From Candidatus Nomurabacteria bacterium (GTDB lineage Bacteria; Patescibacteriota; Minisyncoccia; Phycocordibacterales; UBA5272): a DNA stretch of 64,000 nucleotides. The translations under genes and the position numbers were made by a program. Positions 1 through 64,000 of the stretch are shown in pieces; position 1 is the first letter of the stretch, and every line of letters starts with the position of its first letter. The stretch lies in assembly GCA_040376695.1 (NCBI GenBank), contig JBEIQD010000002.1:14633-78632 (forward strand), given 5' to 3'. Under the pieces are notes generated by a model. That model was not told where the DNA came from. It did no database searches and was given only the letters and a program-made list of their open reading frames with translations.

Positions 1-367
1 GGTAGTCATAAATTTCTGTGATAGTTGCAACAGTAGAACGAGGATTTCGTCCAGCAGATTTCTGGTCGATTGAGATAGCTGGTGAGAGACCCACAATTTC
101 ATCAACGTCAGGTTTTTGCATCTGATTAAGAAACTGACGAGCGTATGCTGAAAGAGATTCAACATATCGTCGCTGTCCTTCAGCAAAAATAGTATCAAAC
201 GCAAGAGATGATTTTCCAGATCCAGAAAGACCCGTGAACACAATCATCTTGTGACGTGGCATTTCCACAGTAATATTCTTGAGATTATGCGTACGGGCAC
301 CGCGAACAATAATACTTTCCAAGTGCTGAACGTTTCCTTCTTTTTTTGTTGTTTTTTTAGGAGTCAT
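1..367 (-). CDS. uvrA: Excinuclease ABC subunit A, N-terminal part (runs off window start)
   Basis: Reverse-strand translation from the ATG at 367 gives [12 protein letters not shown]...[48 protein letters not shown], a typical UvrA N-terminus with Walker A. TGcTATAAT lies 20 nt upstream. Confidence 0.8.
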
Positions 368-444
368 AGGTGAGGACAATTTCCGCATTATAGCATATTT
401 GACAACCTTTTTCAAAAATTGCGAAGTGTTTACTTCCTAAACTA

Positions 445-469
445 AAACCGACCAGTTACGGTCGGTTTT
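445..469 (-). terminator. Hairpin plus U-run after the 482-1012 gene
   Basis: aaaaCCGACCagttacGGTCGGtttt. Confidence 0.4.
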
Positions 470-481
470 GTTACATCTTAA

Positions 482-1012
482 TTACTTTGTAGTAAGTGAA
501 TCGAGTGTTTCAACTACCTGGTCGTGATTAGCGCGTGCGCTTTCAACAACCATAAGCCATTGTCCGTCGCCCACCTGACCTACATGCCATTCAGTGTTTG
601 CTGACTGAGCAATTGTCCAAACACTTCCTGCGATAGTTGTTGTACCAACAACTGCGAGTGTAGATACACGAGGAGCGATTACATTATTAATGTAATCGAG
701 CGATGAATATCCACGACCTCCTTCATAACTCATGTACATTGAAATGTACGCTACTCCATTATCAGTAATTTTTACAAGCGCATCATTCATATCAAGTGTT
801 GATGTTGCCGTTTCTGGAATATCAAGACTGTATACAAGTTTATTCTCACCTTCAAATACACGAGTGACCTGACCTTCTAAGGTTTTCATAGTACTTGTCG
901 TAATAGGTGCTTGCGTAACAGGTTTATCCTTCATGTAAAAGTATGCTCCAGCTACCACAATCACAAGACCGAGAACTGCTAATAAAATGGCTTTGTATGT
1001 TTTCATGCCCAA
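482..1012 (-). CDS. Hypothetical protein with N-terminal signal anchor
   Basis: 176 aa ORF with an N-terminal TM helix (ILLAVLGLVIVVAGAYFY). No recognisable family. Confidence 0.5.
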   Translation of the reverse strand: MGMKTYKAILLAVLGLVIVVAGAYFYMKDKPVTQAPITTSTMKTLEGQVTRVFEGENKLVYSLDIPETATSTLDMNDALVKITDNGVAYISMYMSYEGGRGYSSLDYINNVIAPRVSTLAVVGTTTIAGSVWTIAQSANTEWHVGQVGDGQWLMVVESARANHDQVVETLDSLTTK

Positions 1013-1075
1013 AGTATACGCTTAGGAAAAAGAATGTGCAAAGCCACGAAAAACAAGCTTTGTCAGGGGTATTTC

Positions 1076-3118
1076 TTACTTGTTTTCCAAACGAATCTTT
1101 AACACCTTAATCTCATCACGAAGGATTGCGGCCGTCTCAAAATCAAGCGCTTTCACCGCTTCTTTCATTTGTTTCTCCTTGAGCTTGATAAGCTTATCAG
1201 GGTTTTTAGCAAACACTTTTGCGTCTATTTGAAGTTCTTCAGACACTGCCTTATCATGGCTACTCAACATACTTTCAGTGATATCTTGAATATTCTTTTT
1301 AATAGTCATTGGAGTAATACCGTGCTTTTTGTTGTAATCCTCCTGAATCGTACGACGACGATTTGTTTCAGCAATAGCTCGTTCAAGGGAACCTGTCATC
1401 ACATCAGCGTACAAAATAACGCGCCCGCGAACGTTACGAGCAGCACGACCAATTGTTTGGATAAGCGAAGTTTCTGAACGAAGAAAACCTTCTTTGTCGG
1501 CATCCAAGATTCCAATAAGTGTTACTTCTGGTAAGTCCAAACCTTCTCGAAGCAGGTTAACCCCAACAAGACAATCAAACTTTCCTTTACGGAACTCTGT
1601 AAGAATTTGAATTCTATCCATCGTCTTAATATCACTGTGAAGGTACTCCGCCTTCACTCCCTGCTCTTTCAAATACTCAGAAAGACTTTCCGCCATTTTC
1701 TTGGTTAGTGTTGTGGCAATAATGCGCCCTCCTAATTTAATATCAGCTACTGCTTCTTTAATGAAATGATGCACCTGTCCTTCGTATGAGCCTTTCGCTT
1801 CTACTGGTTTTACTTCAAGCACTGGATCAAGCAATCCTGTTGGGCGAATAATCTGTTCAATAATTGTCGCAGAATCTGCGCGCTCATATGCTCCAGGAGT
1901 AGCTGACACATAGATCACATCCGCAATCCTTTTTTCAAATTCTTCATATCGAAGTGGGCGGTTATCTTTCGCGCTCGGCAATCGAAAACCATATTCAACA
2001 AGTGTTTGCTTACGTGACTGATCTCCTGCATACATACCATGAAGCTGAGGTAATGTTACGTGAGATTCATCAATAATAGTAAGGAAATCTGGCTTTCCAT
2101 CCTTATCGTGTGGGAAATATTCCAAGAGTGTGTCCGGCGCCTCCCCTGGAAGTTTTCCTGAAAGATGACGAGAATAGTTTTCAACCCCCTGACAAAATCC
2201 AACTTCTTTAATCATGGCCACATCATAACGTGTACGACGCTTAAGACGTTCTGCTTCAAGGATTTTCCCTTCCTTATCAAATTCAGCCAAACGAGATTCC
2301 AATTCTTTTTGAATTGTTTCAACTGCGCGTTCGCGAGTTGGTACATCAGAAATAAAGTGCTTTGCAGGGAAAATATAATATTCGTCCACCACTGACAAAA
2401 GTTTCATTGATACTGGATCAACAGTTTGTAACCGAGAAATTTTTCCTCCCGCAATTTCTATTTGTAACATGAGTGTTTCAGAGATAGGCATGATATCAAT
2501 TCTGTTTCCTATCGCACGAAATGTTCCAGGTGAAAGATCAGCGTTGGTGCGTTCATAATAAATAGCCACGAACTTTTGCATGAGATCTACCTTTGAAGCA
2601 CTGTCTCCTACTGAGAGAATCATATTCTCTCGCTCATAATCTTTTGGAGATCCCAAACCGTAGATACAAGAAACTGACGCAACAATAATCACATCTTTTC
2701 GTGTAAGAAGCGCTTGTGTTGAAGCGTGGCGAAGTCTATCAATCTCCTCGTTAATTTGAGCATCCTTTTCAATATAGGTATCAGTCACTGGCATATACGC
2801 TTCTGGCTGATAGTAGTCGTAATAAGAAACGAAGTAGTGCACCGCAGCATCTGGAAAAAAAGTACGGAACTCTTGCGCAAGCTGAGCGGCGAGTGTTTTG
2901 TTATGAGCAATCACAAGCGTTGGTTTTTGGACCTGCTGAATAACGTTCGCAATCGTGAACGTCTTACCAGTTCCTGTGGCACCAAGGAGTGTCTGTTTTG
3001 CAGTCCCCTTTTTCAATCCCGCCACAAGTTCAGCAATTGCCTTAGGCTGATCCCCTGCTGGAGTAAAGCCTTTAATATCAAATACCCCCTTATCTCTGCG
3101 TGTATTCTTGCTTGACAT
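1076..3118 (-). CDS. uvrB: Excinuclease ABC subunit B
   Basis: 680 aa with Walker A GATGTGKTF, helicase motifs and a C-terminal UVR domain (ALDFETAAILRDEI). TGcTATAAT lies upstream. Confidence 0.95.
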   Translation of the reverse strand: MSSKNTRRDKGVFDIKGFTPAGDQPKAIAELVAGLKKGTAKQTLLGATGTGKTFTIANVIQQVQKPTLVIAHNKTLAAQLAQEFRTFFPDAAVHYFVSYYDYYQPEAYMPVTDTYIEKDAQINEEIDRLRHASTQALLTRKDVIIVASVSCIYGLGSPKDYERENMILSVGDSASKVDLMQKFVAIYYERTNADLSPGTFRAIGNRIDIMPISETLMLQIEIAGGKISRLQTVDPVSMKLLSVVDEYYIFPAKHFISDVPTRERAVETIQKELESRLAEFDKEGKILEAERLKRRTRYDVAMIKEVGFCQGVENYSRHLSGKLPGEAPDTLLEYFPHDKDGKPDFLTIIDESHVTLPQLHGMYAGDQSRKQTLVEYGFRLPSAKDNRPLRYEEFEKRIADVIYVSATPGAYERADSATIIEQIIRPTGLLDPVLEVKPVEAKGSYEGQVHHFIKEAVADIKLGGRIIATTLTKKMAESLSEYLKEQGVKAEYLHSDIKTMDRIQILTEFRKGKFDCLVGVNLLREGLDLPEVTLIGILDADKEGFLRSETSLIQTIGRAARNVRGRVILYADVMTGSLERAIAETNRRRTIQEDYNKKHGITPMTIKKNIQDITESMLSSHDKAVSEELQIDAKVFAKNPDKLIKLKEKQMKEAVKALDFETAAILRDEIKVLKIRLENK

Positions 3119-3189
3119 AGTTAAGATGTCATTATAGCATAAAATTGAAAGCTGTTTGAATAACCCCTTACAACACAGGAGACAAACCT

Positions 3190-3306
3190 ATGGAATCACA
3201 AGATGGGGACGGCGAAGGAGATTTCTTCGAATTCCTCAAGGCCCACAAACTGGCCGCACTGATGATAATCATCATCCTTGCCGCCATCCTGAAACCGTTG
3301 CTGTAA
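3190..3306 (+). CDS. Small tail-anchored membrane peptide (38 aa), GC-rich
   Basis: SD acAGGAGAcaaacctATG. Product MESQDGDGEGDFFEFLKAHKLAALMIIIILAAILKPLL. Local GC is about 50% against about 40% background. Immediately upstream of the 3326 gene, which has its own SD. Confidence 0.3.
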   Translation: MESQDGDGEGDFFEFLKAHKLAALMIIIILAAILKPLL

Positions 3307-3325
3307 AAAGCAGAAGGAGAGCTGT

Positions 3326-3739
3326 ATGCAGAAAATAATACGAAAAATCTTTTTCCTTGTATGTACGTTTGCGTGCATACTCTTCTCTGGGTGGCTGGCA
3401 TTTAAAAACTACCCTGAACTTGTATGGGGGTTGCCACTTCTGCCTGCGATTACTTTTTTCTTGTTTGCGTGCGTCGAAAAACAAAAACACACACCTCGAC
3501 AAAAGAGAGTTGAGCCAGAAATGTCTCCAGCAGAAGAAGTGAAAATGGCTGTTTTCAACTGTTTCCTTGGTTGTGTTGTGGTGGCAGTCATTATTTTGTG
3601 CACTACCCTTTGGTACTTTGGTTTCTTCTTTTGGGTTTGGAAAAACCTTCCACCGATTCTGCTTGCTTTGTTATTTTCTTGCGGGATTATTGGGGGAAGC
3701 CTTTCAGGTGGGTGGCGCTACAAGGAACCCCGACCCTAG
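3326..3739 (+). CDS. Hypothetical integral membrane protein (4 TM)
   Basis: 137 aa. SD aaggagag 7 nt upstream. Hydrophobic helices throughout. Confidence 0.5.
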   Translation: MQKIIRKIFFLVCTFACILFSGWLAFKNYPELVWGLPLLPAITFFLFACVEKQKHTPRQKRVEPEMSPAEEVKMAVFNCFLGCVVVAVIILCTTLWYFGFFFWVWKNLPPILLALLFSCGIIGGSLSGGWRYKEPRP

Positions 3740-3785
3740 ACAAGCCACAAAAAAAAGCCGCACATGTGCGGCTTTTTTCTTTACC

Positions 3786-5042
3786 TTATTTATAATACCG
3801 AGCAATAAAACTATTTTTAAATTCTATAAATCTTCCTTCTTGTAATGCTTTTCGTGCGTCATCAACAAGTGCTGTTAAGAATTTTAGATTATGAATTGAA
3901 GCTAATGTTGCAGCAAGCATTTCGTCTGCTCTGAATAAATGTGAGAGGTAACTTTTTGTATACCCGTGTGTGTACCACGTCGCATCCTCCGATACTGGAG
4001 ACATGTCATCTTTATACTTTGCGTTAGTAATATTAATACGTCCATCAAGGGTGTATAGTGTTCCATTTCTTCCGATACGAGTTGGTGCAACACAATCAAA
4101 TGTATCGATACCGTTTTCAATAGCGAGTAACATATCAAGCGGTTCCCCGATACCGAGAAGATGTCGAGGCTTTCCGACTGGCAATTCCTCACACACCCAT
4201 CGCACTGCCGTTGCCATGTCGTCTTTAGTAAAACTTCCACCGATACCGTATCCATCAAAATCCATGTCGCCAAGTATTTTTGCAGACTCACGACGAAGTT
4301 CTTCATACGCACCACCTTGCACGACTCCAAAAAGCGCCTGTATCTCGCCTGTTGCCGCTGATACACCTAATCGTTTATGTTCATCGAGACTACGCTTTGC
4401 CCATCTATGAGTTCTATCCATCGCCTCTTTCTGATACGCGATAGGAGCAAGCGGGCTAGTACATTCATCAAATGCGAAAAAAATATCTGCTCCAAGATTA
4501 TGTTGTATCTGCATACTACGTTCAGGAGTGAACCTATGTTTACTTCCATCAATGACTGATTTAAATGTCACCCCCTCTTCATCAATGTGTGCCATTTTTT
4601 CATGAATACTTTCTTGCGCGATTTCTTTTTCTTCACGCTTACTCAACGTAGATTCATACGCTGAAATTTCTTCACTTGTTGCGATCTTACTTACTCCGTG
4701 CCCAAGAGCTTGTCCTAATGAGAACACTTGGAATCCTCCTGAATCAGTTACAGAAGGGAGAACTTTGCCATCTTTTTTCCAGCCCATCATGTTTGGAAAA
4801 CCTCCATGCTTGGCAACTATTTCATCCCCTGGTTCAAGATAGAGATGATACGTATTTGCAAGAACAGCCTGAGCGCCGACAGCGTCACGAATCTGCTCAG
4901 CTGTGAGGGCTTTAACTGTGGCTTTTGTACCAACAGTAATAAAGGCAGGTGTTTGTATATCTCCGTGTGGAGTATGAATAACCCCCGACCGAGCAAGTGG
5001 AGCCTCTTTAGAAGAGTGCGTTATCTCGAAAGAAAATGACAT
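3786..5042 (-). CDS. tgt: Queuine tRNA-ribosyltransferase (tRNA-guanine transglycosylase)
   Basis: FITVGTKATVK, FQVFSLG and DCVAPTRIGRNGTLYT motifs. Start moved from the ORF-track 5087 to the ATG at 5042 (MSFSFEI...), which has TAGTAT 8 nt upstream (leaderless). About 60 aa C-terminal extension relative to typical Tgt. Confidence 0.8.
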   Translation of the reverse strand: MSFSFEITHSSKEAPLARSGVIHTPHGDIQTPAFITVGTKATVKALTAEQIRDAVGAQAVLANTYHLYLEPGDEIVAKHGGFPNMMGWKKDGKVLPSVTDSGGFQVFSLGQALGHGVSKIATSEEISAYESTLSKREEKEIAQESIHEKMAHIDEEGVTFKSVIDGSKHRFTPERSMQIQHNLGADIFFAFDECTSPLAPIAYQKEAMDRTHRWAKRSLDEHKRLGVSAATGEIQALFGVVQGGAYEELRRESAKILGDMDFDGYGIGGSFTKDDMATAVRWVCEELPVGKPRHLLGIGEPLDMLLAIENGIDTFDCVAPTRIGRNGTLYTLDGRINITNAKYKDDMSPVSEDATWYTHGYTKSYLSHLFRADEMLAATLASIHNLKFLTALVDDARKALQEGRFIEFKNSFIARYYK

Positions 5043-5223
5043 TAGTATGTATACTACCATATCTTGAAAATCGAACACTCTAAACAAGCAGAACCTGCAA
5101 AGGTGTTCCGTCGAAATGTGCTCATTTCGACGCGATTTTTACGTTTAAAAATCGCCTACAAAAGTAGACTTCTCCCACTAAAACAAGTAGTATGCGGGCA
5201 GTTGAACTTTAAAAGGAGCTAGC

Positions 5224-5406
5224 ATGCAACTACTAGAAAAGCTCTTCCACAGGGTTTTAATCTGCGGACAGTGGATATTTGCAATCGTGTTGTTTTGCAT
5301 CATGCTTGTAATTGCCTGCATCCCCGCAGGAATCTTCCTTGTTTGGTGTCTCACCAACAAAGAAAACCCGTTTCACTTTGTTACCAAATCAGAGTGGCAT
5401 CCTTAA
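5224..5406 (+). CDS. Small membrane protein (60 aa)
   Basis: SD aaaAGGAGctagcATG. Two predicted TM helices. Sits directly upstream of the HD hydrolase gene. Confidence 0.3.
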   Translation: MQLLEKLFHRVLICGQWIFAIVLFCIMLVIACIPAGIFLVWCLTNKENPFHFVTKSEWHP

Positions 5407-5431
5407 CCTTCCATCTCTAAGGAGAACTTCC

Positions 5432-6097
5432 ATGGATAAGCTCTGGGATATGCTGCAAGCGCATCTCCGTCCTATCTTTGGACGGAATGACATCTTGAAG
5501 ATGAAAGCTGTGTACATTTTTGCGGACAAAGCTCATTTGGGAGTATTCCGTGAAGATGGTTCGAAATATATCACGCACCCTGTGCAGTCGGTCATCATAG
5601 CCATAGAAGCAGGAGAACGAGACCTTGAAACATTAATGGCAATCTTACTTCATGATGTGTACGAAGAAACACAAGACAAGCGTTACCCAAAAAGGTTTGA
5701 GCATGTGCACAAACAATTTGGACAACTCGTTGCCTACCGCGTCCACATCATGACAAAGTATGACCATACTAAGGAGGGAAAGGTCATTTACTGGCGCGGG
5801 GTACGAACGTGTGCTGATCATGGTGTTAAAAAAGGAAAGCTAGCAGATCGCACTCACAACATCGAAACCTTGGAAGAAGTACCTGACCCTGGCCGAAGAA
5901 AAAGAAAACTCAAAGAAACCGTTAGTGAGTTCATTCCGATTCTCACGTGGCTTGCGAACGACATTGAAGTAAAATATTACAGTCTCGAGCTAGAGAGGCA
6001 AGCAGAGCGTGCGATCGTGCGAAATCTTTACCTGCGTCTTAAAAAGACAATGGAAGGTAAGTACCGCATACCGTTCGTGGTGCCTGAACTTGATTAG
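5432..6097 (+). CDS. HD-domain (p)ppGpp hydrolase-like protein (RelA/SpoT hydrolase domain only, small alarmone hydrolase type)
   Basis: YITHPVQSV...LMAILLHDVYEET and KLADRTHNIETL match the SpoT/Mesh1 HD hydrolase signature. Start taken at 5432 with SD taAGGAGaacttcc; the ORF-track N-extension from 5312 is rejected. Confidence 0.6.
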   Translation: MDKLWDMLQAHLRPIFGRNDILKMKAVYIFADKAHLGVFREDGSKYITHPVQSVIIAIEAGERDLETLMAILLHDVYEETQDKRYPKRFEHVHKQFGQLVAYRVHIMTKYDHTKEGKVIYWRGVRTCADHGVKKGKLADRTHNIETLEEVPDPGRRKRKLKETVSEFIPILTWLANDIEVKYYSLELERQAERAIVRNLYLRLKKTMEGKYRIPFVVPELD

Positions 6098-6126
6098 AGC
6101 AGTTTATGAAAATAAACTGCTCTTTT
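6098..6126. terminator. Bidirectional hairpin terminator between convergent genes
   Basis: GAGCAGTTTAtgaaaaTAAACTGCTCtttttt. Confidence 0.5.
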
Positions 6127-7272
6127 TTATTGTGTAACCGTCTTTGCAATTACATCCACTAACTCTTTATCAAACATACTTGGCAAAATTTCATCTCTAC
6201 TTGGATTCTTTACATGCTGCGCGAGAGCAAGCGCTGCGCGAGTAAACATCGTAATATCAAATTGCTTAACGTTGGCATCAAGTACTCCTTTAAATAATCC
6301 TGGGAAAATAAGTGAGTTGTTAAGTTGATTTGGGAAATCGCTTCGCCCTGTTGCAATCACTGCCACCCCTGCTTCCTTCGCAACTTCAGGCATAATTTCT
6401 GGAATTGGATTGGCGAGCGCAAACACGATTGGATCAGGCTTCATGGTGTGAATCATTTCCGTGGTTAGCACTCCTGCTTTTGATACTCCGATAAACACGT
6501 CAGCGTCTACTACCGCGTCCGCAAGTGTTCCTTCATGTCCACCCAACAAAGACCCTGTAAGTAATTCTTTTTTCTGATCGTTCAAATCCTGACGCGCAAC
6601 ATGAATAATCCCTTTACTGTCACAGAACAATATATTTTTAAATCCATACGAAAGAAGAATACGAGCTGTAGCTACTCCTGCTGAACCAACTCCATTGATT
6701 ACTATTTTTACATTTAAATCTTTCTCTCTACCTGTAACCATGAGCGCGTTGATAAGTCCGCCGAGAACAACCGTCGCCGTTCCCCATTGATCATCATGCA
6801 TAACAGGAATAGAAAGTTCTTTTCGCAGCCGCTCTTCAATTTCAAAACATTTTGGCGCGGCAATGTCTTCCAAATTAACTGCACCAAACACTGGAGCTAA
6901 TTGCTTCACTGCTTTAATAATTTCCTCGGTATCTTGTGTGTCTAAACAAATAGGAAATGCGTCTACCCCAGCAAAAGATTTTAGTATTGCAGCTTTTCCT
7001 TCCATAACAGGAATTGCAGCTAATGCACCCAAGTTACCAAGCCCAAGTATTGCAGAGCCGTCAGAAATAATAGCGACAGTATTTCGCTTTAACGTATATT
7101 CTCTCGCAAGAGAAGGATCCTTCCCTATCTCTCTTGAGATTTCAGCAATACCGGGAGTGTATGCCCGCGATAAATCATCTTTATCGTTCATTGGAACTTT
7201 AACCGCTAATTCAATTTTCCCGTGATGCTTCTTATGCAAATCAATAGATTCTTTGTTGTAATCGTGACTCAT
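6127..7272 (-). CDS. NAD(P)-dependent malic enzyme (short form, no PTA domain)
   Basis: DLSRAYTPGIAEISREI and GSAILGLGNLG motifs; 381 aa. Confidence 0.85.
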   Translation of the reverse strand: MSHDYNKESIDLHKKHHGKIELAVKVPMNDKDDLSRAYTPGIAEISREIGKDPSLAREYTLKRNTVAIISDGSAILGLGNLGALAAIPVMEGKAAILKSFAGVDAFPICLDTQDTEEIIKAVKQLAPVFGAVNLEDIAAPKCFEIEERLRKELSIPVMHDDQWGTATVVLGGLINALMVTGREKDLNVKIVINGVGSAGVATARILLSYGFKNILFCDSKGIIHVARQDLNDQKKELLTGSLLGGHEGTLADAVVDADVFIGVSKAGVLTTEMIHTMKPDPIVFALANPIPEIMPEVAKEAGVAVIATGRSDFPNQLNNSLIFPGLFKGVLDANVKQFDITMFTRAALALAQHVKNPSRDEILPSMFDKELVDVIAKTVTQ

Positions 7273-7286
7273 AAACTATTTCTTTA

Positions 7287-8177
7287 TTATTTAGCGTATA
7301 ACTCCATCTTCGCACGTACCACCTTCTTCATCTCTTCTTGTCCTTCCTTTCCAAACTTATATGGAGCAACTTCATTCGGGTGTTCTTCCAAGTAGTTCAT
7401 TTCTCCATCACGAAATGCTTTTCTAATTTCTGTATTGATATGAACAAGCGCAATTCCTGCATCAATCGCTGCACGTAAGTCCTCATCTGTATTTCCACTG
7501 GCTCCGTGAAGAACAAGCGGTATATCGATCGCTGCCGCAATTTCTTTAAGACGATCAATGTGAAGCTTTGGCTCTTCTGCATCAACTAGCATTCCGTGTA
7601 CATTTCCAATAGCTGGTGCAAACATATCTATTCCAGTTCGAATAACAAAATCCTTAGCCTGTTCTACTGTCGTAAGATTTACTTCACTCACCCCTTCTGG
7701 AAGAGACTGATTCAGAGATGATGACTGACCAATGTATCCAAGCTCCGCTTCAACCAAAACTCGCTTACCTGTTTTCTCTTCATACATACGTACAGCATCT
7801 GTACATGTTCTTACTAACGCCACGTTCTCTTCATACGGAAGTTTTGCGCCATCTACTATAACGCTATCGTACCCAGCCTCTACCGCTTCCATTACTTTTT
7901 CAAGCGTATAGGTGTGATCAGCATTCAAAAAAATTGGGACCGTATATTCTTCGTTAAGTTCTTCAATTACTTTACGTACCATCTTTACCCCAATGTATTC
8001 ACGCTCACCTTCACTTACTCCGATAATAACTGGTTGGTGTAATTCCTGTGCAACGTCTGCAATTGCGCGCGCTTGATCAAGATTTGAGATATTAAAATGT
8101 GCGATTGCTTTGCCTTCTTTTTTATATGCGAGAATCGTGTCTAAATAGTGGTTGGATTGGGGGCTTAGCTTCATCAT
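7287..8177 (-). CDS. fba: Fructose-bisphosphate aldolase class II
   Basis: HFNISNLDQ, LVLHGASGNTDEDLRAAIDAGIALVHINTE. TATACT 8 nt before the ATG. Confidence 0.85.
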   Translation of the reverse strand: MMKLSPQSNHYLDTILAYKKEGKAIAHFNISNLDQARAIADVAQELHQPVIIGVSEGEREYIGVKMVRKVIEELNEEYTVPIFLNADHTYTLEKVMEAVEAGYDSVIVDGAKLPYEENVALVRTCTDAVRMYEEKTGKRVLVEAELGYIGQSSSLNQSLPEGVSEVNLTTVEQAKDFVIRTGIDMFAPAIGNVHGMLVDAEEPKLHIDRLKEIAAAIDIPLVLHGASGNTDEDLRAAIDAGIALVHINTEIRKAFRDGEMNYLEEHPNEVAPYKFGKEGQEEMKKVVRAKMELYAK

Positions 8178-8218
8178 ATCAACACAGTATATACTACTTG
8201 CCGTGATACCATACGTTC

Positions 8219-9220
8219 ATGATAGATAACCAAAATACTCCAACAAATACAGGAACATTTCTCGCAGTTGGCGATACTGTTATTGAACCTTTCATCAAAC
8301 TTTCTGTCGGACACGTACAAGAAACAGCGAACGGTCCTGAACTTTGCATTCCATATGGAGCAAAAGTTCCTTATGAAAGCGCAACCCTTATTGCCGGCGT
8401 CGGAAACAGCGCAAACGCTGCGGTTTCAGCTGCTCGATTAGGTGTAAACTCTTCCCTTCTCACATGGTTAGGAGAAGATGCTTACGGAAACCTCTGTAGA
8501 GAAACTCTTGTTAAAGAAGGTGTGGCAAGCGATTTCATACAGCTACAGGCTGGTAAAAAAACAAACTATCACTACGTATTATGGTACGGTGATGATCGAA
8601 CCATTCTCGTAAAACATGAAGCTTTTGATTACTCACTTCCTGCAATTGGTACACCTACATGGTTATATATTTCTTCTCTAGGCGCTCATACTGAAAGTTT
8701 TCACGATGAGCTAACAGCGTATGCAAAAAACAACCCAGATATACGCGTCGCATTTCAACCGGGAACATTTCAACTTAAAATGGGAAAGAACATAGAACTC
8801 TACAAAGAGACTGATGTTGTCTGTGTTAACAAAGAAGAAGCTCAAACATTATTAGAAAGTGATGAGCATGATATAAAAAAATTACTTGATGGACTAGAAG
8901 CACTTGGCCCATCAACAGTTATCATTACCGACGGACATCTTGGTGCATATATGAAACATGATCATACCTATTTCAATATGCCGATTTATCCAGACATCGC
9001 ACCACCTCTGGAACGCACTGGCGCAGGAGACGCTTTCTTTTCAACATTTATCGCCTATCTCGTTAAGGGGTATGATGCTGTTTATGCAATCAAGCGCGCT
9101 CCTATTAATAGCATGAATGTTGTTCAACACATTGGAGCTCAAGAAGGACTTCTTTCAGAAAAGGCTGTTGAAGAATTTTTACAGAAAGCACCTGAAAGTT
9201 ACAAGTTAGTGATACTTTAA
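8219..9220 (+). CDS. PfkB-family carbohydrate kinase (ribokinase-like)
   Basis: C-terminal TGAGDAFFSTFIAYLVKG signature; 333 aa. Confidence 0.8.
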   Translation: MIDNQNTPTNTGTFLAVGDTVIEPFIKLSVGHVQETANGPELCIPYGAKVPYESATLIAGVGNSANAAVSAARLGVNSSLLTWLGEDAYGNLCRETLVKEGVASDFIQLQAGKKTNYHYVLWYGDDRTILVKHEAFDYSLPAIGTPTWLYISSLGAHTESFHDELTAYAKNNPDIRVAFQPGTFQLKMGKNIELYKETDVVCVNKEEAQTLLESDEHDIKKLLDGLEALGPSTVIITDGHLGAYMKHDHTYFNMPIYPDIAPPLERTGAGDAFFSTFIAYLVKGYDAVYAIKRAPINSMNVVQHIGAQEGLLSEKAVEEFLQKAPESYKLVIL

Positions 9221-9230
9221 AAATGCTGAG

Positions 9231-9258
9231 AAAAAGCGCGACCGTGGTCGCGCTTTTT
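9231..9258. terminator. Bidirectional terminator, member of the GCGCGACC stem family
   Basis: aaaaAGCGCGACCgtgGGTCGCGCTtttt. Confidence 0.5.
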
Positions 9259-10245
9259 CTATCTGATTACTAATCGCACCTTTTCAGCGATATGCTTCGC
9301 TGTCAGCCCATACTCCTCATATAATTCTTTCGGCTTTCCTGATTGACCAAATCTATCCTCTACACCAACACGAGCAATACGAATTGGGTGATGTTCACTC
9401 AAAAATTCTGAAACTGCGCCTCCTAACCCTCCTGCAATTTGAGCTTCTTCTACAGTAACAATAGCCTTCACATCTTTTGCAAAACGAAGGAGAAATGCAC
9501 CGTCGAGTGGTTTTACTTGTGGCATATTTACAACCGTTACCCCTATGTTTTCTTTTTCTAATTCCTTTGCAGCAAGAAGGGCTTCGTATATAACGGGGCC
9601 GCAAGCAATAATTCCTACTGAGTGCATAAAATCACCTCCGTGCTTATGTCGCGGAAATGACATGATATACGCCTTGCCACCATTCCATTCATATTCGTCA
9701 GAAAGAATGAGTGGAGTCTTTTCACGAGTAAGGCGGAGGTATGAAGGATTTGTTGTTTTTGCAACATGCTCCGTAACAGCTGCCGCTTCAATTGCATCAC
9801 ACGGAACGAATACTTCCATATTTGGAACCATGCGCATAAGAGCAATGTCTTCTAACGCTTGATGGGTTGCTCCGTCTGGCCCAACAGACAACCCAGTATG
9901 AGCTCCTACTATTTTTACTGGCACATTGTTATATGCAATAGTTGTACGAATTTGTTCCCAATTTCTTCCAGGAGAAAACATAGCGTAGGACGCCATAAAA
10001 GGAATATATCCCATCGCAGCCATACCACTCGCGACACCTGACATGGCTTGCTCTGTAATACCTACTTCGAAAAACCTATTCGGATACTTTGCGCGAAATG
10101 CTTCCATTCGAACACTCTCTGTTAAATCAGCACATAGAGCAACGACTTTTGAATTATCATCTGCTGCTTGTATAAGCCCATCACTAAAACCGTCTCGTGT
10201 AGCTCGCTCTTCTTCTTTAACTGTAAATAATGTTTTTCGTAACAT
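9259..10245 (-). CDS. Transketolase, C-terminal subunit
   Basis: Pyrimidine-binding and C-terminal transketolase domains. Paired with the N-terminal subunit gene 5 nt upstream (split tkt). Confidence 0.85.
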   Translation of the reverse strand: MLRKTLFTVKEEERATRDGFSDGLIQAADDNSKVVALCADLTESVRMEAFRAKYPNRFFEVGITEQAMSGVASGMAAMGYIPFMASYAMFSPGRNWEQIRTTIAYNNVPVKIVGAHTGLSVGPDGATHQALEDIALMRMVPNMEVFVPCDAIEAAAVTEHVAKTTNPSYLRLTREKTPLILSDEYEWNGGKAYIMSFPRHKHGGDFMHSVGIIACGPVIYEALLAAKELEKENIGVTVVNMPQVKPLDGAFLLRFAKDVKAIVTVEEAQIAGGLGGAVSEFLSEHHPIRIARVGVEDRFGQSGKPKELYEEYGLTAKHIAEKVRLVIR

Positions 10246-10250
10246 ACTGA

Positions 10251-11117
10251 TTAAGCTTCTCCATGAATTACCTTCCCTTTAAACGTGCGGAGCTCTTTCA
10301 AAGCCTTCTTCGCCTCTTCTTCATTCGGAGCTTTTCCGTGCCATCTAAAATCACCCTCAAATGCTGTAACACCTTTTCCGGGAATAGTGTGTGCAATAAT
10401 AACTGTTGGTTTATCCAATGAATTTTTTGCAGCTCCAACCGCTCGCATAATATCTCTAAAATCATGGCCATCAATTTCTATTACATGAAAATTAAAACTC
10501 TCTAGTTTATCCTTAAGAGATTCCAGCGGAAGAACATCTTCTGTGTATCCATCAATCTGAATAGTGTTACGGTCAATAATAGGAATTACTTTTGTTAATT
10601 TATATTTATTGAGAAGAAGCAAAGACTCCCATACTTGCCCTTCATTAATTTCACCATCTCCCATACAACAATAGAAATAGCGATTTGGTTTATGTCCTTC
10701 GAGGCGATCCATGAGCGCCATACCTATCGCCTGAGAAAGACCGCAACCAAGAGGTCCTGAAGTTGTTTCAAGTCCTGGTAGACTTTCACGATGTGGATGC
10801 CCTTGAAGTCGTGAACCGAACCTACGTAATGTTTTAAGTTCTGACACTGAGAAATATCCAGCATGAGCCATGGTTGCGTATAACACTGGAACAATGTGTC
10901 CATTTGAAAGGATTACCCTATCTCGTTGAACCCAATCTGGATGACGTGGATTATGGTTAAGTATTCTGAAATAAAGCGCAGTAAAAATATCTGCCATACC
11001 AAGCGGTCCTGCTGTGTGCCCCGAACCCGCTTCAACAAGCATCTTTACGATACTTTCACGTATATCCTCTGCACGAAGTGTGAGTGCTTGAACTTCAACA
11101 TCAGTAAGAGAATGCAT
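10251..11117 (-). CDS. Transketolase, N-terminal (TPP-binding) subunit
   Basis: GSGHTAGPLGMADIFTALYF, CMGDGEINEGQVWES. Confidence 0.85.
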   Translation of the reverse strand: MHSLTDVEVQALTLRAEDIRESIVKMLVEAGSGHTAGPLGMADIFTALYFRILNHNPRHPDWVQRDRVILSNGHIVPVLYATMAHAGYFSVSELKTLRRFGSRLQGHPHRESLPGLETTSGPLGCGLSQAIGMALMDRLEGHKPNRYFYCCMGDGEINEGQVWESLLLLNKYKLTKVIPIIDRNTIQIDGYTEDVLPLESLKDKLESFNFHVIEIDGHDFRDIMRAVGAAKNSLDKPTVIIAHTIPGKGVTAFEGDFRWHGKAPNEEEAKKALKELRTFKGKVIHGEA

Positions 11118-11172
11118 GCACTTAGTTTACAGGTAATAAGAAATACTTGATAGTGGAATACTACCTAAAAAC

Positions 11173-11841
11173 TTAACAAGCTGAATCAAGACTAATTTCC
11201 TCTAATCGTTTCATTGCCTCCCCAACATCTGCTCCACTAAAGATGTATGAACCTACAACCACCGTTTCTGCTCCAGCATCCACAACTGCTTTTACTGTTT
11301 CAAGTTTCATTCCGCCGTCTACTTGTATCTTCAAATCTCCGAATGTTTGCTTGAGCGTCTTTACACGCATCACACATTCTTCATCAAAAAATTGTCCTTG
11401 TTCTCCTATATGACGAATACCCATTACCTGAATAAAAATATCAGGGTAGAGAGCGCGTATTTTACGAATCATATCCGCATGAAATTCAAGTGATTTATCA
11501 TTAGACACCGAAACACCAAGGGTTGTAGAGCGAGGCCCAACAATAGAAATAAGTGTTTGTATATCTTCGTCGGTAAACAAATCAACATGAGCAACAACAC
11601 GCTTCGCGCCAATGGTAATTGCGTGCATAGTAGAAAGCTTCCAATCTTCCAACATAATGTCGAACTCATACGTAAACCCCGCAGGCAGTGTCTCTGTACC
11701 TTGTGGTAACCATGTTTTTTCTCGTCCAAAAATTCCGTCACACAAATCAATCTGTACGGATGTTGCTAGATTTTCAATACGAGAAAGTTTCTCAGTTACT
11801 TCTTCAAAACTATGTGGGAGAATTGCTGGGACGATATTCAT
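11173..11841 (-). CDS. rpe: Ribulose-phosphate 3-epimerase
   Basis: IVPAILPHSF...IQVDGGMKLETVKAVVDAGAETVVVGSYIF; TIM-barrel epimerase pattern. Confidence 0.75.
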   Translation of the reverse strand: MNIVPAILPHSFEEVTEKLSRIENLATSVQIDLCDGIFGREKTWLPQGTETLPAGFTYEFDIMLEDWKLSTMHAITIGAKRVVAHVDLFTDEDIQTLISIVGPRSTTLGVSVSNDKSLEFHADMIRKIRALYPDIFIQVMGIRHIGEQGQFFDEECVMRVKTLKQTFGDLKIQVDGGMKLETVKAVVDAGAETVVVGSYIFSGADVGEAMKRLEEISLDSAC

Positions 11842-11847
11842 ATAGAT

Positions 11848-12312
11848 TTACTTAGTTACCTCATCAATCTGAATTACTCGATCAGCGTGACGCTCATCGT
11901 GCGAGAAAAGTGTCGTGAGGAAAAGATCTACTGCTTGCTTAGCTTCATTCTCTGAAACAAAACGAGCACCGAGAGAAAGAACATTTGTATCATTATGTTC
12001 GCGTGACACTTTAATGACATCGAGCGGTCCTCCAGCATAGACAACAGCACGAACGTGAGCGTAGCGATTAGCGACGATTGCTTCCCCCACTCCAGACCCT
12101 CCGAAAATAACAGCGACCGAAGGGTCGTGCATTGAGTCATACTGAACTTTCTCGGCCGCTCGTGCCATATACTCTGGATAATTGTCCCCTGGTTCTAAAG
12201 TGAGCGCTCCGCAATCATATACTTCATAACTCTCATTAGTTTCAAGATATGCTTTAATTGCTTCCTTTAATTCATACCCTGCATGGTCTGTGGCCAAATA
12301 GATAGTTGTCAT
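11848..12312 (-). CDS. rpiB: Ribose-5-phosphate isomerase B
   Basis: MTTIYLATDHAGYELKEAI; 154 aa. Confidence 0.85.
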   Translation of the reverse strand: MTTIYLATDHAGYELKEAIKAYLETNESYEVYDCGALTLEPGDNYPEYMARAAEKVQYDSMHDPSVAVIFGGSGVGEAIVANRYAHVRAVVYAGGPLDVIKVSREHNDTNVLSLGARFVSENEAKQAVDLFLTTLFSHDERHADRVIQIDEVTK

Positions 12313-12333
12313 ATATGTACAGTGTACCCTCTT

Positions 12334-13395
12334 TTACTTAGGTGTGGAAATAGCCTTCCCCGCTTTACTCACATGCTCAACAAGTGTATGAGTGTACCCC
12401 ATTTCATTGTCATACCAAGCAAGAACCTTAACAAGGTTACCGCCGACCACACGAGTCATTTTAAGATCAGCGATGGAGGCGAACGGAAGACCGATAATAT
12501 CACTTGAAACGAGCTCTTCTTCTGTGGCTTGGAAAATAGAAGACCATCGTTCAGTTGCTGCAGCGTTTTGTAGAATCTTGTTAACTTCTTCAGTTGTTGT
12601 TGGTCGCTTTGAGATAAATGTAATATCTGCAATAGAACCAGCGGGAGTTGGTACACGAATTGAAATACCGTCAAAGAGTCCAACTAATGATGTGAAAGCT
12701 TTTGTTACTGCGATGGCAGCTCCGGTTGAAGACGGTACAATGTTCTGTGCCGCCGCTCGTCCTTCACGAAAATCTTTTTTGTTCGGTCCATCCACGATTG
12801 ATTGTGACGCAGTGTATGAGTGTACAGTATTTAAAATCGCTTTCTCGATACCAAGAGCCTCATCAAGAATTGCAATGATCGGAGAAGAAGCATTTGTTGT
12901 GCACGATGCATTTGAAGTAACAGAACATGTTCCGAATTTTTCTTCATTAACCCCAAGAAGAATTGTTTCTCCTTTAACACTTTCGTCTTCCCCTGCTTTT
13001 GCTGGAGCAGAGATAACAACTGCTTTTGCTCCACCTTTTAGATGAGCAGAAGCTTTATCGTATGCTGTAAATAGTCCAGTTGATTCAACCACAACATCTA
13101 CATCAAGCGTTCCCCACGGAATTGCGGCAGGATCTTTTTCCTGAAACACTCGCACACGTGATTCAAATGAGCCTCCAGTAGTCAGGTATTGTTCAGTATC
13201 ATGAATCTCTGCCTGCACATCATAAGGAGCAACTTTATACACCGTGTCGTATTGAAGAAGATATGCAAGATTATGAATGTCTCCTAAATCGTTTACCGCC
13301 ACAACCTCCATATCATCACGCAACGCTGCAACTTTAAAGAAAGCACGGCCAATACGCCCAAATCCATTAATACCAACACGAAGTTTTTTATCCAT
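12334..13395 (-). CDS. gap: Glyceraldehyde-3-phosphate dehydrogenase
   Basis: VGINGFGRIGR and SCTTNA active-site motif. TATACT 8 nt before the ATG (leaderless). Confidence 0.9.
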   Translation of the reverse strand: MDKKLRVGINGFGRIGRAFFKVAALRDDMEVVAVNDLGDIHNLAYLLQYDTVYKVAPYDVQAEIHDTEQYLTTGGSFESRVRVFQEKDPAAIPWGTLDVDVVVESTGLFTAYDKASAHLKGGAKAVVISAPAKAGEDESVKGETILLGVNEEKFGTCSVTSNASCTTNASSPIIAILDEALGIEKAILNTVHSYTASQSIVDGPNKKDFREGRAAAQNIVPSSTGAAIAVTKAFTSLVGLFDGISIRVPTPAGSIADITFISKRPTTTEEVNKILQNAAATERWSSIFQATEEELVSSDIIGLPFASIADLKMTRVVGGNLVKVLAWYDNEMGYTHTLVEHVSKAGKAISTPK

Positions 13396-13443
13396 GCTTT
13401 AAAGTATAACCTGTTTTAGAAAAATGCTCTGGGGAATACAAAT

Positions 13444-13474
13444 AAAAACACCGCACATTTGTACGGTGTTTTTA
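13444..13474 (-). terminator. Terminator downstream of tRNA-Trp
   Basis: aaaaACACCGcacatttgtaCGGTGTtttt. Confidence 0.5.
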
Positions 13475-13480
13475 TTTCAG

Positions 13481-13551
13481 CGGGCCCACAAGGAATCGAA
13501 CCTTGACCAATGGTTTTGGAGACCATTATTCTACCACTAAACTATAGGCCC
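13481..13551 (-). tRNA. tRNA-Trp (anticodon CCA)
   Basis: Reverse complement GGGCCTATAGTTTAGTGGTAGAATAATGGTCTCCAAAACCATTGGTCAAGGTTCGATTCCTTGTGGGCCCG. Cloverleaf with anticodon loop CTCCAAA. 3' CCA not encoded. Confidence 0.85.
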
Positions 13552-13712
13552 AAAGACACGCGAGTGGATCAGAACTACCCTCCTTTCCCCAGCTCGCGGC
13601 GCAGTTACGCAAGGGTCCTATTTCAACGTCGGCTCCATGCCACCCAGAAGCAACACTTCAAAGCCTCAGACCTATCCTACGCATGCCTAACCATCGCCAC
13701 GCCATAATAACA
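13552..13712 (-). other. GC-rich, hairpin-dense spacer between rpmG and tRNA-Trp (possible structured RNA)
   Basis: About 55% GC in an AT-rich genome with no credible ORF. Contains the CGCGAG...CTCGCG stem and other hairpins. Identity unresolved. Confidence 0.25.
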
Positions 13713-13741
13713 AAAAATCACTGTTTTGGACAGTGATTTTT
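13713..13741 (-). terminator. Hairpin terminator after rpmG
   Basis: aaaaaTCACTGttttggaCAGTGAtttt. Confidence 0.45.
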
Positions 13742-13749
13742 GAGAACTA

Positions 13750-13911
13750 CTACTTCTTTGTTTCCTTGAAAGTAATGTGCTTACGAAGTTTCTTTGAATA
13801 CTTCTTAAGTTCAATCTTTCGAGTAACAAGCTTCTTGTTCTTTGAAGTCCAGTAGACTTCGCCTGTTTCCTTGTTTTTTAATTGGATGAGATTATCCTGT
13901 CCTTTTGCCAT
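13750..13911 (-). CDS. rpmG: 50S ribosomal protein L33
   Basis: MAKGQDNLIQLKNKETGEVYWTSKNKKLVTRKIELKKYSKKLRKHITFKETKK, 53 aa. The longer ORF-track call 13750..14391 is an unsupported N-extension. Confidence 0.85.
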   Translation of the reverse strand: MAKGQDNLIQLKNKETGEVYWTSKNKKLVTRKIELKKYSKKLRKHITFKETKK

Positions 13912-14080
13912 AGTTTTGAAATAATACCTTATTTTAGCTAAATATGCAAGACATTTTATGGAAAAGGCTACCATATCTATATCATTGACAATATACAACA
14001 AAAGTTGTAGGATGCGAAACAGGTGTTGTTTAACAACAAACAAGTAAATAGGTCTCATAATTTTCAAGAAAGGAAGTGAT

Positions 14081-14959
14081 ATGGCGACAGAAACACGGTC
14101 TATAGGACCTGCAGCTAAAGACTTCATGCAAGCTGCACGAGCGCAAGCGGGAGGCCCTCCACCACCTGCCCCCAAAACACCACCTGCTTCATCTGGCAAC
14201 AGCGGAACAGGAGACGGTAACTCTGGCTCATCCGGAGGAACTGGTGGCGGGGGTGGAAAGAGTGGCGGGGGCGGTGAAAACCATCCTCCAAACCATGGAA
14301 AAAGTTCACAAGCCTCTGATGGCTTTAACCTGAAAATGGATGCTCGGCGATGGATTATTTTGCTCTTCATGGCCATTACCTCAGGCTGCATTGTGTACTA
14401 CACCATGTGGCGCACAACTCCTGCAGGGCAAAAAGTTCAAGCTCAAGAAAACAGCCTCGATGAACAGCGGATCAAACTTGCTCGAGACAAAGAACAAGTG
14501 AAGATGATGAGAATTGCAGCAAAAAGCGGTGCAAAGATGCCTGCGGTATCAAATGGGGCGTCAACATGTTTAACCCTCGCCGACTCTGCTGGAATTTCCC
14601 GCTCTACAGCCTTTGAGCTTTCCTTCGGACAGTGTGCCTCGTTTACAGCAACTGGAGCGCGGCAAACTTTTTGGGTTAACCTCAACAGCGCACCCAAAGA
14701 AATCAACGGCAAGGCGTCTTTCAACAACTTGCGCGAAGAACGAGCCGACGAGAAAATAGCCCGAAAGGAAAGGTGTCTCGCAAAAACCAATGACGCTGAA
14801 TTCTGTGAGAAGGAAATGCAAAGACAGCGAGGTGTACGCCTCGATGAAGGTTGTATTACCCAATCATCCCCTGACCTGTGTCTCGGTTACCTCAAAAACC
14901 GAACCAGCACCCCGCTCATCGTTCACACCGATGAGAGTATCAACATTGTCATGAACTGA
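14081..14959 (+). CDS. Hypothetical secreted or membrane protein with Gly/Pro-rich N-terminal region and Cys-rich C-terminal domain
   Basis: SD aaAGGAAGtgat. Low-complexity GGPPPPAPKTPP...GGTGGGGGKSGGGG, one TM helix, about 10 Cys in the C-terminal half. Local GC about 55%. Confidence 0.5.
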   Translation: MATETRSIGPAAKDFMQAARAQAGGPPPPAPKTPPASSGNSGTGDGNSGSSGGTGGGGGKSGGGGENHPPNHGKSSQASDGFNLKMDARRWIILLFMAITSGCIVYYTMWRTTPAGQKVQAQENSLDEQRIKLARDKEQVKMMRIAAKSGAKMPAVSNGASTCLTLADSAGISRSTAFELSFGQCASFTATGARQTFWVNLNSAPKEINGKASFNNLREERADEKIARKERCLAKTNDAEFCEKEMQRQRGVRLDEGCITQSSPDLCLGYLKNRTSTPLIVHTDESINIVMN

Positions 14960-14970
14960 AGGAGAAATCT

Positions 14971-15234
14971 ATGAGCGCACCCGAAGAAAAGAAAAAGATT
15001 ACTGCTGGCGAAATTTTTGGCTACGCTGTCCTAGGTGGACTCGGTGTCGGCCTCGGCTTTTACCTGTTGGCACTGTTCTTTGGTATGGGAGTCGAAGCGA
15101 TCGGTGTCGCCAAGCGCCGCTACCCTGAAATCATCATGGGGTTGATCATGCTTGTGTTGCTCGCAGCCTTTATGGGCGGCGGTGGCAAAAAAGCAGAAGG
15201 TGGTGGCGACAAAAAAGCAGACGCCAAGCACTGA
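14971..15234 (+). CDS. Small membrane protein (2 TM)
   Basis: SD GAAGGAGaaatct. 87 aa. GC-rich like the preceding gene. Confidence 0.45.
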   Translation: MSAPEEKKKITAGEIFGYAVLGGLGVGLGFYLLALFFGMGVEAIGVAKRRYPEIIMGLIMLVLLAAFMGGGGKKAEGGGDKKADAKH

Positions 15235-15271
15235 AAACTTGTTTCGAAATCGTGATTAACAATCACACACA

Positions 15272-15366
15272 CGAAGGTTATTCTAAATCTCGTGTACAAA
15301 ATGGTGTTTCGCAATCTGCGAAGCACTTTACTGTACACGCAGAGACGGAATAGCCTTCGTTTTTTT
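15272..15366 (+). terminator. Three-tier nested hairpin followed by T7 run
   Basis: Outer stem CGAAGGTTATTC/GAATAGCCTTCG, middle CGTGTACA/TGTACACG, inner TTCGCA/TGCGAA, then ttttttt. Confidence 0.4.
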
Positions 15367-15380
15367 ATACCCAATTGATA

Positions 15381-16772
15381 CTAAGAAAGCTTTGTTGAAA
15401 AGTAAGAAACTAAATCAGCTACTGGAATACGTACTTGTTCCATGGTGTCTCTATCGCGTACCGTTACAGCATTATCAGCAAGCGTTTCAAAATCAACAGT
15501 CACACAAAATGGTGTGCCAATTTCATCCTGACGACGATATCGCTTTCCAATTGACTGAGTTTCATCGTACGATACTCGTGCGATTTTTTTAAGATCTTTA
15601 GCAATTTTTTCTGCAGGAATTGAAAGCTCATCTTTTTTAGAAAGTGGAAGCACTGCAATCTGGATTGGAGCAACTGTTGGATTAAAACGAAGTACTGTTC
15701 TAATTTCCCCATCAATCTCCTCTTCACTATACGCAGATGAAAGAACGGCAAGAAAGGTTCTCTCGATTCCAATAGACGGCTCAATACAGTGTGGAATAAA
15801 TCGCTCTTTTGTTTCCTCATCAAAATAAGAAAGGTCAGTTTTACTGTATTCACTGTGCGCCTTCAAGTCAAAGTCTGTGCGGTAAGCTAATCCCGCAAGT
15901 TCTTTTTGCCCCATAGGAAAATCAAATTCAAAATCAATTGTGCGCTTGCTGTAGTGAGCCCTGTCTCCATCACCAATTTCCACTTCATGTATTTTTGATT
16001 CTGGTAACCCGATAGAAATCATCCACGCAAGGAACTCGGTACGAAGATGTTCAAATCTTTCTTCCCACCTAGAAGGGTGACAAAAATATTCAATCTCCAT
16101 CTGTCCAAGTTCTCGTAGACGGAAAATAAAATCTCGTGGGGCAATTTCATTGCGGAATGCTTTTCCTATCTGAGCGAGCCCAAACGGAAGTTTCGGATGG
16201 AAACTATCAACAACATTTTTAAAATTAACAAACATACCGCCTGCTGTTTCAGGACGTAAATAGGAAATTGATGTTGGGTCTTCAGTAGCTCCAACTTGGG
16301 TCTTGAACATCATATTAAACTGCCGCACTTCACCGATTTTCTTCAATATAGTCCCTTCTGAGTTTTTCAACATCCCAGCTAATGCCAATGTCTGAATTTT
16401 TGAATTAAGTTCCTCAAGATTCAAACCGAGAGTGCTGTGTCCACTTGCCTCAAGAAGATGGTCAGCTCGGTATCTTTTCTTTGTTTCAAGATCTTCAACC
16501 AATGGATCCGAAAACCCTCCAACGTGTCCACTTGCTTCCCATGCTCGTGGATTCATCAAAATGGCAGCGTCAATTCCGTACATATCATCTCGATTGGTGA
16601 CAAAATGATTCCACCAACTATTTTCAATATTCTTCTTGAGTAATACACCTAGTGGTCCATAATCAAATGTTCCAGCAAGTCCTCCGTAGATTTCAGATCC
16701 AGGAAAAATAAAACCTCTACGCTTACAAAGCGATACTATTTTCTCCATTGCATTCATGTCAGTTCCGTTCAT
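15381..16772 (-). CDS. glyQS: Glycine--tRNA ligase (dimeric class II type)
   Basis: 463 aa; MEKIVSLCKRRGFIFPGSEIYGGLAGTFDYGPLG. TGcTAGAAT 7 nt before the ATG. Confidence 0.9.
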   Translation of the reverse strand: MNGTDMNAMEKIVSLCKRRGFIFPGSEIYGGLAGTFDYGPLGVLLKKNIENSWWNHFVTNRDDMYGIDAAILMNPRAWEASGHVGGFSDPLVEDLETKKRYRADHLLEASGHSTLGLNLEELNSKIQTLALAGMLKNSEGTILKKIGEVRQFNMMFKTQVGATEDPTSISYLRPETAGGMFVNFKNVVDSFHPKLPFGLAQIGKAFRNEIAPRDFIFRLRELGQMEIEYFCHPSRWEERFEHLRTEFLAWMISIGLPESKIHEVEIGDGDRAHYSKRTIDFEFDFPMGQKELAGLAYRTDFDLKAHSEYSKTDLSYFDEETKERFIPHCIEPSIGIERTFLAVLSSAYSEEEIDGEIRTVLRFNPTVAPIQIAVLPLSKKDELSIPAEKIAKDLKKIARVSYDETQSIGKRYRRQDEIGTPFCVTVDFETLADNAVTVRDRDTMEQVRIPVADLVSYFSTKLS

Positions 16773-16800
16773 ATGTTGCTCATTCTAGCACACTGGCTTT

Positions 16801-17052
16801 TTATTTAAACATTCCACCAAGCGCGTTGTTTAAAGCACTCAATATCCCTCCAACTGAAAGAATAATAAATAGTCCAACCATTCCCCACAGAAGATGACTT
16901 CTTCCAAAGGTTTGTTTTTCTGGATTGTTAAGATCAAGAACGTATTTTGCTACACCGTAGAGAAAGTAGAGAATGGCGACACCAACAGCAGCTTGGTAGA
17001 GTGGGCTGAAGAGTTCTGTAACGACGTTTGATAAAATTTGTTCTCCAGACAT
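16801..17052 (-). CDS. Small two-helix membrane protein, TrbC/VirB2-like paralog 1
   Basis: Shares the TM1 - NPE loop - TM2 (W.....WGI / GG) architecture with the next three genes. Start uncertain; 17052, 17091 and 17106 are all possible. Confidence 0.35.
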   Translation of the reverse strand: MSGEQILSNVVTELFSPLYQAAVGVAILYFLYGVAKYVLDLNNPEKQTFGRSHLLWGMVGLFIILSVGGILSALNNALGGMFK

Positions 17053-17165
17053 AGATAATATGATTGTTTGTAATTGTATATAAGTATACATGAGTATATA
17101 TAACAAAACACCCTCTTTCGAGGATGTTTTGTTTGTACAAAGAAAATCTGTAAAAAGTTCTGAGA

Positions 17166-17564
17166 TTAATTAGGTCGCGGAACTCCTGGGATTGGAATAT
17201 TTCCACCTTGTCCAACTCCTACGATAGAACCGAGAAGTCCGATAATACCCCAGATAGAAACCATCACGAACAGTGCAAGAATAGAGTATCCCATGCCCTT
17301 CAAGTTTTGATTCTTGTTCTCTGGTGAAGGATTGAAGATAAACTTAATAAGGTAAAAGAAGAACGCGAGCACAGCAAGCGTAACTGCAAACGGCACAAGA
17401 CGACTCATGATTTCCTGAGCGAGTGCAAGCAATTGGAGGAGTGCTCCACCATTTACCTGACCCTGCTGTGTTCCGATTCCAATTGTAATTTGAGCAAATG
17501 CAAGTGAAACACTTGTTGCTGTAACACCCACCGCCACAGAAATTCTTTGTAAAGCTTTTTTCAT
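17166..17564 (-). CDS. TrbC/VirB2-like small membrane protein, paralog 2 (signal peptide plus two TM helices)
   Basis: MKKALQRISVAVGVTATSVSLAFA signal, then FFFYLIKFIFNPSPENKNQNLKGMGYSILALFVMVSIWGIIG. Confidence 0.45.
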   Translation of the reverse strand: MKKALQRISVAVGVTATSVSLAFAQITIGIGTQQGQVNGGALLQLLALAQEIMSRLVPFAVTLAVLAFFFYLIKFIFNPSPENKNQNLKGMGYSILALFVMVSIWGIIGLLGSIVGVGQGGNIPIPGVPRPN

Positions 17565-17631
17565 ATTATTTATTGTATATAGTAAAGTATAGCGCCCCCT
17601 AGCTCCTTTGCAAGGAGCGTATTAACACTGG

Positions 17632-18306
17632 TTAATACACAGCAGGTGCAAAACAGTTCCCGTTGGAATCCCTCACCTCATATTCGTTAGGACAAGGCTG
17701 TGGAGCACTACTATTTGCGTAGCACCCAAGTGTTCCCTCATCATTCCTAGAACAGGTTGCAGAACCACTCCATCCTGGAATGGTACATGCCTGATTTTCA
17801 ATACAAGCACCACTCCCACTCTGTGAAGGCGAAGTTGGAATAGGAGTTGAATTACCTCCTGTTGGCAATCCTTGAGAACCAGAATTAGTTGGCGCTTTGC
17901 CGTTACCTAACTCAATCTGAGGAATGATAATAGTATTTTGTCCCTGGATACCAAATATTCTTTGAGCGTAATTAACAATTCCCCATACTGAGAACATTAC
18001 AAACAATGAGACAAGTCCCCAAACCATGAAACTCTTACCTTTAGTCATTACCTCCGGCTTTCCGTCGCGTGACCCCCATATAAACTGTACGATACCGTAG
18101 AAGAATGCAACCATCGCCGCTGTTGCAAAGAGTGTTGCAAGTGAACGAACAATTGTTTGCGTAAACGTAGTAATGATTCCACTGAATGTCTTAAATCCGT
18201 TGTTTATCTGTGTGGCCCCATCCTGAGCAAATACGAGTGTAGGAATGGAAACAAAGCTAACAATACAAATAAAGAGAAGGATATGGAGATAAGGAATCTT
18301 TTTCAT
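17632..18306 (-). CDS. TrbC/VirB2-like membrane protein, paralog 3, with Cys-rich C-terminal tail
   Basis: Start at MKKIPYL (18306) with signal peptide. AFFYGIVQFIWGSRDGKPEVMTKGKSFMVWGLVSLFVMFSVWGIV. C-terminus Cys/Gly/Ser-rich. Confidence 0.45.
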   Translation of the reverse strand: MKKIPYLHILLFICIVSFVSIPTLVFAQDGATQINNGFKTFSGIITTFTQTIVRSLATLFATAAMVAFFYGIVQFIWGSRDGKPEVMTKGKSFMVWGLVSLFVMFSVWGIVNYAQRIFGIQGQNTIIIPQIELGNGKAPTNSGSQGLPTGGNSTPIPTSPSQSGSGACIENQACTIPGWSGSATCSRNDEGTLGCYANSSAPQPCPNEYEVRDSNGNCFAPAVY

Positions 18307-18365
18307 GGCTGCGTATAAGTTAATAGTGTGTATAGTGTATCTTACATATTTTCCACCCACAAGGA

Positions 18366-19259
18366 TTATCTGCTCCCTCCTACCTGACATTTTCCATCTG
18401 TTCCTATCATGCCGTAGAAACCGTTAAGCTCACAAGAGGAGCCATATGCTTTGGGCTCTGGCTGTCCACGACCGTCCACCGTTCCTGTTTGGGTGGTGGT
18501 TTGCTTCTGTACATTTGTAGTCTGATTACTATTTGTAGGAACAATCTTCTCTGCTGTCGCACGGAAAGCAAGGAGAAACGCTTGAAGTGAAAACGCAACA
18601 ACGGTAATAACAAATGACCAGAGTAACCAATTTCGTGCAGTTTTAAGACCCTCTGGATTACCTTGTGAATAAATAAATTTAAATCCTGATGCCACCCACA
18701 TTACTATAAGTGCTGGATAAATGAAGAACCTCATTGCAAGATTCATTGCAGCCAAGATAAGATCGTACGCACTATTTGATCCGAGCGGATTAGGTAAGAG
18801 TGTTTCCTGTGCGTACGCAGTCTCTACAAAAGCACTCGAAAACATTTGAAGTAATTGCCCTACCCACGGCTGTGCCCCTAAATATTTAAGCCCTAGCAAG
18901 AAAATACCTCCAGCAACTGCAAAAATAATAAAGAAACCAATCACTGCATTAAATGCGTACTCTCCTGCTTTTTTAATAGCCATTACATCTCCTCGAGTAT
19001 AAGCAAAGAAAGAAGTTACTAAACGTATGCCGATAATAACAACCAACATTCCACTTCCAAGGAGTGCAAACATCGTAAGTAACTTCTGCCCTATTTCTTT
19101 TAAGTCCTGAGGAGTGCACACGTCCGCAGCAGTTGCTCCACACACACCGTCCCCTGCAATTGAAGGCGTTTGAGCCTGCACACCAGAAACAGAAAGAGTA
19201 ATCAATGCAGTCGCGAGAAACATTGATAGGAAAACTGTCTTCATGGTAGAGAATTTCAT
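18366..19259 (-). CDS. Membrane protein containing two tandem TrbC/VirB2-like modules, paralog 4
   Basis: Signal peptide then two repeats of the TM-loop-TM module (..FAYTRGD..; ..FIYSQGNPEGLKTARNWLLWSFV..). Confidence 0.45.
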   Translation of the reverse strand: MKFSTMKTVFLSMFLATALITLSVSGVQAQTPSIAGDGVCGATAADVCTPQDLKEIGQKLLTMFALLGSGMLVVIIGIRLVTSFFAYTRGDVMAIKKAGEYAFNAVIGFFIIFAVAGGIFLLGLKYLGAQPWVGQLLQMFSSAFVETAYAQETLLPNPLGSNSAYDLILAAMNLAMRFFIYPALIVMWVASGFKFIYSQGNPEGLKTARNWLLWSFVITVVAFSLQAFLLAFRATAEKIVPTNSNQTTNVQKQTTTQTGTVDGRGQPEPKAYGSSCELNGFYGMIGTDGKCQVGGSR

Positions 19260-19268
19260 GGCTAAGTA

Positions 19269-20567
19269 TTAAAGTGGAGTATACAGGTCTTGCAAACGAG
19301 ATACAAAGATAGCCGCAGCATCAGACACCCCCACTCTTCCACTTATAATGTCCGCAAACATAGTGGAAACAAGTGTTACTGATTCAATTGGGAAACTGTC
19401 ATACCAAGGTTTTGCAACCAACATACTTCGAGCTACCACGTCGGACAACCCTTCCGTACTTGAATATGCACGAAGTGCAGGAACAGTTCCCATAAGAGAT
19501 GCAATCGCTGGAGAAACACCAGCACCAGCAAACTCACCTTCAATAGTAAGAGCTGTTACAAGATTCTTACTTGTCTTAAGCGTACCAATTGCATACATCT
19601 GCCCTGTTGTTGAAAATGTATTATACCCTCGTGTTTGAGGAAGATATGACATTTCTAAATCTGCCTTTGGATTACGTGCACGCAGTGTAGCAAGCTCACT
19701 TGCTCGTCCAATATACATAGCAACTTTTTCTGCCACGAACTGATCTTCAGCGTTTCCACCATACTGACTCCATGTGTATGTATTTTTTGTTGGGTCTGAA
19801 AACTGGGTAAAGAATCGTGCAGCTGTTGCAAGTGGAAACACTTCACCATCCTGCGTAACTGGAGTATTCGCAGTGACACTTAGATACGGCTGACCATCCT
19901 CTTGATACTGCTTAAGTACAGGAGTTTGTCCAAGCTGTTGTACTGTAGCCATGAGAATTTCTTTTGCGTATGGTGTATTTGGAGCACCGAGAGAAATAGC
20001 GGATTCTACAAATTGACCACGGCTATCAAGAATAGTAAGAAGTGGAACCATGTTTACTAACTCATCCCAATACTGCGGAGGATTCACGAGGCCGTGTTTA
20101 GAAAATAGTGTACGGTTATAGAAAAGAACCAATGGATCAATAGACACCGGAAGTGCAAGCGCTCCTGTTGGAGTAAACAATACTGAAGCACCATCTACAT
20201 AAAGATCTTTATACTTCTTCTCAGATAATGACCCGATTGGAAATGGGTACAAACGCGTCTGATTTGCCAAGATCAGCTGATGAGGAACAATAATCATGTC
20301 TGGCCCTGTTCCGTTAGCTAAAGCTTCAAGTAACTTCTGACTAAATTGCGTTGCTGGAATTTCCGTATATCGTACTTGATATGTTTTAGCCTGCGGATTA
20401 AATTCCTGTACTATCTTATTCATTTGTACCTCGTCCACCGTTCCCCACAAAACAACCTCTCCTACTGGTTTATCTTTTGCATTTCCTAGAGGTATTTTCC
20501 CAGAAAATATTAATATAGAAAGCAGTGCTGCAAAAATTCCAGCGCCGAGAAGTATTGTACGTAACAT
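19269..20567 (-). CDS. Extracellular solute-binding protein (ABC transporter, sugar SBP family 1), membrane-anchored, orphan
   Basis: N-terminal TM anchor; VVLWGTVDE...FNPQ...V.Y..IP...F..KL..ALA.GTGPDMI pattern. No permease or ATPase nearby. Confidence 0.55.
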   Translation of the reverse strand: MLRTILLGAGIFAALLSILIFSGKIPLGNAKDKPVGEVVLWGTVDEVQMNKIVQEFNPQAKTYQVRYTEIPATQFSQKLLEALANGTGPDMIIVPHQLILANQTRLYPFPIGSLSEKKYKDLYVDGASVLFTPTGALALPVSIDPLVLFYNRTLFSKHGLVNPPQYWDELVNMVPLLTILDSRGQFVESAISLGAPNTPYAKEILMATVQQLGQTPVLKQYQEDGQPYLSVTANTPVTQDGEVFPLATAARFFTQFSDPTKNTYTWSQYGGNAEDQFVAEKVAMYIGRASELATLRARNPKADLEMSYLPQTRGYNTFSTTGQMYAIGTLKTSKNLVTALTIEGEFAGAGVSPAIASLMGTVPALRAYSSTEGLSDVVARSMLVAKPWYDSFPIESVTLVSTMFADIISGRVGVSDAAAIFVSRLQDLYTPL

Positions 20568-20642
20568 GAGAACAGTATATAGCAGGTAATGAGTACTAGG
20601 TAGTGGACAAAAGTCTAAAACCTCTGTCTATAAAACCAAATA

Positions 20643-21164
20643 CTATGCAGACACTGAAATGAATGCGTAGTGATAATCCCCTGCAGGCAATCTTTTCTGC
20701 ATACGAAACCCATGTTTCAGGACAACTGTTTCTGCTTGTTCTTCCGTTACCACGTGATTACTGTGCGGTCCGATGCCAGCGTGCGATTGAGACCAATCCA
20801 CAACAAGCAGCATTCCTCCTGGTTTTACTATCTTTGCAACATAGGTAAGTGCCGCATCAATATCTTGTAGTTGAAAAAGTACATTAGAGAGCACAACAGC
20901 ATCTAAACTGTATGCGTCGATAGAAATTCCCTTTTCGATATCCGCCCAGAGAATTTCAACATTCAAAAGTTTCTGACGTTCAAGTGTACTTGCGAGTGTG
21001 TGCAACTGATCTTTGTGTACATCAACTGCATAGACCTGTCCCATATCTCCAACTTCTTTGGCGAGAGCGATAGTGTACGCTCCCGTTCCACAACCAATAT
21101 CAGCCACACGATCTCCTGGCTTCAAATATAATTCACGAACAAGATGGTCTGGGGTTAAAAACAT
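20643..21164 (-). CDS. Class I SAM-dependent methyltransferase
   Basis: VADIGCGTGAYTIALAK (motif I). TATACT 9 nt before the ATG. Confidence 0.75.
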   Translation of the reverse strand: MFLTPDHLVRELYLKPGDRVADIGCGTGAYTIALAKEVGDMGQVYAVDVHKDQLHTLASTLERQKLLNVEILWADIEKGISIDAYSLDAVVLSNVLFQLQDIDAALTYVAKIVKPGGMLLVVDWSQSHAGIGPHSNHVVTEEQAETVVLKHGFRMQKRLPAGDYHYAFISVSA

Positions 21165-21202
21165 ATACGATTAGTATACAGCAGTGAGTAGATGTTAAGA
21201 GT

Positions 21203-21241
21203 GGATATGAAAACGGCGCCTCAGGCGCCGTTTTCATATCC
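21203..21241 (-). terminator. Long hairpin terminator after gyrA
   Basis: GGATATGAAAACGGCGCCtcaGGCGCCGTTTTCATATCC. Confidence 0.5.
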
Positions 21242-21248
21242 ACATCTT

Positions 21249-23735
21249 CTAGAGTAAGTTAAATGTCGCAACCGAATCCCCTTCACGTAGCTTCATCACG
21301 CGCACACCTTGTGTATCGCGACCAAGTGTTGGGATAGAACTTACTTCAGTTCTAATCACTTGTGAATCTTTTGATACCGCAAGAAGTTCTTCATGTTCTG
21401 CAGTTACCACACGAGCCACAATGAGTGGACCAGTTTTTGTTGTTACTTTCACAGTCTTGATACCAGAACCTCCACGCTTCTGTGTCTTGTATTCAGAAAG
21501 CTTTGTTTTCTTTCCGTATCCATTTGCGGTTACTACAAGAAGTTCAGCTCCACGAGTTCCTTCTGGAATCTTATCTGCAGCAACAATGATGTCTCCATCA
21601 TCTAACTTCATACCAATCACCCCTCCTGCAGTGCGTCCCATTTCGCGAACATCTGTATGATTGAAACGAATTGACTGACCGTTCTGAGTTGTAAGCATTA
21701 CATTGTCTTCACCTGTTACAAAGAGAGCTGCAAGTAACTCATCCTTCTCTTCTAATCGAATCGCAATCAAACCATTTCTTCGTACATCCTTAAAGCTTTC
21801 AGCAGATGACTTCTTCACAGTTCCTTCTTTTGTAATCATCATAAGAGACTGGCCAACGAGCGCCTTCACGTCTTTTGACATTGGAAGAATAGACGTTACC
21901 TTCTCACCGTCAACCAGCTGCAAGAAGTTCATAATTGATTTTCCGCGAGTAGCACGCTTACCTTCTGGAAGATCATACATCTTAATCTGATATGCCTTTC
22001 CTTTATCAGTAAAGAAGAGGAGGTCACTATGAGTTGATGTAGTGAGAGACATCGTTACGAAATCTTCTTCCTTGGTATTCATATCAACAACTCCAACACC
22101 ACCACGCTTCTGTGTTCTAAATTCTGCAGGATCAGTACGCTTTACATACCCCCCTGATGTATACACAAGTACTTGTTCCTGATCCGCAATCAAATCTTCT
22201 GGATTAAATTCCTTTGCGCGATGTTTTACAATCTTTGTTCGACGTTCATCTCCATACTTATCTTTAATATCAGTAAGCTCACCTTTGATGATTGCGAGCA
22301 TCTTCTTTTCTGATGCAAGGATTGCCTTAAGTTCTGCAATAAGTGCTTGTACTGCTTTCAAGTCATCTTCAATCTTCTTTCGTTCAAGTCCAGCAAGTCG
22401 CTGAAGTTTCATTTCAAGAATCGCGGTTGCCTGAATATCTGAGAACTTAAACTTCTTCACCAATTGAGCATGAGCATCTGGCGTATCTTTTGAGGCACGA
22501 ATCGTTTTAATGATTTCATCAATATGATCAAGGGCCTTTTTAAGACCGAGCAAAATGTGTTCACGTTCAAGTGCGCGCTTAAGATCAAATTCAGTGCGAC
22601 GACGAACCACTTCCTTTCTGTGACCAATGAATGCTTCAAGCGCTCCTTTAAGAGCAAGTGTCTGCGGCACTCCATCAACGAGCGCAACAACGTTATAGTG
22701 GAATGTTGATTCTAGTTCTGTGTGTTTATATAAATAGTTAAGAACCTTCTGTGGCTGAGCGCCGCTCTTTAAATCAATTACTACACGAATATCTTTTGTT
22801 GATTCATCACGAAGTCCTTTGATGCCTTCAATTTTCTTTTCACGTACAAGATCTGCAATATTTTCAATAAGATTACTCTTAAGTACACGGTATGGAATAG
22901 ACGTAATAATAATCTGGAACATTCCATTCTTTGTTTCCATGATTTCTGCCTCCCCTCGAACAACTACTCCACCACGCCCTGTAGCGTACGCTGCACGAAT
23001 ATCAGATTGACCAAACGCAATTCCGCCAAGTGGAAAGTCAGGGCCCTTAACATAGTCACACAATTCTTCAGTTGTTGCGTGAGGGTTATCAATTAAATGT
23101 GTTGTCGCATCAATTACTTCTCCTAGATTGTGTGGAGGAATGTTTGTCGCCATACCAACAGCGATACCAAGCGTTCCATTAAGAAGAAGGTTTGGAACAG
23201 ATGTCGGAAGAACGTGTGGTTCACGCTTTGTGCCGTCATAGTTAGGAACCATCTTCACGGTATCCTTTTCGATATCGCGCATCATCTCCATAGAAAGCTT
23301 TGACATTTTTGCTTCGGTATAACGCATAGCGGCCGCTCCGTCACCGTCAATTGATCCGAAGTTTCCTTGTCCCATCACAAGTGGGTAACGATATGAAAAA
23401 TCCTGTGCTGTTTTTACCATCGCATCATACACTGATGCATCTCCATGAGGGTGATAGTTACCGAGCACTTCTCCAACCACTGTTGCAGACTTTCGGAACT
23501 TTGCTCCTGCAGTAAGACCCATATTATTCATGGCAAAAAGAATTCGACGGTGCACTGGTTTCATTCCGTCGCGGGCATCAGGGAGCGCGCGCGAAGTAAT
23601 AACTGACATTGCGTAATCCAAATACGCATCCTTCATTTCGCGAGAAATATTCACCTTAAGGTGGGCATTGTGAACTGCTACAGAAGCGCCTCCAGCATCA
23701 TTATTTTCTCCTTGCGGAACAGTCTTTTTTGCCAT
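21249..23735 (-). CDS. gyrA: DNA gyrase subunit A
   Basis: 828 aa; [23 protein letters not shown], catalytic Tyr region, C-terminal beta-pinwheel repeats. Confidence 0.95.
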
Positions 23736-23800
23736 AGATATAAGGGATAATTATCTCTTTAGTATACCATAAAGTGAACTCTTTTGCTATAGCTTTTATC

Positions 23801-24127
23801 CTACTTTTTATAGGTTTCCTTCCCTTCTAAGAAGCTCGCGCTTGTTGTTCCAATATTTGCAAAACGCTCTTTAGCTTCTGCAAAAAAACTTCCCCATGAG
23901 TAGCCAGAAGATTCATCGAGTGTGTTTGTATTAGTAACTACAAGCGCATCCTCTGCAACATATGTTTCGTGCCAAAATCCATACTCAGCGTATAAAATAA
24001 CTCCTGCGATAAGAGCTGTAATAATTCCAGCAAAGGCTATAGCATGCACATGTTGAATATGCTTATTTTGCTTTCGCACATGCCTCAAATAATAACGAAG
24101 CGTAAAATGTTTTAAAATAAATTTCAT
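23801..24127 (-). CDS. Hypothetical membrane protein
   Basis: 108 aa, one TM helix. Overlaps the upstream ORF by 1 nt (operon). Confidence 0.4.
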   Translation of the reverse strand: MKFILKHFTLRYYLRHVRKQNKHIQHVHAIAFAGIITALIAGVILYAEYGFWHETYVAEDALVVTNTNTLDESSGYSWGSFFAEAKERFANIGTTSASFLEGKETYKK

Positions 24128-24417
24128 TATAAATAGCCTGATGGAATTTCAGCATCTTCTCTATCTCTCTCATCTCGTTCCGCATGAATAGTGTCAATTT
24201 CTTCTGGCGAAAACCGTAACGCTAGCTGCGCTTCAGTCACATACCCCTTTCTATAGTCTTCAATTGCACTTTCTGCGCTTGGGTATTCTTTTTCCAATCG
24301 CTCTCGTATAGCATCAAGGTCGCGATTATGTCCCACAACGGTTTGTTCTGCTTGTTCCTTAATAACAGGATCACTGGTTACTCTGTTTTCCTTTCTCCAA
24401 AAAAATGGGAATTTCAT
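24127..24417 (-). CDS. Hypothetical acidic protein
   Basis: 96 aa, no recognisable domain. Confidence 0.35.
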   Translation of the reverse strand: MKFPFFWRKENRVTSDPVIKEQAEQTVVGHNRDLDAIRERLEKEYPSAESAIEDYRKGYVTEAQLALRFSPEEIDTIHAERDERDREDAEIPSGYL

Positions 24418-24434
24418 ATGTATAAGTATAACGC

Positions 24435-24460
24435 AAAAGCGCGACCAATGGTCGCGCTTT
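24435..24460. terminator. Bidirectional terminator, GCGCGACC stem family
   Basis: aaaAGCGCGACCaatGGTCGCGCTtt. Confidence 0.5.
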
Positions 24461-24462
24461 GT

Positions 24463-25098
24463 TTACATCTCGTGGAAGAGAACAACCTCACCCAACTTCC
24501 CATCAATATCTTTTCTCTTAATAGTGAGCTTTTCAACTGGTTCAACTTTTTCTGCTCCTGCTTCTTTTAGGAAGATTGGAATTGATTGCTCGTTGTAATC
24601 CATAGGAATGATAAGTTTTGGCTCAAGAGACACAGCAAGCTTATGTGCATCATATGCATTAAGAAGGAATCCATCTTCTCCAACTGGAATAAAGAGAACA
24701 TCTGTTTCATCAATAATTTCCTTATGCGCAGGTTCAAGCATATGCGAAAGCGCTCCGAGGAACGTCACCTTGATACCATCAAACGTAAAACAGTAACTTG
24801 TGTTCTGATACTTCTTTGCCGTCTTCCCTTCCTTTAATTCAACTTCTGTACCAAATCCTTTAATAAAGATATCAGCAACTTCATATTCCCCCGCTCCCAT
24901 AATCACGAAAGGAGTCTTACCTCCGTGTTCTGTTTGTTCACGACCGTTATAGTCTGGGTGGTTTGTTGTAATAAGACACACATCTGCGCCGTATTTAGCA
25001 ACTTTCCCTGTTCCGTCTTTAGAAACAGGATTAAGGGCAAAGGTTGTATCTCCAACCTGAAATTTGAAGTGTTGTCGTCCGAAATGAGTGATAATCAT
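24463..25098 (-). CDS. MBL-fold metal-dependent hydrolase (UPF0173-like)
   Basis: MIITHFGRQHFKFQVGDTTFALNP... typical of YtkL-like beta-lactamase-fold hydrolases. TGgTAGAAT 6 nt before the ATG. Confidence 0.7.
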   Translation of the reverse strand: MIITHFGRQHFKFQVGDTTFALNPVSKDGTGKVAKYGADVCLITTNHPDYNGREQTEHGGKTPFVIMGAGEYEVADIFIKGFGTEVELKEGKTAKKYQNTSYCFTFDGIKVTFLGALSHMLEPAHKEIIDETDVLFIPVGEDGFLLNAYDAHKLAVSLEPKLIIPMDYNEQSIPIFLKEAGAEKVEPVEKLTIKRKDIDGKLGEVVLFHEM

Positions 25099-25156
25099 GT
25101 GGAGTATTCTACCATAGCTTTTTTATTTAGACAGTATGTATAAGGGTTGTAGATAC

Positions 25157-25184
25157 TTGACAAATATAGTAAATAGTGTATAAT
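25157..25184 (+). promoter_or_regulatory. Near-consensus sigma70-type promoter driving the GC-rich islet
   Basis: TTGACA (25157-62), 16 nt spacer, TGTATAAT (25177-84). Palindrome GTATCTAGGATAC sits at the predicted TSS. Confidence 0.4.
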
Positions 25185-25244
25185 AGTATCTAGGATACCC
25201 GAGTTTCATTTTTGTACTTTAACAACAACCAAGGAGAAGACAGC

Positions 25245-25631
25245 ATGTGCACGCTCATGATTGATAACCAGTCCCGACTCATTGCCTGGACTGGCCAACA
25301 GGTCAACCTGAAAGCCGAAGACAAGAAAATGACGCGGACGCAAAAACGCCGTGCTCAACGCAAAAAAGCACAAACCAAAGCCGTCATGGCTGTCACACAG
25401 CACCCCAGCATCGCGCTGGACGAAGAAGTGACTTGCTTCACATCCTCGTCACGCGAGCCTTTCCGCTTCAATGGCCACCCCGCTTTTGAGCGCCAAGGAA
25501 CACGGGAGAAGTGCAGCGAACACAACCGCGGACGCAAGTCTGTCCACAAAGACCGCCGCTTCCGTGCGAACGGTTCTGGCAAAACACGCGCACCTCACAC
25601 CCACGTGTTGTCACACTCCGATGAGCTGTGA
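25245..25631 (+). CDS. Hypothetical basic protein in GC-rich islet
   Basis: SD cAAGGAGaagacagcATG. 128 aa, Lys/Arg-rich (TRTQKRRAQRKKAQTK). GC about 57%. Confidence 0.4.
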   Translation: MCTLMIDNQSRLIAWTGQQVNLKAEDKKMTRTQKRRAQRKKAQTKAVMAVTQHPSIALDEEVTCFTSSSREPFRFNGHPAFERQGTREKCSEHNRGRKSVHKDRRFRANGSGKTRAPHTHVLSHSDEL

Positions 25632-25830
25632 ATTCTGCCGTCGCGGACACGACGATCACGCAGAAGCCTGTCCAATCGCAAGCGGAAAAGTGGATCCGGT
25701 CAAAAGGGATGCGTTTAACGCAGGCTTCAATGATATCTTGCTAGACAAACTTAGAGCCCAAAACCCTGAAGATCCGACCTACATGCTCGGCTACCAGCAG
25801 GGAGAAACACTCCACACTGAGCACAGCTGA
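25621..25830 (+). CDS. Hypothetical small Cys/His-containing protein, start overlaps the upstream ORF stop (ATGAGCTGTGA)
   Basis: 69 aa, MSCEFCRRGHDDHAEACPIASGK..., -1 frame relative to the upstream ORF with an 11 nt overlap suggesting translational coupling. Confidence 0.3.
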   Translation: MSCEFCRRGHDDHAEACPIASGKVDPVKRDAFNAGFNDILLDKLRAQNPEDPTYMLGYQQGETLHTEHS

Positions 25831-25841
25831 TCAGCTCCCCC

Positions 25842-25880
25842 AAAATCCCGCCCACATCTTAGGATGCTGGGCGGTTTTTA
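25842..25880 (+). terminator. Rho-independent terminator closing the GC-rich islet
   Basis: aaaatCCCGCCCAcatcttaggatgcTGGGCGGtttttattt. Confidence 0.55.
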
Positions 25881-26018
25881 TTTATTCACGTCACCCATTG
25901 TTTGATTGCCTTTTACCCCCATTTGTTGTAGTATTACGAACATCTATTAATAGATAACGTTCTGGCGTAACCCCTACCCCTGCAGGCATTTGAGGAGTAG
26001 ACCACCAGACCGAAGGTT

Positions 26019-26047
26019 AACCGCCTTTTGTGGCGGTCATTTTTTTA
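26019..26047 (+). terminator. Terminator or attenuator hairpin 11 nt upstream of the rpsA start codon
   Basis: AACCGCCttttgtGGCGGTcattttttt. Confidence 0.45.
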
Positions 26048-26057
26048 CCCAATTTTT

Positions 26058-27137
26058 ATGACAGAAGAGACAACAATTACAAAAGCACCAATCCTTCCAG
26101 CAATTGAAGGGATTGAAGGCATGGTGAAGCAGGACGACATCGTTGAAGGTATTGTAGTGGCTATTGAAAAGGCTGCTCTCTACGTAGACCTTGGCGTTGC
26201 TGGAACAGGTATCATTTACGGAGTGGAATTCATGAACGCTCGTGATGTTATCAAGCGTATCAACATTAGCGACACTATTTCAGCTAAAGTTATCATGCGT
26301 GAAAACCACGATGGTTACGTAGAACTTTCTCTCAAGGAAGCTCGTCAGGCCCTCATGTGGAACGATGCAGAAGCTGCTATTAAGGAAAAGCGTGTACTTG
26401 ATCTCGTTATCAAGGATGCTAACAAAGGAGGACTTATCATCGACTGGCAAGGTATTTCTGGATTCCTTCCAGCTTCACAGCTTAAGGAAGAAAATTATCC
26501 TCGCGTTGAAGACGGAGATAAGGACAAGATCATGCGTGAACTCAAGAAGCTCATCGGCAAGCGTATTTCAGTTACTATTATCTCTGCTATTCCAAAGGAA
26601 GGAAAACTTATTTTCTCTGAGAAGGATGGTGGTGTAAAAGAAACGAAGGAAGTTGCAATGGGAAGTTACGTTGTAGGTGACGAAGTAGACGGAACTGTTA
26701 CAGGTGTCGTTGAATTCGGAATCTTCGTAAAGCTTGAGGACGGCGTTGAAGGACTCGTTCACAAGTCAGAAATTGATTGGGGTCTCGTTGAAGACACTAA
26801 GGCTCACGCTCGTGTTGGAGACAAGGTTAAAGCTAAGATTATTGAAGTGAAGGACGGAAAGATTTCTCTTTCACTTAAGGCTCTTAAGGAAAACCCTTGG
26901 AAGGAAGCTGCTCAGAAGTACAAGAAAGGTGATGAAGTAGAAGGTGTAGTTATCAAGTTCAACAAGCACGGCGCCCTCGTATCAGTTGAGGAAGGTGTTG
27001 CTGGACTTGTACACGTATCTGATTTCGGAGACGAAACAAAACTACGTTCAACACTTACTCTTGGAAAGAGTAGTAAGTTTACAATTACCCTCTTTGATGC
27101 AAACGAGGAACGTATGACACTTTCATACGCTAAGTAA
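26058..27137 (+). CDS. rpsA: 30S ribosomal protein S1 (short form, four S1 domains)
   Basis: Repeated S1 motifs (GVVEFGIFVKLEDGVEGLVHKSEI; GVVIKFNKHGALVSVEEGVAGLVHVSDF). Start at MTEETT (26058) rather than the ORF-track 26028. Confidence 0.85.
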   Translation: MTEETTITKAPILPAIEGIEGMVKQDDIVEGIVVAIEKAALYVDLGVAGTGIIYGVEFMNARDVIKRINISDTISAKVIMRENHDGYVELSLKEARQALMWNDAEAAIKEKRVLDLVIKDANKGGLIIDWQGISGFLPASQLKEENYPRVEDGDKDKIMRELKKLIGKRISVTIISAIPKEGKLIFSEKDGGVKETKEVAMGSYVVGDEVDGTVTGVVEFGIFVKLEDGVEGLVHKSEIDWGLVEDTKAHARVGDKVKAKIIEVKDGKISLSLKALKENPWKEAAQKYKKGDEVEGVVIKFNKHGALVSVEEGVAGLVHVSDFGDETKLRSTLTLGKSSKFTITLFDANEERMTLSYAK

Positions 27138-27148
27138 TTAGTTACAAT

Positions 27149-27184
27149 AAAAAGAGCGATGCCTACGGCATCGCTCTTTTTATT
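27149..27184. terminator. Bidirectional terminator between rpsA and the convergent kinase-like gene
   Basis: aaaaAGAGCGATGCCtacGGCATCGCTCTttttatt. Confidence 0.55.
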
Positions 27185-27185
27185 A

Positions 27186-28190
27186 CTAAATCGTGTAATC
27201 CTTTTTCTTTCTTCCAATGTAAAATATATCCTGCCCTTTCTGAATCTGTTTCACACTACGAACTTTTTCTTTGTCACGAGTAATTATCAAATCCTTTGAA
27301 GAGCCGAGGTCAATCGAAACATCTAAAGAAGGATCAAAGTTCTTGGCATTAATAATTGAAATAGCTTCCTCTAAAATTCTCTTAGAGTAATGAACAGTAA
27401 CCTTATCATCAAAGAAATATGTGTCTTGTGGGATAGGAATTTCCTCATACGACACTTTTTCTCTATGCCGTAAATTTTCTAATTGCAAAAAGATTTCATC
27501 AAACCTTTCCCAATCTTTTTCTGCATGAACCTGAGCGATTTCTTTTGAGTCTTTCTCAGTACTTCTTGATCTTCCAAAATCAATAACATATGGTAAACCA
27601 GTTTCAGTATCAACCATCACGTTTCTCGGATATAAATCTCCGTGTACAATTCTTTTCTCTGTATGCAACGCATCTATATATTCCTGTAGTGCTTCAGTAA
27701 AAACATCATAGTCAAAGCCTTCAGGTAAATCTACTTTACCATTAAAAATATGTTGAAGGTTTACAGCAGGAAGCTTCTCCATAACAATCATTGATGTATC
27801 ACCTGACTCCAAACACATTTCAGGAACTGGCGCACGACACCCAAGTCTTTCAAGTCCTCTTACTTTTTCCATAAAGAGAAATTCTTGAGAAGGTGCAGCG
27901 CCGAGGTCATACTTGGTAGCATTAACGTCTAAATGTCTGTTCTTCATCACCTTAAAACACGTACTCTGTTGGTTCGGAAAATTATAGACACGAGCAGCTC
28001 CACCGTTATCTATAAAGTTTTCTTCACTCCGCATTACCGTAGCAATGTATTTAGTGAAATCCACAGCTCTCCTTTCTTCTTCCTGTGCGTTTTCTCGATA
28101 TACAAGAGTCTCGAAATGAACGATTGCCGCTTTTGTATTGTTAGCTTCCCCTTTTTCTAAAGATGGAGCATTAATTTCTTTACTGATCAT
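27186..28190 (-). CDS. Protein kinase-like / phosphotransferase (APH/RIO-like) family protein
   Basis: Catalytic loop IVHGDLYPRNVMVD and metal-binding VIDFGRS (HGDxxxxN ... DFG). Starts 6 nt after the pth stop (operon). Confidence 0.5.
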   Translation of the reverse strand: MISKEINAPSLEKGEANNTKAAIVHFETLVYRENAQEEERRAVDFTKYIATVMRSEENFIDNGGAARVYNFPNQQSTCFKVMKNRHLDVNATKYDLGAAPSQEFLFMEKVRGLERLGCRAPVPEMCLESGDTSMIVMEKLPAVNLQHIFNGKVDLPEGFDYDVFTEALQEYIDALHTEKRIVHGDLYPRNVMVDTETGLPYVIDFGRSRSTEKDSKEIAQVHAEKDWERFDEIFLQLENLRHREKVSYEEIPIPQDTYFFDDKVTVHYSKRILEEAISIINAKNFDPSLDVSIDLGSSKDLIITRDKEKVRSVKQIQKGQDIFYIGRKKKDYTI

Positions 28191-28196
28191 ATCATT

Positions 28197-28727
28197 TTAA
28201 TTAAATCTCTCCATAGCTTTCTGATACCCGACTTCCACAATTGCAGTAAGCGCACCAACAACCTGTGGAGCAATCTCGCGCAAAACAGTTTCTTCATCTT
28301 CTCTAAACTTCCCCATCACAAAATCTTGCACTTCGGTACCGTGTGGAGGAATAATATCTTTACCATCCACATTCGCAGGCGCGATTCCGATACGAACACG
28401 AATAAACTCTTTTGTTCCAAGTGATTCTATAATACTTTTAACGCCATTGTGTCCTCCATCTCCCCTATCATGAGAGATACGAATCTTCCCGAGCGGAACA
28501 TCTTTATCGTCATACATAACAATAAGCTGTCGCCCTTCATGGTAACGCATAAAATTTGAAACGGCTTTACCACTTTCATTCATAAATGTATCAGGCACAA
28601 AAACTTCAACTGATTCTAATTTCTCTACATGACTTTCAATAAGTGTCAGCATGATTCTTGCAGCATTATGACGAGTGCGAACATATTTCTCACCAGGATT
28701 CCCGAGAGGAACGAGTGTGTATACCAT
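28197..28727 (-). CDS. pth: Peptidyl-tRNA hydrolase
   Basis: MVYTLVPLGNPGEKYVRTRHNAARIMLT... Start chosen at 28727; the ORF-track extension to 28814 adds a non-conserved 29 aa. Confidence 0.8.
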   Translation of the reverse strand: MVYTLVPLGNPGEKYVRTRHNAARIMLTLIESHVEKLESVEVFVPDTFMNESGKAVSNFMRYHEGRQLIVMYDDKDVPLGKIRISHDRGDGGHNGVKSIIESLGTKEFIRVRIGIAPANVDGKDIIPPHGTEVQDFVMGKFREDEETVLREIAPQVVGALTAIVEVGYQKAMERFN

Positions 28728-28813
28728 GCACACAGTATACATTTGTAGCGCATGAGTGACTAGATGCTCGAAAAGTTGCACACCACAATTCAACTCTATA
28801 TACTGAACACACA

Positions 28814-29542
28814 ATGTTCACATCCTTCACGAATCAGATGGTTGAATCACTCTTGGATGTATCACAAAATCCAGTAGCGCTCGGAATCTTTGGTATCATC
28901 GCAATACTCATTCTCTTACTCGTTCTTGCTATCATGTTTCCTTTCTGGAGAAAGACACTCGTCACAGTAAAAATCCTTGAGGAAGACGAAAAACCTTCTT
29001 CACTCCTTGCGTGGGTTATTGGAATCGTTATTATTGTAAAAGTTACCCAGATCTTTATCGTTCAACCTTTTATTGTAGACGGTGGATCAATGCTCCCAAC
29101 ATTTCACAATAAAGAATTCTTACTTGTAGACAAGTTTTCTTACTTCGTTGGAAAGCCTGACCGTGGAGACGTTGCTATCTTTAAACTCTACGAAGGTGGA
29201 ACAAATCCTTATACAGGCAAACATCTGATTAAGCGCGTTATTGGGCTTCCAGGTGAGCGAGTTGTTGTTAAAAACGGTGTAACATACATCTTTAATAAAG
29301 AAAATCCACAAGGATTTGAATTAGACGAAAGTTTCATTCTCTATAAAGATATGACTAAAAATGTAGATGTGACGCTTGATGAACACCATTACTTTGTAAT
29401 GGGAGATAACCGAACGCAGAGTTATGACAGTAGAGATTGGGGAGCTCTCGATGAAAAAAATCTCAAAGGACAGGTTCTCTTTCGGATGTTTCCACTTGAA
29501 GTTGCGTCCTATGAGCCAGGACAACATATCTATACTAAATAA
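28814..29542 (+). CDS. lepB: Signal peptidase I
   Basis: GGSMLPTF (catalytic Ser box) and GDNRTQSYDSRDWG. TATACT 10 nt before the ATG. Confidence 0.85.
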   Translation: MFTSFTNQMVESLLDVSQNPVALGIFGIIAILILLLVLAIMFPFWRKTLVTVKILEEDEKPSSLLAWVIGIVIIVKVTQIFIVQPFIVDGGSMLPTFHNKEFLLVDKFSYFVGKPDRGDVAIFKLYEGGTNPYTGKHLIKRVIGLPGERVVVKNGVTYIFNKENPQGFELDESFILYKDMTKNVDVTLDEHHYFVMGDNRTQSYDSRDWGALDEKNLKGQVLFRMFPLEVASYEPGQHIYTK

Positions 29543-29574
29543 TTGAAAGACTAATTACACAACCGCCACACGAT

Positions 29575-30897
29575 ATGAATGATGATACAAAAAAACAGAA
29601 AAGCGTAGAAGGAAAAAAGGAAGCCCCTACTTCACTTAAAGGTATGCATGACATCATGGGTGATCAGTATTATGCGTACCAAGGTCTTTTTGAAAAAGCA
29701 CAAGAAGTCGCTGTGTATTATGGATTCAAGCCCATCGAAACTCCAGTATTAGAAAAAGAAGAAGTGTTCACCTCAGCTCACGGCGAAGGAACCGACATTA
29801 TCGACAAGGAGATGTACACCTTCCGAGGTAAGGGAGCTGACAGATTAGCAGTACGCCCTGAATACACAGCAGCGGTTATGCGTGCGTATCTCGAGCATGG
29901 CATGGCAAATCTCCCTCAACCGGTCCTCCTTTATTCATACGGTCCAGTATTTCGTCATGAAAATCCTCAAAAAGGACGTCTTCGACAATTCAGACAGTTC
30001 AACCTAGAAATTCTTGGTACTGAGAAATCAATTGCTGATGCCCTCATCATTCGCACTCTCACAACCATCCTTGAAGAATTTGGGTTTAAGGATCTTATTG
30101 TTGATATTAACTCAATGGGAGACAAGGAGACTCGTCCAGCTTTTGTTAAGGAATTAACGAACTACTATAAAAAGCATCTTGAACAGCTTTGTAAAGATTG
30201 TCATGAACGTATTAAAACTAACCCTCTTCGTCTCTTGGATTGCAAAGTAGAGAGCTGCCAGCCGTTTAAAGAAAATGCCCCTTCTTCACTTTCGTTCCTC
30301 TCAAATGACGCACGCCACCACTTTAAGGAAGTGCTTCAATACTTGGAAGAAATGGGAATTCAATATCGTATTAACAACTCACTTGTTCGAGGACTTGATT
30401 ACTATTCACGTACCGTATTTGAAATCATCAAAATAGACGTAGACGAAAATGGAAAGGAAAAAGATATCACCATCACAGGAGGAGGTCGCTATGATTACCT
30501 AGGAAAAATGATGGGGTCTAAAAAAGATGTTCCTTCTGTTGGAACAGGACTTGGTATGGAACGTATTATGATGTTCCCAGAGTGTAAGCAACTTCCACCT
30601 CGTATCATGAAGCCTCCGAAGGTCTACTTTATTCAACTTGGATTTGAAGCAAAACTAAAGAGTCTCTGTGTCATGGAAGTATTGCGTAAAGCTCGTATCC
30701 CGGTACACCAGTCAGTAACAAAAGACTCTCTTGGTGCACAATTAGGACTTGCTGAGAAAATGGAAATTCCATACTGTATTATTTTTGGACAAAAAGAAGC
30801 CATGGATAATACCGTAATCGTACGCAACATGAGCACTCATTCTCAGGACACTGTGAAGATTGATGCGCTTTCAGATTACATCAAGCATTTAAAGTAA
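29575..30897 (+). CDS. hisS: Histidine--tRNA ligase
   Basis: Class II motifs; LRLLDCKVESCQ, GGGRYDYLG; 440 aa. Confidence 0.9.
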   Translation: MNDDTKKQKSVEGKKEAPTSLKGMHDIMGDQYYAYQGLFEKAQEVAVYYGFKPIETPVLEKEEVFTSAHGEGTDIIDKEMYTFRGKGADRLAVRPEYTAAVMRAYLEHGMANLPQPVLLYSYGPVFRHENPQKGRLRQFRQFNLEILGTEKSIADALIIRTLTTILEEFGFKDLIVDINSMGDKETRPAFVKELTNYYKKHLEQLCKDCHERIKTNPLRLLDCKVESCQPFKENAPSSLSFLSNDARHHFKEVLQYLEEMGIQYRINNSLVRGLDYYSRTVFEIIKIDVDENGKEKDITITGGGRYDYLGKMMGSKKDVPSVGTGLGMERIMMFPECKQLPPRIMKPPKVYFIQLGFEAKLKSLCVMEVLRKARIPVHQSVTKDSLGAQLGLAEKMEIPYCIIFGQKEAMDNTVIVRNMSTHSQDTVKIDALSDYIKHLK

Positions 30898-30898
30898 T

Positions 30899-31492
30899 AT
30901 GCCAAGGAAGGTAATCGGACTCGACTTTGACGATGTACTTCTACATTGTTTTAAACACCTGGTAGACTTCCACAATACTAAATACGGAACAGCACACAAA
31001 CTAGAAGAATATACATCGTATCAACCAACAAAACTTTGGAACTGTAACTATGAAGAAGTGATGCGTCGAGTTAAGGAATACCACGAATCAGAGTTTGCGA
31101 AGAATGTTGAACCTATTGCTGGAGCTATTGAAGCGGTACGAGAATTATCTAAAAACTTTGATCTAGTAATTGTCACCATGAGACCTCCGGAAACTGAGCC
31201 TGTTACTCGAATACTTCTTGAACAATTCCCTCCTGTATTTGAACGTGTTCATTTCATTGGATCATGGGATGGACTACCTGGGGCGAAAAATAAAGCGGAT
31301 ATCTGTAAAGAAATTGGCGCCTCCCTTTTTGTTGATGACAGTCTCCATAACGCGGAAATAATTAGTAACGCAGGAATCCCTGTTCTTCTCTTTGACGCAA
31401 ACTGGAATCAAGCAGAAATAACATCTCCTTTAGTAAAACGAGTCTTTTCTTGGGAAGAAATCCTAGAAGATATCAAAAATAGGTCGTTTTAA
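30899..31492 (+). CDS. HAD-superfamily hydrolase, 5'(3')-deoxyribonucleotidase-like
   Basis: N-terminal VIGLDFDDVL (DxD nucleophile motif) and later VDDS. 197 aa. Confidence 0.5.
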   Translation: MPRKVIGLDFDDVLLHCFKHLVDFHNTKYGTAHKLEEYTSYQPTKLWNCNYEEVMRRVKEYHESEFAKNVEPIAGAIEAVRELSKNFDLVIVTMRPPETEPVTRILLEQFPPVFERVHFIGSWDGLPGAKNKADICKEIGASLFVDDSLHNAEIISNAGIPVLLFDANWNQAEITSPLVKRVFSWEEILEDIKNRSF

Positions 31493-31551
31493 TCAGAATA
31501 CGCAGGTATATGTTGTCTTTTTAAGGCTTTTGTAGTAGAATAGACCCCACT

Positions 31552-31800
31552 ATGTCAAACGTAAATGTTGAAGTAAAGAAGAACGCAAACGAGAATGCAC
31601 TCTCACTTGTTCGCCGTTTCCAGAAGCGTGTTCAGGAGTCTGGCATTCTTCCACGCGTACGAGGTATTCGTTACAACGATCGCGAACTTTCTCCACTTAA
31701 AGTGAAGAAAGCAAAGCTAAAGAAACTTGCAGGTAAGGAAAAGTACGAACTTGCAAAGCGAATGGGAAAGATCATCGAGAAGAAGAAAGGTCGAAGATAA
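31552..31800 (+). CDS. rpsU: 30S ribosomal protein S21
   Basis: ALSLVRRFQKRVQESGILPRVRGIRYNDRELSPLKVKKAKLKK matches the S21 pattern. Promoter TTGTCT-17-TAGAAT upstream. Confidence 0.7.
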   Translation: MSNVNVEVKKNANENALSLVRRFQKRVQESGILPRVRGIRYNDRELSPLKVKKAKLKKLAGKEKYELAKRMGKIIEKKKGRR

Positions 31801-31805
31801 TCCCT

Positions 31806-32207
31806 ATGGCGATACTCGAGACAAAAAATCTCACAGTTATCCGTAAACAAGGCCCGTTACCAGACGTGCCTTTTTTGCTTATTAAAGAAAAGTTGATTGG
31901 TAAAAAATACGATCTCACTGTTATCTTTTGCACCCCAGAAGAATCAAGACTGCGAAACAAAACATACCGAGATAAAGATTACCCAACCAACATTCTCTCA
32001 TTTCCCCTCTCAGATACTGAAGGCGAAATCTATATATCACTCTCTACTGCACGAAAGGATGCAAAGAAGTTTGAAATGTCATACAGAAAATTTCTTCACC
32101 TTCTTTTTATCCATGGAGTTCTTCATTTGAAAGGACACGACCATGGTAGTACAATGGAAGAGTTAGAAGATACTAATCTACATACGTTTTATACAGAGCG
32201 TACGTAA
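31806..32207 (+). CDS. ybeY: rRNA maturation endoribonuclease YbeY
   Basis: HGVLHLKGHDHGSTMEELEDT (H..H.....H zinc motif). Confidence 0.85.
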   Translation: MAILETKNLTVIRKQGPLPDVPFLLIKEKLIGKKYDLTVIFCTPEESRLRNKTYRDKDYPTNILSFPLSDTEGEIYISLSTARKDAKKFEMSYRKFLHLLFIHGVLHLKGHDHGSTMEELEDTNLHTFYTERT

Positions 32208-32244
32208 TAACATACTATACCCAGTGGCACGTACACCTAGCGAC

Positions 32245-33393
32245 ATGATTGTGGGGATCGACATCGGAAGCGGAAGCTTGCGCGCTTTAGGCTGCGTCTA
32301 TGAAGATAACGCTCGTTTTCCGGTCGTTATCGCTACGTACAAAAAAGCTATCGAAGGAATTGACCGTGGAAACATCACCGATAGCGATGAAGCGGCAAAC
32401 GCCATCATGGATGCAATAACACACCTAGAAGAAGAGTCCGGTCACAACAGTCTCTACACACTTGTTTCGCTCGGTGCCACAGGACTCTCCTCAAGTCACT
32501 CAAACGGCCACACACAAGTGTCTCGTGGGGATGCATCAGTAACCGACCTTGATATTGAAAATGCCATTAAAGACGCAAATAAAGGTGTTCCTGATATTCG
32601 CAATAAATCAGTGGTACATACTATCCCGATGAAATATAAATTGGACGGTGTAGAAGTTCAAGGCGACATCATTGGCGTCCGCGGGAATAAACTTGAAGTA
32701 AAAACGCTCTTTGTTACCTACCCACTTCAATGCATGACAGTGCTCAAGAAAACTCTTGAAAAAGCACATGTGCGCGTAACAGACATTGTCGCTGGACCAG
32801 TAGCAGAAAGCATTCCCCTCCTTACCAAAAAACAAAAGGTTGCCGGGGTTGCTCTCGTTAATATTGGAGCAGCTGTCACCTCCCTTCTTGTCTACGAAAA
32901 CAATGTTCCGCTTCTTGTTTCTACAATCCCAGTTGGTGGAGACGATATAACAAAAGATATTGCACTAGGACTTAAGATAACTCTCGAAGAGGCTGAAGAA
33001 ATAAAAATAAAATCAACAACCATCCCTCATTCAAAACGCCGCGTTGAAGAAATTATTGAAGCGCGTCTTGAAGACATGTGTGTAAAATTAAATAAAGAAC
33101 TTGATCGTATTCATCGTCGCGAATTACTTCCAGCAGGAATTGTTGTATGTGGTTCATCTTCCCTTGTTCCACGGTTAGAGTATGTATTCCGAGCAGAACT
33201 TAAACTGCCAATTAAAGTTGCGACAAATGAACTAGTACGTTTAACCAACGACACACTACGAGATAGTGGCTGGGCACGTTGTTATGGGCTCACCTTCCTC
33301 GCACCAATTGATGGTGAAAAAGAAGCTTTTAAAGAACTTCTGACATCATTTATTGCACGTGTCAAGAAACTGATTGTTCAATTTCTGCCTTAA
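32245..33393 (+). CDS. ftsA: Cell division protein FtsA
   Basis: MIVGIDIGSGSLRA, actin-like ATPase. Immediately upstream of ftsZ. Start moved to 32245. Confidence 0.85.
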   Translation: MIVGIDIGSGSLRALGCVYEDNARFPVVIATYKKAIEGIDRGNITDSDEAANAIMDAITHLEEESGHNSLYTLVSLGATGLSSSHSNGHTQVSRGDASVTDLDIENAIKDANKGVPDIRNKSVVHTIPMKYKLDGVEVQGDIIGVRGNKLEVKTLFVTYPLQCMTVLKKTLEKAHVRVTDIVAGPVAESIPLLTKKQKVAGVALVNIGAAVTSLLVYENNVPLLVSTIPVGGDDITKDIALGLKITLEEAEEIKIKSTTIPHSKRRVEEIIEARLEDMCVKLNKELDRIHRRELLPAGIVVCGSSSLVPRLEYVFRAELKLPIKVATNELVRLTNDTLRDSGWARCYGLTFLAPIDGEKEAFKELLTSFIARVKKLIVQFLP

Positions 33394-33499
33394 TTTTCAA
33401 TGCTTTTTAGGAAAAGCGGGGAGAAAAAATGACTTTGCAAAACGTGGTACGAATTGGTATAGTTACTAGATAACCGATCTAATAACTATCACACCCACC

Positions 33500-34753
33500 A
33501 TGGCAAAAGTAAATCCAGAAATTGAAAGCTTCGCTCGTATCAAAGTCATTGGTATTGGAGGATCTGGAAAAGGTGCGCTCAATCATATGATTAACTCTAA
33601 ACTCCAAGGAGTAGAGTTCATCGCAATGAATACAGATACACAAGATCTTCACCACTCGCTCGCAGAAAAGAAAATTCATATTGGAAAAAATTTAACAAAG
33701 GGTCTTGGTGCTGGTATGGATCCAGAAATTGGAAAGCGTTCAGCAGAAGAAACTCGTGAAGAAGTGCAGGATGTTATCAAAGGAGCTGACATGGTATTCA
33801 TCGCAAGTGGAATGGGTGGAGGAACTGGAACTGGAGCTGCTCCTGTTATTGCATCCATTGCAAAGAACGAAGGCATTCTTACTGTTGGTGTAGTAACAAA
33901 ACCATTCTTCTTCGAAGGCGCATCTCGTATGAAACTCGCTGAACGAGGACTCGAGGAGCTAGAAAAAGAAGTGGATGCTCTTATTGTTATCCCTAACGAT
34001 CGCCTCCTTTCTGTTATTGATAAAAACACAACCGTTAAGCAAGCGTTTGAAATGTGTGACGAGGTATTGAAACAAGCAGTTGAAGGTATTTCAGACATCA
34101 TCCGAACGGCTGGAACTATCAACCTCGACTTCGCTGACATTAAGCGCATCTTGAAGGACTCTGGCACGGCGCTTATGGGTGTAGGTCGCGGTATGGGTGA
34201 AAACCGTGCGCGTGAAGCAGCAACAGCTGCAGTCAACTCTCCTCTATTGGACGTTTCAATTCATGGAGCTAAAGGTGTACTCTTTGCAATTTATGGCGCT
34301 GAAGATCTAGGAATGCTAGAAGTTCAAGAAGCCGCGAAAATTATCACTGAATCAGTTGATAAAGATGCAAAAATTATTTTCGGCATCGCTACTGATGCAA
34401 GTCTTAAAAAGGATGAGGTAAAAGTGACTGTTATCGCTACAGGATTCCCTACAGGATTCTCAACTCGTGGACACTCACCTTCTTCTCCATCTATTTCTGA
34501 AACAAGAAATGACTCAGAAACTATTCAACCAGAACCTCGCCTCGAAAAGAAAGAAACAATCAAAGAAGCGATTGAAGAATCAAAAGAAAATGGAGATACT
34601 TCAGAAAAGCGTATTGACTTGGACATGAAACCAGCAGAAGAAGAAAAGAAGCCTATTGCTGGAGATCGTCGAAAAACAGTTTTTAAATTTGATGATGACG
34701 AGGAAGAAGATGAATGGGAAGCATTGCCTCCATTCCTCCGTCGGAAGAAATAA
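33500..34753 (+). CDS. ftsZ: Cell division protein FtsZ
   Basis: GGGTGTGAAPVIA tubulin signature. Acidic, low-complexity C-terminal tail. Confidence 0.95.
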   Translation: MAKVNPEIESFARIKVIGIGGSGKGALNHMINSKLQGVEFIAMNTDTQDLHHSLAEKKIHIGKNLTKGLGAGMDPEIGKRSAEETREEVQDVIKGADMVFIASGMGGGTGTGAAPVIASIAKNEGILTVGVVTKPFFFEGASRMKLAERGLEELEKEVDALIVIPNDRLLSVIDKNTTVKQAFEMCDEVLKQAVEGISDIIRTAGTINLDFADIKRILKDSGTALMGVGRGMGENRAREAATAAVNSPLLDVSIHGAKGVLFAIYGAEDLGMLEVQEAAKIITESVDKDAKIIFGIATDASLKKDEVKVTVIATGFPTGFSTRGHSPSSPSISETRNDSETIQPEPRLEKKETIKEAIEESKENGDTSEKRIDLDMKPAEEEKKPIAGDRRKTVFKFDDDEEEDEWEALPPFLRRKK

Positions 34754-34756
34754 TAG

Positions 34757-34787
34757 TAAAAAACCGAGTCATGTGACTCGGTTTTTT
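34757..34787 (+). terminator. Terminator after ftsZ
   Basis: aaaaaCCGAGTCAtgTGACTCGGtttttt. Confidence 0.55.
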
Positions 34788-34831
34788 ACTGCTACGAAGC
34801 AAAAATAGTCACTATGATATACTCAAGTTCT

Positions 34832-35755
34832 ATGAATACTCTTTACGATCTTATCATTATTGGAGGAGGTCCTGCTGGCACCGCAGCGGCCGTATACGCC
34901 GCAAGAAAGCAACTTAAAACACTTTTGATACTTAAGGAGTGGGGCGGACAATCAATCGTCTCAGATGACGTACAGAACTGGATAGGAACACCTCATATCG
35001 CAGGAGCTAAGCTTGCTGATGCGTTGAAATCTCACGTTATGGAATACAAAGGAGATATCCTTACGATTGCAGAAAATGAGCTAGTCCAGAATATTTCTGG
35101 AGCGGACGGTGACTTCAGTATCACTACCGACAAAAATACCTTCAACGGAAAAACTGTTCTTATTGCTACAGGGTCTTCACGAAGGAAACTTGAAGTACCA
35201 GGCGCAACAGAATATGAAAACAAAGGTATTACCTACTGTGCGTCATGTGACGGACCTCTCTTTTCAGGAATGGATGTAGTTGTAGTTGGAGGTGGAAATG
35301 CAGGATTTGAGTCTGCAGCACAACTTCTCGCCTACTGTAAAAGTGTTACCCTTCTCTCAAGAAGTGAACCTCGAGCAGATGCAATCACTGTAGAAAAACT
35401 TAAAGCTCGTGAGCATTTCAAACTTGTCACTAACGCAATTCCAAAAAGCATCCAAGGTTCTGTATTTGTTGAATCAATCACCTACACCAAAACGGACACT
35501 GACGAAGACATCACTCTTCCTGTTTCTGCAGTATTTGTGGAAATTGGACCAATCCCTGCAACTTCATTTGCAGCAGGTGTTGTAGACATGACGGAAATAC
35601 ATACCATCAAAATTGACCCTCGAACACAAGAAACTTCAGTTAAAGGAATTTGGGCGGCTGGAGATTGTACCGATGTACTCTATCACCAGAACAACATAGC
35701 TGCAGGAGATGCAGTGAGAGCGCTCGAAGATATCTATCTTCACATTCACGCCTAA
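34832..35755 (+). CDS. trxB: Thioredoxin-disulfide reductase-like FAD/NAD(P) oxidoreductase
   Basis: LIIIGGGPAGTAAAVYAAR and redox-active TYCASCDG. Start at MNTLYDL with TATACT 9 nt upstream. Confidence 0.8.
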   Translation: MNTLYDLIIIGGGPAGTAAAVYAARKQLKTLLILKEWGGQSIVSDDVQNWIGTPHIAGAKLADALKSHVMEYKGDILTIAENELVQNISGADGDFSITTDKNTFNGKTVLIATGSSRRKLEVPGATEYENKGITYCASCDGPLFSGMDVVVVGGGNAGFESAAQLLAYCKSVTLLSRSEPRADAITVEKLKAREHFKLVTNAIPKSIQGSVFVESITYTKTDTDEDITLPVSAVFVEIGPIPATSFAAGVVDMTEIHTIKIDPRTQETSVKGIWAAGDCTDVLYHQNNIAAGDAVRALEDIYLHIHA

Positions 35756-36099
35756 GAACTTTGACTTTTCTTTTTTGGGATAGAAGCTACGGAAAGCGCT
35801 ATGTCTAACCATTCCTGCAGCTCACTTCTACTTTCTATTATTTCTTCTGGAACTAAAAAATAGTTCATTCCTTGTTCTTTCCCTTCTTTGGTATAGCTAA
35901 ATTTTCTTGACCCTCGAGACAGATACCATTCCGCTAATTCGTTTGACCCCTTAAACCAAAGTTGATCGTCCCCAACAATTGCAAATACTTTTCCATCAGC
36001 ATAGAGAGTGTAGCCACCCATCATGGCTCGAGACGTTACATGAAGTGACTCTTCAAAGACATCTCCCAACAAGTACTCAAGAAATGGTGTACTTTTCAT
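35752..36099 (-). CDS. TfoX N-terminal domain protein
   Basis: MMGGYTLYADGKVFAIVGDDQLWFK matches the TfoX_N (Sxy) core. Confidence 0.6.
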   Translation of the reverse strand: MKSTPFLEYLLGDVFEESLHVTSRAMMGGYTLYADGKVFAIVGDDQLWFKGSNELAEWYLSRGSRKFSYTKEGKEQGMNYFLVPEEIIESRSELQEWLDIALSVASIPKKKSQSS

Positions 36100-36111
36100 A
36101 CAGAGTACTAA

Positions 36112-36663
36112 TTACACTATGTTTGCAATCGCTGAAATGATAAGGTAACAGCCAATCGTATCCAATATATAGGTAAGCACAACAAGTTCCCAGAATTTTA
36201 TTTTTGACACACCCATGAACGTGAGTCCTATTTCATCAGGTAATGGAGATGCAATTATTATGCCCCCTAAAATACCAAGGCAAACCTTGGCAATTTTTGT
36301 TTTTGTTGCCCTTGCAATCATTTTCTTTGCGCGATCTCCCAGTTCATTTAAAATAACATCCTTAATAAACCTGAATATCAAAAGATCTGCCAAGAGTCCA
36401 CCGAGTGCAGCAATTAAAGATAGCGGCAGAACCATTTCTCTTGTGATGGAAAGCTCAGAAAAAAGCAACACAGAGAGCCCTGCGGTAAATGAAAATGAGT
36501 ACATAGCTCCTGACAAGAATACATAAATGATTTCATTTGTTTCTGCTGCCTTTGCGGCATACGTATCGATAATACCCAAACGCCCTACTGCCCACGCAAT
36601 CAAAAACGTGATAAATAGAATAATCGTATATTTATAGCGATGCATATATAGAAAGTATATCAT
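36112..36663 (-). CDS. Hypothetical integral membrane protein
   Basis: 183 aa, 5-6 TM helices. Confidence 0.45.
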   Translation of the reverse strand: MIYFLYMHRYKYTIILFITFLIAWAVGRLGIIDTYAAKAAETNEIIYVFLSGAMYSFSFTAGLSVLLFSELSITREMVLPLSLIAALGGLLADLLIFRFIKDVILNELGDRAKKMIARATKTKIAKVCLGILGGIIIASPLPDEIGLTFMGVSKIKFWELVVLTYILDTIGCYLIISAIANIV

Positions 36664-36735
36664 TAGAATACCTCTATTCTCTTGTGCTTCATACTATTTC
36701 ACATATGGATATAGCCTATATGCTATACTTTTTTC

Positions 36736-38256
36736 ATGAATGAAGCGTCTGAAATACAGAAAATTGCACAGTTTATTAAGCATATTCGTCAACAGCAAGG
36801 TATCACTCAAGAAGAATTTGCTAAAGCCTTAAAAACTACCCAAAGTGCAGTTGCTCGTATTGAAAGTGGTAACCAAAATATTACTATTGAACAACTCTCA
36901 AAAATCAGCGAAGTGCTTAAGCGGCCGATACTCTCGCTCAATGATACTATCGATTTTCAAGTAGAAGGAGAAAGGAAACTTTCTGGATCTATTGTCACCA
37001 ACACCTCAAAAAATGGTGCCATCAATATGATGGTCGCAGCTCTTGTAAACAACGGGACCACTGTTCTTCATGGTATCCCACATATTGAAGAGGTATATCG
37101 CTATAAAGAACTCTTGGAGAGTGTGGGTGTAAAGATCCGCTGGACCCACAATGATAGCGCTCTTGAAATTACTCCAGGTAAAAAACTATCCCTTACAAAA
37201 ATAGATAAAGAGGTTGCTGCACGCATTCGATCATTCACGTTTGCCGGAGCTTTTATTCACTATACCAATAGTTTTAACCTACCTCATTCCGGAGGATGCA
37301 AAATGGGAGAACGAACCGTTGCAAGCCACAAGTACGCCCTAGATTACTTAGGGGTAACCGTGGTTACGAAAGAAAACCATTACGTGGTTTCTCATAAGGA
37401 ACTTAAATCGGGGTCAACAATTCCCCTCTACGAAGCATCTGATACTGGCGCCATAACAGCCATTATTGCCGCTTCAAAAATTGAAGGAAAGACAACTATT
37501 AAATTTGCACCACCAAATTATCAAGTACAAGATGTTTGTTTTCTTCTAGAGCGATACGGAGTAAAAATAGATGGCATTGGGACTACGACACTTATTGTGC
37601 ATGGAAAAAAGAACATAGACGTGAATATCGAACATTACAATAGCGAGGACCCTATTGAGAGTATGTTCTTTATTGCTGCTGCGATTGTTACCAAATCAAC
37701 GCTCACTATTACACGTTGTCCAATCGATTTTCTTGAACTTGAGCTTGAAAAGTTAAAGCGAATGGGGCAAAAATATAAAATTTCCAAAGTGTACAAAGCA
37801 AAAAACGAAAGAACCTCTCTTGTAGATATTACTATCACTCCATCAAAGCTTATTGCCCCACATGAAAAGATAGCGGCCCAACCATACCCGGGAATTAATA
37901 ATGATAATTTACCTTTCTTTGTACCTATTTCACTCATGGCAGAAGGTCAAACCCTCATCCATGACTGGACATGGGAAAACAGAGCAATCTATTTTACAGA
38001 GCTTAACCGTCTTGGAGCTGACATTAAACTCCTAGACCCTCACCGAGCCCTTATAACAGGAAAGAATCGACTTCGAGGTGCACAGATTGTTTCACCTCCC
38101 GCACTTCGCCCGACAGCCATCATTCTTATTGCCATGCTTGCTGCCGAAGGAACATCCCTTCTTCGCAATGTGTATTCAATCAAACGAGGGTATGCTGATA
38201 TCGCTGAGCGCCTCAATTCTATTGGTGCAAAGATAACTGTTTTAAAAGGTATCTAA
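36736..38256 (+). CDS. murA: UDP-N-acetylglucosamine 1-carboxyvinyltransferase with N-terminal XRE-type HTH domain (fusion)
   Basis: Residues about 1-65 form an HTH_3 domain (QQGITQEEFAKALKTTQSAVARIESGNQNITIEQLSKISEVL). The remainder aligns along the full length of MurA (KNGAINMMVAALV...; PHSGGCKMGERTV with the catalytic Cys; C-terminal LRPTAIILIAMLAAEGTSLLRNVYSIKRGYADIAERLNSIGAKI). TATACT 8 nt before the ATG. Confidence 0.8.
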   Translation: MNEASEIQKIAQFIKHIRQQQGITQEEFAKALKTTQSAVARIESGNQNITIEQLSKISEVLKRPILSLNDTIDFQVEGERKLSGSIVTNTSKNGAINMMVAALVNNGTTVLHGIPHIEEVYRYKELLESVGVKIRWTHNDSALEITPGKKLSLTKIDKEVAARIRSFTFAGAFIHYTNSFNLPHSGGCKMGERTVASHKYALDYLGVTVVTKENHYVVSHKELKSGSTIPLYEASDTGAITAIIAASKIEGKTTIKFAPPNYQVQDVCFLLERYGVKIDGIGTTTLIVHGKKNIDVNIEHYNSEDPIESMFFIAAAIVTKSTLTITRCPIDFLELELEKLKRMGQKYKISKVYKAKNERTSLVDITITPSKLIAPHEKIAAQPYPGINNDNLPFFVPISLMAEGQTLIHDWTWENRAIYFTELNRLGADIKLLDPHRALITGKNRLRGAQIVSPPALRPTAIILIAMLAAEGTSLLRNVYSIKRGYADIAERLNSIGAKITVLKGI

Positions 38257-38257
38257 A

Positions 38258-38956
38258 TTAGAGCGCTACTTGTATAAGCACAAACTGAGCCGTTTCATTT
38301 GCGGTTATTACCAAAGAATCTTCACCTTCTATTCTCAGTTGATCACCTGCCTGACAAATTACATCATTTACGAGAAGCTCTCCGCTTGTTACATACATAA
38401 ACACTCCCTGATTCTCGCTCATAGAATACTTAACACTTTGGCTAATTTCCAAAAGGGAAGTGTAAATTGTAGCCGCAGACCGTATATGAAGAGTGCCATC
38501 TGAAGGAACATCAGATATAACAGGTAAGAGTATATTTTTATTTGAGATAGCTGAAAAATCTTTCTGTGCGTACAAAGGCTGTAACCCTTTTTCATTTGGG
38601 GCTATCCATATTTGATACAGATGAACTGATTCATCTTTTGCATTCATCTCAGCATGAGTAATCCCTGTGCCAGCAGACATATACTGCACCTCCCCCGCTT
38701 TAATAACTCCAACATTACCCATACTATCTTTATGAGTAAGTTCACCTTGAAGAACTACGGTTACAATTTCCATATCTCTATGCCCATGAGGACCAAAGCC
38801 TGAATTTCCATCTATCGTATCATCATTAAATACGCGCAATGGCCCAAAATTCATATTCTCGGGGTCGTAATAATCCGCAAAGGAAAAAAGATGATAGGTG
38901 GAGAGCCACTCATGTTGTGCATGAAAACGGGTATGTGCAAAAATCTTTTTTATCAT
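38258..38956 (-). CDS. Pirin-family cupin protein
   Basis: GFGPHGHRDMEIVTVVLQGELTHKDSMGN. Confidence 0.8.
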   Translation of the reverse strand: MIKKIFAHTRFHAQHEWLSTYHLFSFADYYDPENMNFGPLRVFNDDTIDGNSGFGPHGHRDMEIVTVVLQGELTHKDSMGNVGVIKAGEVQYMSAGTGITHAEMNAKDESVHLYQIWIAPNEKGLQPLYAQKDFSAISNKNILLPVISDVPSDGTLHIRSAATIYTSLLEISQSVKYSMSENQGVFMYVTSGELLVNDVICQAGDQLRIEGEDSLVITANETAQFVLIQVAL

Positions 38957-38993
38957 AATAACCTACTGTGAAGAATTTCTAGTAAACCCTAAT

Positions 38994-39068
38994 TGGTGAC
39001 CCCACGGAGAGTCGAACTCCGCTTACCGGCATGAAAAGCCGATGTCCTAACCGATAGACGATGGGGCC
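38994..39068 (-). tRNA. tRNA-Glu (anticodon TTC), CCA encoded
   Basis: Reverse complement GGCCCCATCGTCTATCGGTTAGGACATCGGCTTTTCATGCCGGTAAGCGGAGTTCGACTCTCCGTGGGGTCACCA. Anticodon loop TTTTCAT. Confidence 0.85.
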
Positions 39069-39186
39069 GTCAACATGTCCATACCATGTAGCACTAGTAC
39101 AGCCAAGTAAAAAATATACTACCACGAAATGACACTTCTTTCAACTTTGGGGAGGCATGTTCGGTGTGGTATAGTTTAGAGCATTC

Positions 39187-39262
39187 GGGCGGTTAGCTCA
39201 GTTGGTAGAGCGCCACATTGACGTTGTGGATGTCAGAGGTTCGACTCCTCTATCGCCCACCA
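39187..39262 (+). tRNA. tRNA-Val (anticodon GAC), CCA encoded
   Basis: GGGCGGTTAGCTCAGTTGGTAGAGCGCCACATTGACGTTGTGGATGTCAGAGGTTCGACTCCTCTATCGCCCACCA. Candidate promoter TTGGGG-17-TGgTATAGT upstream. Confidence 0.9.
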
Positions 39263-39319
39263 AAGTAACAAAAGTTGAAGACCCTAGACAGACTGAAGAA
39301 AACAGATAACAATAGAGGA

Positions 39320-40324
39320 ATGGCTCGTGCATTTATACGTAAAGGCTTTAGTTTTATACTTGTACTCTGTGTTATATATGCAGGGTATTTTGGAGTGCAA
39401 TCTTTTTTTAGAAACCCCTGCGCTTTACCAAAAACATTTAGTGTTGGACCTGTAGACCCTCAATTCAACATTTCAAAAGAGACGGTAAAAACCTACAGCA
39501 AAGAAGCTGCGGGGATTTGGAATGCTTCATACAAAGAAAATGAGCTACTGACCCACGTTGAAACCGGAGGAGATATCCAAATTACTTTTGTCTATGACGA
39601 ACGGCAAAGAACTACTATTAAAAATGAGCGCCTACAAAGAACCATAGACGCCGAAAAAGGAGAACTCAACACTATCAAAGAAACTATTGATTCTTTAAAA
39701 AAAGAATATGATACGCTTGAAAAAAGTATCACTACCCAAACAAAGAGCTACAACACGCGACTTACAAAACATAACGAGGAAATAGAATACTGGAATTCAC
39801 AAGGCGGAGCACCTCGTGAAGACTATCAACGTCTTGAACGCGAAGCTGCCTCTCTAGAAACAGAAAGGCTCTCCCTTAACGCAAATATTGCACGTTTTAA
39901 TGTGTTAGTGGAGCGTATTAAAAATTATGACAAAGACCACAATCAAGTCGTTAGTACACTTAATGAAAAAATTGAGACTCTCAATAAAAATACTCTGCGA
40001 GAATTCGAAGAAGGAACATACGACCCAAATACTCGCACAATTACTATTTATGAATACGGGAACACTGTAGCACTCAAGCGTGTACTTATTCATGAATTAG
40101 GACACGCACTAGCTCTTAATCACGTAGATGACAAAGAGGCTATTATGTACTCAGTTAATCAAGGGAAAAATCTAACATTAACAGCAGCAGACAAAGAGGA
40201 GCTTATGAACGTTTGTAGGGAAAGGAATTTCGATGATATTAAAAAGAACCTTACAACTATTCGTGATGATATTTTTCTCCTTTTAAAATGGTCATGGCAC
40301 GATAGAGTTGCTCCACAAGAATAA
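39320..40324 (+). CDS. Membrane-anchored coiled-coil protein with C-terminal matrixin-like zinc metallopeptidase domain
   Basis: HELGHALALNH...AIMY (HExxHxxGxxH-like plus Met-turn). N-terminal TM helix, long coiled-coil. Start at MARAF (SD agagga). 3' end overlaps rlmH by 68 nt (convergent). Confidence 0.5.
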   Translation: MARAFIRKGFSFILVLCVIYAGYFGVQSFFRNPCALPKTFSVGPVDPQFNISKETVKTYSKEAAGIWNASYKENELLTHVETGGDIQITFVYDERQRTTIKNERLQRTIDAEKGELNTIKETIDSLKKEYDTLEKSITTQTKSYNTRLTKHNEEIEYWNSQGGAPREDYQRLEREAASLETERLSLNANIARFNVLVERIKNYDKDHNQVVSTLNEKIETLNKNTLREFEEGTYDPNTRTITIYEYGNTVALKRVLIHELGHALALNHVDDKEAIMYSVNQGKNLTLTAADKEELMNVCRERNFDDIKKNLTTIRDDIFLLLKWSWHDRVAPQE

Positions 40325-40706
40325 CCCGCACAAGAAGATGAGGAAATACGAGTGAAGATAGTTTCCATGTATAGTTTGCACGTACGTGGATAGCGTCTGA
40401 CACACCATATGCGCCACCAATAACAAAGATCATTCTTTTAACAGAATCGAGCATGCGATTTTCAATAAGCTCTGCCACTGCTTCACTTTTCATATCTCTT
40501 CCTCTTTCATCAAGTAAAACCACATAATCCTCTTTTTTAATATGACTAAGAAGTTTCTCCCCTTCTTTTACCTTTGTGCTTTCATGCTCAAGATATACCC
40601 ACTCAATTGGTAGATAACGTAAAATGCGCGTTTCAAAATGCTTTATAAGATCATCCGTGAGGGTGTCTTTACCCTTGCCAATAGTTAAAATGAGAAGTTT
40701 CATCAT
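40257..40706 (-). CDS. rlmH: 23S rRNA (pseudouridine1915-N3)-methyltransferase
   Basis: SPOUT-fold RlmH; C-terminal VFPHLLVRVILVEQLYRAMTILKGEKYH. Confidence 0.8.
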   Translation of the reverse strand: MMKLLILTIGKGKDTLTDDLIKHFETRILRYLPIEWVYLEHESTKVKEGEKLLSHIKKEDYVVLLDERGRDMKSEAVAELIENRMLDSVKRMIFVIGGAYGVSDAIHVRANYTWKLSSLVFPHLLVRVILVEQLYRAMTILKGEKYHHE

Positions 40707-40744
40707 GATATACTCTAACCTATCAAGCCCTCCCCTACAACCCC

Positions 40745-41764
40745 ATGAAGCCCCGAATCACTCTTACTCTTACGTGGCACATCCTTCTCATTGGATTCAT
40801 TTTCTTTTTAGTTTCGATACTTGCTGTGAGTTATGGCGGGTACAAACTTTACCAAAAAGTACTAACTGCTGAAAAAATTCAAAAAGAATTAGTAGCTCTG
40901 CAAACAGAGGAACGTATCCGTAAGGAGGAAGAGGCAGGCAAGCTTATATCAGCTCAACAGGCAGAACTGACTGAGGCAAAAACTGAACTTGAAAAAACAA
41001 AAACTGAAGCAGAGAAAACAAATGCTCAAGTAAAATCTTTAACACAGACACTGAAAGATCAATCAAGCGTACAGAAAGAAATTGTTATTTCATCTGTTGA
41101 TCTTGCTCCGTATGTAACAGGAGTCGTTCAAATTGTCTGTTCTACTTCTCTGGGTATAACAAGTGGGTCAGGCTCTCTTTTCACCTTCAAAGAGCTACAA
41201 CGTGCAGTTCTTACTAATTATCATGTGGTAAAAGATGCTGATAAGTGTGTTGTTGTTATGACAAGTAATGCTAATACAGTGACTGGAGTATTTTCACTTA
41301 ACCCTTCGGTGTACACGTTTAATGTACACACTGATCAAGCAGTTCTAGCTATTGGAGAATCTCTTTCAACCACGAGTGTACCTATTGCTAACTATAACTA
41401 CTCACTATCCTCTGTGAGAAAATGTACATCCCCTACTCCAATCGGAACACCTGTTGTTATTATTGGATACCCAGCTTATGCAAAAAGAGATTCGACAGTA
41501 ACATTAGAAACAATAGGAACAATTCCTGCAGTATTTAGAACTGCCACGAACGGCATTATTTCTGGCTATGATACATCTCGGTCTGGAGAACCAAACTACT
41601 TCGTGTCTGCAAAAATTGATAACGGTAATTCTGGTGGTATTGCACTAGCTAAAGATGCTAAGGGAATTTGCTCTCTTGGTCTACCAACATGGCTGACCGT
41701 TGGCAATTACGAAACTCAAGGATTGGTACAGAACATAAGTAATGTACTTCCGGCAGACCACTAA
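40745..41764 (+). CDS. Membrane-anchored trypsin-like serine protease
   Basis: Catalytic triad context TNYHVV ... DQAVLAI ... GNSGGIAL. N-terminal TM plus coiled-coil. Confidence 0.55.
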   Translation: MKPRITLTLTWHILLIGFIFFLVSILAVSYGGYKLYQKVLTAEKIQKELVALQTEERIRKEEEAGKLISAQQAELTEAKTELEKTKTEAEKTNAQVKSLTQTLKDQSSVQKEIVISSVDLAPYVTGVVQIVCSTSLGITSGSGSLFTFKELQRAVLTNYHVVKDADKCVVVMTSNANTVTGVFSLNPSVYTFNVHTDQAVLAIGESLSTTSVPIANYNYSLSSVRKCTSPTPIGTPVVIIGYPAYAKRDSTVTLETIGTIPAVFRTATNGIISGYDTSRSGEPNYFVSAKIDNGNSGGIALAKDAKGICSLGLPTWLTVGNYETQGLVQNISNVLPADH

Positions 41765-41789
41765 TACAATCTGATATACTGCATACTCT

Positions 41790-42971
41790 ATGATTCTCCT
41801 TGCGATTGAAACAAGTTGTGACGAAACGGCAGTGTCGATCGTAAAACGACTGCGAGGTAAAAATGTACGCTTTGAAGTCCTTTCTCACAAGGTTCTTTCT
41901 CAAGTAGATCTCCATGCACAATATGGAGGCGTCTTCCCAGCTCTCGCAAAAAGAGAACACTCGAAAGCGTTGACTCAATTAATTGCTGAATGTTTGGATG
42001 AAGCAGACCTCCTCACTGAACGTACAAACACTCACCATATTCCAAATACAGAACGTAAGAAATTAGAAACACTTCTTGAGCGAGAACCTGAAATGTTAGC
42101 AGCAATGAAAATACTCTTTGAAGGAATACAGAAACCTGCTATTGATGCTATTGCTGTGACATCAGGACCAGGACTTGAGCCTGCGCTATGGGTAGGTGTG
42201 AGCGGGGCACTTGCTCTTCATATGGTGTGGGATATTCCTCTTTACCCTATCAATCACATGGAAGGACATGTTGTGGCAAGTGTACTTTCACATGTTGATG
42301 GGAAGTATGAAATCCCAGAACTAGACGTTCCAGCTGTTGCACTTCTCATTTCAGGAGGACACACAGAACTCGTTCGTATTCCTAAATGGAGATCTTACAA
42401 AGTAATTGGGAAGACACGAGATGATGCAGTTGGCGAGGCTTTTGATAAGGCAGCAAGAATGCTTGATCTCCCATATCCAGGCGGACCTCAGATTTCAAAA
42501 CTTGCAGAACACGCCCGCAAGGAAGGACTCGTTGTAGATGAAGACTTACGGCTTCCGCGCCCTATGATTAATAGTGGAGATCTAGCTTTCTCTTTTAGTG
42601 GTATAAAGACGGCAGTTCTTACTCGAGTTAACAAACGTAAACCTATCGATGACTCTACGAAAAAAATGCTGGCTCTTGAATTTGAAAATGCAGTAACTGA
42701 TGTATTGGTTTCCAAAGTAAAACAAGCCATGTATGAGACTCGCGCAAAGACACTCATTGTTGGCGGCGGAGTAAGCGCAAATACGCACATTAGACACGCA
42801 TTAAAGAATCTCGCTGAGAATGATGGATTTACTCTTTTTGTTCCCGATCATGCGCTATCAACCGATAACGGACTCATGATTGCTTCCACTGGATTACTTC
42901 ATATAGCTACAGACGTTAAACCTAAAGTAAAAATTGTTGCGAACGGATCTTGGTCAATCGAAGACTGTTAA
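41790..42971 (+). CDS. tsaD: tRNA N6-adenosine threonylcarbamoyltransferase
   Basis: MILLAIETSCDETAVSIV..., Kae1/YgjD family. About 50 aa of insertions relative to typical TsaD. Confidence 0.9.
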   Translation: MILLAIETSCDETAVSIVKRLRGKNVRFEVLSHKVLSQVDLHAQYGGVFPALAKREHSKALTQLIAECLDEADLLTERTNTHHIPNTERKKLETLLEREPEMLAAMKILFEGIQKPAIDAIAVTSGPGLEPALWVGVSGALALHMVWDIPLYPINHMEGHVVASVLSHVDGKYEIPELDVPAVALLISGGHTELVRIPKWRSYKVIGKTRDDAVGEAFDKAARMLDLPYPGGPQISKLAEHARKEGLVVDEDLRLPRPMINSGDLAFSFSGIKTAVLTRVNKRKPIDDSTKKMLALEFENAVTDVLVSKVKQAMYETRAKTLIVGGGVSANTHIRHALKNLAENDGFTLFVPDHALSTDNGLMIASTGLLHIATDVKPKVKIVANGSWSIEDC

Positions 42972-42975
42972 TCGA

Positions 42976-43019
42976 GGCAAAAGAAAAACGATATCTTACG
43001 ATATCGTTTTTCTTTTGCC
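42976..43019. repeat. 44 nt perfect AT-rich palindrome (copy A), bidirectional terminator-like
   Basis: GGCAAAAGAAAAACGATATCttacGATATCGTTTTTCTTTTGCC. A 36 nt core recurs at 56284-56319. Confidence 0.6.
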
Positions 43020-43251
43020 TCGCAAACCGTGGTGGTGAGCGTGGCATGCTCCAAAATAAGTGCCTTATGTGAGCGCGGTCGCTCACCGCAACGAATTGCG
43101 AATGAGCACCACCTCTCTAGTGTACAACCTCTGCTTTCTAGTTTCAAGGCTTAATTAAAAAACGTAAAGGGCCATCCGAAGATGACCCAATGCGCAGGCA
43201 TTCATTTATTTTGTGGGCACGCCAATTGGCGCTCACCCTATAATTGTACCC
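43020..43251 (-). other. GC-rich hairpin-dense 3' region downstream of the 43252 gene (structured RNA candidate, copy A)
   Basis: Contains a UUCG-tetraloop hairpin (GGGTCATCttcgGATGGCCC), GTGAGCG/CGCTCAC and GGTGGTG/CACCACC helices. Architecture parallels 56320-56542. Confidence 0.3.
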
Positions 43252-45465
43252 CTATTTTGCAGGACTCGCAAGAAGCTGCTTAATGTACGCATCCACTTGG
43301 GCTGTATACTCTGGGCTTGTTTGCTTAAGTTCATTCAAGAGCTGGATTGCAAGCGTTATCTGCTTGGTGCTCACTAAAGCACTCAGAATATCAGCATCAA
43401 ACGGCACAGTCTGTCCTTTTGCCGTAAGATATGCTCGTGCTTCACTCCATTTGTTTGCATACACTGAGGCAAGCAAATATATCTTTGCTGCATCCCCATA
43501 TGCTGGAGCACTATCGAACGTCTCTCGAGCAAGAGCATAAGCTTCATTTGTCTTCCCAGTAAGAAGATATGCTCTCACGAGATCAAATGACACTAGTTGC
43601 TTTTTAGGAGCAATCATATGTGCTTGAGTTAATACTTTTTCCGCAGAAACACCATCTCCAATACCGTTGTAAAACATTCCATAAATTGAAAGCATTCGTA
43701 CATCATTCTTGTGAGCCTCGTATGAATTTTCAATATCCTTACGAGCTCCTTCAATCATAGAATTAATTGCCTGCACTGACTTTAGCTTGTCTTCTTCTGG
43801 AACATCCTCTGGAATAGTAACCTGTGCAATTCTTACTGTTGTCTGAAGATATTGTTCACGAGCTTCTTCAGAACCTACTGTATGCAATGCAATTGCTTTC
43901 TCAAATGCCGCCTGTTGTACTTTTACAGCATCTGCAAATGACATTGTTTGAATAAGTCGATTAATATCTAAACCTTTAACAAGATTCTTATTCACCATGA
44001 GAGGTCTATACACAAGGACGTACATCGTAGCTATGAGAAGAATTCCAATCACGGGTAGATATAACATATTCATCTGATCATCACTCACCGCTTTACCTCC
44101 CTGAACTTCTCCACGAGCTCCCGTTTTAAATGCGATATACGCAAGCAAGAAGAAGAATAAGATATAGCTTATAAGGTTATCAAACACGAATATATTGTGA
44201 ACAAAATATCCAGCTAACGCGCCCGTGAGAATAGCTTTCTCTCTGAAAGGCATATCATTCTTTTTTCTCCACATAAGCCAAAGCGCTACAACGTAGAGTG
44301 AGAGATATGCAATCAAACCGAGAGCTCCCGCAGCAACCAACCAGTCGAAGAACACATTGTGTGATCGATCGTACCATGATTCAAGATTCCACATTTTCTC
44401 TGGAAGAAACTTACTTGCATAAATATAACTGAAATTATCCTGTCCATATCCAAGTATTGGTTTTTCCTTAAATGCTTCATAGCTAATTTTCCAGATAGAC
44501 AAACGACTCATCCCTGTTAAATCTGTTGGGGAAATACTTGCGAAACGAGCAAGTGTTGGTGATGATTGTATAAATGAAGAATCTTTAAATGCAAAGACAG
44601 AACCAACAATAACTACGGCGGCTATCATAGTTCCAACAAGAACTCTTCTAGCTTTCCCTTTTTCAGCTAATGCAATAAGCCCGAGTGTCATAAAACCACC
44701 AACCAGAAGTCCGATTTGTGTCCCTCGGGTTCCGGTGTAGAAAAGCGCAATGAGGTTAAGTACTATGAGTGTCGGATAGAGCCAAGTCTTCTTTCCACCT
44801 TTCTCTTCTGACCAACGCAAAGCAAGAATGAAAATAAACATCAAACAGTAGATAGCAAAGTACGCAGAGTTTCCAAGTGTCGCATCTAGTCGATTTTCAC
44901 TCATATGAATTGGGAACGCTGCTGAAAACTTTGCAGCAACTCCTGGAAGGAGCTGTGAGAATATATACCCACTTGCTCCAAGTAATTGTCCGTACCCGAA
45001 TACAAGCACTGCGATATTTGAGGCGATGAGAGCCTTAAACATTTTTCCGTATTCCGCAGTTGTGCGAAGCATGGCTGAAAGTACCACAAAGTAAGCAAAG
45101 AGATGAAGGTGCCCAACAAATCCTTCCATGCGCTCAAAGTTACTCCAGATACTCTTAAACGAATCAACTCCAAAGATATCTGCAAGGAGGAGAATTGCCA
45201 TAAAAACAGCGTACGCAATAAGAAGTGGTGACTTTCGAATATTCAAACGATAACTTGCATCTTTAAGAGCAAGGATTACCCACCCGAAGAATGCTATTTC
45301 AACCAAGAACCTAAACACCATATTCTTACCGGAAATAAATGGGAAATACATACCGGATGTTCCTCGATTAAGAAGATCCAATGAATGCCCACTGGCCACA
45401 TAGAGCGCGACAAACGGAATAATCAAAAGACACCCCCACACCACTTTCTTCAAAATACTTTGCAT
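43252..45465 (-). CDS. O-antigen ligase-like (Wzy_C) polytopic membrane protein with C-terminal TPR repeats
   Basis: 737 aa, more than 10 TM helices with a GTRGTQIGLLVG motif, followed by a soluble TPR-like helical repeat domain. Confidence 0.45.
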   Translation of the reverse strand: MQSILKKVVWGCLLIIPFVALYVASGHSLDLLNRGTSGMYFPFISGKNMVFRFLVEIAFFGWVILALKDASYRLNIRKSPLLIAYAVFMAILLLADIFGVDSFKSIWSNFERMEGFVGHLHLFAYFVVLSAMLRTTAEYGKMFKALIASNIAVLVFGYGQLLGASGYIFSQLLPGVAAKFSAAFPIHMSENRLDATLGNSAYFAIYCLMFIFILALRWSEEKGGKKTWLYPTLIVLNLIALFYTGTRGTQIGLLVGGFMTLGLIALAEKGKARRVLVGTMIAAVVIVGSVFAFKDSSFIQSSPTLARFASISPTDLTGMSRLSIWKISYEAFKEKPILGYGQDNFSYIYASKFLPEKMWNLESWYDRSHNVFFDWLVAAGALGLIAYLSLYVVALWLMWRKKNDMPFREKAILTGALAGYFVHNIFVFDNLISYILFFFLLAYIAFKTGARGEVQGGKAVSDDQMNMLYLPVIGILLIATMYVLVYRPLMVNKNLVKGLDINRLIQTMSFADAVKVQQAAFEKAIALHTVGSEEAREQYLQTTVRIAQVTIPEDVPEEDKLKSVQAINSMIEGARKDIENSYEAHKNDVRMLSIYGMFYNGIGDGVSAEKVLTQAHMIAPKKQLVSFDLVRAYLLTGKTNEAYALARETFDSAPAYGDAAKIYLLASVYANKWSEARAYLTAKGQTVPFDADILSALVSTKQITLAIQLLNELKQTSPEYTAQVDAYIKQLLASPAK

Positions 45466-45564
45466 ACTAAATAATTATTAACTCACCTACTATCTGAATA
45501 ATAGGTAAAGTGTAGCACGACAAAAGCCTTAGTATCGTTGTTGACAGAGGTTGTTTTATGTTGC

Positions 45565-46437
45565 TTACAAAGCTTTCTTTCCAATCAAAAGATGCATATC
45601 TCCAAGCTTATTTTTCCAAAGGTTATATGTTTCTTTATTGTAATTTCTCCTGTACAAAAGATAGTCTTCTTCTTCAACTGGAATAATGTTGTGCTCGGAA
45701 AGTTCGCTACGAATAGGGCCCCATTCTATATGATCATCCTTAAACACATGTATATCCCCTTCTCGTTGATACTTTGGATTACTAAACATTCTAATACCTC
45801 TATCTATGTAGTTTGTTAATACAAAATATTTTTTAAAATCTACAGTTGATGCACTCTTCATGTCTGACTGAAAATGTTCATACTCATTTCCTTTCCAAAT
45901 AAAACTTGAAGCCTCATGATCGATATATAAAACTCCTCCTGGTTTCAATACGCGTGCAAATTCTTTCATAAGACAAAGATAGTCGGGGACATGGTGGAGT
46001 ACAGAATACATGGCAACCACATCTACGCTTGCATCTTCTATATTCACTAAATCAGTCCCGTTTAGTTGAACAGTGATTACTTTCTGTTTATAGCTTCGAG
46101 AAGCGACCAAATCTAAAAACCCAGTTGAAACGTCCGCTGCAATTACCTCACAACCAAGTTCTGTTAAGTGGTGAGTAAGATTTCCTGCACCGCAACCAAA
46201 ATCAAGAGCTACGAGTGGAGAGCTTTTTGTTTCAACGTGTGATAAAGCTTTTTCCAGACCCTGCCTAAGACGAGTCTGTTCTACTTCATTATAAATCTCA
46301 CCGTGCAGTGCCTCGTATTTTTTGGCAATTTTGTTATGAACAGCGATATTATGCTCAAGTTGACTTTTCCCCATAGTAAAGGAAATTATACCACGGTGGT
46401 ATAATGGGTGCATAAACCCTATGATTCCAAAAATCAT
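45565..46437 (-). CDS. Class I SAM-dependent methyltransferase
   Basis: VALDFGCGAGNLTHHLTELGCEVIAADVS. Confidence 0.7.
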   Translation of the reverse strand: MIFGIIGFMHPLYHRGIISFTMGKSQLEHNIAVHNKIAKKYEALHGEIYNEVEQTRLRQGLEKALSHVETKSSPLVALDFGCGAGNLTHHLTELGCEVIAADVSTGFLDLVASRSYKQKVITVQLNGTDLVNIEDASVDVVAMYSVLHHVPDYLCLMKEFARVLKPGGVLYIDHEASSFIWKGNEYEHFQSDMKSASTVDFKKYFVLTNYIDRGIRMFSNPKYQREGDIHVFKDDHIEWGPIRSELSEHNIIPVEEEDYLLYRRNYNKETYNLWKNKLGDMHLLIGKKAL

Positions 46438-47119
46438 CCACTACTGCTGGTTTGGTAACAACGAAAAAAGTGATGAGATTATTGACTGCATTGAAAGTTG
46501 GAAAAAAACATGTCCCGACTTTGAAATAAAAGAATGGAATGAAATTAATTTTCCGTTTGAAAATTTCCCGTTTGCTGCTCGTATGTATAATGAAAAAAGA
46601 TGGGCTTTCGTTGCAGATTATGCCCGTCTTCATATTCTAGAATCAGAGGGTGGATTTTATTTAGATACCGACATGCTACTACTCCAATCCCTCTCCCCTC
46701 TTACTGAAAGCTCGTGCGTGCTTGGAGAAGAAGCTCCTGGCACCATTAGCGCAGGCATGATTGGCTCTGTTGCTCACCATCCTTTTATTACGCAATGTCG
46801 TGATTTTTATGACACCCATGTTGAAGAATCCATCACCATCCCCCGTGTTCTTTCTCAAATATACGAAAACTATGCAGACAAGAGTGCCCTCGTCGTGTAT
46901 CCTCAAAAAGTTTTCTACCCATTCGACAGTGAACATATCAATGAATACAAAGGACAAGATCTTGGACCTGAAGTTATCGGGGTTCACTTATGGCATTACT
47001 CTTGGGGCCATCCGCTTAATAAGTTTTTTAAAAAAATTGGAATTTATGGCTTTGGAAAACAAGTAGTTGAGTTCCTTGGTATCAAACCAATCCTTAAAAA
47101 ACTTTTAGGATTTATCTAG
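46421..47119 (+). CDS. Glycosyltransferase with DXD sugar-binding motif (GT32 / capsule-synthesis-like)
   Basis: IPKIIHYCWFGNNEKSDEI... YLDTDM. Confidence 0.55.
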   Translation: MIPKIIHYCWFGNNEKSDEIIDCIESWKKTCPDFEIKEWNEINFPFENFPFAARMYNEKRWAFVADYARLHILESEGGFYLDTDMLLLQSLSPLTESSCVLGEEAPGTISAGMIGSVAHHPFITQCRDFYDTHVEESITIPRVLSQIYENYADKSALVVYPQKVFYPFDSEHINEYKGQDLGPEVIGVHLWHYSWGHPLNKFFKKIGIYGFGKQVVEFLGIKPILKKLLGFI

Positions 47120-47124
47120 CTTCT

Positions 47125-47889
47125 ATGCGATTTAGTATTATAACTCCAACACACAAGCGCTCCGACAAACTTTTTCGAGCTGTACAATCAGTACTTACAC
47201 AAACATACCAGGACTGGGAGATGATTATTGTTAATGATTCACCGAACGATGAAACCTACAGAACTTTTGCTTCATCAATTAACGACCCGAGAATTCACTA
47301 CCACACAAACCGAACCAACAGCGGCGTAAATTTTACACGTAATACAGCCCTTGATAAGGTTTCATCAGAATCTGACTGGATTATCTTTTTAGATGATGAT
47401 GACTATTTCGCACCCGACACTCTTTTATCTTTACATGAGCTCATTCTTGATCACCCTCATAAAAATTGGTTCATTACAAACAGAGCCCATAAAAATGGCA
47501 CCTCACTCACACAGATTAAAAAATCCGACACTTCGTATTCATACATACGAGACTACCTTCTATTGAAACGATGTAAAGGAGACGTAACTCATACCATTAA
47601 CACTTCAGCTATTCATCTTGTTCGTTTTCCTATACACGTAAAGCAAGGAGAAGAGTGGCTCTTCTTCTATCAGTTAGGACTTACAGAGAAGATGTTTTAC
47701 CACATTCACAACAGCACTCTCACTGACGGATACGACGCACGCAATGGCTTAAATTTTAGAAAGCGAACTCGTGGAGAAAAGTTTGAAACAATCTCTATTC
47801 TATTCTACGAAGGAATACGTCTTGGGATTGCTTACCATCCAACATTCCTTCTCTATATTGCTATACGTCTTATAAGGATTGTTATTTAA
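47125..47889 (+). CDS. Glycosyltransferase family 2
   Basis: FSIITPTHKRSDKLFRAVQSVLTQTYQDWEMIIVNDSPND. Confidence 0.75.
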   Translation: MRFSIITPTHKRSDKLFRAVQSVLTQTYQDWEMIIVNDSPNDETYRTFASSINDPRIHYHTNRTNSGVNFTRNTALDKVSSESDWIIFLDDDDYFAPDTLLSLHELILDHPHKNWFITNRAHKNGTSLTQIKKSDTSYSYIRDYLLLKRCKGDVTHTINTSAIHLVRFPIHVKQGEEWLFFYQLGLTEKMFYHIHNSTLTDGYDARNGLNFRKRTRGEKFETISILFYEGIRLGIAYHPTFLLYIAIRLIRIVI

Positions 47890-49075
47890 AGGCCCGCAAC
47901 ATCCCAACTGAAGAAATTAGTCGAGCGGCAAGTAAACCAATAACCGCCCCCGTCACTCCATAATTAATACTTCCGACTGTTACTCCAACAAGGATAAGCG
48001 CCAGCAACACCACATTGTAAATAATAACGTGTCTTGTTTTCTTCTGTAATTGGTATTCATACATTGAAATAAAAACAACTGAAGAAAAGAAGCTTAGAGA
48101 ATACACAATAGAGAGAAAAACTACAGAAACATACTGAGGGAAAAATAGTTTATATAATAAAGGAGCAAAGATTGCATAGACAAGAAAAAGTCCGAACGAA
48201 TACAGAAACACTTTTCTGAAAGAAACTTTATCTCGATAATTGTTTTCTGATGAATCTATTAATATATATTTCCATATAAGAATGCGTAAAACTTCCCTTA
48301 TTTGATCAACAAAAAGAGTGGCAAAAATATAGAAAGAAAGACCGGCACCGCCAAGAAAATGAAAAACTATCATCTTGTCCAAAGACTGAGCCAAAGCCTC
48401 AAAGGAATTAGACAAAGTAAGTTTAAAAGAATACTTTTCCACATTCTCTGTTTCAGTAGCCTCTCTTGTTTGAGAGGCTACATACGCAACTCCTATAAGT
48501 CTAGGGATCCAAGTGCTGACGATATTGGCTAAGAAAGCAATAACGATACTCTGTGTGAAATATACAGCAAGTATGACACTCACACTTCCTAAGATGGCAG
48601 AAAATAAATCTATATAAAAGTTTAATCTAACCTTTTTCTTTCCATATAAAAACGCAACGTAAGAAGTTAAGGTTTCAGAAACTGCTACAAAAGGAGCGTA
48701 TAGAGCAAACAATAGTGAGAGTTGAGTATTTCCTTGTAGATAATAATATGCTGCAATCGATAAAAAAAACAAAACACCCAGAAAACCATATCTCATTCTC
48801 ATCTTTAAAACTGAAAAGAAGGTAGAGTCTTTACCCCCCTGAATAGCCTGCGTTAGTGGCAAATGAGATCCTGAAAGAGTGAAAAAGGAAGATAGTATGA
48901 TCCAAGCGAGAACATATCTATATACACCATACTCTTCGGGGGCAAATAACCTGCTCAACAAAACAGCATTCAAAAAAGAGAAGAAACTGGCGATGAACAT
49001 TGAAGCCACAGGCCAAAAACTACCATCTTCTTGGAAATGAGTTTTAGAAAATAGTAGTGCTAAAATTTTTTTCAT
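47882..49075 (-). CDS. Polysaccharide biosynthesis / oligosaccharide flippase (Wzx-like) membrane protein
   Basis: 397 aa, about 12 TM helices. Glycan-locus context. Confidence 0.45.
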   Translation of the reverse strand: MKKILALLFSKTHFQEDGSFWPVASMFIASFFSFLNAVLLSRLFAPEEYGVYRYVLAWIILSSFFTLSGSHLPLTQAIQGGKDSTFFSVLKMRMRYGFLGVLFFLSIAAYYYLQGNTQLSLLFALYAPFVAVSETLTSYVAFLYGKKKVRLNFYIDLFSAILGSVSVILAVYFTQSIVIAFLANIVSTWIPRLIGVAYVASQTREATETENVEKYSFKLTLSNSFEALAQSLDKMIVFHFLGGAGLSFYIFATLFVDQIREVLRILIWKYILIDSSENNYRDKVSFRKVFLYSFGLFLVYAIFAPLLYKLFFPQYVSVVFLSIVYSLSFFSSVVFISMYEYQLQKKTRHVIIYNVVLLALILVGVTVGSINYGVTGAVIGLLAARLISSVGMLRAFK

Positions 49076-49078
49076 AGT

Positions 49079-50110
49079 TTATTTCTTTGAAAGGTTCTTC
49101 ACTGCACCGTAAGCTTCCTGTGGAGTGATAAGGTACATAGACTCAAAAAATGTACCGTCTTCGTATTCTCTCTTTTTCTTAAAAAGACTAGCCCCACTTT
49201 CATCATACTCATGACAAAGACGAATTACTGTATCACCATATGGTTCTGGGTTCCATTCATAATCAGTAAAGATATCAAAACACACTGTTTCCTTTTGGAG
49301 AAAAAGAGCCATCCACAAGAGTCCTGTATCCATAGTGCAAAAAACGTCTGAACTTTTTATATACCCCATAAGTACGTCTGGTTTTAAGAACTGGCATATA
49401 ATCTGCACCCTAGGAATAGACGCAAGTTCCTCCATCTCCGAGCTAGAGAGATACCATTCCCTTTCTTTGGGTGTGTATGTTATCAATACATCTTGATTAA
49501 CCGTTAAGAGTTTGACAAGCTCTATCAATTTTTTTGGTGGATACGACCTTTCTCGTATTGAAGCAACAGGATGAATGTGTATATAGTTTTTCTTTAAGGG
49601 TGGCTTAACCTGAAAAGACAGTACGGGGAAATTTTTAGCCTCTACAGGTAGATTACTCGAGATGATTTGATTAGCTCGCACATTACGCTTCCATATCATT
49701 TCTTTTTCATCACGAGGAATATAATAAATATTCTTGGAAAGCAACCTCCTGTCTTTTGCGTAGAGTAAAACTCTACCCCCAAACAAAGCGAGGACATTGT
49801 AAAGTCCTAGACTCATTAAACGATAATGTTTTACATCAAAAGCATTCACAACCCAAACAGAGTTAAAAAATGCTCTGTAAACGATGCTGGTCCCCTTAAT
49901 ATAAAAATGTATTCCGGGAGCACTCACAAGCTTAGTTTCCTGTAAATTACTACCATGAATAAGTTCATTAAATAATGTATAATTCTTTCTAGTAACTAGG
50001 ATAATTTTAAAATCTCCAGATAACTCTAAGCGCTTAGCAAAATCAAGCTGAAATAAAAATTCACCTAATCCGCCGTAACTAAATATGTAACAGGTATCCT
50101 TTAATTTCAT
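49079..50110 (-). CDS. Glycosyltransferase family 9-like (heptosyltransferase fold)
   Basis: N-terminal FSYGGLGEFLFQLDFAKRL and C-terminal SDVFCTMDTGLLWMALFLQKETVCFD resemble GT9 signatures (GALGD..; GNDSGPMHLAAA). Confidence 0.4.
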   Translation of the reverse strand: MKLKDTCYIFSYGGLGEFLFQLDFAKRLELSGDFKIILVTRKNYTLFNELIHGSNLQETKLVSAPGIHFYIKGTSIVYRAFFNSVWVVNAFDVKHYRLMSLGLYNVLALFGGRVLLYAKDRRLLSKNIYYIPRDEKEMIWKRNVRANQIISSNLPVEAKNFPVLSFQVKPPLKKNYIHIHPVASIRERSYPPKKLIELVKLLTVNQDVLITYTPKEREWYLSSSEMEELASIPRVQIICQFLKPDVLMGYIKSSDVFCTMDTGLLWMALFLQKETVCFDIFTDYEWNPEPYGDTVIRLCHEYDESGASLFKKKREYEDGTFFESMYLITPQEAYGAVKNLSKK

Positions 50111-50996
50111 GAAAAAAGAAGTAAAAAAATATATATACGCCTACTTACCTGACTCCTTTGGAGCTTCCATTGTAGCATGTTATCGATTCTTTAGATTCGG
50201 CATAATTAAAGGAATTGAGAAGCTGTATATGAATTTTAGCTTTACATCACCAAAAATTATTCAGCTTAAAAATTCAACTCTTCAGCTCTATATAGACCCT
50301 AAAAATGGAGCAACTGATCAGACCGTTTTCCTTCATAGCTCAAGGGATGATGACGTAATAGAGCTAATGAAAGAGCATATTCACGAGGGTGATCATTTTG
50401 TAGACATAGGTGCAAATATTGGTTACGAAACTGTGTACGGAGCTTCGTTCGTAGGTAAATCAGGATTAGTAACTGCTTTTGAGCCTCTTGAACACCTAGC
50501 AAACCAGCTTCAGAAAAATGCATCGATCAATCAATTACGTAACGTAAGGCTTGTAAGAAAAGCTTTAGGAAATAGAGAAGGGCAACACACAATCTATTTA
50601 CACGCCCATGATGCTGGTTCATCTTCACTTATTAACGAAGAAAATAGTAGCTCAAGAATAACCATAGACGTAATTCGTTTAGATGATTTACCTATGCAGA
50701 AAATTGATTTTATTAAAATAGATGTTGAAGGTTTTGAACCTGAAGTATTCTTGGGAGCTCAGAAAACAATACTTAAAGATAAGCCAAAAATTGTGTTTGA
50801 ATTCCAGCCTCACCTCTATGATAAAAATAAAACCTTATCCGGTGAACAACTGTTAGAACTTTTACATACCACCTTTGGTTACTCCCTTTCCCAAATGTTA
50901 CCAACTGGCACAGAAACTTTTCCTGCCACATCATTTAAACGGGCAACAGAGATACTTCGAGCTGAAAAAACTCTTGTTAATATTTTTGCCCATTAA
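50109..50996 (+). CDS. FkbM-family methyltransferase
   Basis: FVDIGANIGYETVY ... FIKIDVEGFEPEVFLGAQ. Confidence 0.7.
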   Translation: MKKEVKKYIYAYLPDSFGASIVACYRFFRFGIIKGIEKLYMNFSFTSPKIIQLKNSTLQLYIDPKNGATDQTVFLHSSRDDDVIELMKEHIHEGDHFVDIGANIGYETVYGASFVGKSGLVTAFEPLEHLANQLQKNASINQLRNVRLVRKALGNREGQHTIYLHAHDAGSSSLINEENSSSRITIDVIRLDDLPMQKIDFIKIDVEGFEPEVFLGAQKTILKDKPKIVFEFQPHLYDKNKTLSGEQLLELLHTTFGYSLSQMLPTGTETFPATSFKRATEILRAEKTLVNIFAH

Positions 50997-52102
50997 GAAG
51001 TAGTGATTTGCTTTTGAACTGATTTAAGTATTTCTTCATCTGAAATATCATACATACACTTCATGTAATTTTTACCTTCTTCTTGGACATAGCAATCGAT
51101 AACTTCTTCTCCACATCCGCATCTAGTCTTATTAAATAAAACTATTGAATTTTCATTGAAGTGATACTGAAACATATAGTTACCTACCATGTTAATTACA
51201 ACTGATTTTACGTGTAACATATTAATAAGCATTGCATTACCAGTATGAACAGTTATACAGCACATCGCCTGTGCGTAGACTGTTAACAATTCTTGCATAT
51301 CTGTTTCTCCTGCCAAAATACAAAAAGCGTCTTGAGCAATTTGATCTGTTGCTTCCTTAATAAAATTAATATCTCCCTTGGCTCCTGTAAAAACAAGAGT
51401 CACCCCAGGGTGCTGATTAACTAAATCCTTTATAAGTAACCTCCACCGTCTTAGCGGTAAACTTCTGTCTGAAGATGAAGCAACTAGATGTAGCACTAGA
51501 TATCTTTTATCTAGAAGATTATGTTTTTTTAATATCTCATCTTTAATAAGATGCCTTAAATGAGGTTTTCTATTAACCTCTTCATAGCCAAGAAAAGATA
51601 GAAGCCTATTACCTTGTTCATAAAACAGTTCAGTGTGTGAATTAAGTGGAATAATATTTCCCTTCCCTAAAAAATAAAGACTACTTTCTTCGGAAAAATC
51701 CCCATACGGACTTTTTTTACTTACATCTAAACCAATGAATCTACTCCTTGTGCAAAAACGAACAAAATATGAGATCAATTTTATAGATAGCGGGTACTTA
51801 ATTGGTATCCACAACACATAACAACGCTTTACCCAAAAGCTAGAAAAAAATAATCTTAATAATTTAAACTTACCAGTCCCAGACTGGTAATTGATTTGCT
51901 TAAGGTGATCCAAGTATGGGATAGCCAAATCCTTTAAGAAGCCAAAATTATTCTTATAAATAATTACTGAGGACTTCCCTGTAGATTCAAAAAAACGATT
52001 GGCGTGATCAATCTCTATAGCATGGTCCCCAACCGGACCAGCGGAGAAAAAGACGAATTCCGAGTAGTTTGGGGCTTTGTGTATAGGCCCTTTTTCTTGC
52101 AT
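50993..52102 (-). CDS. Glycosyltransferase family 9-like (second paralog)
   Basis: FTGAKGD...LAGETDMQELLTVYAQAMCCITVHTGNAMLINMLHVKSVVI parallels the GT9 C-terminal motif. Confidence 0.45.
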   Translation of the reverse strand: MQEKGPIHKAPNYSEFVFFSAGPVGDHAIEIDHANRFFESTGKSSVIIYKNNFGFLKDLAIPYLDHLKQINYQSGTGKFKLLRLFFSSFWVKRCYVLWIPIKYPLSIKLISYFVRFCTRSRFIGLDVSKKSPYGDFSEESSLYFLGKGNIIPLNSHTELFYEQGNRLLSFLGYEEVNRKPHLRHLIKDEILKKHNLLDKRYLVLHLVASSSDRSLPLRRWRLLIKDLVNQHPGVTLVFTGAKGDINFIKEATDQIAQDAFCILAGETDMQELLTVYAQAMCCITVHTGNAMLINMLHVKSVVINMVGNYMFQYHFNENSIVLFNKTRCGCGEEVIDCYVQEEGKNYMKCMYDISDEEILKSVQKQITTS

Positions 52103-52141
52103 ATAACCATTGTAACATAAGGTATACTTAGACGAATACTC

Positions 52142-53173
52142 ATGAAATCCTATTTCCCCCTCTTAGATATTCTTAGATTTTTTGCAGCATTCTGGGTAAT
52201 GAGCTTTCATTATTTCTTAGGTTACTCTGGTGAACTCTCGTGGTATAGATATGGAAATCTTGGAGTCCCTCTTTTCTTTATTATTAGTGGATTTGTTATT
52301 TCTCAATCAGTAGCTAATGCTTCAACAAAAGCTTTTGCCCTTGGTAGATTCATTCGACTCTTTCCTCTCTTTTGGATTCTTTGCACATTTACCTACATAC
52401 TCACACTTGTAGTACCTGGTGCAAACCCCGTACAGTTTCCTGAATACCTTATTAGCATGACCATGCTTGGTGAAAATCTTGGAAATCTTTTTGGGTATGT
52501 ACGTTTGGTGGATGCAGCGTACTGGTCTCTTGTAATAGAACTTATTTTCTACGTAGCCATCGGATTGTTTGTGTATCTCTTTTCTTGGAAACAAGTACGG
52601 TGGTTCACGGCTCTTTGGTTCATAACAAGTATTACTGCATATTTCCTGAATATAGAAAACACCTTCATTGCAAAAACACTCCTTGTACGTCATGCTTCTT
52701 ATTTCCTTTTCGGTATGACGCTTATGCTTGTTATTACGACAACATATTCCTCACTTAAACTAAAACTCTATGACTATGGATTTCTAACTCTAGTCGGTAT
52801 CTATGGAGCTTTCATTTCATACCGGGCACTTCCTCCATATCTAACCCCTCACCCACTTGATACAGAAATTGTTACGGCGCTTCAAGTTGTATTCTTTATA
52901 GGTGTTGCATTCTTGGTCTATATTTCAAGATTTATTACTTCACAACGTTTCCTAAGCTGGGCAATTATTATGGGAGGACTTACCTATCCTTTATATCTTC
53001 TTCATCAAACAATTGGAAATACACTCATCAAGTACTTTGAAGGTTACAGCACACTTCTAGTTCGAGGGATCGTCACCATGATTTTTATGATTGGAGCTGC
53101 ATACATCGCATACCTATACGATAAAAAACTACGAAAGAAACTTACAGCAGTGCTACTGCCGTCTAAACATTGA
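52142..53173 (+). CDS. Acyltransferase family 3 membrane protein (O-acyltransferase)
   Basis: MKSYFPLLDILRFFAAFWVMSFHYF; 10 TM helices. Confidence 0.65.
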   Translation: MKSYFPLLDILRFFAAFWVMSFHYFLGYSGELSWYRYGNLGVPLFFIISGFVISQSVANASTKAFALGRFIRLFPLFWILCTFTYILTLVVPGANPVQFPEYLISMTMLGENLGNLFGYVRLVDAAYWSLVIELIFYVAIGLFVYLFSWKQVRWFTALWFITSITAYFLNIENTFIAKTLLVRHASYFLFGMTLMLVITTTYSSLKLKLYDYGFLTLVGIYGAFISYRALPPYLTPHPLDTEIVTALQVVFFIGVAFLVYISRFITSQRFLSWAIIMGGLTYPLYLLHQTIGNTLIKYFEGYSTLLVRGIVTMIFMIGAAYIAYLYDKKLRKKLTAVLLPSKH

Positions 53174-54481
53174 TTTAAACCAGCCAACTAATCGAGTATC
53201 TCTTGTGGAAGAAGTTCTTGTAGTAGATGTCGCAACCTTTAACGCAGACTGTGAAGTAGTTGCTGTTTGAGGGGTAGTTTTTGTATACATCTTTTGTTTA
53301 ACCAGAGCTGGAAGGCTTTTTGTTGTAGTTGCAACACTTAAGACTGTCCCCGTCTGAATAGAACTTTCAGCTGGAATAAACCGAGTTACTTCTTCTAAAT
53401 TTGGGAAAAGAATTTTGACCACCGTACTTGTTGAAACTGTTGTACTAGCAAATCCCATAGAAGCTCCAGCGAAACGCGTTGTCGCTCCTGATGAAATCAA
53501 TGTGTTTTTAGGAAAATGAAAAGCCGCTCCATCAAATGTTAACATCCATTGTGAGATATCCAGTTCATACATATTTGGGTTTGAAATATCAACATAGGTT
53601 CCATATTTACCGCTTGATACTTCTACAATTTCTATATCTGGTGGAACAACTCTCACAACCATGCGACCAGTTCCGGCAATGGTAGCACTCACCCCTTCAA
53701 CTTGAGTAACATATCTGCCACTATATACATATCTATGTTTTGTTGAACTCCCTGTTCCTTGTCCGCCATCGCCAAATGCCCAAGAAAAAGAAAGTCCATC
53801 AATTGCTTTACCGCTACGAGTCATCCCTGCAACATCAAAATAGGTATCAGCACCTGCAACAACAACTTTTTCAGAAGGCATATACAAAATAATATCGGGA
53901 GACGGTGGGGACATTTGCGGAAGTGTAATCTGATTTTCCGTAGTCGTAGACGTACCCGAGCTACCACTTCCACCCACCTGAGCTGCGGCATTTTCACTTC
54001 CTGGAGTTGGACTACCTGTAACGTAAGAACCTTGTATAAAAGAAAGTGTTGAACCTTCCTTAGCTGCTGTGTATGAAGGAATACTTGCAACGATACTTCC
54101 CTGTAACTTTATATCAATTGATGTTGCCCCTGTGTTAACAAGAGAAATAGAACTCTTAAAAAGTATCCCTGAGTAGGTAGCGTAATCTTGTAAAAACTTT
54201 GTTTGACCCGAAGAGACAGAAACGAGAGACCCTATGATTGCGTAGCCGTTTGGAGGAAGTATGAGCCCACCCTGAGGAGATGTTGCAACTACTGCTGTGC
54301 CGCCTTTTATAGACACGGCCATAGACGACAAATCAATATCTGTGTTTGTTTCATTATAAATTTCAATCCACTCACGACCTCCATCATCTCCCGTTGGATT
54401 AGACATCACTTCACTCACGATAAGCGCGTGAGTTTGTACTATCCCAAGAGCGAACATGAGAAGTGCCAGTGATATCTTCAT
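53153..54481 (-). CDS. Secreted lamin-tail-domain (LTD) protein
   Basis: Signal peptide; LIVSEVMSNPTGDDGGREWIEIYNETNTDIDLSSMAV matches the LTD consensus. A second beta-rich domain follows. Confidence 0.5.
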   Translation of the reverse strand: MKISLALLMFALGIVQTHALIVSEVMSNPTGDDGGREWIEIYNETNTDIDLSSMAVSIKGGTAVVATSPQGGLILPPNGYAIIGSLVSVSSGQTKFLQDYATYSGILFKSSISLVNTGATSIDIKLQGSIVASIPSYTAAKEGSTLSFIQGSYVTGSPTPGSENAAAQVGGSGSSGTSTTTENQITLPQMSPPSPDIILYMPSEKVVVAGADTYFDVAGMTRSGKAIDGLSFSWAFGDGGQGTGSSTKHRYVYSGRYVTQVEGVSATIAGTGRMVVRVVPPDIEIVEVSSGKYGTYVDISNPNMYELDISQWMLTFDGAAFHFPKNTLISSGATTRFAGASMGFASTTVSTSTVVKILFPNLEEVTRFIPAESSIQTGTVLSVATTTKSLPALVKQKMYTKTTPQTATTSQSALKVATSTTRTSSTRDTRLVGWFKSMFRRQ

Positions 54482-54484
54482 GAG

Positions 54485-56239
54485 TTATTCTTCTTGTAGA
54501 AGTTTCCGTAGAACACCCTCTTCAACCTCTCTTCTTTTCTGTTCAACTTCTTCTCTACGTGTTTCTATGTTTGCAGCGCTTGCTGGCGGGATTACTTCTC
54601 GTTCATTCATGGCCTTTGCAAGAGCGTCTTTAAGGGAAACTGCTGGCTTATCATCAAATGAAGCTGGTTGTCTCTCTTGTTGTGGTGCAGGATTTGGTCG
54701 TGTATCTCGCCTAGCATCATCACGTCTGTCACCTTGTCGCCTCTCGTCAGTTCTCCTTTCTGTTTTTCGGTTATCATTTTGTGAATAGCTTGGAGTTCTT
54801 GATTCCTGTCTATATTCAGTTCTTTGCTGAGGCTTATGCTCAGATCTTTGTTCATTTCTTGGAAGCGGAGTGTCATTGCGTATCTCTCGAACCTTCACGA
54901 CCGCCTGGTCTTGCTTTGCAGCTTGTGGAACTTCTTTTATTATCGGCTTATAAAACTCTGTTACTTCGTTAGTCACATCATCTACTGGTTTACCGTAGGT
55001 TGCCCGAGAATAGGCAATAATTGCCTGAGCATGAGAATGTGCAGGACGAACGATTGGATCAAGCGTGTGGGCAGAAAATGGCTTAGAACCCACCCCGTCA
55101 ATCATAAGACGAAGATAGATTTGATACGCCGAAAGATTCACGATGTCATCCATAATGAAATATGGCGCAAACTCCTTTTCAAAAGCTTCAGCGTCAGTTG
55201 CTCCCACTCGGAAGGTAATCATCGTACCCACGTTTCCAAAGACCGCAGCCTTCACTTCATCTTCCATTTGCTCAATATACTGATGGGCAACGGTGAGCGC
55301 AAGATTATACTTTCGTGACTCTGAAAGAATAGATGCAAACGATTCATTGGCGAAGTTCTGAAACTCATCCACATAGAAATAAAATGGAGGAAGTTTTTCA
55401 AGTTCGTACGGCCCAGCGTCTGCTCGAGACATTGCAGCTAAATATATTTTTGTAATCAAAAGAGAACCGATAAGGTTTGCATTTCCTTCTCCCACTTTTC
55501 CTTTTGAAAGATTCACAATAAGAATCTTTTTGTTATCCATGATGTCTCGGAGATCAAACGATGTCTTCTGTTGTCCGATGATGTTACGGATGAGAGGGTT
55601 TGAGATAAACTGCCCAATCTTATTTTGAATTCCAGGCGCTGCCTCTTGTTGATACTTATCTCCTGCTTTCGCATACTCCTCTTCCCAGAATGATTTTACG
55701 GAAGGGTCTTTAACATTACTCACAATAAATTTTCTGTACTCTTTATCGTTAAGCATTCTGTTTACGCCGAGCAATGACTGTCCTTCGTTTTCAAGAAGAG
55801 CAAGGATAATGTTATTTAAAATATATTGAATACGATCAGAGAATCGTTCTTCACCGAACACTTTCTTAAACGCTGCCATAAGACCGTTTGCAACCAAGTG
55901 ACGCTTAGATGTTTCAACTTTTTCAAGCACATTCAACCCCATTGGGTGTTCACTATCAAACGGTGCAAAATAAATAACGTCTTTAATACGAGACTCAGGA
56001 ATAAAGTCGAGCAACTTTTCTGCCATAGAGCCATGAGGGTCAATCACGCACAAACCTTCTCCGTTTTGAATATCCTGCACAGCAAGATTCTCAAGAAGAG
56101 TCGATTTACCCATACCTGTCTTTCCAATGATATAGGTATGACGAGTTCGATCACGCTCTTTAATCCCAAACGTGATTTGTTTGTTACGAAAATCAACCTT
56201 TCCTATATAAGTTACTTTTTCCTTGTGAGGATCTGACAT
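54485..56239 (-). CDS. Soluble VirD4/TraD-like (type IV coupling protein family) P-loop ATPase with charged low-complexity C-terminal tail
   Basis: HTYIIGKTGMGKSTLLENL..VIDPHGS; Walker B FYFYVDEFQNF; LTVAHQ. No N-terminal TM segment. C-terminal 130 aa rich in R/D/E/Q. Start at 56239 (MSDPHKEK) with TATACT 8 nt upstream. Confidence 0.5.
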   Translation of the reverse strand: MSDPHKEKVTYIGKVDFRNKQITFGIKERDRTRHTYIIGKTGMGKSTLLENLAVQDIQNGEGLCVIDPHGSMAEKLLDFIPESRIKDVIYFAPFDSEHPMGLNVLEKVETSKRHLVANGLMAAFKKVFGEERFSDRIQYILNNIILALLENEGQSLLGVNRMLNDKEYRKFIVSNVKDPSVKSFWEEEYAKAGDKYQQEAAPGIQNKIGQFISNPLIRNIIGQQKTSFDLRDIMDNKKILIVNLSKGKVGEGNANLIGSLLITKIYLAAMSRADAGPYELEKLPPFYFYVDEFQNFANESFASILSESRKYNLALTVAHQYIEQMEDEVKAAVFGNVGTMITFRVGATDAEAFEKEFAPYFIMDDIVNLSAYQIYLRLMIDGVGSKPFSAHTLDPIVRPAHSHAQAIIAYSRATYGKPVDDVTNEVTEFYKPIIKEVPQAAKQDQAVVKVREIRNDTPLPRNEQRSEHKPQQRTEYRQESRTPSYSQNDNRKTERRTDERRQGDRRDDARRDTRPNPAPQQERQPASFDDKPAVSLKDALAKAMNEREVIPPASAANIETRREEVEQKRREVEEGVLRKLLQEE

Positions 56240-56283
56240 AATAAATAGTATACAGGTAATACCATAGGGGTGACAGTGGATGT

Positions 56284-56319
56284 GCAAAAGAAAAACGCTA
56301 TCTTACGATAACGTTTTTG
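56284..56319. repeat. AT-rich palindrome copy B (one mismatch relative to copy A)
   Basis: GCAAAAGAAAAACGCTATCttacGATAACGTTTTTG. Confidence 0.6.
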
Positions 56320-56340
56320 TGGTGAGTGAGCCGCTGGAAC

Positions 56341-56457
56341 TTACTGAGCAGCGGCTGGAGGTGTGGCAACAGGTTTGGCTGGTGACAGTGGCGGGAGAGG
56401 GAAAGACGCACCACCTCCCTTGTGACTTGTCATACCCGCGAACATATTACATGGCAT
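56341..56457 (-). CDS. Small Pro/Ala-rich peptide (38 aa) embedded in structured region B
   Basis: Strong SD TAAGGAGaacacaATG. Product MPCNMFAGMTSHKGGGASFPLPPLSPAKPVATPPAAAQ. GC-rich. Confidence 0.3.
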   Translation of the reverse strand: MPCNMFAGMTSHKGGGASFPLPPLSPAKPVATPPAAAQ

Positions 56458-56542
56458 TGTGTTCTCCTTAGAACTAAAAGCAGACTGTCTGCTTCTTTCG
56501 TTTATTACACTACCATTTTTTACAGAAAAATCAAGCCCCACC

Positions 56543-57736
56543 CTACTGTGCCTTCAAAGCTGCTGGAGTATATTTATTTGAAGGGTCCCACAACATCCAT
56601 GAGTTAATACCTAACTTCTCCCCTGCGCTAATCTGCGCACGCACCATTTCAGCTGTATATGTCGCCCCCATATCAAAATCCTGATACCAGGGGCGAAGCT
56701 TCAAGATGAGCGAACTCGTTGATTGTCCTGTAGAAGAAGCTACTGCATAGGCAATGTCTCGAGCGCCACCCATAGAATACGTGATGATTGGGCCTGGATG
56801 AGCCGCTGGATTATCATATCCTGCTGTGCCTTTGTAGAAATGAGACGGGTACACCATTGGCGCTACATAATCAAAATATTTCAGTGCGTCCCCTAAGTCC
56901 TGTCCAAGCGTTTTAGTTTCGTTTGAATTAGTTGTGATAATTCCGAACACATCTCCTGAAATCGGAATACCGATTGGACTAAATGCATCATGAAGATACT
57001 TATAAAACTCCTGCACGATTCCTCTCTTATCTGTTAAACCTCGTTCACCTGAAACAGGGAATCGCATAGACTTTAAATCTCCATCTGTTGGGAATCTAAT
57101 ATAATCGTAATTAAGCTCATCAAATCCGCGACCGTGTGTCTCTTTACCAAGATCAACCAAATACTTCCACATATCTTTTGAACCAGTATCTACCCATGGT
57201 TCCCCTTTTCTGTCTCGCCAAATAGTGCCTGTAGTAATATTAGTTACCGCTCGCTCTGGATGAAGTTTTACATATGCAGGATCTTGGAATGCTGCAATAC
57301 GAGCAATTACATAAATATTTCTTGCATGTAAATCCTCTATCAACGTATCTAAATCTTTAATTCTTCCATCCCAGCTTAGAATTCCTGTATTATCTTTAAC
57401 GTCAATAATAACGGCATTGAGTTCTGTTTCATCAATAAGTTTAAAAAGTTTTTCACGGATTGAAGGAGTGCCCGCTACCCATGATGACACATATATCGCT
57501 TTAACTTCTTTTGGGGTTTTGATGTGAGTTACAGCAACCGGAGCTGATGATGCTTCTTTAGTTTCTTTTCCTGTTGGTTCAGAAAGAAAATCACCTACGG
57601 TTGATGTTCCACTTCCTTCCTTTGCATATGCTTCTGTACCAAGTTCCTTTGAAAAAGAGAAGTGTTTATAGCCGCTGTTAGCAACCCAAAGAAAACCAAA
57701 GACTATTACTGCTGCAATACCGAGCGACGCCCTCAT
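56543..57736 (-). CDS. Putative glycoside-hydrolase-like TIM-barrel protein (GHL/DUF4015-like), secreted
   Basis: Signal anchor; VKAIYVSSWVAGTPSIREKLFKLIDETELNAVIIDVKDNTG pattern. Confidence 0.35.
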   Translation of the reverse strand: MRASLGIAAVIVFGFLWVANSGYKHFSFSKELGTEAYAKEGSGTSTVGDFLSEPTGKETKEASSAPVAVTHIKTPKEVKAIYVSSWVAGTPSIREKLFKLIDETELNAVIIDVKDNTGILSWDGRIKDLDTLIEDLHARNIYVIARIAAFQDPAYVKLHPERAVTNITTGTIWRDRKGEPWVDTGSKDMWKYLVDLGKETHGRGFDELNYDYIRFPTDGDLKSMRFPVSGERGLTDKRGIVQEFYKYLHDAFSPIGIPISGDVFGIITTNSNETKTLGQDLGDALKYFDYVAPMVYPSHFYKGTAGYDNPAAHPGPIITYSMGGARDIAYAVASSTGQSTSSLILKLRPWYQDFDMGATYTAEMVRAQISAGEKLGINSWMLWDPSNKYTPAALKAQ

Positions 57737-57945
57737 GCAGTTACGGTGGTTTGCGCCATAGGCATACTTTCAGTTTCCTGATGATCACCTGCGCGAGGTA
57801 ATTTTCTACGGAGATCCAGTGTACTAATGAAAAGAAGAACTCCTAAAATAATAAAAATTGCGTCCTTAAAAAGTCCTGGGATAAATATCCACGGAGAGAG
57901 AACAAGGAGTGCGGCTACGAAACGTTTGATTCCAAGTGGTGACAT
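57733..57945 (-). CDS. Small membrane protein (2 TM)
   Basis: 70 aa; stop overlaps the downstream gene start (ATGA). Confidence 0.4.
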   Translation of the reverse strand: MSPLGIKRFVAALLVLSPWIFIPGLFKDAIFIILGVLLFISTLDLRRKLPRAGDHQETESMPMAQTTVTA

Positions 57946-57963
57946 ATGTGCCCCAGTATACCC

Positions 57964-58650
57964 CTACTTTTTCCCTTCGACAATAACCACGAATTCCCCC
58001 CTCAAATGATCTCCATTATCCATAAAATACTTCTGAACTTCCACCGCTGTCCCACGTATGACTTCCTCATGCATTTTAGTAATTTCACGAGCAATCACAA
58101 CAAGACGCTTCTCATCCAGCGAAAGAGCTAATGACTCCAAGGTTTTCTCTATCCTGTGTACTGATTCATAAAAGACGCTTGTATGTTCACTTTCCGTGAT
58201 TGTTCTAAACAGTGTCTCTCTTCCTTTTTTGTGTGGAAGAAAACCGTAGAAGGTAAACACTGCTGAAGAAATCCCAGAAGCTGAAAGGGCGGTTGCGATA
58301 GCAGTGGCTCCAGGAAGCGCGACAATGGCGACCTCTGGTAATTCATTTCTCACCCTATCAACTAATAGTACCCCTGGGTCAGAAATAGTTGGTGTTCCCG
58401 CATCTGACACAAGAGCAATGGATGAACCACCTTCTAGTTGTTCTAGGGTGCGCTCAATATTTTTAATACCTGTTTGAGCATAAAACACGCTCGTCTTTGT
58501 CTCAATTCCATATTCCTTGAATAAGCGCTGAGTAACTGAAGTATCTTCACACAGCACAAGATCTACTTCCTTAAGAATACGAATAGCCCGAAGTGTCATG
58601 TCTTCGAGATTGCCTATCGGGGTTGGTACGATATAAAGAGTTCCTGCCAT
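57964..58650 (-). CDS. rsmI: 16S rRNA (cytidine1402-2'-O)-methyltransferase
   Basis: MAGTLYIVPTPIGNLEDMTLRAIRILKEVDLVLCEDT. TAGGAT 6 nt before the ATG. Confidence 0.85.
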   Translation of the reverse strand: MAGTLYIVPTPIGNLEDMTLRAIRILKEVDLVLCEDTSVTQRLFKEYGIETKTSVFYAQTGIKNIERTLEQLEGGSSIALVSDAGTPTISDPGVLLVDRVRNELPEVAIVALPGATAIATALSASGISSAVFTFYGFLPHKKGRETLFRTITESEHTSVFYESVHRIEKTLESLALSLDEKRLVVIAREITKMHEEVIRGTAVEVQKYFMDNGDHLRGEFVVIVEGKK

Positions 58651-58680
58651 CTGCGTATCCTAACAGATAGCAGACAAAAC

Positions 58681-58705
58681 AAAAAGCGTCGCTATGCGAC
58701 GCTTT
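58681..58705 (-). terminator. Terminator
   Basis: aaaaGCGTCGCtatGCGACGCttt. Confidence 0.5.
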
Positions 58706-58707
58706 GA

Positions 58708-59175
58708 TTAATGAACAATTCTTCCAGGGCTCCCTCTTTTGAGTTTTACAGGATTTGCAAAACGATTGAGAACGTACCCAGGTAAAAGAAAACCCCTTCT
58801 GTTTCCTTCACAAACCACAAGCCAGTGCAGTTTGCCATTTTCATTGAAAACTTTGAGGACTGAAAATCTCAACCCTGTCTTGTTAATAAGGAAAATGAAG
58901 CTTTGTTTTGGGACAGTGAAATCAATAACCTTCCTGTCCCTTTCTCGGTAGCAATGAATGGGTGTCACATCAAGAAGATTGGTGTGTGTGGCGAGCGTCA
59001 AAAACTTTGGACACTCACTGAAGTGAATAATCGCCAAAGCTTCCAGTCTCTTAAGCCTCGCTTCGCCTTTCTTAACACCAATTACATGGTTTTTGAATTC
59101 ATACATAAGGATTCCTTTATAGTTGTATGGAAAGAAAATTCGCACAAGAAAATTTCGAGTGCGATACCATATCAT
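58708..59175 (-). CDS. Hypothetical protein
   Basis: 155 aa ORF. Start uncertain (59175 or MYEFKN at 59106). Confidence 0.35.
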   Translation of the reverse strand: MIWYRTRNFLVRIFFPYNYKGILMYEFKNHVIGVKKGEARLKRLEALAIIHFSECPKFLTLATHTNLLDVTPIHCYRERDRKVIDFTVPKQSFIFLINKTGLRFSVLKVFNENGKLHWLVVCEGNRRGFLLPGYVLNRFANPVKLKRGSPGRIVH

Positions 59176-59229
59176 TATACCATAAAAATAGATTTTTGCA
59201 AGTCTATGTATCTTCTACTCCTAATAAAA

Positions 59230-59268
59230 AGCACTCTCAATCTTTTTGATTGAGAGTGCTTTTTAGTA
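59230..59268 (-). terminator. Terminator after the DUF1761-like gene
   Basis: aaaAGCACTCTCAATCtttttGATTGAGAGTGCTtttt. Confidence 0.5.
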
Positions 59269-59286
59269 AACTGAAGTAAATTTTTT

Positions 59287-59688
59287 CTATACCAAAGTAA
59301 ATACCCATCCAAGTGCCATAAGCACCACTAGATAGTATCCTGAGATAACGAGAAACTTCTTAACTGCATATTTTGGTTCTGTATCCCACATAGCCCCTGC
59401 TGCCTGAGGCATCGCAAAACCGAGCCATATCCAGAACGCAACGTGCATACCAATAAGCTGCACGAAATAATAGAGAACAAAACTTGTGACAAGCGAGAAA
59501 ACAAACTGAAAAAAATAATATGGCATCATTTCTTTCTGAGCTTTTGCTAGTTCCTCCTTGGTCATAACTGGAGCACCTGTGATCTTCATCCATACTTTTC
59601 CGAAGAGTGGTCCATACCAGAGCGTTCCAACTACCACTAAAAATATTCCACCGCCAAGCACCGCCCAATAATTTATTATTATATCCAT
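59287..59688 (-). CDS. DUF1761-like integral membrane protein
   Basis: WYGPLFGKVWMKITG...; 4 TM helices. Confidence 0.35.
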   Translation of the reverse strand: MDIIINYWAVLGGGIFLVVVGTLWYGPLFGKVWMKITGAPVMTKEELAKAQKEMMPYYFFQFVFSLVTSFVLYYFVQLIGMHVAFWIWLGFAMPQAAGAMWDTEPKYAVKKFLVISGYYLVVLMALGWVFTLV

Positions 59689-59722
59689 ATATGTTAAGTG
59701 TATGCCTAATACGAGAAATATA

Positions 59723-59752
59723 AAATCCCCAGTTTTTAAAACTGGGGATTTT
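59723..59752 (-). terminator. Terminator downstream of tRNA-Ile
   Basis: aaaaTCCCCAGTTTttaAAACTGGGGAtttt. Confidence 0.55.
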
Positions 59753-59760
59753 ATATTTTG

Positions 59761-59835
59761 TGCGCGATCCTGGGATCGAACCAGGGACCTTTCGAGTATC
59801 AGTCGAATGCTCTAAACCAGCTGAGCTAATCGCGC
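59761..59835 (-). tRNA. tRNA-Ile (anticodon GAT)
   Basis: Reverse complement GCGCGATTAGCTCAGCTGGTTTAGAGCATTCGACTGATACTCGAAAGGTCCCTGGTTCGATCCCAGGATCGCGCA. CCA not encoded. TGtTAGTAT extended -10 lies 13 nt upstream. Confidence 0.9.
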
Positions 59836-59873
59836 ATATGTTACGAAATACTAACACAAATTTTGGAATATTT

Positions 59874-59906
59874 AAAGCCCGAGTCGCTTACGCGATCTCG
59901 GGCTTT
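59874..59906 (-). terminator. GC hairpin plus U-run terminator ending the small minus-strand ORF, about 40 nt upstream of tRNA-Ile
   Basis: aaaGCCCGAGtcgcttacgcgatCTCGGGCttt. Confidence 0.45.
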
Positions 59907-59912
59907 GGACCT

Positions 59913-60131
59913 TCATTTGAAGGTGATACCTGTGCCGTACTTGGCATCATGTGCATCCATTTTGGCACGCTGGTGAGCTTGGCCGAGGATCATGACGATC
60001 GCAACAGTAACAGCAATCAAGGCGGTGCCGACTTTTGACTTGGCAAAGGCTTTCGCTTTTTCCTTTGCTTTCTGAGCAAAGGCGTGAACCATTACACGGC
60101 GGTAATAGCGGGTTTGTTCGGCTGTTGGCAT
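59913..60131 (-). CDS. Small tail-anchored membrane protein in the GC-rich 16S/tRNA-Ile spacer islet
   Basis: MPTAEQTRYYRRVMVHAFAQKAKEKAKAFAKSKVGTALIAVTVAIVMILGQ... About 52% GC. Possible longer form starting at 60215. Confidence 0.35.
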   Translation of the reverse strand: MPTAEQTRYYRRVMVHAFAQKAKEKAKAFAKSKVGTALIAVTVAIVMILGQAHQRAKMDAHDAKYGTGITFK

Positions 60132-60302
60132 TGCCTCAACAGTACTTTGCAAAATGTGCAGTTTCAATTTGTCCAAGGATTTCTCCTGTAGTTGAATATG
60201 TATATAATATAACATATTTATTAATAAAAGTCAATAGCCTTGCCAAATCCCCTATTTTACTGTAGAAATAGACCATTGTTCATTACTATAAGGAATACTC
60301 AC

Positions 60303-60668
60303 ATGAGTACAACATGGTTTCTCTTCTGCGCTGATGCGCATTCAAATGAGGTCGTTGCAGGGACGCTTAACGGCCTTCAGGCCAGCCCTGAAATCGCCAA
60401 AGAACATGAATGTTCTGATGGGAAAAAGCGGTACCTCTACGAAGTGCCCGACTATGCTTTTGCTTCTCGTTTGCACAAGTCACAGAAACAGCTCAAAGCC
60501 ACCCTCACCATCTTCCGCAGCCAAGACGGCGGCAAACCTGCCGAGTGGAAGTTCTCCCAAAAGAAAAAGGTTTCCTTGGGGAGCATTCAGAAAAAAAGCG
60601 ACCAGCTGAAAGCAAAACCAGCTACAGCAATACACCAACGAAAACCATCTCAAAAACTTCCGTTTTAG
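60303..60668 (+). CDS. Hypothetical basic protein, divergent from the 59913 ORF, in the GC-rich spacer islet
   Basis: SD ataAGGAAtactcacATG. 121 aa, MSTTWFLFCADAHSNEV...; terminator follows. Confidence 0.4.
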   Translation: MSTTWFLFCADAHSNEVVAGTLNGLQASPEIAKEHECSDGKKRYLYEVPDYAFASRLHKSQKQLKATLTIFRSQDGGKPAEWKFSQKKKVSLGSIQKKSDQLKAKPATAIHQRKPSQKLPF

Positions 60669-60684
60669 AACTCTCTGGAACGGA

Positions 60685-60718
60685 GAAAGCCCGGTCGCAA
60701 TATGCGCCGGGCTTTTTT
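60685..60718 (+). terminator. Rho-independent terminator
   Basis: aaAGCCCGGtcgcaatatgcgCCGGGCTttttttt. Confidence 0.55.
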
Positions 60719-60876
60719 TCATTCAAAATGAAAAGCGTAGATGAATCCCCCTTTACAGAGAGACTCGCTACACTTTCCATTTTTACATTACAGAATGAAG
60801 AGCTTAATGATTCCAATTACCCGAAAGTAACTGAAATCATTAAACTATCCATTACACACATTGTGATTTTTATCTT

Positions 60877-60892
60877 TCTTTTGTCACACTCT
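60877..60892. repeat. 3' arm of the 16S processing stem (perfect 16 nt complement of 62667-62682)
   Basis: CTTTTGTCACACTCTA here versus TAGAGTGTGACAAAAG at 62667-62682. Flanks extend the complementarity to about 25 nt. Confidence 0.6.
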
Positions 60893-61019
60893 AGCGCTTG
60901 CGCGACTTTTGCATACGTTTCGCTGTAGCGCGAACAGTGTTAAAGGATCACTGTTAAGTCCTTATCTAAAACTTAAATAACCGACAAGATTCGTACACCC
61001 TAATAAATTAGGTATGTAG

Positions 61020-62660
<1,641 letters not shown>

Positions 62661-62666
62661 ATTTAA

Positions 62667-62682
62667 TAGAGTGTGACAAAAG
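62667..62682. repeat. 5' arm of the 16S processing stem
   Basis: TAGAGTGTGACAAAAG, 6 nt upstream of the mature 16S 5' end. Confidence 0.6.
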
Positions 62683-62848
62683 AAAAACAAAAAAATGCAC
62701 AATGTGTGTAATGTATGAAGCGTCACCAGAAAACGTTGTTATGTCATTGAGACCTTATCAGACTCTCCGACCGTTTCCTGTAGCTTCTATTTCATTTTCA
62801 AATGACTACGATAACCACTCACATATTTCTACCTGAGAAGTGACCCCC

Positions 62849-62877
62849 ATTCTATACAAAAAATAATTGAAAGTCAA
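62849..62877 (-). promoter_or_regulatory. Candidate rRNA promoter
   Basis: Minus strand TTGACT-17 nt-TAGAAT (plus coordinates 62877-62872 and 62854-62849), about 180 nt upstream of the 16S 5' end. Confidence 0.35.
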
Positions 62878-62965
62878 GGACTTTATCAGAAAACAGGGTT
62901 ACTGGATCTGGGCCATCTTAAAACCTTGTAAAAGTGGCTTCTAGGAGGGTATACTGAAACCTAAT

Positions 62966-63640
62966 ATGACGTCCGTTTTGATACCCATCATTGCTATCGA
63001 CGGAACCTCTGCCTCTGGAAAAGGCACCATTGCCTACAAGCTCGCACAGCATTTCGGATTCAATTATTTAAACTCTGGAGCTCTTTACAGACTAGTTGCG
63101 TACGAAGCCCTCACTCAAGGTGTAGCCTTTGACGACAAAGATGCGTTAGTACAGATTGCGAAAGAATTAGAACCTGTTTTTGAAGATAAAAAAGTACTGT
63201 TGCATGGAAATGACATCTGGCCAATTATTGGAACACAGACATTTGGAAACCCAGCAAGTATTGTGAGTCGTATTCCAGAAGTTCGTTACGCACTTCTTGA
63301 GCGTCAGCGCGCTATGGTCAAATCCCCCGGCCTTGTAGCTGAAGGAAGAGATATGTGTACCAATGTTTTTAAAGATGCACACGTAAAAATTTACTTCGAT
63401 GCGGACCCGAAGATTCGAGCGGAGAGAAGATTTAAAGATGAAGAAACAGCTAAAAGCGGAAAGACATTCGAGCAGATATTAGAAGAGATTCTTGCGCGGG
63501 ATGAGCGTGATAAAAATAAAGATGTTGGAAGGTTGTATCCAGCAGAAGATGCTCTCATCTTAGATTCAACAACCATGTCTCGAGAAGAAGTTTTAGAAAG
63601 ATGTATTGCCTGGTGTACAGAGAAAGGACTAGTAAAATAA
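62966..63640 (+). CDS. cmk: Cytidylate kinase
   Basis: IAIDGTSASGKGTIAYKLA P-loop. TATACT 10 nt before the ATG. Confidence 0.9.
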   Translation: MTSVLIPIIAIDGTSASGKGTIAYKLAQHFGFNYLNSGALYRLVAYEALTQGVAFDDKDALVQIAKELEPVFEDKKVLLHGNDIWPIIGTQTFGNPASIVSRIPEVRYALLERQRAMVKSPGLVAEGRDMCTNVFKDAHVKIYFDADPKIRAERRFKDEETAKSGKTFEQILEEILARDERDKNKDVGRLYPAEDALILDSTTMSREEVLERCIAWCTEKGLVK

Positions 63641-63642
63641 AC

Positions 63643-63667
63643 AAGCGCGACCTTACGGTCGCGCTTT
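63643..63667. terminator. Bidirectional terminator, GCGCGACC stem family
   Basis: aAGCGCGACCttacGGTCGCGCTtt. Confidence 0.5.
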
Positions 63668-63672
63668 GAACT

Positions 63673-63969
63673 TTAAAAAATTTTCTTCCAGAGAATAAGA
63701 ACTGTGAGATACACGCCTATGTGCCACGGAATCGTGTTTAACGGTTTAATGATTTCAAGCGTAGGCAACCCTCGCTCATCCTTCTTATCAAAAAACATAT
63801 TTGCAATGAACCGCTCCCCCGCAAGGAGACGAGGAAGAAACACCTGATCCCCCTTCATCATTTCATGGTAAGGGATTTCGTTCTGAGCGAAAAAGACAGG
63901 CGACCCCATTTCCTCTCCCTCCTTAATGGCGCCCTTCCACTTACTCAGGAAATAGATATACACGTGCAT
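63673..63969 (-). CDS. Hypothetical protein
   Basis: 98 aa ORF near the window edge. No recognisable domain. Confidence 0.3.
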   Translation of the reverse strand: MHVYIYFLSKWKGAIKEGEEMGSPVFFAQNEIPYHEMMKGDQVFLPRLLAGERFIANMFFDKKDERGLPTLEIIKPLNTIPWHIGVYLTVLILWKKIF

Positions 63970-64000
63970 GATGCGAGCATTTCCGCGAGCATCTTCTGGC

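Follow-up and report, generated by a model that had tools for sequence, protein, structure and literature searches.

A fragmented ribosomal RNA locus, probably inherited, in a Parcubacteria-like CPR bacterium, with two divergent small genes between 16S and tRNA-Ile

The canonical rrn operon runs 16S, tRNA-Ile/tRNA-Ala, 23S, 5S, with all of these co-transcribed from a single promoter. [quoted passage not shown] 2021, PMC8172020), so that split operons are a known feature of CPR. Moreover, a subgroup of Parcubacteria has been described as being without the anti-Shine-Dalgarno motif (Tsurumaki et al. 2022, PMC9297842), in a paper whose subject does not extend to the spacer locus considered here. 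That locus lies in a 64-kb stretch of DNA, referred to below as the window, whose cmk has its closest named homologues in Paceibacterota and Nomurabacteria. The 16S gene and tRNA-Ile(GAU) are both on the minus strand, in the order 16S (62667 to 61030), a 1194-nt spacer, and tRNA-Ile (59835 to 59760). The features of the locus, in the direction of 16S transcription, are as follows.

62849..62877, minus strand: 16S promoter-like site, TTGACT-17-TAGAAT (10 of 12 matches in a consensus scan; putative function)
62668..62713, minus strand: leader strand of the processing helix, abutting the 16S 5′ end (duplex energy)
61030..62667, minus strand: 16S rRNA gene (Rfam RF00177, 1309.6 bits, model positions 1-1533)
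60934..60956, minus strand: trailer hairpin with loop AUCCUUUAA (consensus fold, 2 covarying pairs; GAUCC invariant in the loop)
60850..60893, minus strand: trailer strand of the processing helix, core TTTTGTCACACTCTAGC (core invariant in all relatives)
60795..60852, minus strand: trailer hairpin of about 27 bp with a UUCG loop (-27.5 kcal/mol, z -10.4)
60682..60719, both strands: bidirectional terminator hairpin of ORF-B and the 16S unit (conserved in relatives)
60303..60668, plus strand: ORF-B, 121 aa, pI 9.8 (homologues, dN/dS, AlphaFold2)
60240..60269, plus strand: ORF-B promoter-like block, TTGCCA-N17-TAGAAAT (alignment of relatives, no call by the consensus scan; putative function)
60206..60234, minus strand: ORF-A promoter-like site, TTGACT-17-TATATT with an upstream TG (scan; GTCAATA core kept in all relatives)
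59913..60176, minus strand: ORF-A, small basic single-pass membrane protein (ORF list; hydrophobic segment scores 2.17)
59874..59906, minus strand: hairpin after ORF-A with a GNRA-type loop and a weak U tract (-24.6 kcal/mol, z -5.2; identical in the related locus L001)
59848..59856, minus strand: extended -10 element TGtTAGTAT, 12 nt upstream of tRNA-Ile (TGnTAGTAT kept in L001, L002 and L007)
59760..59835, minus strand: tRNA-Ile(GAU) (ARAGORN; Rfam, 69.3 bits)
59716..59758, minus strand: terminator hairpin after tRNA-Ile (perfect 21-nt inverted repeat, then a U-rich run)

From the perspective of the canonical operon, 2 things are retained: a leader-trailer helix brackets 16S, as RNase III processing stems do, and tRNA-Ile(GAU) is still found downstream on the same strand. 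What differs is everything that would make it one transcript. No LSU or 5S rRNA match was found by Rfam within the window, whose extent is 61 kb on the downstream side of 16S and 1.3 kb on the upstream side; the 16S 3′ side is followed by a terminator and then by a convergent protein gene, ORF-B; and tRNA-Ile has a promoter-like element and a terminator of its own. An earlier reading from the sequence alone had proposed a split operon with no 23S or 5S after tRNA-Ile, and both parts of that claim are borne out, the second within the 64-kb window. The arrangement corresponds to the unlinked rRNA genes of CPR, defined by more than 1500 bp from 16S to the nearest 23S or by a 23S off the transcript: here, too, 16S is not followed by 23S, the trait is clade-wide, and intervening genes, one of them on the opposite strand, preclude a single 16S-23S-5S transcript. 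It differs in that the tRNA normally found in the spacer, tRNA-Ile(GAU), remains within 1.2 kb of 16S but under its own promoter, and in the presence of a specific, conserved pair of small genes that is not found in 10.1101/705046 or PMC8172020.

The 16S unit is elaborate. The gene is 99.8% identical to the 16S of L001, is enlarged around 61393-61525 by an insertion of some 105-130 nt, and ends in UGGAUUAAUUCAAUG, which in a 3′-end alignment is without the CCUCC anti-Shine-Dalgarno. Leader and trailer pair with a duplex energy of -58.7 kcal/mol, compared with -33.8±4.4 for shuffled trailers, and across relatives the UUCG hairpin in the trailer has compensatory changes at 6 of its 27 pairs. The shared terminator is strong on the plus strand, facing ORF-B (-25.0 kcal/mol, then U7), and weaker on the minus strand, facing 16S (-21.4 kcal/mol, then UUUCUCC), with z about -4.3 to -4.5 for the 2 strands. 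Some Rfam candidates in the spacer were rejected as sub-threshold scores lying over hairpins, namely Leu_leader (32 bits, 60684-60786) over the terminator-like hairpin and ohsC/NsiR1 over the tRNA terminator. At the other end of the locus, the proposed extended -10 and downstream terminator of tRNA-Ile are both present as described, and the TGnTAGTAT form recurs upstream of tRNA-Glu in the window, with a variant, TGgTATAGT, upstream of tRNA-Val.

The locus is best read as 4 separate transcription units, 16S, ORF-B, ORF-A and tRNA-Ile, with 23S located elsewhere in the genome. The 16S unit would start from its own promoter, be excised through the leader-trailer helix of about 45 bp, and continue into a strongly conserved, structured trailer of 330 nt ending at the bidirectional terminator. 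ORF-B, transcribed toward 16S, would stop at that same terminator. ORF-A would be read from the promoter placed back to back with that of ORF-B, giving a small single-pass membrane protein whose sequence appears to have been turned over or replaced very fast. The tRNA-Ile unit would be expressed from the TGnTAGTAT promoter that this genome generally uses and would stop at a terminator of its own.

Is this arrangement peculiar to the window? It is not, since relatives with an ORF-B no more than 41-88% identical to that of the window have the same succession of 16S, convergent ORF-B, small membrane ORF in the divergent orientation, and tRNA-Ile, and in the closest ORF-B subfamily, represented by at least 10 relatives, ORF-B is always convergent to 16S and beside tRNA-Ile. 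The 16S 3′ end adjoins the convergent ORF-B through the same 16S-trailer-ORF-B junction in L001, L024, L006, L007 and L042. On the other side, L002, L009 and L010 have tRNA-Ile(GAT), L007 has a tRNA match that is cut off, and no 23S follows tRNA-Ile in L002, L009 or L010. The junction and the missing 23S are thus common to the relatives, as expected of unlinked rRNA genes that characterize a clade. Most of these relatives are short contigs of 1-3 kb, and no single one has 16S, both ORFs and tRNA-Ile; metagenome contigs with 16S can be chimeric. In every relative retrieved the slot is occupied, with no presence/absence polymorphism seen. A comparison with relatives had been proposed as a check on the spacer, and it returned the same content down to 41% ORF-B identity. 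Being common to the relatives, the layout is probably inherited, and not a recent foreign insert.

The 2 ORFs are real and divergent, with promoters back to back: the gap between them is 126-171 nt, with both promoters inside it and the -35 elements 5 nt apart. The TTGACT..TATATT promoter noted earlier is present at 60234..60206 of the minus strand, is conserved in relatives, and is assigned to ORF-A. Stable hairpins follow both small genes (z < -4 each), in agreement with the terminators proposed for them, that of ORF-A having a weak U tract. The claim that the spacer as a whole is 50-55% GC does not stand, as it measures 42.7% against 41.1% for the window; the elevation is limited to ORF-A (0.502) and ORF-B (0.484). 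A compositional check does single out these ORFs, which both have a GC3 of about 0.52 compared with 0.333±0.063 for the genes of the window (z about 2.9). A few other orphan genes share the raised GC3 and the Shine-Dalgarno-like leaders. High GC3 as a trait of highly expressed genes found no support, with S1 at 0.376 and GAPDH at 0.274, within about 1 SD of the window mean. Relatives are saturated with respect to each other at synonymous sites, and on that account the high GC3 more probably reflects a present-day equilibrium than the signature of a donor. As for the leaders, the description of both genes as Shine-Dalgarno-led is half right: conserved GGAG/AAGGA motifs are there, AAGGA lying 6-9 nt upstream of the ORF-B ATG, but the 16S 3′ end is without CCUCC, and across the window such motifs precede 7 of 62 genes, which is the background level (11%). 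In the lack of CCUCC, as in the Paceibacterota/Nomurabacteria affinity of its cmk, the window resembles the subgroup of PMC9297842; the difference is that both spacer genes keep their conserved motifs.

ORF-B is the better understood of the pair. The 121-aa basic protein proposed at 60303-60668 has proved to be a true gene (pI 9.8), under purifying selection with a dN/dS of 0.04-0.10 between relatives, and this low ratio together with the saturated synonymous sites, at a dS above 1.2, means long residence under selection. An AlphaFold2 model (mean pLDDT 82) gives the order beta-alpha-beta-beta-alpha-beta, in which residues 1-85 form a predicted ferredoxin-like domain followed by a Lys/Arg-rich basic tail. 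A D-x-H-[ST]-N-E motif opens the first helix and C-x-D-G..R lies in the next hairpin. The 10 clusters of close homologues share 23 invariant columns, and a profile search retrieved 193 clusters at E<=1e-3, all of 70-150 aa. Members of this family are about 100-125 aa, with the signature W[FY]x4-5 D[AS]H[ST]NE[VI], then C-x-D-G-x2-R, then the basic tail. The window ORF-B has every one of these motifs, and the family profile, built from an alignment that includes ORF-B itself, matches it at 147 bits (E 2e-44). A degenerate DNA pattern for the family, made by hand, picked out loci of which 14 of 15 in genomes and 16 of 32 in metagenomes were true members. The family is confined almost entirely to Patescibacteria; most records of its genome loci carry Patescibacteria, Saccharibacteria or Falkowbacteria in the title, and its members are named "hypothetical protein" throughout. 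Neither the genome nor the metagenome collections yielded a relative in scans for related loci with the close alignment, A1, and exact-sequence contig look-ups (window ORF-A in both start variants, ORF-B and P0001) gave no match.

Searches of Pfam, PHROGs, NCBIfam and PADLOC at E<=0.001 produced no family match for ORF-A or ORF-B, and a PDB sequence search found nothing. For ORF-B, moreover, there is no match to known ribosomal protein families, and fold searches returned weak, generic ferredoxin-like matches. Among these, the HMA/Atx1, ACT and UreE C-domain folds share its predicted order of secondary structure. HMA and ACT domains bind ligands at the junction of strand 1 and helix 1, and the conserved polar motif of ORF-B falls at that spot. 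Distant family members adjoin housekeeping genes (asnS-like, greA-like and dnaG-like, as read from sequence) with no rRNA at those loci, and most members outside the rRNA-linked subfamily lie inside strings of housekeeping genes, match the composition of their hosts, and have no fixed divergent partner. With respect to the ribosome, we note the basic tail, and a neighborhood that is 16S in one subfamily and asnS, greA or dnaG in others. ORF-B might be a nucleic-acid- or ribosome-associated protein that binds a ligand or metal, with expression possibly coupled, via its convergent position, to transcription of the rRNA, and ORF-A a fast-evolving envelope protein that is possibly co-regulated; this is a tentative proposal, and on the whole an unlikely one.

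ORF-A presents a different picture. The gene proposed at 59913-60131 exists, but its likeliest start is not the ATG at 60131 (72 aa) but the TTG at 60176 (87 aa), which is homologous to the ATG of the relatives in the pattern GGAG-N6/7-start. Its description as a tail-anchored 72-aa protein holds as far as a single membrane pass; the segment is residues 34-52 of the 72-aa form, and with about 20 polar residues following, a strict tail anchor is not what is found. A search of 5.8 billion proteins returned only the self-match. In every relative the slot holds a divergent small membrane-protein ORF, yet the sequence is replaced even among close relatives. The slot ORF is 65-110 aa long, in the same orientation and with at least 1 hydrophobic stretch in 10 of the 10 relatives examined, though that of L005 is weakly hydrophobic (1.07).

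The anatomy is established, the layout is conserved, ORF-B is under purifying selection, and no signature of a mobile element or a toxin-antitoxin system was found. The best explanation, to which we give a probability of about 70%, is that the rRNA locus of this Parcubacteria/Paceibacteria-like CPR bacterium is fragmented by descent, in its normal layout, and has not received an insertion. Weighing against it are the atypical composition of the 2 ORFs, the lack of homologues of ORF-A, whose version in the window does not align with those of the closest relatives, and the shortness of most of the related contigs. The sequence-only reading had instead favored a foreign two-gene cassette, possibly of the toxin-antitoxin type, in the spacer. 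A recently acquired toxin-antitoxin or defense pair would account for the raised GC and GC3 of both ORFs, for Shine-Dalgarno-like leaders in a genome mostly without them, for the orphan status of ORF-A, and for a site adjoining a tRNA gene. But the layout is present in at least 10 relatives with ORF-B identities down to 41-60%, the GC3 argument is weakened by the saturation of synonymous sites, and the ORF-B family, which is Patescibacteria-wide, sits elsewhere among housekeeping genes at host-like composition and with no fixed partner. No flanking direct repeats are present, the sole inverted repeats being the hairpins; no integrase-like or transposase-like ORF is found in the spacer; and searches found no phage, plasmid or viral relatives of the ORFs. 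The resemblance to a type II toxin-antitoxin module is that of 2 small adjacent genes, one of them basic. Such modules are co-directional, usually overlapping operons, whereas ORF-A (minus) and ORF-B (plus) diverge across their 126-171-nt gap; neither belongs to a toxin, antitoxin or defense family, ORF-B occurs alone beside housekeeping genes in other genomes, and ORF-A is a membrane protein with non-homologous versions. Hence, the foreign cassette is largely refuted, and we consider it very improbable. The notion of a small regulator pair, in which ORF-B would bind DNA at the shared divergent promoter region and control itself and ORF-A, fits the back-to-back -35 elements in a block conserved across relatives, the basic character of ORF-B, and the constant pairing of the rRNA-linked subfamily with a divergent small membrane ORF. 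It is nonetheless improbable, since ORF-B has no helix-turn-helix, ribbon-helix-helix or other known DNA-binding fold, most of the family does without a divergent partner, and 2 promoters by themselves would account for the conserved intergenic block.

The remaining alternatives concern ORF-A. One is that the GC-rich stretch 59874-60176 is a structured 5′ leader or precursor RNA of tRNA-Ile, or a small RNA, and the ORF a product of chance. The sequence is short and orphan, without family matches, and has a strong hairpin at its 3′ end, all of which would suit an RNA. Against this, the relatives keep a slot ORF with a hydrophobic stretch despite unrelated sequences, the promoter and a GGAG(G) 6-9 nt upstream of the start are both conserved, the L001 and L023 versions have a dN/dS of about 0.2, GC3 exceeds GC2, the interval has no Rfam match, and tRNA-Ile has its own conserved promoter; we thus regard a non-coding ORF-A as distinctly improbable. 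A second possibility supplements the inherited layout and does not exclude it: the ORF-A slot, perhaps the whole ORF-A/ORF-B segment, may be a recombination hot spot where alleles are swapped through conserved flanks (terminator hairpin, promoter block and rRNA trailer), with a hypervariable membrane protein beside an rRNA gene as the outcome. The window ORF-A is unalignable with the versions of its closest relatives, L001 and L023, and is therefore a part of the locus that was not simply inherited. The flanks are 93-99% identical, and alignment breaks at the ORF-A start codon and just past the stop, so that the apparent signs of exchange are confined to the coding segment. The L001 and L023 versions are themselves 55% identical, the window version shows a weak similarity to its counterpart in the more distant L005 (E 4e-4), and for ORF-B the identity to the nearest relatives is 83-88%, against 92-98.7% for 12 relatives of cmk. 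Each of these has its counterweight. The L005 similarity is short (10 of 28 residues, partly in the membrane segment) and possibly convergent; a small membrane protein that diverges very rapidly while its regulatory flanks are conserved would look identical; the trailer is structurally constrained even in distant relatives, and flank identity by itself is no proof; and the cmk and ORF-B contigs cannot be linked to the same organisms. Recombination as the explanation for a 99% identical trailer beside an 80% identical ORF-B was likewise weakened by the compensatory changes that the trailer shows even in distant relatives. A hot spot is thus possible but somewhat unlikely.

Taken as an inherited, fragmented rRNA locus, this is an ordinary to mildly interesting case, and it reveals no new kind of genetic system. 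Several wider readings can be entertained. Ribosomes or pre-rRNA could be the target of ORF-B, as a binding factor specific to CPR. Its gene could have become fixed head-to-head with 16S in one clade of Parcubacteria, where it would be tuned by antisense read-through from the rRNA promoter, a very strong one. For ORF-A, one could imagine an envelope protein that is hypervariable and passed between lineages. A related possibility, for ribosomes without an anti-Shine-Dalgarno, is that the small class of GC3-rich genes with GGAG/AAGGA leaders, ORF-A and ORF-B included, might be recognized via the conserved UCCUU-bearing hairpin loop of the 16S trailer. That all 3 should hold together, with ORF-B as ribosome or pre-rRNA factor, ORF-A as an exchanged gene, and the trailer loop recognizing Shine-Dalgarno-like genes, is a long shot. 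In any case, the locus provides a record, at the level of the base pair, of how the rRNA operon of one CPR clade is broken into units with tRNA-Ile kept nearby. It also flags a moderately large, unannotated, CPR-specific protein family whose fold is predicted with confidence and whose conserved motif is clear, and since one subfamily is tied to the rRNA locus, ORF-B is a reasonable candidate in the search for lineage-specific factors of translation or ribosome biogenesis.

The 16S rRNA gene of the window is followed by a spacer of 1194 nt and then tRNA-Ile(GAT), and within that spacer lie two divergent small genes, ORF-A and ORF-B. The Rfam and ARAGORN placements that fix this length leave 61 kb 3′ of 16S without large-subunit rRNA; Rfam found neither 23S nor 5S in the whole 64 kb window, so the sequence-only reading was right that the operon is split and no 23S follows. 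Since unlinked 16S and 23S genes are frequent in Patescibacteria (bioRxiv 10.1101/705046), the split operon here is a further instance of an already known arrangement. Neither the ORF-B family nor the pairing of ORF-B with a small membrane ORF between 16S and tRNA-Ile was found described in the cited literature. The 16S gene itself, 99.8% identical overall to that of the related contig L001, has an insertion of ~105-130 nt (about 61393-61525) in place of model positions ~1120-1160, in which no ORF of at least 60 aa was found; insertions of this kind are typical of CPR rRNA genes.

Features of the 16S to tRNA-Ile region; the functions of all promoters and terminators are inferred from sequence and conservation only.
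59760-59835, minus: tRNA-Ile(GAT) (ARAGORN and Rfam)
59913 (stop end), minus: ORF-A, with possible starts at ATG 60131 (72 aa), TTG 60176 (87 aa) and ATG 60215 (100 aa)
60234..60229, minus: -35 hexamer of ORF-A, TTGACT
60240-60245, plus: -35 hexamer of ORF-B, TTGCCA
60303-60668, plus: ORF-B, 121 aa, convergent with 16S
60682-60719, both strands: hairpin ending the 16S trailer, predicted shared terminator of ORF-B and the 16S unit
60795-60852, minus: trailer hairpin of ~27 bp with a UUCG cap (-27.5 kcal/mol, z about -10)
60934-60956, minus: smaller conserved trailer hairpin with a AUCCUUUAA loop (relatives' alignment)
61030-62667, minus: full-length bacterial 16S rRNA (Rfam, 1309.6 bits)
62877..62849, minus: 16S promoter-like site, TTGACT-17-TAGAAT (consensus scan)

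The gene pair had been taken for a foreign cassette, possibly toxin/antitoxin-like, inserted into the spacer. The observation is confirmed in part, and the reading likewise holds only in part: the split operon and both genes stand, but the cassette, whether foreign or toxin-antitoxin, is rejected, the layout being old and common to relatives. Short contigs with close ORF-B homologues are arranged as in the window, the order being small ORF, ORF-B, 16S in L001 and DUF1761 gene, extra ORF, tRNA-Ile, small ORF, ORF-B in L002, with matching layouts in L004, L005/L006, L007, L023 and L024. The 16S 3′ end is directly visible in L001, L024, L006, L007 and L042, although the layout is pieced together from several contigs, none of which spans the whole locus, and the 16S-bearing metagenome contigs may be chimeric. 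Among named homologues of cmk, the nearest come from Paceibacterota and Nomurabacteria, and the taxon assignment draws on this one protein. This shared synteny counts against foreign insertion, as does the saturation of synonymous sites between ORF-B and its three closest relatives (pS 0.61-0.73). Moreover, there are no flanking repeats around the spacer genes; no phage, plasmid or viral relatives of them were found, and no toxin-antitoxin or defence families among them. Their divergent orientation likewise speaks against a toxin-antitoxin pair. In the same three comparisons, dN is 0.07-0.10 and dN/dS 0.04-0.10, values that mark ORF-B as a genuine gene; the homologue searches given below place it in a genuine family.

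Compositional evidence might seem to favor a foreign origin, but the anomaly, though real, is smaller than the 50-55% GC first ascribed to the spacer, which as a whole stands at 42.7% against 41.1% for the window. Only the two ORFs are raised (ORF-A, GC 0.502 and GC3 0.521; ORF-B, 0.484 and 0.516), their GC3 lying ~2.9 standard deviations above the mean of the 56 long ORFs of the window (GC 0.411±0.034, GC3 0.333±0.063). Because synonymous sites have fully turned over between relatives, the raised GC3 would have to reflect present-day forces at the locus, not the composition of a donor. ORF-B family members of other lineages match host composition.

A search with a degenerate DNA motif recovered 14 true ORF-B family members in GTDB representative genomes and 16 in metagenomes. 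The highest-scoring loci (L009, L010, L042) are contig ends adjoining tRNA-Ile(GAT) or the 16S 3′ end; most others lie among housekeeping genes (asparaginyl-tRNA-synthetase-like, GreA-like and DnaG-like, as read from sequence), with no rRNA or tRNA-Ile in the neighbourhood. Since the close and top-scoring loci adjoin 16S or tRNA-Ile and most others do not, one ORF-B subfamily is, judged from these loci, rRNA-linked, and the linkage spans lineages in which ORF-B is only about 41-50% identical. L042 matches the window in the type of its 16S 3′ end and trailer. L010 (785-1201) and L042 (900-1349) share a conserved extra ORF of 138-149 aa that immediately precedes ORF-B, runs in its direction and overlaps its start. 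Between the DUF1761 gene and tRNA-Ile, L002 has a 155-aa ORF (332-799) unrelated to the window's own Pfam-less 155-aa ORF (58708-59175), which, as seen from tRNA-Ile, lies beyond the DUF1761 gene. The neighbourhood of tRNA-Ile seems prone to gain of small genes.

ORF-A presents a different picture, its sole database match being itself. Every rRNA-linked locus has in this slot an ORF of 65-110 aa, in the same orientation and with one hydrophobic segment (two in L007), but the sequences are mostly unrelated; hence ORF-A is probably a real small membrane protein gene, either very fast-evolving or exchanged. The window's version could not be aligned with those of L023 and L001, while its flanks (terminator hairpin, promoter block, trailer) are 93-99% identical to theirs, and it weakly resembles that of L005 (E 4e-4 over 28 residues). 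The L001 and L023 versions form one common type (55% identity, dN/dS about 0.2). The start of ORF-A was first put at 60131 (72 aa), and public databases record the 100-aa form; the GGAG-N6/7-start pattern conserved among relatives selects TTG 60176 as the predicted start.

Both ORFs were described as Shine-Dalgarno-led, and the purine-rich motifs 6-9 nt before their starts (GGAG for ORF-A, AAGGA for ORF-B) are indeed conserved in all relatives. What does not hold is the usual partner: the 16S 3′ tail (61030-61050) reads UGGAUUAAUUCAAUG against the consensus GGAUCACCUCCUU, and the CCUCC anti-Shine-Dalgarno sequence is absent, as it is in L006, L007, L024 and L042. Loss of this motif is reported for one Parcubacteria subgroup (PMC9297842). 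Upstream of the window's long ORFs, Shine-Dalgarno-like motifs are at background level (7/62 versus 11%), and many genes have a TATACT-type -10 box as close as 6-10 nt to the ATG, a sign that leaderless mRNAs may be widespread. A minority class combines an AAGGAG- or GGAG-type leader with high GC3 (0.44-0.64 versus 0.33; Mann-Whitney p 0.0015, though the start calls are noisy), comprising ORF-A, ORF-B, 3326-3739, 5432-6097 (an HD-domain gene), 14081-14959 and 25245-25631; three of the latter four lack a Pfam match.

The promoter-like elements of ORF-A and ORF-B stand back-to-back, their -35 hexamers 5 nt apart. A hairpin lies 3′ of each ORF: the one at 60682-60719 is followed on the plus strand by seven U, a strong predicted terminator for ORF-B, and also serves the minus-strand 16S unit as a weaker predicted stop (UUUCUCC); the stable hairpin 3′ of ORF-A has a weak U tract. 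The extended -10 element TGtTAGTAT that precedes tRNA-Ile, a predicted promoter, recurs as TGnTAGTAT in L001, L002 and L007, is found upstream of the window's tRNA-Glu and has a variant, TGgTATAGT, at tRNA-Val; a perfect 21-nt inverted repeat 3′ of tRNA-Ile is the predicted terminator.

The 16S precursor appears to have its own processing helix. Leader positions 62668-62713, abutting the 16S 5′ end, pair with trailer positions 60850-60893 at -58.7 kcal/mol (-33.8±4.4 with shuffled trailers), the classical arrangement for separate 16S excision. Outside this helix, the UUCG-capped hairpin (60795-60852) is kept in closer relatives, with compensatory changes at six pairs, and is missing from L002 and L007. 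In the smaller hairpin (60934-60956), GAUCC is invariant, two stem pairs covary among relatives and the UCCUU of the loop is complementary to AAGGA. Compared with a relative, the trailer is 99.4% identical but ORF-B only 80%. Recombination as the cause is weakened by the finding that, even where ORF-B is 52-60% identical, the trailer is conserved and carries compensatory changes; structural constraint on the pre-rRNA thus explains most of the contrast.

A word-indexed search with ORF-B gave ten clusters (52-100% identity, 23 invariant columns), and searching 1.84 billion representatives with a profile yielded 193 at E<=1e-3, of which 26 reached E<=1e-10; the listed hits are each 70-150 aa long. 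The family has no Pfam, PHROG, NCBIfam, PADLOC or PDB sequence match, and in their sources the members are named "hypothetical protein," those from Candidatus Falkowbacteria among them. Many members end, after a basic tail, in an aromatic residue (...LPF, ...ALF, ...LRY, ...TRF, ...MPF, in the close-homologue alignment and a broader one), which may be a docking motif. AlphaFold2, from a 45-sequence alignment, predicts the order beta-alpha-beta-beta-alpha-beta, then a fifth, short strand, a helix at the C terminus and the basic tail (mean pLDDT 82; ~90 over most of residues 1-85). Conserved D11, H13, [ST]14, N15 and E16 fall at the predicted strand 1/helix 1 junction, and C37, D39, G40 and R43 in the predicted strand 2-strand 3 hairpin. 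From the fold topology, both groups should share one edge of the sheet, which suggests that the ORF-B family may have a ligand- or metal-binding site.
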